From the NCBI GenBank assembly GCA_964016885.1, contig OZ024743.1, positions 267,964,001 through 268,028,000 of the forward strand: a stretch of DNA of 64,000 bases. The letters are read 5' to 3'. Under the pieces are notes generated by a model. That model saw only the letters and a program-made list of their open reading frames with translations, searched no databases and was not told the origin of the DNA. The translations under genes were made by a program, and so were the position numbers. The first letter of the stretch is position 1. The number at the start of each line of letters is the position of its first letter. Positions 1 to 64,000 of the stretch are shown here, piece after piece. The stretch is from Eledone cirrhosa (Eukaryota).

Positions 1-9
1 TTATTTATC

Positions 10-48
<39 letters not shown>

Positions 49-158
49 ATACAAAATTAAGGTAAATCAAAATTATGAGTGTCATGCCCCGAAAGGCATG
101 CGCCATATCACCCGTTAAATAAGCTCCAAGATTCTAATGAATAGGTCCGAGCATTTTA

Positions 159-258
159 TAACAACTAGAAATTGATTAACATATAAATAAACATATGAAT
201 TAATCCCCTGTGATTGTTCCATATGTTTATTTATATGTTAATAAATTTCTAGTTGTTA
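159..258. repeat. 39-bp inverted repeat in an island between (TA)n tracts
   Basis: taacaactagaaattgattaacatataaataaacatatg (159-197) against its near-perfect reverse complement at 220-258. Confidence 0.85.
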
Positions 259-314
259 AATATATATATATATATATAAAGAATGAATAATAACAGGTAG
301 ACATCATCAAAAAG

Positions 315-434
315 GTAATTATTTGCAGAAACTCAATTTTCAAATGCTGCTTCTACGGTTTCCTCAGAGCAGAATTCTGCTCTGAGGAAACGGTAGAATC
401 AGCATTTGAAAATTGAGTTTCTGCAAATAATTAC
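315..434. repeat. 60-bp-arm palindrome (fold-back cassette) with degenerate hammerhead-like core
   Basis: Arms 315-374/375-434 centred on GAATTC, about 2 mismatches. An outer inverted repeat lies at ~285-324/~507-545. CTGAGGA at 382-388 is followed by GAAA, but the stems are weak. Confidence 0.8.
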
Positions 435-695
435 AAATAATTACCAATTTGCACATAGCATGACTAGGCTGTATAACTTCTGTTGAAACATTTGTAAACA
501 CTCGGAATAAATTACCTTTTATATGATGTCTACCTGTTATTATTCGGAATACAGAAGGATCAGAAACTGAGTTTCTTGAACTATTCTTCCATAACTCGTT
601 GAGTAACCCCTCACCGTACGTCAACTCTATCTAGTGTAGTATTTAACCATTACTGCATTCAGGATAATCCTAAGCAGTTCTTGTATAACCTAATA

Positions 696-748
<53 letters not shown>

Positions 749-890
749 GAAGTTGTATTTAATTTGTTGGAAATCGACAAATATAAATGTTCATAACTGA
801 TTTAGAGCTCTCAAAAGATACTGGAGTAAATATTCCATGATATTAAATAAATGGAAACTATATTTATAAAACCATATTTATATTATTATA

Positions 891-1078
891 TGGTGGATTG
901 GCAGTATCGGTAAGGGTCGGACGCCATGCTTTGAAGCATAGAGTTACCTCCCTTTATGATCTGAGTTCAAATCCCGCCGAGGTTAACTTTGCCTTTCATC
1001 CTTACGGGGTCGATAAAATAAAGTACCAGTAATGCACTGGAATAATTGCTGGCCTTGTGCCAAAAGTAGAAACAATTA
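891..1078 (+). mobile_element. tRNA-derived SINE
   Basis: A box tggcagtatcgg, B box gagttcaaatccc, conserved core gcctttcatccttacggggtcgataaaataaagtaccag, tail gccaaaagtagaaacaatt. Many copies in the window. Confidence 0.9.
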
Positions 1079-1171
1079 TATATATTTCAAAGGCAACCAA
1101 CTATCCAGGGAATTTCCGACCGATAAGGTTGAATCTTCGTGGGTAGGTCTTTATTTATAAAACAAACTTTG

Positions 1172-1236
1172 TATTTTATCTGATGAAAGCGCACCAAGGT
1201 TGGCTTGGTTACCCTTGAAATATATATAATAGAATA
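1172..1236 (+). ncRNA. Type I hammerhead ribozyme motif (family A)
   Basis: tattttat-CTGATGA-aagcgcaccaag gttgg cttggttaccctt-GAAA-tatata-TA-atagaata; palindromic helix III ATATATAT. Confidence 0.8.
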
Positions 1237-1920
1237 AATATGGTTTTATAAATATAGTTTCCATTTATTTAATATCATAGTATATCTATATATATATATA
1301 TAAATTTCCCTATATTTTCGAAACGGAGTCACCAAATTGGAGTTACTGCTCTTCCGCCCACCCTCCCAGTCTTAGGAGAGTAAGTGAAAAAACAATTAGC
1401 TTTAGGCGAGAAATGAAAACACGAAAAAAAGAATGGTGACTACGCCAATTTCTTCTCACCTAACTCCTTCTTTAACGAGACAGCATTTACCAGCAAGTGT
1501 AGAACAGAAACCTGTAACCTTACAAACCATGATTCTGTCATCTTAAGTCAAGTGGCCACTATATCACTGCTGCTTTGTCAAATAAAACATTGAGAGGACA
1601 TACAACGAAATAAACACTACACACAAACGGGCAAAAAACACCCATGCAGACACAGAGACAGACACTGATACTCGGATACACTCACACACACACACACATG
1701 CACACACACACGCGCGCGCACACACGCACAAACACACACAAACACACATATATATTTACATATATGTGTGCGTGTGTTAATATATACATACCCTCTCCTA
1801 TATGTAAATATGTATATGTATATATATATATATATATATATACATCCATCTTGACGTTATAGTCGCATATATGTTATAGAATGCTGTTAGCTTCTCGCTA
1901 AAACAATCTCTATACCTCTC

Positions 1921-1964
<44 letters not shown>

Positions 1965-1978
1965 TCAGACGGAAATAC

Positions 1979-2026
<48 letters not shown>

Positions 2027-2139
2027 ACGCACACACACATACACTTACATATACAATCAGACGTTCGAATGTACGAATGATTAAAACGAGTCAATTTTTA
2101 CGACAAACTTCGCTAGTTATCGTCTGAATTATGAGCGAA

Positions 2140-2497
2140 GGTGTAATTTGTTTTTTTTATTGTTTCTTTGTTTTATTGTGTATTGTTATTCTCGTTGTTT
2201 TATCTCATTTTTCTCCTTGTTCTCGCCATCATCGTCATCGTCATCATTGCTTTACTTCTGTTTGTTGTTGTTATTGTAGATGTTGTTTTAGTTGTTGTAT
2301 CGATGTTCTGTTGTAGTTGATGATAATCCTATTATTCTTGCAGTTGCTGCTCTTGTTGTTGTTACAGTTGTTATTACTATTGTTCCCTTTGTTGTTGTTG
2401 TTGCTGCTGCTTTTGTTGTTGTTGATGTTCTTTTGCTATCATTTTGTATTGTTGTTGGTACAGTTGTTATTACTGTTGTTACCTTTGTTGTTGTACT

Positions 2498-2532
<35 letters not shown>

Positions 2533-2680
2533 CTGGTGGTTGTGTTGCTATAGTTATTGCAATTGTTGTTATTGTTGCTGCTTCTTTTGTTGTTGTTGAT
2601 GTCCTTTTGCTATTTATTTTTACCTTTTGGATATGTTTTGTTTTTTTCCTACCGCTGTTGTTGTTGTTGATATGTTTGTT
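2140..2680. repeat. Degenerate (GTT)n/(TTG)n low-complexity tract
   Basis: Seen directly; source of spurious poly-V/L/T ORFs. Confidence 0.9.
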
Positions 2681-3173
2681 GTGTAGCCCCAAGTTAGATG
2701 TGACCAAGCAGATATGTGATATAATCAAGGACTTTAATCCCATCCCTCTGCCGAATTTTCTTTCTATTTCATACACGGCGTGATACGGACTATATTATTC
2801 AATATGTCCTTTAGGGGAGCATCGAGTAGCTTGAATGAGAGTTCTCTGCTACTTCTAACAACTCAAGTAACCCCGTAGTGGTACACATTTTTTTTCTCAT
2901 CGTTCTTAATGGTGTTATTAGCGTCATCGTTTTTCTTATTACATATGTTACGAGGTTTTTTTTATTGTTATTATTGCAGTGTTTTTTTTCTTACTGTCGA
3001 TGTTGTTACTAATATTGTTGTTCTCGATCTTCAGTGTATTGTGCGGGTTATTTTTTGGTGGGACTTTCTGTCCCTTTTCCTCGATTTGTTTTCTACTAAT
3101 TACATTCTTGTTGTTGGTGTTCTTGCGATTTTTTAAAATATTTTGTTACTGTTAATGTTACAATATTAATATT

Positions 3174-3401
3174 ATTGGCAGTATCGGTAGCGGGTCGGAT
3201 GCCATGATTTGCAGCAAAGAGTTACGGCCCTTTATGGTCTGAGTTCAAATCCTGGCGAGGTTAACTTTGCCGTTCATCCTTTCGAGGTCGATAAAATAAA
3301 GTACCAGTAATGCACTGAGATAATTGCCGGCCTTGTGCCAAAAGTAGAAATAATAATTATTATTTCTACTTTTGGCACAAGGCAAGCAATTATCCCAGTG
3401 T
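3174..3401 (+). mobile_element. tRNA-derived SINE (3174-3352) followed by an inverted copy of its tail (~3360-3401)
   Basis: Same A/B boxes and core. tttctacttttggcacaaggcaagcaattatcccagtg is the reverse complement of the SINE tail. Confidence 0.85.
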
Positions 3402-6400
3402 AATAATAATAATAATAATAAATAATAATAATTATTATTATTATTATCATCATTTGCCCCCGCCCCCATATGGGGGAATTTATTTTGTTATATTTTTATA
3501 TATTTTTATATATTTCTTATATTTTTATATATTTTTATTGTTAATTGTTTTTGTTTGTGTGTATTTTTACTCGATTTTATTGTAAACCCGCACTGTACCT
3601 GGCATTGTATTGTCCCCTATATGTCAGCCCTTGCGGCCAATAAATGAAACCATTTTCTTCTTCTTCTTCTTCTTCTTCTTTTTCTTCTTCTTCTTCTTCT
3701 TCTTCTTCTTCTTCTTCTCAATATTATTATTATTATTATTATTTCATTATTATTATTATTATTGTTCTTGTACTTGGTCTTGTTCTTGTTATAATTATTA
3801 TTGTCTTCCTTTTGTATTCCTGACCACACTGTTATTGTTGTTATGTCCGTTGTTTGCTTGTCGTCATGTAATTCTATTTTGTTTTCGCTCTCTTCTTTTT
3901 CCTGCTGTTGTTTTCCTAAATATGTTTATTGTTTTTACAACATTATTATTGTTGTATTTGTTGTTGTTGATTGTCTAGTTGTGATATTTGATTGCTTTTG
4001 TGTTATTACTATTATGTGTCTATTTTATTGTTTTATAATATTATATTTTGTCTCCTTTGTTTTTTATTCTTTGTATTTTGTGTTATCTATTCTATTTTGT
4101 TATATTCTGTTTTTGTATTTTGATTTGAAATATTGTCGATGCTGTTATTGCCCTTGTTCTTGTAGATGTTGCTGCTGTTGTTTTACTTCGTAGTTTTACT
4201 ATTGTTTTTGTTGTTGTTTTGCACTTCTTAGTTTCGTTTCGTGTGTGTAAATTTATGTTACTGGCAATTTGCCGCCTCAAAATGTGAACGCTAATACGGC
4301 AGCACCATAAAAATGTCCATGCAGTCAGAATTATCGTTGTTGACAACTACTTAAATAAACCAAACTTTTTTTCCTCTTCCAACAAAGAAATGAGCAGAGT
4401 TCACGGAAGGGATTTGTATTATTAGGAGCTATGCATCGCGACCTCTACCACCCACACATAAAGCAGCATCCCTAGGTAGCAGTAACAACAACAACAAGGA
4501 CGTCGAGAACAATAACAATGCCACTAACATTGTAACTTCGCCATTAGAAACAACTACTATTTATGATTTCACGCCAAAACATCCACTACATCTACCAACA
4601 CCGATCAAATATAGTAAAAATAATGTTAATACAATTGCCATACAATACGGCAAATAACACTAAAATTACCGCAAACGCTACCAGCAATCCTCATTATTAC
4701 CACCTCATTGCACTAGAAAGCTTTACGTGGTCACTTGAGATGCTAAAAATAACAGTCAGTTGACATTCTAAAAGCACAGTTTATTTGATAATGTAGTCAC
4801 AGAAATATATAATATAAAGACGAGTTGGTTATGGCTTGAATACTTCCAATTGTTTGTCTATTAGATCAGGGTTTAGTTGGAGGTAAACAACAATAAAACA
4901 ATAACATTAACAACAATAACAACCAGAATCAAAAATGCAAATAATAATATCAATGTAATCAATAGTGTAAAGAAAGATCCTTTAACTAGTCTATCAATCT
5001 ATCAGAAATAACAGCCAAACCTTTAAAAAATTCAAACAGATAAATAAAATATATTCTGAAAAGAAAGATAGTGTGATCACGGTTGGAACATATTTGATAA
5101 TAGGGCTGCTTCAAATGGATTGACTTATGTCTGACCAATATACAGAGTACCAATACCATCCTTGACATTACATCTAACTATTTCTACTATTTCTGACAGC
5201 ATCCTTAGTAACCACTCAAGTAGAGAACCTCAACTAAATTGCTTGAACGGGTAGATACAGAAATCTTTTTCAAACCTCACCCTACCGTCACAAGAAAGAT
5301 ACCCATAGAAACAAATATGAGACGATAATGGATGGAATGCCTTTGTCCATACATCTGCTTTATCAGGTCTTACTTGAATTTGTACAAAAGTAACAACGTC
5401 TACAAGGCGTCGACTGAAACCAAAGTCACAAGTAACTCCACTGACCACCACTATCAACTTTACCATTCCTCTAGCACCAACACTAACACTAAGACCAATG
5501 CACCACTACTGTATTCACGACAACTAACACCCCTACCGTCCACTATCCTCATCCCGCGCAATATTTACTGGGAAACAATTTACACAAACAGCACCACCTA
5601 TCTCAAGATATCATTATCTGCATCCCCATCACATACAGTAAAGAGTATCACCTACATTACCATTAATCTTGCCTTAATAGTAACCACCTAAACCACAAAC
5701 ATCCTCACCAGCAGTTCTATTACCAGCAATGTTTGCAATGCTGCAATTTCAAAATATTACCACGATTGCGGATACTACCATTGTCATCTTATTCATAGTT
5801 GTTAACAACAACGACAAACAAGCTTCTAGAGGATTGCTCGATGTGCTAGTAATAGCATATCAATTCACTCAATTACAACATCTTAAGGAAACACACACTG
5901 GAAAATGAAAGATCCTCTATAAATAAAAGATGCGGGTATTATCATTGCTGAAGTCATTGATCATTCCCTATTAGTTCGATCAAGTTTGGTCGGGTGTTAA
6001 AAAAAAACAATATCCTACTATATTATATGCCAACAGGGAAACATATACGAGATCTAGCTAGATCTGTAATCAAGAAATGATAATAACAAAATATTATACA
6101 TCAATGTTCCCGTAATTTCTGAGAAGTCGTAGAGGAGCCGTGTAGACATGCGGAGTTACTTAAAGCTTTAAATTGATCCTGACGCACACACACGCACGCG
6201 CGCACACACACACACACACATGCGCGCGCGTGGACTTATATATATAGAAAGATATATAAAAATATGATAATGGGTAGAAGTATTTTGTCCAGTGATCTCT
6301 CCGATCCGGACTGGCAAGGTACTAGCAACAACAGCAACAAAACTCACGTTCCATTGTATCATGCTGAATGGAATCAATCGGCATGGTAGATAGAGCAGAA

Positions 6401-7809
6401 ATATATTCACCCCCTCCACACGCACACACACTAATATGTCCAAAATACCTGTACATATCACAATTAACATCATTAATATCACTAACTCACACTATTACAC
6501 GCACACGTGTGAATGGGCTTGCGCGTGCGCTTTTGTGCGTGCGTGTGCTTGCACTTACGCATGCAGTCACACATTGTAGGCCAGCTATCACACATCTCAG
6601 CCTAAGACGCAGGCTGTCTTGCGCCCTCTTACTCAACCAGTTTGCATTACCAATACACTCTACCCTCCTTTAACATAGCCAGAACTCTCAGACATTCCAC
6701 AAATACATCACTAACATCACTAACTTTCCCCCTCACTCCTACCTGTGCGTTTGCATGTACATATTTCTGTATATATACATACATACACATACACACATAA
6801 CACAACATATACACACACCATCAACTCCACCGTCATCACTATGACCACCGGTGCCACAACCACATCCAATCTGACTCTATCAGACCGTCTTTCTCCCTCA
6901 CCAACCATACATTACCTCAAACTCAATCCCTTAATCTCCATCTCACCGCTGTATATAAACCCCACCTACAAGTTCTTCCTTAGAACACTGCCACAACCAT
7001 CTCCCTTCACACTCATACTCCTTGCAAGTACCCACATTCATTTCTCTATTCCATTTTAACCACAACCGCCTGGGTTACCGGCGCAATTCCTCTCCCCCCG
7101 CACGGCATTCACGTGTTCACACCGATTTTCTCCTTGAAGCACTTTCACCTACACTTTTCTTCACCATTGAATATAACACACATTTGCACCCTCGTTTGTT
7201 GGTTTTTTTTGGACACTGCCACCACCAGCATCCCCCACCAGCACTCCAACACACTCCCTGCATCTACCCACTATTCATTTCTCTATTCCATTTCACTGTA
7301 GCTTTGCCTTTCTACCCGAATACATCCATGTATTTCATTTACCTCCGCCTTCGTGACTTTCGAAATCATTTGATGGTTACTCACCTCACAACCTACGAAC
7401 ATGCACACACGTATACACCTATACATGCAATCACACAACAGACACTCACACATTCATACATATAACTATACATACAACAACATAGCATACACCAACACAC
7501 GCACACACGCATACACACGGATGCACCTATATATGCAACTACACAATACACATCAACAACCACAGTCTCTGCCAAACAAATATACCATCATACACATGAT
7601 CACACACATGTACGAACACACACCTCATCCAACAACAAACTTAACACCCATAGACAAGTAAACGTAACTTAATGTACACCCCACCTATACACAAACACAT
7701 ACGACGTCCAACCCCACCCTACCCCAACAAGGACGCCAAACCACTACCCCTCTCTTCTTCTTTATATATTTGTTTCTGGAATTTCTTTTTAACATTATTT
7801 CAACTACCA

Positions 7810-8007
7810 AAGGGTACCAAGGGCGGTGGATTGGTAGTATGGGTAGTGGGTCGGACGCCATGCTTTGACGCATAGAGTTATGGCCCTTGCCATTCTCAGT
7901 TCAAATCCCGCCGAGGTTAACTTTGCCTTTCATCCTTACGGGGTCGATAAAATAAAGTACCAGTAATGCACTGGGTAATTGCTGGTCTTGAGCCAAAAGT
8001 AGAAACA
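7810..8007 (+). mobile_element. tRNA-derived SINE with 16-bp TSD
   Basis: SINE consensus flanked on both sides by attatttcaactacca (7794-7809, 8008-8023). Confidence 0.9.
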
Positions 8008-8205
8008 ATTATTTCAACTACCATTTTATATATTTTTATGATTTATTTTGTATTGTTTATTCTTTAACGTTCATTTTCTTTCCTATTTTCCATTTGTGTT
8101 ATTCCAGACACGTTGACTATGTAACTCATTCTTCTTTCTACAAGCCTGAAACTAATATACTTCATGTCTTTGGATCCTTTCATTTGTTTCTTTCATGTTT
8201 CCTTG

Positions 8206-8257
<52 letters not shown>

Positions 8258-8267
8258 TTATATATAT

Positions 8268-8316
8268 GAGTTTCAGAAGATCCCGTTAAGGGTGAAAGCA
8301 GCGATTCTTTGCTTAT
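8268..8316 (+). ncRNA. Family B hammerhead-like motif (variant core CAGAAGA), short fragment
   Basis: gagtttCAGAAGAtcccgttaagggtGAAAgcagcgattctttgctta; same motif at 24841, 26399 and 40290. Confidence 0.55.
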
Positions 8317-8319
8317 ACG

Positions 8320-8353
<34 letters not shown>

Positions 8354-8375
8354 GGTGTGTGTGTGTGTGTGTGTC

Positions 8376-8453
<78 letters not shown>

Positions 8454-8952
8454 GTATATGTGTTTGTTCTGTATAGACATATATATATCTGTAAATATAT
8501 ATGTTTGTGTGGTGTGTCACTATGCGCCGGCACGCATTTATGTGTGTGTGTCTTTGAGTCAAGAATTTAAAGAATATAATACGAGAGTAGGAAATCCTCA
8601 AATTCATATAAACTACAGAAACAAACAATATTTATATGAGTAAATATATATCAAAGTATAAACAATGTATACACATGTACACATACACTCGCACACACGC
8701 ACACGCACACACACATACATACACACACTCATACATATATATATATATATATAATATATATACTATATATATATAATATATATATAATATATATAGTATT
8801 AAGGATACTATTTATGGTTATGTATATACTAAAACTTTTTATAGTTATATATATTTTAAACCCTAAACAGTGAAAGACAGTAATTTATTACTACCTTATT
8901 ACCAGTAAGATAAATAGCTCAATGTAATAACACCAGTTGTTCTACAGAGCCG

Positions 8953-9096
8953 TTATATAGAATTCACATGAATCAAAGTTCTGTTCAAACCATTTATTAG
9001 CTTACAATTGTTTCATCCAAACCGAGGTTTGGATGAAACAATTGTAAGCTAATAAATGGTTTGAACAGAACTTTGATTCATGTGAATTCTATATAA
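8953..9096. repeat. Perfect 71-bp-arm hairpin (2-nt loop) containing the 3' half of a hammerhead
   Basis: Arms 8953-9023/9026-9096. Contains GAAA-caattg-TA (palindromic helix III ACAATTGT). One-sided tail at ~8800-8952. Confidence 0.9.
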
Positions 9097-9112
9097 TATA
9101 TATATATATATA

Positions 9113-10011
9113 TAATAATAATAAGGGTTGACGGACCCAGCATATTTATCAATGCCAGTACCGGCTGTATCTCAGCGAACTCCATGGGCAATGTAAGATA
9201 CATTACCAGAGTATACACATAGTTATTTGCCTCAACACAACACACGTAAAACGGGTGCCTATAATGTTCGCGGACTCGAGTTTCTGCCGCACTAATGCAG
9301 CAGTAAGCTGCACTGCACCATCTGTCTGCATATATTATGCAACAATGCACAATCGGCTTATGCGGTTTCATCAGCGGGTATCACCTAATCAATAAGTAAT
9401 CGATCGACAGAATCCTAAGACCAGTCTCTGCCAGCCATGACTGTTTGTGACGACTGACACGGTAAAGATATTAGCAACTGGCACCCGATAGGACTCTATC
9501 TCTCAACTAGCCATTGATTTACAAATTTTACGTGGGGACGGAAAGCTAAAAAGAATCAATCTTTTAGTTCCTGTCAGAAGCACTCAGCCAACGTGTCTCA
9601 CACACAAATTATCAAGGGGTGAAAAGATGTCTATTAGAAATAGCAGTTCACATTGATATAAAATAGAATGGTAGCATTCGGTTCATGTCTCCAAGCCGCA
9701 TGGCTAGAGGAAAGCGATGGTAACAATGGTAGTGCCAAGAACCTTTAATGGACTTTAAATGCGATCATCCATTATATAACATTATAGTAGCGAGCAGAAA
9801 TGTGTCAGCTACGTGCGTAGATAACCAGTCTAATTCAAAACTTAGAAGAGTGAGAGACAAAATTAATAGCAGGAAAAAGTGTGCATATCAAAACAAAAAC
9901 ACAATAAAAAGTGAAAAGTTGTTTAACTTTCCCTCAATAGTCCGCTAGTTGGGAGATAATAATAATAAGGGTTGACGGACCCAGCATATTTATCAATGCC
10001 CGTACCGGTTG

Positions 10012-10013
<2 letters not shown>
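9113..10013 (-). mobile_element. Non-coding 844-nt unit with ~55-bp terminal direct repeat and internal hammerhead (retrozyme-like)
   Basis: aagggttgacggacccagcatatttatcaatgcc starts at 9123 and 9967. Flanked by (TA)n. HHR on minus strand at 9269-9378. Confidence 0.75.
9269..9378 (-). ncRNA. Type I hammerhead motif with long branched stem II
   Basis: cccg-CTGATGA-aaccgca...tgcggca-GAAA-ctcgag-TC-cgcg; palindromic helix III ACTCGAGT; stem I imperfect. Confidence 0.65.
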
Positions 10014-10087
<74 letters not shown>

Positions 10088-10121
10088 AATATATATATAA
10101 TATATATATATAATATATATA

Positions 10122-10393
10122 CCATGATATTAAATAAATGGAAACTATATTTATAAAACCATATTTATTTTATTATATATATTTCAAGGGCAACCAAGTA
10201 AACCTTGGTGCGCTTTCATTAGATAAAATACAAACTTTGTTTTATAAATAAAGACGTACCCATGAAAATCATACCTTATCGGCCATGTATTTAATATCAT
10301 GGAATATTTACTCCAGTTAACAGTTGAGTGCTCTAAAACAGTTATAAACATTTTTGTTTGTTGGAATTCCAACAAATTAAATACAACTTCTAC
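10122..10393. mobile_element. Family A inverted PLE 3'-end cassette (HHR core mutated to CTAATGA)
   Basis: Minus-strand copy 10122-10283 joined to a plus-strand tail ending ...caacttctac, between (TA)n tracts. Confidence 0.8.
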
Positions 10394-10424
<31 letters not shown>

Positions 10425-10425
<1 letters not shown>

Positions 10426-10858
10426 ACCAAAGATTAATATGGTTTATTGATTACTCAATGAATATAATTTTACAATAGATTAAAAGCACTCTACTGTAAA
10501 AGGTTTTCTGGAGTTAATAATATTATTCAAAATATTAATAAATGAAGACATTCACATAATCAAAATATATGTTTCATTATATATATTTCGAAGGTACTGT
10601 GGTGTTTTTTTCAGTACGTCCTCGTCAGATAAAATACATAAATTGATGTATGACATACCTCAACGGTCTTGATGGTTCAATTACAGTATTGGCAGTAATT
10701 GAACCTTCAAGACCGTTGAGGTATGTCATACATCAATTCATGTATTTTATCTGACGAGGACGTACTGAAAAAAACAGCACAGTACATTCGAAATATATAT
10801 AATAAAACATATATTTTGATTATGTGAATGTCTTCATTTATTAATATTTTGAATAATA
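10425..10858. mobile_element. Fold-back cassette with 164-bp arms and an HHR in each arm
   Basis: Arms 10521-10684/10695-10858, 10-nt loop, tail 10425-10520. HHR: ttttat-CTGACGA-ggacgtactg..cagtacattc-GAAA-tatata-TA-ataaaa at ~10745-10807 (+), mirrored on the minus strand. Confidence 0.85.
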
Positions 10859-10951
10859 TATATATATATATATATATATACAAACGAGGTTTAGCAAATA
10901 AGAAAAAGTTTTAAAATAAATTTCAAAAAATTCAATGTACTTACTATGGTT

Positions 10952-11036
10952 ACCTTTACCGAACGGTTTCGAGTCTCAAAGTTAAATGAATAGTCCTGCG
11001 GGCCTCCATTGAAAAGATAAACTCTCGTCAGAAGGT
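10952..11036 (-). ncRNA. Type I hammerhead ribozyme motif, intact core
   Basis: acctt-CTGACGA-gagt...actc-GAAA-ccgttcgg-TA-aaggt in the ~290-bp island 10881-11172 between (TA)n tracts. Confidence 0.85.
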
Positions 11037-11169
11037 TCTTTTCACTCAGAGAATATAAAATTCCCGAGTTCGAATTACGAACTGGCGCTATTCAAAATTG
11101 TTCCCGAGATGAGAATGAATGATGTGGAAGCAATTCTGTCCAGTGCCGTGTGCAAAGATAGAAGGCAGA

Positions 11170-11249
<80 letters not shown>

Positions 11250-11668
11250 TATATATATATATATATGTATGTATGTACATATATATATATATATATATAT
11301 ATACAATATATACATTTTATTTACAGATTGAGATAATTTCTGACGAATAATAACTGTGGCTACAAAAGAAACAATACTGTACATTGGGAATAAAATTAAG
11401 CAACGGAATAACTAAATATTACACATAGATGAATATATAAAGCGAATTATATGGAGACATAAAAAAACACAGATTAGACAAAACAAATATAATTAAATGA
11501 AACATATAGAAACTTTTAGCTATCATATGAATAAGGAATTAAATGCGATTGGATGCTTGTGTGCGGGTGTATATGATCATGTGGGCTTATATTTATACAC
11601 ACACACTATATATATAGTGTATATGACCATGCGGGTGTATATGATCATGTGGGCTTATATTTATACAC

Positions 11669-11726
<58 letters not shown>

Positions 11727-12335
11727 AAATATATCCGGATATAACATAATAACATACACACACACATAAAAAGCATGTTTTATATAGACACACATTCATA
11801 CATATATATTTTATTTGGAGAAAGAACTGTTCAATTTGTGCGGTAGTATGCTGAGTGGTATTATTGGACAATATTTGTAAAAAGAAAAGCAAAACAACAT
11901 TTGCGAAAGACTATTTGGGCGAAAGTTCGTTATCGATATCAGATATATAATTGAGGCTGATCACATGTAATTATACGCCCAACTTATTGACGTTAGTTCT
12001 AAACACAACAAAATTATTCATAGCATCTGCAAGTAAATAGTGTTTCTTCTATACAGCTTAGCGCTCGCTGCACTGATCGCGGGAACTCCTGCGTAGGAAG
12101 GCGGTCATTACGAGCTGGTCGGTGGCTGGAGGAGATGAATAATAAATACTTAGGGAGTGATGTATATTTGTATGGTTGTGTTTGTTTCTTTGTGTTGGCT
12201 TGTATGTGAAAGTGAGAGTTGCGACGATCGAACATAAGAAAAATTGTGACGGTCGATGGAGGCGGGTTTAATATGTAGCTTGACTCAGGATGGAATATTA
12301 TGTAGATAGAAATGGAACGGATAGATAATGAGAGG

Positions 12336-12427
<92 letters not shown>

Positions 12428-12436
12428 AATATGTGC

Positions 12437-12549
12437 ATTACTGATTTCATATGAACGTCTTAAAAGCAGATCAAACTCGCTGATATATTTTGATAGAGTA
12501 ACTTTCACCCAATCTATCAATCTATACATATATGCATACACACAGACAC

Positions 12550-12628
<79 letters not shown>

Positions 12629-12727
12629 AGCGTGTGCGAGTATGCATATATGTTTATAGATAGATTGGGTGAAATTTACTCTATCAAAATATGCCAGCTT
12701 TTAAGACGTTCATATGAAATCAGTAAT
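12437..12727. repeat. ~90-100-bp inverted repeat centred on a (TA)n(TG)n tract
   Basis: attactgatttcatatgaacgtcttaaaagc...catatatgcatac against its reverse complement at ~12640-12727, with indels. Confidence 0.85.
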
Positions 12728-13879
12728 CATATATTTATATATGCATAAGCGTAAGTACATATGTTCCGGCACCCAACCTATAAACACACACGTACACATA
12801 CAGACGCATATATTTACAAGCACAATCAGACACACACAACTATACCCCTATATTTAACTTATATATATATTTACTTAAGGAATTTATAATTATGAAATTA
12901 CGCGATAGATCACTGTTAACTCTCTACAGACCATAAATGTTGTTTTGGTTTTTAATAGATCATCATAAACTAGAGAAAATGCCTAGAATTCTTTTTATTA
13001 GACACTTCCCTTCCAAATTATATGGAGATATAAGAAATATAGATATTATTTTTCATAGAATTAGAGGGAGAAACATTGGCAACGGGTATATGAATCAGAT
13101 TTTGTGAGATTTGTGTCTTTCTTAAACACATTACGTACGCCAGTTGTCAGCTTTCCCAAAGCCGTAAATAACAATTAATAGCTAACGGACCAGCCTATAT
13201 ACATTGGCATACGACTTGACTATTTATTGAAGTATAACTCTCTATAATATCTCTTCATATTACTTCATACTCCAAACATATGTCTTATCACGTTCTGAAG
13301 AATAACCCAAAATTGGTTTCGGGTAATTTGTTAATTACCTTTTATGTTTTGTGTTCAACTAATCTTAATATCGACATTGTTCTCAACTTTTCATGTTAAT
13401 AGAATATTTACCTATCAAGTACACGGTTAGTTACCATTCATTTCCCAGCGGTTTTTTATGGGGATGGTGGTGGTGGTGGTGGTGTGTGTGTGTGTGGGGG
13501 GGGGGGGGGGATGAAATAAATATCGTTTTGATTTCTTCATAAATCGCCAAATTCGCTCTGCAATTTCTAAACAGAAGATATCCAAAAACCATTATGCAGA
13601 GGTGCTGCAATGTGTTGACGTTTTCCTCATTAGAAAGTGTTCAATATCACTAGCGAGTAAAACTTTTCGGGCTGTTGTCTTCAGAGAATGGTGAAGAAAC
13701 CTAAAATGATGTATATTTACCCATTTACCGTGCAGAGAAAAAAAATAATTTGACAATTTTAGATGGAAACATGTGAATATAATATATAGGATAACAAAAC
13801 AAACTCTTCTTTATTCAAATACTGTTTATTACTAATAGTTGTGTGGAATGATTTGTCTGTATATTATATATGTTTTAAC

Positions 13880-14072
13880 GGTGGATTTAGCGGTGGATTG
13901 GCAGTATCGGTAGAGGGTCGGACGCCATGCTTTCCAGCATAGTTACGTCCCTTTACGATCTGAGTTCAAATCCCGCCGAGGTTGACTTTGCCTTTCATCC
14001 TTACGCGGTCGATAAAATAAAGTACCAGTAATGCACTGGATAGTTGCTGGCCTTGTGCCTAAAGTAGAAACA
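13880..14072 (+). mobile_element. tRNA-derived SINE with 17-bp TSD
   Basis: SINE consensus; attatatatgttttaac at 13863-13879 and 14073-14089. Confidence 0.9.
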
Positions 14073-14165
14073 ATTATATATGTTTTAACATTCTAAAAAT
14101 ATAAATAGAAATGTAGAATATGGAGCAAATATATACGTAAATGTGTGTATGTGTGTGTGTGATCT

Positions 14166-14197
<32 letters not shown>

Positions 14198-14239
14198 CAT
14201 GATTGTCGGCTAAAGGGTTAATAGGCTGAAAAGTCCAAT

Positions 14240-15620
14240 GGGTTGACCAAGAAGCTGAAGTTACAAGAAGTATTAAAGAGCCAAAATGTGGCAAGGCCGC
14301 TGGCTGGAGAGAATGAAATTAGTCCCAAAGTGTTAAAAGGCTTGAGTAGAGAAGGTGTTTTCTGGCTGAATCGGGTGTGCCGAATGACCTGGATCTCTGG
14401 TAACGAACCTAAGAAATGCTTATTGTGAGTAATGCTAATTTTCTAAAAGCGGGACAAGAGAGATTATAGAGGGACCTCTTTATTCAGCCTCCCCGTTAAA
14501 GTATATGCTATTTGTCTGGAAAATAGATGTAGGGATGTTGTCGTGTCCAAGTTAGCTGACGAACAGTGAGGCTTTCGTCTCGGGCACAGACCAAATATTG
14601 ACCAAATATTCACACTGCGGCAGGTCTTTGAGAAATCGCCTGAGTACTACCAAGAGGTGAATGCTTATTTCGCAGACCTCGAAAATGATATATGACCGCA
14701 TTTTTTGTTGAGGGTTCTACAGGAATAAAGATCGACTGATAGCATTTTGTTTCTCTGATGTCTCTATATGAATGCCCTAGTATTTGTTCTTAGTCGAAAC
14801 CATTTAATGTGTGTGTCGATCTCCACCAGTTGTGCTCATTGTCACTTCTGTTCATAAACTTTATTGACAGGCTTGATTTGTGCAACTGGGCTGGAAGTGA
14901 TATCACAATTGAAAGGTGTAGGATCAGTCAGTTGAAATTTGCGGACGACATAATATTATTAAACTCGTCAGAAGTTGATCTCCGACATGCTCGTGATAGG
15001 TTTGCTGTTGAAGGCTGCACAGAAACAATGAAAATCAGAGCTACGACGCATGAGACCCTCGTCGCCTCAATGAAGCCAAACGTTGCTTTCTGTATGTGTG
15101 GCGCCCCATTAAAGCAGGTTGAAAGTTCAAGGTTGTTGGGACCATGGCCACGAGTGATGGAAGTCAGGAGGCTGAATTAAGCACAATAATCGCAGGAGCT
15201 GTTGCAATAATTCGCCAGATTTAAAATTTGATCATCAGAAATAGGAAGGTAGGTGTAAAGGCTAAAACGTTTTCAAGATATTCTTGCCACGCCTTAACTA
15301 TGGTGATGAATCTCGGGTAATGACTGAAAGAATGTGATCGGAAATACAAGCGGCGGAAATGGGTTCATCGAAGGGCACAGGAATATCGTAACTCGATAGA
15401 TTGTGTAATTCGTAGATCAGCGAGTCGCTTCAGAAAGCACGGCTACTTGTCCTGTTTGAGAGACCGAAGCTCCAATATTAAGGGAATAGGGTGAGAATGT
15501 TACAGGAAAAGGACACTGGACAGATTTACAGAAAAAAAATAACCGGCAGCTCTCCCGGGGTAGACCGTGAGCAGGTTGGTTGGATAACATCCATGAGCTT
15601 GACTGATCCCGCTTGGTTGA
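14240..15620 (+). pseudogene. Decayed RTE-clade LINE reverse transcriptase
   Basis: Frame fragments: AGENEISPKVLKGL..WLNRVCRMTWISG, YRGTSLFSLPVKVYA, EQ*GFR, DQIFTLRQVFEK, LLFINFID, LKFADDIILL, IQAAEMG; many stops and frameshifts. Confidence 0.85.
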
Positions 15621-15844
15621 TGCAGCCGGATCAATTGGTTGGAAATGTTGGAACATCGGAGTTTGGAAAAGGTGTTTGAAGGAGTTTTGTGGTAGTAGCT
15701 GGGTAATTACCTTGAATCTTGGAACTATTCACCCATGGATTAGCAACGGATTAACCAGTCTTCAGCCTTTGATCTCTCTTTATCTGTCTGTCACTTTCTC
15801 TCTCTGTCTCTCTCATTCTCCTTCTCTCTTTCTTTCTCTCTCTC

Positions 15845-15875
<31 letters not shown>

Positions 15876-16100
15876 CCAGTGTGATCTACCTTTCGCAGTA
15901 GGGGGTATATATATATATATATATATATGGAGAAAAAATTTACGAAATGGAAATGCGGGTATACAGAATTTATTAGGTAACAATTGTTTCTATAGTGTAT
16001 GAGTTACCTATACTTCGCTACTTGAATAATACACAAATATTATCAAAAACCGAAAGTACACTGTAAGCCAACACACCATGTCATCAGACCTTTGTATTAG

Positions 16101-16123
16101 AAGCGATCCCATTATGTGTTGTG

Positions 16124-16199
<76 letters not shown>

Positions 16200-16222
16200 C
16201 ACAACACATAATGGGATCGCTT
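16101..16222. repeat. Perfect 122-bp palindrome: 25-bp unique arms around (AT)n
   Basis: aagcgatcccattatgtgttgtgtt (16101-16125) / aacacaacacataatgggatcgctt (16198-16222). Confidence 0.9.
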
Positions 16223-16475
16223 GATAGTTTGGCGTCTTTACTCGTAGATTTCATGTATTCGAGTATCCTTGCCGGGCATATATACATTTAAGGGGCAGCC
16301 TTCTTGGTGGGGTTATGTCTGTGATTTCATGAATTGAAATTGCAATTTAAAATCTACCTCTCAATCTACCACCTCCCCTCCCCCTCTCTCTCTATGTCTC
16401 TCTCTCTCTCTCATTCGCTGTCTCTCTGTCTGTATATATATATGCATACACACACACATATATATATATACATAC

Positions 16476-16552
<77 letters not shown>

Positions 16553-16645
16553 CACACATATATATATATACACATACACACACACATATATATATATATA
16601 TATGCCTTTATATGTATATATATACTTACCCAACTCTTAATCTTT

Positions 16646-16679
<34 letters not shown>

Positions 16680-17542
16680 TTCTGTTTCACTTACATTTGT
16701 TTTACAGTATTTTGCGATGATTATGGTTTTATTTTTCTTCCTCCCTCTCATTTATTATTTCGTTTTGCAATTAACTACGGTAAGCAATTAAAATATTATT
16801 GATTGCTGTTGATGTTCGCATTCTCTCTTACTTGAGTGTTTTAATTTTTTATTATTGATTTGTTTTTTGCCTTTACTATCATCGTCACCATGCATATGAT
16901 CTGATCATCAGGCTCAAGATCATCACAAGGATCACATTGCCATCATCATCATCATATTCGTCATTTTCATGCTCCTTATCATCATCTTTATTATCATCAT
17001 TCACATAATCAATATCATAATCATCATTTATAATCGTCATCCCGCTTCTTCTTCTTCTTCTTCTTCTTCTTCTTCTTCTTCTTCTTCTTCTGTCTTTCAC
17101 AGTACCCATTTCCACCCCCTTCACATTCAAGACAATCTCATTCTACCCTAGCATATCCTACCATTTTCTAATACTCTCACTTCATATACAGCCACTTCCT
17201 TGTCCCATTTTCTCTTCTTACTCCTCCACACTACTGCAACTATTACAGCCACCAACGGATTAACGACTGTACCTTGAACATCCCAACCACATGAACACAG
17301 CCCACACATACACACATACACAGACATATTCTCACCTTCTCTCACACGCATATACATGGACAGACAGTCACACAACCACACAAACATAAACACACAGATA
17401 CACACATATATATATATGCTTCAGTATACGAAGGAGAAAAAGAGTACTCAACATAGGATTACTGAGAGTACTCTCTGTATTACTGATATAGAGTAGTACA
17501 TGTTTCACGTAAGAATTCAAGTTCGATATATCCCGTGAGTTG

Positions 17543-17608
<66 letters not shown>

Positions 17609-17657
17609 TATCCATATATATATATATACATGTATATATTTATATATATATATATAT

Positions 17658-17850
17658 AGTTTTAATATAGATGAGATTCTACAGGACTAGAACTGTTTCA
17701 TTCAGTAGAAATCATCAGGAATCTGATGATTTCTAATGAATGAAACAGTTCTAGTCCTGTAGAATCTCATCTATATTAAAACTGTTATACTCTGCTATGT
17801 ATTGAGTACCTTACTTACTGTGGTTACCTCCGATTTAACCCGGAATAACG
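17658..17850. mobile_element. Family F fold-back cassette (61-bp arms, 4-nt loop, 67-bp tail) built on a hammerhead
   Basis: Arms 17658-17718/17723-17783. Minus strand 17676-17722 reads attc-CTGATGA-tttctactgaat-GAAA-cag ttctagtc ctg-TA-gaat. Second copy at ~40149-40215. Confidence 0.85.
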
Positions 17851-17881
<31 letters not shown>

Positions 17882-17905
17882 ACAAATATATATATATAAA
17901 CATAT

Positions 17906-17945
<40 letters not shown>

Positions 17946-18015
17946 CCACATATATATATATATACATATATATATTTATATATATGTGTATATATATATA
18001 TATATACATATCCAC

Positions 18016-18046
<31 letters not shown>

Positions 18047-18052
18047 CATATC

Positions 18053-18102
<50 letters not shown>

Positions 18103-18328
18103 TACAAACACACATCTACATATATATATACACACACACATATACATATATGCACACATAAACATGTGTACATATATATGTGTGTACGTATATATAAATA
18201 TATATGTGTATAATTATAATCAGGTGTTTCAAATAAAGTTCCTATATAGCAGAATACTATATATTTATACACACTCACACACACATATATATACATATAT
18301 ATTCATATATGTGTGTGCGTGTGTGTTT

Positions 18329-18372
<44 letters not shown>

Positions 18373-19617
18373 TGTGTATACATATATATATATATATTCA
18401 TATATATGATATATATATACATATATATATATATATTTGTCATTGTTATTTTTATTGTTGTGTAAATTTATTACTTTTGTTACTTCTTTTTGAGTTTGTT
18501 TTTCGATGCTGATTGTCCGATGTGACGTTGTGATGCGAAGTATTTGTTTGTGTTTTCTAAACGATATTTTATATATTTTTATTTACTTATTTATATATTC
18601 ACATATTTATTTCTTCTTATATTTCTCCTCCTGCACACTACCTGCTTCATATCGGCCCCACATTGCAATGACGTCTTAGCAATATTATTTTCGTCTAATA
18701 ACAAAAGATTGTTCATTAAAAGTAATTGATCTGTCAGAAATTATAAATGATATTCAAGTTGAAAAATTGCTTTAACACAACTCCTCTCTAGATATCCAAC
18801 TACCTCCACTACCTCCCACTTTATCCCCTACCCCGTCACTCTCTACACCAGCAGCGAAATATACCGTCTCTAGACACCCCGTCAGCCTCACGTTCCCAAA
18901 CCACTCACACCTTATCTTTACAACCTCTACTAGACCATATTTTCTAAAAACACTCACTTCAACTACGCACAAGCTGGCATCACGCAAATAGCACTTCTAC
19001 TGCCATCATTATCTTCACTACTACCACAATCAACAACACTTTATTAACAGCACCTACACACCATCAGTACCACAACAAGCTTTCCTATCACAAAACCACT
19101 ACCATCAACAAAAGGGGTAGTGCCCCGACCACCAGCACATTCCCTACCACAATCTTCAAGTACGCACACAATGTTACCACAAATAACACAACCACTGCCA
19201 GCATCAAGAACACCATACCAGCAACACCAACACAAGCCCACCCTGACTAAAACCTCTGACAACAACACGACATACACACGTTTCAATCACGTACACACTG
19301 GCACCACGCAAACAGGACCACACCTGTAATCATACCCACCACTATTCCGTCACCACCAAGACTACTAACAATAACAACATCAATATTAATAAAAACACTA
19401 CCACTGACCTCTCGTCTGAGAGTAACTTCCACAAGACCAGAAAAACCTCCACAAATTTTCAATAACTATTACCCTACCACTAATTTGGCAATGTGCAAAG
19501 TCAATACCACCACTAAACCTATCACTAACACCACCTTGAATATAACTAAGAGCAGCCTCCTCCTACTCCTCATCTGCAACTCGTCATCATCATCATCATC
19601 TTCATTATTACGAATAT

Positions 19618-20001
19618 AAGTGCAGTGGATTAGCAGTATCGGTGAAGGATCGGATGCCATGCTTTGCAGCATAGAGTTACGTCCATTTAATGTCTGAGTT
19701 CAAATACCGCCGAGATTAGCTTTGCCTCTCATACTTACAAGGTCGATAAAATAAAGTACCGGTAATGCACTGGGATAATTGCTGGCCTTATGCCAAAAGT
19801 AAAAACAATTATTACGAATATAAGGTCGCTGGATTGGCAGTATTGGTGGAGGATGGACGCCATGCTTTGCTGCATAGAGTTACGTCTCTTTACGGTTTTA
19901 GTTCAAATCCCGCTTTGACTTTCATTCTTACGGGGTCGATAAAATAAAGTACCAGTAATGCACTGGGATAATTGCTGGCCTTGTGCCAAAAGTAGAAACA
20001 A
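19618..20001 (+). mobile_element. Two tandem tRNA-derived SINEs
   Basis: Two SINE consensus copies separated and flanked by three copies of attattacgaatat (19604, 19808, 20002). Confidence 0.9.
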
Positions 20002-20589
20002 TTATTACGAATATCAGATTAGTTTCACCAACGCAAGGGCCATCTCTCCATTTACCACTTCTACCCTAATAGCCATCATTACCACCACCATCATCATCGT
20101 CAGAACCACCGCTAGCATCACATCACTTTGCACGATATCACTCAAAATAACATCACCACTCCCGCCACCCTTCTTGCCAACACAATTACTATTGCCATCA
20201 CTGACAGTAGCAAGAACAACAACACAAAATATCAACATCAAAAATAACGTAACTACTGCCTTCATCGAAATTCATTGAAAATAAACCTCATCTCATTCAT
20301 TTTCATCTCAAGTAGTCTTGTAGCACCATAACCCAAAGCATCCCTACTAAAAGCAAACGCAAACAGACACAGACAGACTCACACACGCACACCTACACAC
20401 ACACACACACATACGCGCGCGCGCGCGGTAATGCATGCAATCAAGCAAGATGATCCTGTGAGTATACAGGTGAAACTCCGATATAACAAGACGCATCATT
20501 TAGCCATGAACATTGAAACTCCACTTCGGCATTTTATACTCATTCTCAAGTCTGTCAACATCGCATGGTTACTCCCCCCCCCATATATA

Positions 20590-20694
<105 letters not shown>

Positions 20695-20714
20695 GTATAT
20701 ATATATACATATAC

Positions 20715-20771
<57 letters not shown>

Positions 20772-20775
<4 letters not shown>

Positions 20776-20897
20776 CCGTTTATCTTTCACCGAAAGTGAT
20801 TTTTCATTACATCTCTTCTTTCCATGATATCCGGAATACATTGAGTTCTTCATACGGATTGGACACTACCGTAAACTCTTGGTAGATTTATCTACAT
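20772..20897 (+). mobile_element. Solo 3' tail of family E cassette inside (TA)n
   Basis: Apparently identical to ~30028-30153 (tataccgtttatctttcaccgaaagtg...gatttatctaca). Confidence 0.85.
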
Positions 20898-20964
20898 ATA
20901 TATATATATATATAAAATAAAGTTAAATAAAAAGTCAAATGATTAAAATTTAGCTTCGTTTATT

Positions 20965-21019
20965 ACTGCTATATATATTTCAGTGACAGCCATCTTTGGC
21001 TGTGACCTCTTCAGGCAGT
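20965..21019 (-). ncRNA. Type I hammerhead ribozyme motif, intact core
   Basis: actgc-CTGAAGA-ggtcacagcca aaga tggctgtcact-GAAA-tatata-TA-gcagt; lies inverted just upstream of the PLE coding remnant. Confidence 0.85.
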
Positions 21020-21135
21020 TTGAATTAGTATGGTATAGACAAGTACATATATTGTTGAGGTGTATAATTTTGTCAATACTCTGATATGCCCAGTTCCTGG
21101 TTGGGTTGTTATTTTATTGAGGAACTGGAATCATA

Positions 21136-23114
<1,979 letters not shown>

Positions 23115-23216
23115 TATGTGTGTGTATGTGTGTACAAAGTAAACATAAATGACAAACCAAACGACGCAGTATTATGAAAAGATATATTAGATAAATGCTT
23201 GAAATAGCAGGAAAAG

Positions 23217-23256
23217 TATCTTAACGATTCGGACAATAGTCCTTCATCAGAAGATA
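23217..23256 (-). ncRNA. Minimal hammerhead motif with one core substitution
   Basis: tatctt-CTGATGA-aggac tatt gtcc-GAAT-cg-TT-aagata (GAAA>GAAT). Confidence 0.6.
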
Positions 23257-23601
23257 GAATGATAAATAAAAGATGAAATAGAAAGATGAAGATGGAGAAG
23301 ATGAACGAATGTAAATATAATTGAGGAAGGAATATTTAATATAAAAATGGCTTCTACAGGACACCATCTTGTTTTTGTGAGTTGTCTCTCCTTTGTTCTG
23401 TAGGACAGAACAGAGGGGGTGGGGGGCACAAAATAAAAGCCTTTTCACTGAGGAGGTCACAAAATGTGTGCCGAAAATGCTTTGATAATATATAAACAAC
23501 GATCCGGTTATTGTAACAACCAACCGGAAATTTATACTAAATTAAAGTGAAAACTAACAGTTGCGTGTGCTTTTATTGGCAGCATGACCCTACTAAAGTA
23601 T

Positions 23602-23636
<35 letters not shown>

Positions 23637-23639
<3 letters not shown>

Positions 23640-23930
23640 AAAAATACGAGGTTTCACATTAAAGTTTTTATTGATTAGGCCTAGTTAGGAACGTTTCACT
23701 GATTCATGGCTAAAGATCATTATTTTTGTCATAGACCCGGCTGCAGCCCCGATCTGCTCATCCGACTTTATAATCAAGGGTAAGCAGAAACTCAACTCAT
23801 CCTAATCAATAAAAACCTCCACGTGACACCTCGTTTTCCTCTTCATTATGAACCCCGTCTGCTATAGCATAGACTGGTAATATTTCTATCCTCCTCAGTC
23901 TACCACAAATTAACTGAATTATCTTATATA
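23637..23930. mobile_element. Old, diverged fold-back cassette
   Basis: aagaaaaatacgaggtttcac..tttttattgattagg against cctaatcaataaaaac..gtgacacctcgttttcctctt, plus a one-sided tail; between (TA)n tracts. Confidence 0.6.
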
Positions 23931-24007
23931 TATATATGTATATATATCGAAGGAGTATAACTTGGAGTTACTGTAGGTTCACCCGGGTGATATATATGTG
24001 TATATAT

Positions 24008-24127
<120 letters not shown>

Positions 24128-24144
24128 TTGTACATAATACGAAT

Positions 24145-24465
24145 GTAAGTAGGAAACAAGTTAATTGGAAGCCCGACAATGCGTGTGGATATAAGTGCTA
24201 AGGTAATAAGAACTTGAGAAAAAAGATAAAACAGTGAGAATGATAGAAAGTTACTTTACCAATTTTAATGATCCAAAATATGTTCGGATTAAACCATCCA
24301 TTATCAAGGGCAGACCGTGGGGTGTCCTCCTCGAGAAATCTGAGAAATATCTTGGGTGCTTAGTCTATTTAATTTGATTTTTTTCCTCCAACTCTTATTA
24401 CCATAACACATATCTCAAACGCACTGTCGGCCTCCCAAATAACGAAACTTATTTCCTAGTTATAT
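24145..24465. repeat. Old, diverged inverted repeat (~80-bp arms)
   Basis: taggaaacaagtt..ccgacaatgcgt..ggtaataaga against tcttattacc..acgcactgtcgg..aacttatttccta. Confidence 0.6.
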
Positions 24466-24973
24466 CTGTCTTTCATATTCCAAAATGCTTCGAGCAAACT
24501 ACAACACTTTATATATAATAAATATTTGTATGATGTAATATAGGCTTTTAGTTTATATCCTGTGCGGAAGACCTGTTCTTATCCTTTTTTTATTTCTTCA
24601 ATTAAGTCTTATGTAGAAGTCACGAGCGATTTATAATTATTTATAATTATTTGCTGAGAATCTTCAATTAAAAAGTCTTACCTTAGATATGATGAGATGT
24701 GAGCCGATGTGTTTTTGTTAATCGTATCGACACATATATATTCACGCATACAGGCACACAGATATACGTACTAACAGACACACTGACAAGCAGACACCCA
24801 CCAACATCACCAACTTTCCACACTAATATCTAACTATCTATCAGAAGATCCCGTTAAGGGTGAAAGCAGCGACTCTTTGCTAAATCCGTTATTTTAATAT
24901 ATATATATATATATAACCTAACATATCCCTTCCATATACGGTACCGATTGTGTTGTTATTTCTGTTTAGCTTT

Positions 24974-25046
<73 letters not shown>

Positions 25047-25053
<7 letters not shown>

Positions 25054-25722
25054 TTAGAGTTTTAAACTCAAAAAGTAATTTACAATTAATTAACTCAAAG
25101 AAAGAAGCATTTCTGAACCGTGAAATACAAGTTAATATAAATTAATATATGATAAACACATAAGTGTTTGTATTGCAAAAGACGAAGTTAGCTAGAATGA
25201 AATAAACTAATTAAAATAAATATAGTTTGTCTGTCTCGATATAAATCAATAAAAACAAACCTATATTGGCAAAAGCCGTGATTCCTGGACAAATTTAAAT
25301 TTCAAAATGCAAACCTGCTCCGTAGATGAATTTGAACTTCAAAACCTAAATATGTTTCGCAACGATGGTATAAAAAGTGAAATATTCAAATCTTCTCTGC
25401 TTATCAACAGGAATCCAGAAAAATTAGGACATTTCACCTCCAAAAAATTTTCTAGGACTGGTTCACAAGTACAAACGCCCGAGGTACACAGCTCACTAGC
25501 TATCTCATACTCACAGTGCTAGAAATAACAGCCGTTTATATGGGATTAAAAATTAGCTCAACAAGCAAGGAGCCGTAATATTATATTATATTTAGAGTTT
25601 TAAACTCAAAAAGTCATTTACAATTAATTAGCTCAAAGAAAGAACCATTTCTGAGCCGTGAAATACAAGTTAATATATGATAAACACATAAGTCTTTGTA
25701 TTGAAAAAGACGAAGTTAGCTA

Positions 25723-25727
<5 letters not shown>
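25047..25727 (-). mobile_element. Family H non-coding 538-nt unit with ~140-bp terminal redundancy
   Basis: tatttagagttttaaactcaaaaagt at 25051 and 25589. HHR-like motif on minus strand ~25345-25415: cctg-TTGATAA-gca..tgc-GAAA-cata-TT-tagg. Homologous to 30363-30925 and 53189-53937. Confidence 0.75.
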
Positions 25728-25783
<56 letters not shown>

Positions 25784-25816
25784 GCTAGAATATATATATA
25801 TATACATATAGCTAGA

Positions 25817-25856
<40 letters not shown>

Positions 25857-26044
25857 AAGAAAAAAAGATGAGGTCGGAAATGCTAATGGAGTCTTATTAA
25901 GAATATTTATTTGTTTCCTTTACCGGTTTCACATTTGTATTTTCAATTTCATCTTTTTTCCTTATACTTTCACTCGTGTAGGACACCCCGTTTTTTTTTC
26001 AGTTTGAAAAAAACCCTCAATTTCTTATATATATATATAGCGGA

Positions 26045-26548
26045 GATTAATTTTAGTCTACGACTTCTGCTATACCATTTACGTGGTTTTGTCTTTGCGT
26101 GCTATTGTTCTCCACGCTCCACATATGACTTATTATCTTCGTTTTTTCGTTCATTGCCAGAGAACGTCTCTATGCACCACCTAAGAGAACATTAGTCTAC
26201 GACCTCTTTTATACCATAAACGTGGTTCTGTCTTTGCGCGTAATTGTTTTTCACCGCTCCTATTAATGACGTATTATTCGTTTTTTCTCGTTCTTTGCCA
26301 GCGAACGTTACCACGAACCAAAGTATCGTCTTCCTGTCTTCCTCCGGTTGCAACGTTTTTTGAAATATCCAGTTCTGCGTTTACAGATTGACTTTGTTAG
26401 TTTCAGAAGATCCCGTTAAGGGTGAAAGCAGCGATTCTTTGCTTAAACTTTAATCTGTTATTTTAATAAATATTTGCTCTACGGTTCTTATATATTTGAT
26501 ATATATTTTCCTTATCGAGCCCTCTTTGGATTTTAGTCTTCAATTTTA
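26045..26548 (+). mobile_element. Family B cassette (longest copy) with an internal ~139-bp tandem duplication and variant HHR at 26399-26449
   Basis: tagtctacgac.. repeated at ~26055 and ~26193. Region 26300-26470 matches 40270-40438 on the minus strand. Confidence 0.7.
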
Positions 26549-26555
26549 TTATTAT

Positions 26556-30153
<3,598 letters not shown>

Positions 30154-30202
30154 TATATATATATATATATAGGTTATATATATATATATATATATATATA
30201 GG

Positions 30203-30270
<68 letters not shown>

Positions 30271-30299
30271 TTATATATATATATATATATATATATAGG

Positions 30300-30362
<63 letters not shown>

Positions 30363-30366
<4 letters not shown>

Positions 30367-30925
30367 TATGAATAACGAGTTCTAAACTCAAACAGTCCTT
30401 TAAAATGAAATAGTTCAAAGAAAGAAGTATTTCTGAGCCGTGTAATACAAGTTAATATAAATTAATATATATGATAAACACAAATACCAACATATAAGTG
30501 TTTGTATTGTAAATTACTAAGTTAGCTAGATTGAAAAATAGTAATTATAATAATATAGTTTGCCTGTCTCGATTTAAAATAATAAATTAAAACAAATCAT
30601 ATTGCCAAATGGCCGTGGTACATGGACAAATTTAAATTTCAAAATCCAAACCTGCTCAGTAGATAAGTTTAAACTTCAAAATCCAAATAAGTTTCGATAA
30701 ATGAAAAAGTGAAAAATACCAAATTCAGATCTCATCAGCTAGTACCCTGAAAAATTGGTATGTTTCACTTCAAAATATTTAAGAAAACTGATTGACGCAC
30801 ATGGTTTTTCAGTGTCTAGCTGCCTCATATTCGTGCTGCTAGAAATAACAGCCGTTTTTATGGGGCTAACAATTAGCTCGACAGGAGGAACCGTGATACT
30901 ATGAATAACGAGTTCTAAACTCAAA
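30363..30925 (-). mobile_element. Family H 533-nt unit with ~28-bp terminal redundancy
   Basis: actatgaataacgagttctaaactcaaa at 30365 and 30898. CTGATGA-gat..atc-GAAA on minus strand at ~30690-30740. Confidence 0.75.
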
Positions 30926-30939
30926 AATATACATATATG

Positions 30940-31028
<89 letters not shown>

Positions 31029-31071
31029 GTGTATATATATATGTATATATATATATGTATATATATATATG

Positions 31072-31118
<47 letters not shown>

Positions 31119-31206
31119 TCATATGTAAATGTATATATATATATATATGCACGCCGCCAGAGATTCGATTTTACTAAGTATTCAATTATATATATATATA
31201 TATATG

Positions 31207-31425
31207 TGAAGTAATTCCGTCGGAAAAGTCCAGGAAAAAAGAGTTCTCTATGTAGGTAACAGAGCTTAATAAACAACATAAAGCAATTATTCCATTTTCC
31301 ACATATACATATATACAACCATTGTTGTATATATGTATGTATGGATGTGTTGATATTTATGTGCGTGTGTATATATGTGTATATGTATGTGTATGTGTGT
31401 ATATATGTGTGTGTATGTATGAGTG

Positions 31426-31476
<51 letters not shown>

Positions 31477-31716
31477 ATGTATTCTTGTGTGTGTGTGTGT
31501 GCGTGTTTGTGTGTGTGTTTGCATGTGTGGTTTTCTTCTATTTTTCCTTTCCTTCTTCTTTCTCCAGCCTCACTTTCATATAGATTGCATTTTTGTTTTT
31601 TAAAATCCAAATTCAATAAACAGACCAGGATTTTTTCATTCTGAGGATTGAAAGCAAAATCATTTGCTTTTAAGAAACCACTGGTAAATGGAATAATTGC
31701 CTTATGTTGTTTATTA
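31207..31716. mobile_element. Fold-back cassette with intact HHR at 31635-31692 (+)
   Basis: ttcatt-CTGAGGA-ttgaaagcaaa atca tttgcttttaa-GAAA-ccactgg-TA-aatgga. Arms ~31268-31298/31686-31716, tail 31207-31267. Confidence 0.8.
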
Positions 31717-31936
31717 CATAACTATATATATATATATATATAACGAAGGAAATGTTGTAAGGAACCAGATGGACCATAACGCACCAAAGTACTCAATACT
31801 TAGGGCAGTAGAGTGGGTAATAGGAACGAGTAGGACCCCGACGGCTGAGCTCAAGCCGTTTTGACGGCTAATTCTGGACTAAATGAACATTTTTATCCTG
31901 GTACATGAAAAGCCAGCTTCTCAGGGGTTAATTCTA

Positions 31937-32925
31937 TCTATATATATAAAACTGTGGTTGTCTGTCTGTCTATCGATTTTTGGCACACATCTCCTCTTAG
32001 AATCTCTCACGGAATTGCACCGAAATTGCTATACTTGTACATTGAGCCCTAGCGAAGACATCGGAAAAAAAATATTTCAAATTGACCCACCCTATGTGAC
32101 GAAATCGAATATAATGTATCGATTTTTGAGCGTAAGTTATCAGTTATTTCCCTTTGTTCTGTTTACATTGAGCGTCTTACGTAAAAAATTACGCTGGCTT
32201 TCTCAGCGTTTAAAATGACATTAACACAATACACGAACAGACAGTTGTCGAGCCAGCAAAATATTGACCTGCAAAATTCATCAGTTCGAACACTAAGCTT
32301 CCGTTTTGCTTCATTTCCATTTAAAAGCATTTTAAAACAATATTTTTACTTGAAAACAAGTCTATTTAAAAACTACGTAAAACAAGCAAATAGTTCGTCG
32401 TTAGGCGTGCAGACAGACAGTCGTGCAGACAGACATTCATGCAGAGAGGTGATATAGGCGTGCAGACAGACAGTCGTGCAGAGAGGTGATATAGGCGTGC
32501 AGACAGACAGTCGTGCAGAGAGGTGATATAGGCGTGCAGACAAACAGTCGTGCAGAGAGGTGATATAGGCGTGCAGACAGACAGTCGTGCAGAGAGGTGA
32601 TATAGGCGTGCAGACAGACATAACTGATAATTTGGTTACGCTAATGTTTTTCTCTGCGTTGCAGTGTTTACATTTTCGATCTTTGTTAATAAATAACCAG
32701 TGCAGTTTTTATCCCCAGCATCCTCTTTTGTTATAACATTCGGGTTATCGTTATGTTTTCTTAACTTCATAAGGCATATTGTTGGTTGAGGGAATATTAA
32801 TCAAAAACACCACATGCAAGTCTGCACAGTAGACACTACAGTTTTTAAGCCAAAAAAGAAACTTAACATTGTAACTTTAACACAGCTACTGAGCGACCCC
32901 GAGCAACGCCGGGCTTTACTGCTAG
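31937..32925 (+). mobile_element. Non-autonomous Helitron
   Basis: 5' TCtatatatataaaa followed by a (CTGT)n patch; 3' hairpin cccgagcaacgccggg (32898-32913) then CTAG; inserted between A and T with no TSD; internal minisatellite. Confidence 0.8.
32402..32620. repeat. ~35-37-bp minisatellite inside the Helitron
   Basis: taggcgtgcagacagacagtcgtgcagagaggtgata repeated about 5-6 times. Confidence 0.9.
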
Positions 32926-35118
32926 TATATGATAAAAGTGATTAACACAAGGATTGTTTAAAAGTTTGTTGTTGAGACACATAATTCTATCATGGCAATT
33001 TGTGGAAGGAATGGTTAGCTGAACTTGCCAGTAGAAGAAAGAGGGAGTGGGAGTGGAGGAAACCCAGTCGTGTGTTGATAGTGCCAACTGCAGCAGAATC
33101 CTAAGGATAAGAGGTCAAGAGAGGGGGAGGGGGAGGAAGTCGTAACAATAAGTAAATCAATATGGAGTAAATATATAGAAGAATAATAAGAATGTTAAAA
33201 ATATTTAAAAAAAAAAAAAAATTCTGATTACTATTCCCCTACCACAATCATCAAGTCTCTCACTGGTACTGCTAAACTATAGAAAAGTTCAATAGTGGGA
33301 CGGAATACTAAATACGAGATTGTAGTGAAATAATTTTATGAGTTAGTAGTAATCGTCCAAATCTATCTTACAGTGATAGGTCAACAAGTAGGGGGCCAAA
33401 ATACTAAAGAAACTACTACGAAATAATAATTCAGAGTCCCGAAACTAATACGAAATAATAATTCAGAATCCCGAAAATGAATATTAATACGATATATAAG
33501 AGTACCGATACGATACATAAATTCTAATATAAACTACATAAATGCTCGTGCGATATATATGAAAAATTTAATACGAAATATTAATTCAGAATCCCCCCTA
33601 ATCCCCCCCCCCCAAAAAAAAAAAATTACTGATATACGAGAAACTAAAGCAGAGATACCACTAAGAAATCTAGAAAATACGGAAATGGGGCAGCAATCGG
33701 ATACGAAAGCAAGTATCTGGGGTCTATCACATATGCCACAAAAAGCGGAGTCGGCCAATTCTATCATAGAGTAGGGGATGGGGGTGGGGGCACTGAGGCT
33801 ATAAAGGACCGAAGGGCTGCCTCGGGGTGAGCGAGAAAGTGAAAAGGACGACGACATAGAAGGAGAACTGGGGTGGAAGGACTAGTAAGGGATGGGGGGG
33901 GGGGGTAGAAGGAAATATAGAGGAAACGATAAAAATATATAAGAAAATCTTACGTCTACCTTTGCAAGCAGGGGTTACCCATTACAAATTCGGCAAGTAG
34001 GGTGTTACAGCCCTAGTCTACCCGCCCCCGGGTCATTATGGGGTTTGAGGGCGAGGTAAGTCCTACGCAATCTGTGTTTTCATGCAGTTACCAGTTCGTC
34101 TTTCTTGTTTAGGAGTTGGTCCGTCGAAAACACCATTTGTAATGTTTCCTACGAGCATAAATTAGACGGACGGCGTCCTCCCGTGTAAGAGTTGGCTCTG
34201 GACATTAAGCTCCAAGTGAGATCATAGGTTATATTGTTATCTTTGAGGTCCCAGATGTGGCCTGAAAGTGTGGTGGCGTGACGCCGGGCCGGGTTTCGGA
34301 AAGCATGTCTGTATTGGTATAGCCGGGTCTTGAAGTCACAAGCGGTTAATCCTATATAAGCTTTGTTGGAGGTGTCCGTCCTCACGTCGCACTGGTAGAT
34401 CACATTACGATCTCTGCATCTGTTGTCGAGGGGGCAAATGGATCCATCAGGACAGTTGCACCTTCTGGTCGGCTCTCCACTGCTATTTAGGTTATTTCTT
34501 CCATAGGGGTTGAGTTTTTGTTGTTAGAGGAGACGATGTTTTGTGCAAAGTTAGGTGTGGTGCTGTAGGAGAGTTTGATGGTATTTTTGTTGATTATGTT
34601 GTGGTAGCGGTCTTTTAATGGGAAGTGTTTTTCGATGAGCCTAAAGAACATTTTACCGATAGGTGTTGTCACCTGGGCCTTGTGGGGAGGATTGAACCAT
34701 GTTACGTTGCGTGAGCGGCGGTGTCGCCTGCTGGTTCCGCTAATGGAGACTGGACAGTAAGATATTTTCTCCCAGAAGCCACTCCGCTTGAGGGCCTGGT
34801 TGTAATAAGGCGCATGTTCCTCGAATATCTGCTCATTAGCGGACAAACGAGATATGCGGAGGGAGATGTTTTTAACCAGGTTAATGGTGAAGTTTCTAGG
34901 ATGGTTTTACCGGCGGTGGATGTAGTGCAGGTTGTCGTTAGGTTTCCTGTATGGGTAGTACAGGTCATTATCGAGGTCAAGGGTAACGTCCAGGAAGTTT
35001 AGTCGGGTTAGGGACGTTTGTAGGGTTATTGTTAATCCCCAGTCGCGGAAGAAGCTGATTAATTGTTTACGGACCCGGTCCAAACGGCTTGTACTCGACC
35101 GTCGGGGTCCTACTCGTT

Positions 35119-35230
<112 letters not shown>

Positions 35231-35252
35231 AATATATATATATATGTATATG

Positions 35253-35822
<570 letters not shown>

Positions 35823-35849
35823 ATATTGTATATTTCTATATATTGTATA

Positions 35850-36536
<687 letters not shown>

Positions 36537-36681
36537 ATATATATATATCTTATATATATATATATATAATATATATTAATATAAATTTATTAAAATAACA
36601 AATTAAAGTTTAAGCAAAGAATCACATTTGCAACAACATTTACATAAACGTATAAACATATTTTCGTTTATATCTATCTAT

Positions 36682-36723
<42 letters not shown>

Positions 36724-36745
36724 CTTATATCAAAGTTTAATGGGC

Positions 36746-36870
36746 TTCCACTGATGATTTATAAACGCCCACCTAAATATATTCTTACATGAATGTATAT
36801 TAGGCTTCTACATAAACTGGAAATATTCTCCGAATTTGTAGAACACTTATAATGAAACAATTGTTTGGAA
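36746..36870 (+). ncRNA. Type I hammerhead with 96-nt branched stem II, intact core
   Basis: ttcca-CTGATGA-tttataa...ttataat-GAAA-caattg-TT-tggaa. Internal hairpins ccta..tagg and ttctaca..tgtagaa. Confidence 0.8.
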
Positions 36871-37193
36871 AGAGAGATATATTTTAACTTTAATTATATC
36901 TCATAAAATAATACAACTGGCTTTTCCACATAATACATATTGTTAGCACCCCAAACACTTAAATTGGGTTTATATTAAAATATAACCTAATGTTTGTTGA
37001 CTGAGATGGTTACCAGTCAGAGATTAGCTTTAAACTATCTCTGTTATTGTATTAATATTATATATATATATATATATATAAACACCATGCATATTTCTGT
37101 TAAACCGTCGGTAACAGCAAAGAACAGCTGAATATTTAAATCGTTTTTTAATTTATTTAAAAGATTGTTTGATAATTGCTTGCTCCGCTCATT

Positions 37194-37227
<34 letters not shown>

Positions 37228-37295
37228 AAAAAAGATGAAATCGAAAATGCAACTGGAGTCTTATTTAATAACAAATATATATATTTATTTGGTTC

Positions 37296-37331
37296 CTTTA
37301 CCGGTTTCGCAGTTCTTCTGCTTTTCAAAAG
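37296..37331 (-). ncRNA. Minimal hammerhead with U3-A8 variant core (family C)
   Basis: ctt-TTGAAAA-gcag aagaa ctgc-GAAA-ccgg-TA-aag; palindromic ACCGGT; homologous degenerate copy at ~25866-25955. Confidence 0.65.
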
Positions 37332-37358
37332 TAGAGATGAGATGGAGTGTCTGTGGTT

Positions 37359-37408
<50 letters not shown>

Positions 37409-37612
37409 ATATATATAATTATATTTATTTATTTATATGTGATAACAAGTTATCGTTATAGGTAATCCAGTTAGATGTAATCCTGCCGTCGGGGTCATAC
37501 ATTTTCCTATATACATGTTTATATACGTATATATTTATTTATATATATATATATATCCATTTTATATACATATATATATACATTTTTATATATATACATT
37601 TATATATATATA

Positions 37613-37716
<104 letters not shown>

Positions 37717-37735
37717 ATATATATTTATATGTATA

Positions 37736-37778
<43 letters not shown>

Positions 37779-37944
37779 GTACTATGGGAGGGTCATATTG
37801 TTGTAATAATATGGCCGGAATTAATAACAGAACCCACCCACTGTTTGGTTGGCTTTCACTTCTGCATCTTTTATATCTGTTAATTTATTAGGCTCTCGAT
37901 GATTACCATTGACTGACCAATGGTCCAAAAATACAGATATAATA

Positions 37945-39650
37945 CACCGTGTAACAAAAAAAAATATTTCTTTAATCCTGGCTAAAATCACTTTTGTGTT
38001 GCTTAGGTCCCAAATAAATAAATAAAAATGCTATTAAACAGTTAAAAGTTTTGGTTTGTAAAAATTCTAAGCTATTCACTAGAATTATTTGTATGCTGGA
38101 TGTTACGTTGTATGTAAGTTTAATTTGCTTATGTTAAATGATTTTTTAATATATTTTTCAGGTTGCATTAAAATTATAAAATAAAGAGCTAAAGAAAATT
38201 ATAAAAGTGCAATAAAGTATAAAATTGTTAAAATTGTTAAAGAGATTTATTGATACTGGATTTTCGCACCCTGAATAAAGGGTAAGTTGTGTTTTAAGTA
38301 TTCATCTCCAGGATGAAGCAGTGGAACTTGGTCAAGGAGGAAGTGCAGGTGACAAGTCATAGAAGTCGACACAAACCTTTCTCAGGCTTTTACACTCTTA
38401 GGGATGGCCTCTGCTTCTGCCATGGCGTGCATGGACTGTTTGACGTTATTGGGGTGCCGTTTGTGCCAAGGAGTGGCATGTATTTATAGACAGCTCTACC
38501 ACAAGTTTGAAGGCTGTCCTCCTCCACACTGGAAACAAGTTCCCGACACTGCCCCTGGCTCATTCAGTCTGCCTGAAGGAAGATTACTACAGTGTGAAAG
38601 TCCTCTTGGAAGCTCTGCAATACAACCAGTACAATTGTAAATCATTGGAGACTTCAAGATTGTGGCTTTCCTGATTGGACTCCAAGGAGGCTTTATCAAA
38701 TTCCAATGCTTTCTCTGCCTTTGGGACAGCAGAGCCACCTCTGACCATTACAAAAGAAAGAATTTGTAGTTGGGACCCGGAACGTCATGTGGGAGCCACT
38801 GGTTGATCCCAGGATTGTACTCATGCCGCCACTGCACATTAATTTGGGTTGATGAAGCAGCTTGTGAAGGCTCTCAACCAAGAATCAGCCGCTGTTAAGT
38901 ACCTTCTTGATTTCTTCCCCAAGTTATCTGAGGCCAAAATCAAAGGTGGAATTTTTGTTTGACCTCAGATAAAGAAGGTGTTTGAGTCTAGCGAGTTCTC
39001 CAATAACCTCAATAGGATTGAGATAACAGCATGGAACTGTTTCAAGGCAGTTGTTAAGGGCTTCCTGGGCAACTACACAGCTGAAAACTATCAGCAACTG
39101 GTGCAGGATCTGATAAAGGGTTTTTGCGCCATGGGATGCAGGATGTCGCTTAAACTCCATATCTTGGACGCTCACCTGGAAAAATTCAAGGACAATATGG
39201 GCGCCTGCTTAGAAGAAAAAGGCGAAAGATTCCACAAAAATATAAAAGACATAGAGCGGAGGTACCAGGGCCACTACAATGAAATAATAATGGGGGACTA
39301 TATCTGGGGGCTAGTGCGGGAATGCGACATGGACTACAACCGCAAATCCAGGAAATCCAGTCATTTCTGACGTGTATAAGCTGCTTTATAAGTGTTATTT
39401 GATTTTACTTGTTTGCTTTTGATAAACTTGAGTAATAAAATAAATATATACTCTGCTGATTTAATTATATGAACTGATAAATTAAAAAAAATATGTTTTT
39501 TCTTGTAAAATATTAAAATTTTGAAATATCAAACTCCTCACCAAAAACCCAAACTTCTGATTAAATATTGGTGTTTCTTTATAATGATGGCATATAACAC
39601 ACCAGAAAATAATACTTAGAACCAGGGAACAACAAATATGTTTCCCGGTG
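37945..39650 (+). mobile_element. Internally deleted, decayed Chapaev3-like DNA transposon
   Basis: TIR-like ends caccgtgtaaca / tgtttcccggtg. Transposase fragments GDFKIVAFLIGLQGGFIKFQCFLCLWDSRA, MPPLHINLG, MSLKLHILDAHL..EKGERFH..ERRYQG..MGDYIW. Superfamily call is from recalled motif similarity. Confidence 0.7.
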
Positions 39651-39804
39651 TTATAGACACAAACAAATATACATAGTCTAACAAAATTCTTTCGTTGCAC
39701 ATCTGCAACATCATCAGTCGTACTATTATGTTCCTCCTGTTGTATTGTATATCTACGCCATCTTTATTTAATCTGTTTATTTATTTATTTATTTACGTTT
39801 CTGC

Positions 39805-39851
<47 letters not shown>

Positions 39852-39998
39852 CTAGCATCGATCGTAAAGCAGTGAAGTATATTTCTAATGAGTTGAATTT
39901 TTACCTCATTGTTTTAACTTACATCATCACTCTGTTTTCCTTTTGATGTTTTATAGTTTACCGGGATTTATTTTAACCTACAACATTTTCTATATATA

Positions 39999-40127
<129 letters not shown>

Positions 40128-40269
40128 TTATATATATATTTATATATAAGTTTTAATATAGATGAGATTCTGCAGGACTAGAAGTGTTTCATTCTTTAGA
40201 AATCATCAGGAATATAAAAATATACTTATATATATATATATGTATAAAATTATATATATATATATATAT

Positions 40270-40438
40270 ATTTATTAAAATAACATTAAAGTTTAAGCAA
40301 AGAATCGCTGCTTTCACCCTTAACGGGATCTTCTGAAACTAACAAAGTCAATCTGTAAACGCAGAACTGGATATTTCAAAAAACGTTGCAACCGGAGGAA
40401 GACAGGAAGACGATACTTTGGTTCGTGGTAACGTTCGC
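40270..40438 (-). mobile_element. Family B cassette fragment with variant HHR (40290-40340)
   Basis: Reverse complement of ~26300-26470; between (TA)n tracts. Confidence 0.8.
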
Positions 40439-40453
40439 TCTATATACATATAC

Positions 40454-40528
<75 letters not shown>

Positions 40529-40536
40529 TATATATA

Positions 40537-40630
<94 letters not shown>

Positions 40631-40650
40631 TATATATTTATATATATATA

Positions 40651-40693
<43 letters not shown>

Positions 40694-40694
40694 G

Positions 40695-43600
40695 ATATTA
40701 ACAAATGGAAACTATATTTATAAAACCATATTTATTTCATGATACATATTTCAAGGACACCATGTTAAATTATGGTGTGCTTCCATCAGATAAAATATAA
40801 TATAGATCAGTTTTATAAATAAATATTGACAGACCCTTAAAAAATGCAACCATTACTGTTGGAAGCTCCCGGATAGTGGAGTTGAAGCTTAATTATATTA
40901 TTATTAGTATTGGATATTTTTATTTTTAAAATAAGCCGTTGGGTTACGGAGAAAGAGAAAGATAAAGAAGGAGAGAGAGAAAAGAGAGAGAGAGAGAGAT
41001 AAAAGAGAGAGATAGAGACCAAAATAACAGAGAGAGAAAGATATATATAGAGAAAGAGGAGACAGAGAGAAGGGAAGAGAACGAAAAAGTCATATCTTGT
41101 TGAGTTAACTTAACAATTGTGATGAAAGAATAAATAAAATTAGAAATGTTAATAATCATGAATGGAATATACATATATAATATGAGAAATTAACCATTGT
41201 TTAAATATGATTAGATGTTTAGTTAATCATTTAAAAATTGGGATCTATATATTAAGAAATCCATTATTACTAGAGAACTACATATCATATAACACGTATA
41301 CACACGCAAAAATACATATAAATATATATACACACTTATAAAATACATATACATATCTAACTACGTATATAATATATACACACAAAACATAAAGGATTCT
41401 TTAATTTAATTTAAGATATAGGAATCTTATAAAATGTTATAAGTGTTAAGATATTAAAGGAAATTTTATGTTATACACACTTTATGTTATTAAACAAATT
41501 TTTTTAATATAAGTTTTATAAGATTACCTGTTATGTATTTATGGCTGTTATTATATGTATATCTGTCACGAATCTTGGGATAATCACTATACATAAGTGC
41601 AATCAAATTGTATGGATATACACGCAAATGTATATACACAATTCCCACATATACATATATATATATATGTACCCTCAACCAATAGGTAGATACGCATCAC
41701 GTATACATATACATACAGATAGACATACATTCATAAAAACGCATAAAACATATGTACATGTATGTCAATACATATATATATATATACTCACATATAGAGA
41801 GAAGTATATATAAATACAGTACATAGTATAATTGAGTACATAAAATACAAAATAATTATATTACAATTTGGAAATATAACTATAAGCAATATAACTTTAA
41901 AAACAATACAATTTAAAAATATTATAGAATATTTTAAGTTATAATTTCAAAATAATAGTATGTTTAATAGATTTAGTATAGAAATTTATTTTACGTATAT
42001 TTAACTTAAAATTTTGAAAGGATAAACTTTCGAAAGTAGGAGAAGCTATCAGAACAATAAAAAACAAAACAAAATAAAACAAAAAAAAACAATAAAAAAA
42101 TAAGAAATAAGAAATATATTCTCATTTCAAGAGCTCTCAATATATTTCTCTAGAATAGTTTATTATATTTATACTTATTTATATTTAGGAAGAAAAGTTA
42201 TTTTTACTTGAGTGTATAATCAGTCAAAAAAAAAAAAAAAGATGAAGGAATCTAATGATTTATTGACAGGTTTAATATATTAATACAATTAATTAATTAA
42301 TTATATACTACATTTTAAATTTATATTTATATTTAAACGTTGAGTTTAATCTATGTCTGCAGCAACTGAATAAATTATTTCTTAGGTTCAGGGAATTTTT
42401 GGTATCTAATATAAAGAATATTTCCTCAATAAAAAGATCGCAATTTTCTGAAGAGGAGTTAAAAGGAGTAGCTTTTGAAATAATATTCCAAATCAACGAA
42501 TATTCAACGTTCTTTAGTTTAGGACCCATAATAGGCTAGATAGAGAAGTTGAAGACTTTTTGTTTGGATCTGAAAATTAATTTTTATGATTATTGAAGCG
42601 GGATTTAAACTCTGTGGAAGTAGATCCCACATAATTAAATGAATTTAAATTAGTTTTTACATTACATTTACTACATTTTTAGCTAAGCAATTGTTATTTA
42701 ACGGACAGTTAGATTTATTTCTACAGTTACATTTATCAAAATGGATATTGCTTGGGTTATTATTGGTATTTTGGTTAGGTTTTAAATTTCTATTATTAAT
42801 TCTATTAATATTTTGCGCTAAATTTTTGGTGGAAGAATAAGTTAATTTTATAGTATGTCTATTAAAAATTGAGTAATATCTATGTGTTCTAGAGAAGCAT
42901 TTGTCAAGAGCTTTAAAAAATAGTTTAGCAATAGGGGTTTTAATATTTAATGAGAAAAAGGAAGCGAACCATAATATGTTCCTAGTTCTATTTCTTTTTC
43001 GGCTTTCGGAATTAATGTAAGGTTTTCTATTATAGTTGTTAAAATTGTTACGATTATGGTTAGTTGTTATATTATTATTATTATCGATGTATTTTATTTT
43101 ATTTCCATACCCAGCTCTACCTAACGCTTCGTTGTAATAATGTGCTTTTTCATCAAATATATTCTTATTAGCTGAAATTCTCGAAATTCGTTCGTGTACA
43201 GAGCTCACTATAGTATTTTTAACGGATCTGGGGTGACTAGAGTTAAAATTGACATAATTTAAGTTCTCATTTAGTTTGTGAAATGGATAATGAAGACATG
43301 TGTTAAGATTTAGTGTTACATCTAGAAAATTAACTATTTTATGGTTATTCTCTATTTCTACTTTTAGATTAAGGTAATTAAAAAATTGTATAATTTGTTT
43401 TCTTTTTCTATTTAGTTCACAGTTATTATTTTCTATAAGTAAAAGCATGTCGTCACGATATAAACCTCCGGTTATCTCAGGTATTTTTCTATGTAGAGAA
43501 TTAATTATAAATAGGCCCACAAGATCCGTTACCTGAGCGGAATCGGATGATCCCATAGTGATGTCGAAATTGTTATTTCTATCTGCCCTAGTCCAGAGTT

Positions 43601-44090
43601 GGTTATTAAATTCTATTATGTTTTCCGTGCCGATAATATAATGTGCATTTCATTGCTAGTTAGGTCTGTATGTTTAAATGCGTAAGTTAGTGCCTTATTC
43701 TGTAGGTTAGGAGTGATAGATGAGTAATAGTTAGCAATATCCAATTGAATAAACTTATTATTATAGTTATATTTAATTTCTTTAAATCAATCGATAACTT
43801 CACTAGTTCCTTTCCATAATTTAAAACAAGATAAATTCTTAATTTGTGGTATTATTCTGTCTAAAATATTTTTGCTAAGTCTGCCAAGGTCCGATTTAGA
43901 TGGTGCAATTAATCTGACTGGTAAATCAGTTTCGAAGTTCCTTTTATGATCCTTCATATTAATCTTAGGTTTCCTTGGCATGAAGGGTTGTGTCCTATTT
44001 TCAATGCCTAGTTCATGCATTATATAAGAGGCATCTGTATTCAATTTGTCATGGTCGTCTTTATTCGCTACTATGTATTTCTTCCTTAAT
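40695..44090 (-). mobile_element. Penelope-like element (Naiad-type): RT + GIY-YIG remnant, ~1.6-kb 3' UTR ending in family A HHR region
   Basis: [28 protein letters not shown]; MGSSDSAQVTDLVGL..GLYRDDML..NFLDVTLNL; linker CNCRNKSNCPLNNNC; YVGSTSTEFKSRFNNH. Coding ~42308-44090 with stops and frameshifts; truncated by (TA)n. Confidence 0.9.
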
Positions 44091-44700
<610 letters not shown>

Positions 44701-44703
44701 GTA

Positions 44704-45568
44704 CAGTTCCTGTACACAGCTAAGTATTCTATAAGTCTCTAGCTGTGTCATTCTCGATAAAAGCACTGGATATGTAGTCCTGATGAATTCTAACAAGAAT
44801 GAAACGCGTAGATTACTTCCCTTGCTTTTATCGAGAATCTAATTGTAATACGTGACGTATTCTATTCTATAGCGATTAGGTCTTCAAAATGTTTATTATA
44901 AACATACAGAATATTTTCGAATATTCTATGTCTATATTCACATATATATCGCTATTTCAGAGCATTTATTCCAATTTCTAATTTCTGCCGGACCGGCAAC
45001 CGCTCTTTCAAACCAGTTCCTGTACACAGCTAAGTATTCTATAAGTCTCTAGCTGTGTCATTCTCGATAAAAGCACTGGATATGTAGTCCTGATGAATTC
45101 TAACAAGAATGAAACGCGTAGATTACTTCCCTTGCTTTTATCGAGAATCTAATTGTAATACGTGACGTATTCTATTCTATAGCGATTAGGTCTTCAAAAT
45201 GTTTATTATAAACATACAGAATATTTTCGAATATTCTATGTCTATATTCACATATATATCGCTATTTCAGAGCATTTATTCCAATTTCTAATTTCTGCCG
45301 GACCGGCAACCGCTCTTTCAAACCAGTTCCTGTACACAGCTAAGTATTCTATAAGTCTCTAGCTGTGTCATTCTCGATAAAAGCACTGGATATGTAGTCC
45401 TGATGAATTCTAACAAGAATGAAACGCGTAGATTACTTCCCTTGCTTTTATCGAGAATCTAATTGTAATACGTGACGTATTCTATTCTATAGCGATTAGG
45501 TCTTCAAAATGTTTATTATAAACATACAGAATATTTTCGAATATTCTATGTCTATATTCACATATATA
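44704..45568 (+). mobile_element. Tandem array of a 310-nt hammerhead-containing unit (~2.8 copies), non-LTR-retrozyme-like
   Basis: Units start at 44704, 45014 and 45324 and look identical by eye; each contains an intact HHR; flanked by (TA)n. Confidence 0.9.
44774..44816 (+). ncRNA. Minimal type I hammerhead ribozyme (copies at 45084-45126 and 45394-45436)
   Basis: gtagtc-CTGATGA-attct aaca agaat-GAAA-cgcg-TA-gattac; palindromic helix III ACGCGT; predicted cleavage after GUA (44810, 45120, 45430). Confidence 0.9.
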
Positions 45569-45614
45569 TATATGTTTATATATATATATTTATATATATA
45601 TATGTTTATATATA

Positions 45615-45698
<84 letters not shown>

Positions 45699-45705
45699 AT
45701 ATATA

Positions 45706-46148
45706 CAATATATTAGTAAATGGAAACTATATTTATAAAACCATAATTATTTTTTTATATATATTTCAAGGGCAGCCAAGGTAAATTATAGTGCGATTTA
45801 ATCAGATAAAATACAGAATTGTTTTATAAATAAATATTGACAAACCCTGAGAAAAGACAACCTCAACGGTTGAAATTCGCGGGATAGCGAATTTCAACTA
45901 TCCAGCGAATTTCAACAGTTGAGTTTTTCTCTTTTCCAGGTATGTCAATATTTATTTTATCTGATGAAAGCGCACCATAATTTACCTTGTTTGCCCTTGA
46001 AATATATATAATAAAATGATAATGGTTTTATAAATATAGTTTCCATTTAGTAATATATTGAATATTTACTCCACTAACTTGTTGAGTGCTTTATTACAGT
46101 TATAAAAATGTTTTAATCTTGTTGAATCCCAACAAATTAAATATAACA
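45706..46148. mobile_element. Family A fold-back cassette with intact HHR ~45954-46017 (+)
   Basis: Arms 45706-~45870 / ~45905-46060, tail 46061-46148. attttat-CTGATGA-aagcgca..tgccctt-GAAA-tatata-TA-ataaaat. Confidence 0.85.
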
Positions 46149-46153
46149 TATGC

Positions 46154-46228
<75 letters not shown>

Positions 46229-46232
<4 letters not shown>

Positions 46233-46782
46233 TTGTAATAAAATGAAAACGAAATTTCATTTCTCACTCTTAGTACGGCACTTACTTAAATGCAAGTATG
46301 TATGTATACGTACATACATATATGTATACAGACGTACAGTAGCATGCATATACAGGTACACATACATATATGTACGTATCGGTTTAGTGGACGGTTATTA
46401 TAACGCCCGCTTTGTTCGTTTGTAAACAAACTGAACAGCCTGAATTTATGCCGTACGGTGTTAAGGCAACCACGTCACCTTTTTGTTCAACACTGACACA
46501 GGAACGATGTACTAGTTTCAAGTTTGTTAGCTATCATCAGCACCGTATACCCTTCTGCCAGATGGTTGAACGTTCGAAAGTATATACTTTCCTTATGAAA
46601 ATTAACGGCTGAGCAGCCCAATTTGCATATCGAGTGAGTTCTATCGGCCAGGCGTACCGAAAACGATAAGTTGTAATAAAATGAAAACGAAATTTCATTT
46701 CTCACTCTTAATACGGCACTTACTTAAATGCAAGTATGTATGTATACGTACATACATATATGTATACAGACGTGCAGTAGTA

Positions 46783-46790
<8 letters not shown>
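46229..46790 (-). mobile_element. Family D non-coding 438-nt unit with ~120-bp terminal redundancy and HHR (46504-46546)
   Basis: agttgtaataaaatgaaaacg at 46231 and 46669. acggtg-CTGATGA-tagctaacaaactt-GAAA-ctag-TA-catcgt. Related sequence at 50390-50447 and ~52549-52865. Confidence 0.8.
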
Positions 46791-46866
<76 letters not shown>

Positions 46867-46870
<4 letters not shown>

Positions 46871-47484
46871 AAAGAATAGAGGTGTAACACACAAGTTATT
46901 ATATATTGGTAAACGGAATAGAAAATGGTGACAAATTGTTCACAGTTGAAAAATGGTTTAATTAGGAATAAAAGAGTATTAGTGATTGTATGGGTTAGTA
47001 TTCAGTTGTGGTTTTCAGTTTTTAAGTTTTTACCGGTTGCGCATTTCTAAATGCTTTTCAAAAATAATTTTGAGATAGAGTGTCCGTGCTGTTTGCTCTG
47101 ATCTGATTAGTTTTGGGAATTCTACCTGTTTTTATGTTAAAAAAGTGGCTCCAGCGTTACTTTGGTGTTGCAAAAATTCTTGTGGTCAAAACAATTTTGA
47201 TTGGTCGGTAGAGGTCATGTGAATGTAAAAAATTGATTTTGCGCCAAGACTCTTTTTATGTTAAAAAAAGTGGCTCCAGCAAAAATTCTTGTGGTCAAAA
47301 CAATTTTGATTGGTAGGTAGAGGTCATGTGAATAAAAAATTGGTTTTGCGCCAAGACTGAGAAATGACTCTTTCACAACAAATGTGTGTGTGTGGGGCGG
47401 GGGGGGGTGTAATAGTAGTAGTAGTAAGGTGTTCGATGTTGTGATAATGGTTAGCAGCGATGTGTGTCAAATGGCTATTAAGAT

Positions 47485-47525
<41 letters not shown>

Positions 47526-47902
47526 GCAGAGTAATTCGTGGTGGCAGGGATGGTCAGTAAGAATGTGTCTGAAAGCAATGGGGGGTATTTTAGCATGTCA
47601 AAAGATATTTTTCAGCTTTTGTCTTATACGGAGAAGTGCGTGTGTGTGTGTGTGTGTATATATAAGTCTGTTTGTATGTTGATGTACGCGTGTGTATGTG
47701 TGTGTGTATATATGTGTGTGTGTGTGTGTGTATGTGTGTGTGTGTGTTTGTGTGGGTGGACCAGTATTTGTTTCCCCCTGGTAAAATGGTGTACATTATT
47801 TAATTTTTTCAGTAAAATCGGTTCTCTTAATAGAACATCAAAAATCTTAACAATAAAAGGTGTGAAATGATATTCACTATATATATATACACATACATAT
47901 AT

Positions 47903-47944
<42 letters not shown>

Positions 47945-49208
47945 TACATATATATACATATATATATGCACATATATTTTTTTGTGTTGCACCATAGAGC
48001 ATGTGTGTTTACGTATGTCATTGTGTTTATATGTGGGTAGAGATGTGTGCTGATGTAGGTATGTATGTTGACGTGTGAATGTTGTGGGTTCGTCTTAGGG
48101 AGAAGTGTTTAGACGGGGTCCGTATTTGTTAATGAAGTAAGATTCCTTGCTGATGCGCTGGGTGTGGGTGGCATTATCTTTAAATTTGTAGAGGGGAAAG
48201 ATTCTGAAGTTGGGATGATTTTGGGTGGCACAGGTATCAATGTGTTCACTCAGTGGTATTTTCCTGTATTCCCGTATTTTGATTTGGGATCTATGGACAG
48301 TCATGCGTTGGCGGAGGCTGTTTTTGGTCTGGCCTATGTATTGTTCTCGACAACCTGAACAAGTTAATACATATATTAGATTTTCCGATGCACATGTGAA
48401 ATTGTGTTTTACTATAAAACGTTGTCCAGAATTCCGAACCCTCTATTAGGTTGATGCAAATGCCACAGTTGGGTCTATCGCATTTTTTTACTGTGGGTTT
48501 CGTTGTTGTGGTTGGCAGTACTTTGGCATGTGTTAAGATGTTTTTCATTGACTTGGATTGTCTTTTGCTCTTTATGATATCGTGTGTTCGTAGAATTTGG
48601 TTGATTCTATGGTCCTTTTTCAATACAGGGATGTTCTGGAGGATGGTGTCAAAGGCCTCATTGTTGAGGGGTTGTGTGTGGAGATGTATGGAAGAGCTTT
48701 TAGTTTTGGTTGATTTACTTTAGGGTGTCTAAGGTCCTGGGTACTGAGTTTTAGGGCACGTTGGATTCTAATATACGTATTTATTAACTTGTTCAGGTTG
48801 TCGAGAACAATACATAGGCCAGACCAAAAACAGCCTCCGCCAACGCATGACTGTCCATAGATCCCAAATCAAAATACGTGAATACAGGAAAATACCACTG
48901 AGTGAACACATTGATACCTGTGCCGCCCAAAATCATCCCAACTTCAGAATCTTTCCCCTCTACAAATTTAAAGATAATGCCACCCACACCCAGCGCATCA
49001 GCAAGGAATCTTACTTCATTAACAAATACGGACCCCGTCTAAACACTTCTCCCTAAGACGAACCCACAACATACACACGTCAACATAGATACCTACATCA
49101 GCACACATCTCTACCCACATATAAACACAATGACATACGTAAACACACATGCTCTATGGTGCAACACAAAAAAATATATGTGCATATATATATATGTATA
49201 TATATGTA

Positions 49209-49290
<82 letters not shown>

Positions 49291-49646
49291 ATATATGTAT
49301 GTGTATATATATATATAGTGAATATCATTTCACACCTTTTATTAAGATTTTTTATGTTCTATTAAGAGAACCGATTTTACTGAAAAAATCGAATAATGTA
49401 CACCATTTTACCAGGGGGAAAAATACTGGTCCACCCACACACACACACACATACACACACACACACTCATATATACACACACACATACACACGCGTACAT
49501 CAACATACAAAGAGACTTATATATACACACACACACTTCTCCGTGTAAGACAAAAGCTGAAAAATATCTTTTGACATGCTAAAATACCCCCCATTGCTTT
49601 CAGACACATTCTTACTGACCATCCCTGCCACCACGAATTACTCTGC

Positions 49647-49702
<56 letters not shown>

Positions 49703-50336
49703 CACACACACTTATCTTAATAGCCATTTGACACACATCGCTGCTAACCATTATCACAACATCGAAAACCTTACTACTACTACTACACACACACACACAC
49801 ACACACACGCACACCCCCACACCCCCCACACACCCACACACACACACACACACATATTTGTTGTGAAAGAGTCATTTCTCAATCTTGCCGCAAAACCAAT
49901 TTTGTATTCACATGACCTCTACCGACCAATCAAAATTGTTTTGACCACAAGAATTTTTGCTGGAGCCACTTTTTTTAACATAAAAAGAGTCTTGGGGCAA
50001 AATCAATTTTTTACATTCACATGACCTCTACCGACCAATCAAAATTGTTTTGACCACAAGAATTTTTGCAACACCAAAGTAACGCTGGAGCCACTTTTTT
50101 AACATAAAAACAGGTAGAATTCCCAAAACTAATCAGATCAGAGCAAACAGCACGGACACTCTATCTCAAAATTATTTTTGAAAAGCATTTAGAAATGCGC
50201 AACCGGTAAAAACTTAAAAACTGAAAACCACAACTGAATACTAACCCATACAATCACTAATACTCTTTTATTCCTAATTAAACCATTTTTCAACTGTGAA
50301 CAATTTGTCACCATTTTCTATTCCGTTTACCAATAT

Positions 50337-50338
<2 letters not shown>
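46867..50338. mobile_element. Fold-back Penelope-like element (Neptune-type GIY-YIG C-terminus) with ~1.5-kb inverted arms
   Basis: Arms ~46901-48380 / ~48768-50338, ~34-bp one-sided tail 46867-46900. Coding CDRPNCGIC..CSGCREQYIGQTKNSLRQRMTVHRSQIK..LSEHIDTC..KESYFINKYGPRLN. TTGAAAA-gcatt taga aatgc-GCAA-ccgg-TA motif at 50178-50208. Confidence 0.9.
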
Positions 50339-50393
<55 letters not shown>

Positions 50394-50446
50394 TGCTACT
50401 GTACGTCTGTATACATATATGTATGTACGTATACATACATACTTGC

Positions 50447-50477
<31 letters not shown>

Positions 50478-50594
50478 TATATTTATATATATATATATAT
50501 ATTTATTTATATATACATATATATATTTATTTATATATATATATATATAGATATATTTATATATATATTTATTTATATATATATATATTTATTT

Positions 50595-50651
<57 letters not shown>

Positions 50652-50663
50652 TATAAATAAATA

Positions 50664-50713
<50 letters not shown>

Positions 50714-50725
50714 TATAAATAAATA

Positions 50726-50853
<128 letters not shown>

Positions 50854-50867
50854 TATATTTATTTATA

Positions 50868-50917
<50 letters not shown>

Positions 50918-50929
50918 TATTTATTTATA

Positions 50930-50990
<61 letters not shown>

Positions 50991-51033
50991 AAATAAATAT
51001 ATATATATATAAATAAATATATATATAAATATA

Positions 51034-51069
<36 letters not shown>

Positions 51070-51089
51070 ATAAATATACACATATATAC

Positions 51090-51277
<188 letters not shown>

Positions 51278-51295
51278 TTTTATATTTAAATATAT

Positions 51296-51942
51296 ATGTA
51301 GGAGGTGAGTTTTATTGTAGTACAATAAAGCAATGCAGATATCGGATAAGAAGCACTCTACAGTTTGTAGGACTGGAGTATACATAATATATAAGAACAA
51401 AAGATGGTTAAAGGAGTTCCATGTATTTTATTATGCGCATTTCAAAAACAAATATCATCATGCAATAATATTTGTGTTTTCTTCGCACATATTTTTCTCT
51501 TCGTTAATTTTCAAATTCTTTTAATTCATACATTATCTTCCAACGGTTTTCAACCTCTCTATGTAAAACAATATATCTTTCTCAGTTATAAAAACTATCT
51601 CTCTCTCTCTATCACCCATCTCTCCTTCTATCTCATGCTTCCTCACTATACTCCTCCTTCTCCACCTTCACTCTAATCTCCTTCTCTTCTTTTTTTTCAT
51701 CCTTTCCACCCCACCCCCCTCTCAATAAAATATTTTTCCCAATATTACACATCAATCTAAAACTACTTCTCATATGTTGATTTAAAACTGAACTATCCAC
51801 AAGTGTTTTTTAACCTTCATATCACGTCCTCCTGTTTTATCTGATGAAAACACAAATCTTATTGCATGATGATATTTGTTTTTGAAATGCGCATAATAAA
51901 ATACATGGAACTCCTTTAACCATCTTTTGTTCTCATATATTA
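51296..51942. mobile_element. Fold-back cassette (family A-related) with intact HHR 51833-51903 (+)
   Basis: Arms ~51386-51482 / ~51845-51942, tail 51296-51385. tgttttat-CTGATGA-aaacacaaat..atttgttttt-GAAA-tgcgca-TA-ataaaata. Confidence 0.85.
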
Positions 51943-51994
51943 TATATATATATATATATTTTTATATTTAAATATATATATATACATATATATT

Positions 51995-52055
<61 letters not shown>

Positions 52056-52057
<2 letters not shown>

Positions 52058-52255
52058 CGAAGGAAATGTGGTAAGGAACCAGGTGGACCATAACGCACCA
52101 AAGTACTCAATACTTGAGGTAGTAGAGTGGGTAATAGGAACCAGTAAGACCCCGACAGCTGAGCTCAAGCCGTTTCGACGGCTAATTCTGGACTAATTCA
52201 GTCCAGAATTAGCCGTCGAAACGGCTTGAGCTCAGCTGTCGGGGTCTTACTGGTT

Positions 52256-52260
<5 letters not shown>
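52056..52260. mobile_element. Family G fold-back cassette (perfect 61-bp arms, 5-nt loop, 78-bp tail)
   Basis: Arms 52134-52194/52200-52260. Contains the HHR 3' half GAAA-cggct tgagctc agctg-TC-ggggt. Homologous to the PLE 3' end at 31742-31930. Confidence 0.9.
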
Positions 52261-52339
<79 letters not shown>

Positions 52340-52392
52340 TATGTATACGTACATACATATATATGTATATATATATATACATATATATATAT

Positions 52393-52464
<72 letters not shown>

Positions 52465-52514
52465 ATATATATACATATACATTTACACACATATATATAT
52501 ATATATATATATAC

Positions 52515-52549
<35 letters not shown>

Positions 52550-52758
52550 AGTGTGTATACGTACATATATATATATATGTATACAGACGTACAGTAGTAT
52601 GTATATATATATACATACATGCACACCTATATATATGTACGTATGTATTTACCGAACATTTATTATAATGCTTGGTTTGTTTGTAAACAAACATCCCGAA
52701 TTAAGCCGTAGAGTGTTTTGCAACCATCGTTGCCCTTTTGTTCAACACTGACAAAGGA

Positions 52759-52800
52759 CCGATGTACTAGTTTCAAGCTTATTAGCTCTCGTCAGCACCG
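52759..52800 (-). ncRNA. Family D hammerhead motif
   Basis: cggtg-CTGACGA-gagct aata agctt-GAAA(a)-ctag-TA-catcg. Confidence 0.7.
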
Positions 52801-52966
52801 TATACCTTCCTTCCAGATGATTGAACGTCTGAAATTATATACTTTCCTTATGCATATTTACGGCTGTGGTGACAGTCACCTTTTCAATTTTCAACTGTGG
52901 TTTACAATTTTCAACTGTGGTTTCAACACAGTTGAAAATTGCAAACTTGACTGTCACCACAGAATA

Positions 52967-53005
52967 TGAACCTGAAGATTGCGAAAGCATGAAAGTACTT
53001 GTTCA
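52967..53005 (+). ncRNA. Minimal type I hammerhead, intact core
   Basis: tgaac-CTGAAGA-ttgc gaaa gcat-GAAA-gtac-TT-gttca; palindromic AGTACT; preceded by an inverted repeat at 52864-52962. Confidence 0.85.
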
Positions 53006-53152
53006 ATTAACACTTAACATTTAATATTCTACCATACTATTTCATTCTAATAGCATTATACATGTTAAAGGATTGTAAATAAAACGAGTAAATCAGACAA
53101 AGTTGGAATTCCTTTTATTAATATAATCTTCTATATACAATCATACATACCC

Positions 53153-53188
<36 letters not shown>

Positions 53189-53192
<4 letters not shown>

Positions 53193-53937
53193 TATTAATA
53201 ATGAGTTCAAAACTCAGGCAGTCCTTTACAATGAAATAGCTCAAAGAAAGAAGTATTTCTGAGCCGTGTAATACAAGTTAATTATAATTAATATATTTGC
53301 TAAACACAAATACCAACATATCTGTGTTTGTATTGCAAATGACTAAGTTAGCTAGATTGAAAAATACTAATTATAATAATACAGTTTGTCTGTCTCGATT
53401 TAAAATAATAAATCAATAAAAACAAAGCATATTGGCAAATGGCCGTGGTGGACTGCCTGAGTTTTCAACTCATTATTAATAGTATCACTGCTCCTTATTG
53501 TAGAGCTAACTTTAGCCCCATATAAACGGCTGTTATTTCTAGCAGCACGATTATGCGGCAGCTAGACACTGAAAAACCATGTGCGTTAAACAGTCTTTTT
53601 AAATATTTTTGAAGTGAAACATACCAATGTTTCTAGTGCTTGCTGAGGAGATCTAAATGCGGTATTTTTTCACTTTTTCATTTTTCGAAACTTATTTAGA
53701 TTTTAAGGTTTGAACCTGTCTACGGAACAGGTTTGATTTTGAAATTTAAATTTGTCCAAGCACCACGGCAATTTGCCAATATGCTTTGTTTTTATTGATT
53801 TATTAGTTTAATCGAGACAGACAAACTGTATTTTTATAATTAGTATTTTTCAATCTAGCTAACTTAGTCATTTGCAATACAAACACAGATATGTTGGTAT
53901 TTGTGTTTATCAAATATATTAATTTATATTAACTTGT
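53189..53937. mobile_element. Family H fold-back copy
   Basis: 53189-~53450 in the same orientation as the 30363 copy, then an inverted copy ~53450-53937 that crosses the unit junction; CTGAGGA core at ~53643. Confidence 0.8.
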
Positions 53938-53938
53938 A

Positions 53939-54008
<70 letters not shown>

Positions 54009-54924
54009 TAAATATATATAAACGAGAATATGTTTGTCCGTGTATGCAAATGTTGTTGCAAATATGAGAGTGCATATATGCATGCTTAATTTAAGACGAT
54101 GCACATAAAAACTGATAACGTGCAGCCGTACCATTAGAAAGTGCGATTTCAACTGACTGGAATTATCACGTGATCAACAAGCGCTATATTTCTTCCACTG
54201 TGAATATGAAATTTCCTAGATACAGAGAGCAAGGCCAAAATGAAGCATTGCTACTGCCACCTCTAATAAGAGCTGCACCACCTACAACACGTCGATGAAA
54301 GACCAGACCTGCAACACCACTACGTTTTCGATTTAGGCCATTACCACAACCTCCTCAATGACATACCTTACTGCCACTACAATAAAGCACACCATTATCA
54401 CTGGCAGCATCCCCAACACGATCGTCTCCTCCAATACCATCACTTCAAGCACCAACTCTAACACCACCAACACAACTTCATTGAACACCGTCACAAACAT
54501 CATCGCCATCACCATCACCACCATTTAAACCAACACTAAATACACCTCTCCATTACACACTATGACCACCATCAAAAACGGGAACGACAACAGCAACAAG
54601 AACACTAAATCTCCCCCATCACAACCTCATAGTCGTTCGTTTCGCAATGACAAGGTTCTGGTTTCGAATTAAAAACGATCCCCAGATCTATGCAAGACGG
54701 AAGCTGTATGAATATTATATCATATCTTGTGTCACACACATTGTAGCCGAGGATTATGTACAGGTATCAGTGTAACACAAAGCCTTACATACGTTAATAC
54801 GATAAATCGAAAAAGTGAATATACATCCTGGACACTAATGAAGATCCATGTGCTTTATTATTGATAATTTTGATGGCAGTTACACCATTATTGAAATTCG
54901 TTTTACAGTAATTATGGTTGTTGC

Positions 54925-55080
54925 TAGTGCCGGATCTACCATTGTGCTTACGCACAGAGCCCCGTTGGCCAGTAGGGCCCATCTTCCTGCCAAAAATATT
55001 GATTACCTCCTTCAGAGCCCAAGTAAGGGGCCTCATCACTTAACCAGTACAGGGCCTCATTTGACATCACCCCGGCACTG
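54925..55080. mobile_element. 156-bp hAT-type MITE
   Basis: TIRs tagtgccgg / ccggcactg; 8-bp TSD gttgttgc (54917-54924, 55081-55088). Confidence 0.75.
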
Positions 55081-55508
55081 GTTGTTGCTATTCCTTACAT
55101 ATAGTGTTGCTAGTGTAGTTATTGTTTAGTCCAAGGTCAATGCTGACAAAAGAGATTCAGGATAAAAAATTTTCTAAATTTGCTAGAAAAAAAAATTAAT
55201 CTTCATTACTGGATTATCAAAAGTATGGAATGTAGTGTTTCTATGTCTAAAGGGCAAGTAACCGTGATGAGTTTATCGCGAGATTTATTTCGTGGTGATG
55301 TTGGTGATGCTAGTGGAGGCATTGTTTACTGTTCTGGTTATGATTATTGTTGGTGTTATTGTAGATTTGAGAACTGTATTGTTGTCTCGGGTGATTACAT
55401 TGTTAAAAGATTTGTTATATAATGTGAGTAGCTATTTTCTATCTATCCATACACACACACACACATACATGAATATATATATGTGTATGTATATATATAT
55501 ATATATAT

Positions 55509-55562
55509 ATTGTTGATGATCACCACGGTATATATATATATACCGTCGTGATCATCAACAAT
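55509..55562. repeat. 54-bp palindrome centred on (TA)7
   Basis: attgttgatgatcaccacgg-(ta)n-ccgtcgtgatcatcaacaat, 1 mismatch. Confidence 0.9.
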
Positions 55563-55596
55563 TGAGTCAGTAGTAGTAGTGGTGGTGGTGGTGGTG

Positions 55597-55660
<64 letters not shown>

Positions 55661-56197
55661 CAGCAGCAGCAGCTGCAGCAACAGTGGTACAGCAAGTAAT
55701 ATGTGAGGTTTTTGAGGGTTTGTACTAAAGAGACACGTTTGTTGGGGAGTGGGGTAAATCCTGAACAAAATTCTGGTGAGTCTAGTAAAGTTAAATTGAT
55801 AGACAAATATAGTCACTGAGTGTGAGAAAGAGCATGTATGTGTATGGAGAGACTGTATGATTTAACATGAGAAAATGCCTGAGATGTGTGTAGAAGAGAG
55901 GAAGAGAAGGACAGAGTGAGAAAGAGAGGAGAATTAAATAAAGAAATCAAGGAGAGTGAGATACTAAGGTAAAGTGAAACTGTAGAAGGAGGTATAAACT
56001 GAGAAAAACGTTGTTTTAGAAAGAGAGACACAGTAAAAGAGATCGAGAAAGATTAAAGAAAACAGAGGTAAATATAATGTGAAAAATGTTCTTAGACAAT
56101 GATGGAGGATGTCTACGAAGACTAAAATATCTCTTTTTACATATTCTCTTGAAAAGGATAGTAATATCAGCGAAATTTACTGAATGGGAAGCCTGGG

Positions 56198-56245
<48 letters not shown>

Positions 56246-56262
56246 AGTGTGTATGTGTGTAC

Positions 56263-56406
<144 letters not shown>

Positions 56407-56964
56407 AGGTATATATGTGAGTCTCTTGCAGAGACGCAGAAATATAGATATATAGAAAAATAGATAGAGAATGAGTAAGAAAAAGGAGAGAGAGGGGGAG
56501 AGAGCGAAATAGATGATGGAATAATTAAATAAATTCTATAGAGTAATTAAAAGTGGAGTTCTAAAATTATACACACGAAGAGAAGGAAAGAAAGTGACAG
56601 TCGACTCTGGGGAATTGGAAGTTTGGGAGAATATTTCAGAGAGGTGCCGAAAATGATTTAGAGAGATAGAAACATAGAAAGAGAGAGAAAATTAAAGAGA
56701 GAGAGAGGGTGGAGGGAGAGCGAGAGAGAGAGAGAGGAAGTAAGGGAGAAATAAAGAGTGAATGGGAAAGAAAGAGATAGGCGCTGTATATGTATAAACG
56801 AGAGAAGTGTCTAGAATAGAAATGCAAAACAGGGAGATAGGACTCTGATCGTAGAAAAATTGCTCAATGAGGGAAAGTTCGTAAGAGATATGACAATAGA
56901 ATGAGAAAAAGAAACAAAGAGTTATACATACATATACGCATTCACACACACATATATATGTATA

Positions 56965-57162
<198 letters not shown>

Positions 57163-57600
57163 GTCTGTTTGCGTATATATGTATATATATATAGAGAGAG
57201 AGAGTGAGAAATGGGATAGAGAGAGGGGGGAGAGAGAAAACAAGCAAAAAACAAAATGAAAAGAGAAAGGGCAATGAAAATATAGAGAGTGTGATTATGA
57301 GAGAAGGAGCTAATACATTGCCACCATGATGGATTATGGAAGGACATGATCTTCAAATTAATTTCCCCAAATGTGAAAAAAAGCGTTGTGAAATCAACAT
57401 CAAGAATAACAATAAAAATAGAAAAAAAAAGATTGCCTTAAATATAAACAAAAACGACAAATAATAAACCAACAACAATACCAACAAGAATAACAAAAAA
57501 CCTAGCAACAATAATAATAATTAATATTGTTATTTCATTATAAATTTTAGTATTAACATTATTCTTTTTATTGTTATTGCTATTTTTATTAATATTATCG

Positions 57601-57650
<50 letters not shown>

Positions 57651-57666
57651 GATGTTGTGGTTGTTG

Positions 57667-57698
<32 letters not shown>

Positions 57699-59024
57699 GG
57701 TGGTGGTGGTGGTGTTTTTTGTCATTGTTGTTATTATTATTATTATTATTATATTATTATTATTAATATTATTATTATTATTATTGTTATTGTTGTTGTT
57801 ATCATTATTAATGTTATTATAGTAGCAAGAAAACCCCTATAATAATCATAAAGAAACAAAAAGAAAACGTACGAAATAAATGTAAATAACAAAAAGCAAA
57901 AGATTAATAATGAAAATAATTTTTTTTTAAATTACTTAAAATGGCGCTTTTGTTGTTTGTACTTCTATATTACTTTTGCTGTTGTCGTAGTTGGGTCTGT
58001 GAGGAGGATAGTGTTGCTGGTGCTGCTATTGATATCGTTGATGTTTTTTTTTATCTTGGTACTGTGGTAGTAAAACCTGGTTTCTTGTTTTTGTTGTTGC
58101 TGGAGTAGATTCTCGTTGATTTTCGTTATTTTTGCTGCAGCTGCTGTTGCTGCTGTTGTTGCTGTTGATAATATTGTTCTTTTTAGTCTTTTAGTTGTTG
58201 TTGTTGCTGTTGTAAACCCTAACAGAGTGTGTGCCTTGCTGTTGATAATGCATTTGTTTTTGATGCTGTCGTTTTTGTTATTGATGTAGTTGCTGTTGAG
58301 TTTGTCTTGTTAAAGATGGTAGTGAAGTTTAGTTTATTGTTGGTGTTGTTTCTGCTATGATGGAGGTATTATTGCCATCGTCTCTTTGGTGATTGTTGTA
58401 AACCCTAACATAGTATTTTGTTGTTGATATTGTATTTAGTTTTGATGGTTTTTTTTCCAGTTTTGTCTTCGGTCTCATGTTAGTAAAGCTGGGTTTATGG
58501 TTGCAGTTCTTTTTGCTGCTGCTGATGTCGCGATTATTGTCATCGTCTATTTCCTTGTTCTCATCATAAACTTTAAAAAGAAGGTGCCTTGCTGTTGATA
58601 TTGTTTTTGTTATTGTTGTTGTGTTTGATGATGATGATTTTATGTTCGTCCTGATGGTATGAGACCTAGTGTTATCGCTTTTGTTAATAAAATACTGTTA
58701 TTCTCGTCATTTTCCTGATTGTTATAAACGCTACCTCATTGTATATTTGCTATTGCACTTATCGTGTATACTGTTGTTATTGTGTCGATCGGGTTATCCT
58801 AGTTTTTGCCTTCGTATTGATGTTTTTGGCAATAGTATTGTCTTTGTTGATAATATCATTATTAATATACTGTTAAAGCTGCAATTTGGGGGGTTGTAGT
58901 AAACGCTAACACAGTATATCTTTGTTGTTGCACGTGCTATTGGCGATGCTTTTTTATGTTATGTCTTGGCATTGAGTGAAGTAGAGAATTGACGGTGTTT
59001 TCTGTTATTATTACAATAATATCT

Positions 59025-59465
59025 AGGGTGTTGGGTTGGCACTCCCTGTAGAGCATTAGCCAAATGCTATGTAGTACTTATTTACCACTTTCTACGTTCC
59101 TGGGTCACTATGCATTTCATGTTTTCTAGGCCCATAAAAGAAAGTAACAGTAAAGTACTAGCATCGGTATAATTGACTTTCTATTTCTCCAAAACTGCTG
59201 GCCTTGTGCCAATATTAAAAAGAAAGAATTATTGATATATTTTCCGGCATGGAAACACAGATAAATTCAGGGTGATGTATTGGCAGTATACCCGAAAATA
59301 TGCTTTGTTGTATTTAATTACAAATTTCGTTCTGGGTTCAAATCCCACCGAGTTCAACTTTGCCTTCCATCTTTGCAAGCGTCAATCAAATTAAGTACAA
59401 ATTCGATATAATCACTTTTCCTTCGCCCCACCCCCAAAATACTCACCTTGTTCCTATATGAGAAA
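59025..59465 (+). mobile_element. Two old, diverged SINE copies
   Basis: Residual motifs gggttcaaatcccaccgagttcaactttgccttccatc and ctgctggccttgtgccaa. Confidence 0.6.
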
Positions 59466-59677
59466 CTATCAAAATACTATTATTGACACCATTTTTGAGG
59501 CTGATGTGAACGTTATGGCAATGTGTCAATAGTATTTGTCATTGATATACAGCTTATTACCCTTGTTACTTTTACTTAGTAATCACTACAATGGAACTTA
59601 CTGTTGTGATTGTTATTCCTGCTCTTGTAGTTGCGATTGTTATTACTGTTATAGAAGATTTGATTATTATTATTGTA

Positions 59678-60090
59678 GGGCGGTGGATTGACAGTATCGG
59701 TAGAGAGTCGGACATCAAGCTTTACAGCATAGAGTTACGGTGCTTTACGGTCTAAGTTCAAATCCCGCCGAGGTTAACTTTGCCTTTCATCCTTACGGGG
59801 TCGATAAAATAAAGTACCAGTCACGCACTGGGGTCGATTTAATCGACTTTCCCCTCCCCCAAAATTGCTGACCTTGTGCCTATATACCAAAACATTATTG
59901 TAGGGCGGTGGATTGGCAGTATCGGTAGAGTGTCGGACGACGCCATGCTTTGCAGCAAACAGTTACAGCCCATTATGGTCTGAGTTCAAATCCCGCCGAG
60001 GTTAACTTTACATTTCATCCTTACAGGATCGATAAAATAAAGTACCAGTAATGCACTGGGTATTTGCTGGCCTTCTGACAAAGTAGAAAC
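59678..60090 (+). mobile_element. Two tandem tRNA-derived SINEs
   Basis: Two consensus copies, each preceded by attattgtagggcggtggattg; the first is a longer variant containing ggggtcgatttaatcgact. Confidence 0.9.
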
Positions 60091-60353
60091 GAGTATTGCT
60101 GCTGTGATTGTTATTGTTGTGATTATTGTTTCTTCTGCTGTTTTGATAGTTATTATTTTTAGTGTTTTTTGTGGTTATGATTCTTTAACTACAGGTCAGA
60201 TATGGTCAATCCCAGAGTGGTATTTTCCCCCTGCAATAATATAATACCTTATTTGATTCTGTCATACAATATGTCGTATTTTAAAACGAATATTCCATGA
60301 CTTGAATACGACGTCGATGTTTCCTTCTTGGCTCTGGTTATATTACTAGTGGA

Positions 60354-60455
<102 letters not shown>

Positions 60456-61303
60456 GGATGTATTACTACTTGTCTTATGCTTGTAGAACACAAAGTATAC
60501 TTGTAGATGGAAGCATTCTATTTGTGACGTTCTAGACATTTTAGATTTATCTGCAGTTATATTATCTAATACAGTATTTCTTTTTAATTGGTGGCTGTGT
60601 ATAACTTGGGGAAGGACTGGCTGTTATTTCTAGCAGTTTGATTGACGATATTCAGATTTAGATTTGGCTATTTAGGTGAACGTAATGTTCGCGTTCTGTT
60701 TTGTGCCTTGTGACTGATGTTGACATTGATGTTGTTTAGCCAGCAATCAGTCATGATCTATCAGATCAAAGAAATTCAAACTCTGATCATGTCATTTTTT
60801 GTTGCTTTTTTTTTAGATACACTATATCAAAGACAACGCTATCCATTATTTATTTATTTATTCAGACAGGAGGGTGTGATTCTAGGCAAATTGCTTGCTA
60901 TTTCTAGCAGTTCAAGTTACTGCGTAGGAACCCACATCTTAGCTCATTGACTAAAAGTAGTAGTAAATATATGATAGAGACGTTTCTAGCTGGGAAATAA
61001 AGAAAAGGATTCCGTTTTAACGGTGATCGAGCAGGTGGCAGTCGCTTTCAAGAAGAGGAAGAAATATTGTACGAAGGAAACCGGTTCCTTCATCATAAAA
61101 TGAACATTTTTAGATTGGTATAATTGTCGTCCATGTCTATGTCCATTCAGTCGGTTTTATTTTGAATTATAATGCATTTGATAAATGGCATGGTATGACG
61201 TGAGGGTTATTTCGCTGGTATTTTTAACAGGGAAAGCGTCCAAGTATAAGCGTTCACACTGACTCGTGTTATTTTTATCATTGTCTTTGTAATATTAATC
61301 TTG

Positions 61304-61423
61304 ATCTGAGTTAAAATCCCGCCGAGGTTAACTTTGCCTTTAATCTTACGGGGTCGATAAAATAAAGTACCAGTAATGCACTGCGATAATTGCTGGCCTT
61401 GTGTCAAAAGCAGACACAATTAT
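61304..61423 (+). mobile_element. 5'-truncated SINE
   Basis: B box remnant, core and tail. Confidence 0.85.
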
Positions 61424-61522
61424 TAATCTTGTTCTCTTTATTGATGTGGGATGATTAACAATAGGAAGTGGATGGTGGTAATGATGATGTTTAAAACACA
61501 GGGCGATAACGATTTTAACGTT

Positions 61523-61714
61523 AATGATGATGATGATGATCATGATGATGATGATGATGAAGATAATAATGATGATGATGATGACGATGATGATTGTCAT
61601 GATGACGATGATGATGATAATGATGATGATGATGATGATGACGATGATGGAGATTGTCATGATGATGAAGATAATAATGATGATGATGATGACGATGATG
61701 ATTGTCATGATGAC

Positions 61715-61757
<43 letters not shown>

Positions 61758-61760
61758 GTG
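61523..61760. repeat. (GAT)n degenerate trinucleotide tract
   Basis: Seen directly. Confidence 0.95.
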
Positions 61761-62228
61761 ATTGCGCTGGTGGTGATGATCAGAAAGAGATGTAAAATTA
61801 GTATTTGATAGATAATGTAGTTTTGTGGCTGATACTACTATTTATACCCAGTTAAACCCTAAGGGAAATTACTTATGGTTAGATGTATTTCTGTTGTTTC
61901 AATCCCGTCGATTTCTGGTGGGTATGTAAGCCTCATTATCCAAACTCTATCCCCTCCACATACTGCGTGATTTGCTGATTACTTGGTTACTATTTCTAGA
62001 GAACCTTCCTTGATAGGTATGTGTCTGAGCGTATATATGTTTCCTTCAACAACCATATGTAGATAGACTGCTCAGTTCACTAACGAGATTTGCTATAGAG
62101 TCCCATACATCTAACTATGAGTATAAAAGGAACATTAATTTGTTATCCGAAATCTAATGTAGTTACCAACAGAAGCACACACTCACTCCCTCTGTCTCTC
62201 TCTGTCTCCCCCTCTTTCTCTCTCCCTG

Positions 62229-62299
<71 letters not shown>

Positions 62300-62581
62300 C
62301 ACACACAAACAAACAAGCAAACACATACACATACACTCTCTCAGATAAAATTCACAGACACATGCACATATTCTCACACGCATAAACACACTCACACGCA
62401 CTAAACAACAACACGCACACATATACATACGTATATGCACAAACTTGCACACACGTATTATTTTGTATTTATTTATACATATTCCTTTGTTTAAATATTT
62501 TTATATATCTTTCCTTGTTATGATTGATTCTTAGTTGCATGTTTGCATATATATTTTCCCTTTCCTCATCGATCACTGTCG

Positions 62582-62657
<76 letters not shown>

Positions 62658-62900
62658 CCTCTCTCTCTCTCTCTCTCTCTCTCCATTTCTCCTTTCTGAA
62701 CAACCCCACCCCAACATTCGTACACGCACACTCACACACGCAAACAAACACACACACATATATATATATATACCCTTCCATATGTATATATAGATACAGT
62801 CAGATACATGAATGTATAGATACAAGTGATAGATACAGAGAAATTGTTAGATAGACAGATAGATGATTAGATCGACATCGACGGACAGACAAACAGATAT

Positions 62901-62951
<51 letters not shown>

Positions 62952-62955
62952 TGAT

Positions 62956-63124
<169 letters not shown>

Positions 63125-63642
63125 ATATAGGATTGATAAGATGGGGATAGATGGATGGATAGGTAGATAGATCTGATCGGATCAATGAGCGCTTAATGTA
63201 AGGACGAAAAAATTGTTGAATCATAATTGACTGACGAGCAATCAGACAAAGACACATAATGATTAAGGCAAATACAGAAACATACATACTTACATATAAC
63301 GATTCAGACACAGAGGGAAATACACTGACTGGCATACATGCGAAAATCGATGGAGAACTAAACTAAAATCGAAGACAACCAATACGTCGACAGCCAAGCC
63401 AAAAACACCATCTTGTCTGCGAAGAATCAGTGGCTCTCTGTTTTATTTATTGTATTTTATTTTATTTCATATGACTTTATTTTCTTTTTTTCTTTATCTT
63501 GTGCCTATGTATGTGGCCTTTATTAATCCTGAATTATTGATATAATAACTCGTTAAACGAAGCTATTTCCACTAATATATATATACATATATATATATAT
63601 GTGTGTGTGTGTGTATATGTATATATGTATATATATATGTAT

Positions 63643-63803
<161 letters not shown>

Positions 63804-63873
63804 CATATATATATATATAGATATATGTATATATATATATATATAAATATACATATATCTATATATCTATCTA

Positions 63874-63923
<50 letters not shown>

Positions 63924-64000
63924 CATGATATATATGTATATATATATATGTGTGTGTGTGTTGGTGTGTCTATTTGTGTATGTATATTTATGCATGTGTA

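Follow-up and report, generated by a model that had tools for sequence, protein, structure and literature searches.

The window analyzed here, a 64,000-nt stretch of the Eledone cirrhosa genome, contains a tandem array in which TRF detected a period of 310 bp, 2.8 copies and 100% matches (Table 1). This agrees with the earlier note, which had described about 2.8 identical head-to-tail units without an ORF, inserted within (TA)n: the longest coding frame in the unit was 59 codons, stop-to-stop, with no other found, and the array sits between two (TA)n tracts. An ORF encoding reverse transcriptase (RT) plus GIY-YIG, by which autonomous Penelope-like elements (PLEs) are recognized, was absent from the unit, and parsing of the insertion anatomy revealed no terminal repeats beyond the units. 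Unit position 1 was set at 44811, the first base past the predicted cut. At the 5′ junction (44700-44716), a 7-bp hairpin possibly represents a 4-nt snap-back of the cDNA end; this reading is weak, as the sequence is only one base off plain TA. A putative MITE-like element with inverted repeats (45710-46065) adjoins the right-hand (TA)n tract.

Table 1. Features of the tandem array and its flanks (window coordinates)
Feature	Position	Strand	Basis
Retrozyme insertion with a single arm of 2.8 units, running from unit position 204 to 139	44704..45569	+	TRF
Predicted monomer 1 (310 nt), bounded by two cut sites	44811..45120	+	
Predicted monomer 2, same sequence as monomer 1	45121..45430	+	
(TA)n target tract, left	44089..44700	.	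TRF
(TA)n target tract, right	45562..45713	.	TRF
Start site of the short end, unit 131-139, which grades into the (TA)n target	45561..45569	+	Junction patterns
Tail-end start site, unit 165-172; internal here, end of the second arm at other loci	44975..44982	+	
Type I hammerhead 1, predicted cut after 44810	44774..44816	+	Sequence, core pattern, weak Rfam match
Hammerhead 2, predicted cut after 45120	45084..45126	+	Core pattern, weak Rfam match
Hammerhead 3, predicted cut after 45430	45394..45436	+	Core pattern, weak Rfam match
16-bp helix closing the ribozyme, 44750-44765 with 44823-44838	44750..44838	+	

Hammerhead cores were located at 44780-44804, 45090-45114, and 45400-45424, with GUA cut sites ending at the predicted cut positions of Table 1. 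The architecture consisted of a 6-bp stem I, a 4-bp stem II and, replacing a stable stem III, a 6-nt palindrome computed to self-pair at -8.1 kcal/mol; such a short palindromic stem III has been tied to dimeric hammerhead activity (PMC4209133). An Rfam scan of the array returned nothing at the gathering score, the weak match per unit being to Hammerhead_HH9 (23 bits vs. a cut-off of 52, E = 0.005). The earlier description of an intact hammerhead in each unit, with GUA sites 310 nt apart, holds for the core letters and the spacing; "intact" refers to letters only, and cleavage is predicted. All 6 pairings previously named as signs of dense self-complementarity were exact reverse complements in the unit. 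The predicted fold of the monomer had z = -4.4 in linear form (0 of 100 shuffles as stable) and z = -5.5 in circular form (0 of 60 shuffles). At unit position 287 (window 44787), the window variant has an A-U pair at the base of stem II, vs. a U-U mismatch in 71 of 92 loci. Loci of the A-U class carried the fewest single-unit variants (0.048 per unit), and for this reason the class looks like the youngest wave. Further families of repeated hammerhead-like motifs occur in the genome, as seen at window 46516-46540 (-) and 39690-39717 (-) and at loci L046, L054, and L061.

Genomic copies were counted by sequence patterns of the core and the junctions. In the 3.0-Gb genome, the exact core occurred 3,923 times and the degenerate core 17,681 times, with 0 occurrences of control patterns; the family thus amounts to approximately 5.5 Mb, and the mean length in the sample gave an estimate of approximately 2,000 insertions. 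These other copies, the existence of which the earlier note had made a test of its proposal, support retrozyme identity, recent origin, a (TA)n target and rolling-circle reverse transcription. Metazoan non-LTR retrozymes are tandem non-coding units of 150-450 bp with a type I hammerhead, for which RNA circles have been shown and mobilization of the circles by PLE or LINE enzymes has been proposed (PMC7229834). The unit of 310 bp, present at many dispersed loci, falls within this size range, and low GC content and self-pairing are likewise features of the elements described by Cervera and de la Pena in 2020 (PMC7229834). The window array is a member of a young, high-copy tandem hammerhead repeat of this class, a non-LTR retrozyme.

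Loci were sampled on contig C1 via the exact core (n = 12) and the degenerate core (n = 5); further loci, taken among the first 100 matches listed for each junction, came via the long-end junction (n = 20) and, for the others, the short-end junction. Parsing of 112 records, one of them a duplicate, gave 111 insertions including the window, and a 54-bp fragment (L121) fell below the length filter. The median arm length was approximately 1 kb, and 14 of 188 arms reached 10 units. At a 15-kb locus (L283/L284, G000:C1:97461000-97476900), where one arm holds about 45 units and variants are repeated in blocks, a retrozyme insertion is in transition to a satellite.

In 96 of the 111 insertions, two arms diverged, the first in reverse and the second in forward orientation, and 14 of the 17 loci picked regardless of their ends were also two-armed. 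A single arm was found in 15 insertions, including the window copy, a minority form that would have been left by the short-end primer only. In RNA sense, the aligned arm ends were at about 131-139 (short end) and 154-172 (long end). Every complete two-armed insertion had one end of each kind (95 of 95) and none had two of one kind; the end pairs were 139/165 in 63, 139/170 in 17, and 139/172 in 7. Genome-wide, 1,296 short-end junctions with TA and 1,013 junctions exact at position 165 were counted. The region between the ends forms a tail of approximately 26-35 nt for the commonest end pair, and a value near 35 nt was adopted because the aligned ends include TA overlap and the commonest short junction is at 130-131. 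A pure TA run of at least 8 flanked 90 of the 95 complete insertions on at least one side. Target duplications, readable at only 2 clean sites of the 95, were 12 bp at L037, a non-TA site, and 14 bp at L170. Inner (5′) ends were scattered and mostly joined via a few shared bases or short insertions, with overlaps of 1-7 nt in 48 of 94 joins. The permuted start points anticipated earlier were therefore found at the inner ends, which vary, and not at the 3′ ends, which are fixed at two sites. Six arm 5′ ends were at unit position 204; an apparent excess at 201 was a query-rotation artefact and disappeared on recount. One locus (L031:3343-3520) has an additional inversion at the inner junction and thus four segments.

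As judged from sequence anatomy, this combination of fixed ends, inverted 5′-truncated copy, tail, (TA)n target and duplication is the signature of PLEs, and the two-armed inverted majority points to PLE machinery. In LINE-1 twin priming, two target primers give rise to an inverted 5′ part, the internal position of the second primer varies, and the two arms are contiguous in RNA coordinates; in the retrozyme, by contrast, neither start site varies and each inner end is independent of the other. PLEs have been described with an inverted 5′-truncated copy, a tail of 30-40 bp and a bias for (TA)n (PMC8557442), as head-to-head copies with a 31-bp tail and duplications of 8-10 bp (PMC3846280), and with a predicted dimer, nicking and extension of both strands, and a tail delimited by two internal start sites (PMC11167929). 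The endonuclease-bearing PLEs (Penelope/Poseidon, Neptune, Naiad, and Hydra) thus have the same inverted copy, tail, start sites and (TA)n or AT-rich targets, and duplications of approximately 10 bp; unlike them, the retrozyme is without an ORF and its arms are many perfect turns of the 310-nt unit. Multicopy head-to-tail insertions are also formed by non-autonomous PLEs of the Chlamys group, such as MRC1; their 3′ ends, however, are similar to that of the autonomous partner, and canonical hammerheads are missing from most Chlamys elements (PMC8557442). The retrozyme class is already known, and its two-armed anatomy with fixed ends was not found in the papers searched, including PMC7761336 and the portion of PMC7229834 consulted, which describes neither two-armed inverted insertions nor fixed start sites nor microsatellite targeting; subscription papers and Repbase lie outside this search. 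RNA circles were demonstrated in PMC7229834; for the present family they are proposed from the insertions, as follows.

The 92 well-covered loci fell into 37 haplotypes, 26 of which occurred once, and the same haplotype was carried by both arms at 59 of 61 testable loci, vs. 9.4% for random pairs. Single-unit substitutions within loci amounted to 0.033% per base (670 units), and a variant present in some but not all units was seen at only 5 of 78 loci. The arms crossed the cut site freely, with 2 of 205 arm 5′ ends at this site vs. 4.6 expected. For many different variants to be fixed locus-wide, the template must pass through a monomer bottleneck, and for the cut site to be read through cleanly it must be ligated or uncut; a circle is favored as the template because it would satisfy both. 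A 311-nt variant was discarded as proof of ligation, its extra base being two places after the cut and not at the cut. Three of four runs (X1, X3, and X6, with differing organism labels) each gave one closed 340-nt contig with the minority haplotype of the window; these were also set aside as evidence for or against circles, since a tandem array or a circle yields such contigs alike.

We consider it probable that the template of the non-LTR retrozyme is a monomeric RNA that is likely a circle, and that a PLE enzyme makes the copy by priming from the two strands of the target. The RNA would be transcribed and self-cut via dimeric hammerheads into 310-nt monomers, which would be ligated into circles. 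A Penelope-like enzyme would then nick both strands of (TA)n, and synthesis from each nick would start at an RNA position fixed for that nick. Extension from either primer would continue around the circle over differing numbers of turns, and short homologies would connect the two cDNA ends in head-to-head orientation; we infer one template molecule per insertion. Counted against this reading are the basal U-U mismatch in stem II at 71 of 92 loci, DNA-level expansion of the longest arrays, the lack of an autonomous PLE resembling the unit among about 110 PLE-selected loci, cleavage in only 1 of 9 Xenopus dimers (bioRxiv 10.64898/2026.07.22.740005), and the report that a PLE in vitro used mainly uncut RNA (PMC11167929). 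The last of these speaks for the same double priming on one or two uncut linear multimeric transcripts of a homogeneous parent array, with circles as by-products, a reading that also accounts for the fixed ends, the cut-site read-through and the shared haplotypes. The ribozyme, needing a dimer, may be slow, and at L118 the outermost units of the two arms carry one variant in mirror position. We nevertheless regard a linear multimer as unlikely, because it predicts mosaic new variants, whereas the variants seen were fixed in all units of both arms in 37 haplotypes, and the rarity of partial-unit variants calls for a monomer bottleneck; in addition, unless they grew at the DNA level, arms could become shorter but never longer from one generation to the next.

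Much less probable is that one cDNA folds back and copies itself, the second arm being trimmed by the endonuclease, or that the arrays result from DNA satellite growth plus conversion. Self-priming has been put forward as the origin of PLE inversions (PMC3846280), overlaps of 15-48 nt occur at some inner joins, and arm lengths correlate weakly (Spearman 0.27); however, a fold-back copy should never exceed its template, and the longer arm was the short-end arm at 38 loci and the tail arm at 47. Only 1 mirrored pair occurred among 34 testable single-unit variants. This lack of mirroring is weak evidence, since single-unit variants were unevenly spread among loci (p = 0.003), which suggests that many are post-insertional; a bias of these variants toward RT errors was not significant (p = 0.066). 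The longest arrays (L052, L095, and the 15-kb L283/L284) carry block-duplicated variants, as satellite growth would leave, and expansion at the DNA level therefore also occurs. Such expansion leaves mosaics, unlike most loci, and target-derived changes were confined to the terminal unit at most loci. That the assembler duplicated or inverted identical units, as the 100% identity of the window units might suggest, has a negligible probability in view of the locus-specific haplotypes, unique flanks, fixed end geometry and target duplications, and of an older sister family with matching anatomy.

This sister family, found via L174, has units of 307-316 nt, is identical to the 310-nt unit in 214 of 320 columns (67%), and is an older relative with the same anatomy: its arms are inverted, its targets are TA, and its two end positions are the same. 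The short-end site is positional, because the sister family keeps the position despite a less TA-like sequence after it. A predicted fold is common to both families, with two-sided changes at 19 of 84 predicted pairs, a count based on five sequences from two families and few independent events; the 16-bp helix was preserved with two-sided changes.

Rare locus-wide variants, counted by hand in RNA sense, comprised 12 A>G and 5 T>C events, vs. 6 A>G and 15 T>C among single-unit variants (Fisher p = 0.021, post hoc). At position 276, a UAG in stem I, the variant recurred on at least 4 backgrounds with markers 8-19 nt away, and unit positions 20 and 259 are opposed in the 16-bp helix. The tail arm of L060 had A in the three outer full units and G in the two inner units, and the other arm had G throughout, as if the template had changed mid-synthesis. 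Whether A-to-I editing lies behind the A>G variants stands at about even odds; selection for changes tolerated as G-U, template switching or conversion are the alternatives. A bolder version of the circle model would have one RNA circle printed twice at each insertion: both target strands would be primed 35 nt apart on that circle by a PLE protein acting as a dimer, tail arm first, A-to-I edits on the circle would be written into germline DNA at every turn, and L060 would record an edit made mid-synthesis. We offer this tentatively, the balance being somewhat against it. The origin of the tandem and inverted structures of PLEs has been called undefined (PMC8557442); if the double-print reading were true, about 2,000 near-identical insertions would explain the inverted-copy-plus-tail structure of all PLEs.

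Mobilization of retrozymes via circles and PLE enzymes has so far been a hypothesis drawn from co-occurrence and phylogeny. Retrozymes have been argued to originate from PLEs and to be mobilized by them as non-autonomous derivatives, the evidence being co-occurrence and pLTR phylogeny in vertebrates (bioRxiv 10.64898/2026.07.22.740005), whereas the evidence here is an insertion footprint. The same preprint favors local tandem growth by unequal crossover; here, no sequence likeness of the unit to an autonomous PLE or pLTR, beyond the hammerhead stem, was found in about 110 PLE-selected loci. The very young insertions of this family bear both footprints, of a circle and of a PLE, and would offer a rare genomic view of the spread of such RNAs. 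With two named start sites and a conserved predicted RNA fold, this question and that of the origin of the PLE structures could both be addressed by a simple in vitro experiment combining the 310-nt RNA with a (TA)n target.

The genome contains many PLEs. One Hydra-like family, the clade being named by the CxCx5C motif following PMC8557442, has intact frames of 758-759 codons with nearest-neighbor identity reaching 99.7%. Its ORF is closely preceded by a hammerhead whose stem II is similar, and its inverted ends are TA-flanked; its tail, however, is approximately 65 nt, and the family is only a circumstantial candidate for the autonomous partner. Next to the array, a decayed Hydra-like PLE (42308-44086, -) with RT, CxCx5C linker and C-terminal nuclease region is 5′-truncated at the (TA)n tract. 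It belongs to an older high-copy family and was dismissed as partner, no sequence common to the unit being found in 30 loci; it is an incidental neighbor. The 5′ region of a second Hydra-like family appeared by eye to resemble the unit, and this was rejected when 485 of 500 shuffles scored as high. Elsewhere in the window, two divergent GIY-YIG fragments of a Neptune-like PLE lie within a larger inverted duplication (48098-49056), and the second Hydra-like family is represented by short ends bearing a minimal hammerhead at 17660-17850 and 40150-40210, the former being inverted with a tail of approximately 65 nt.
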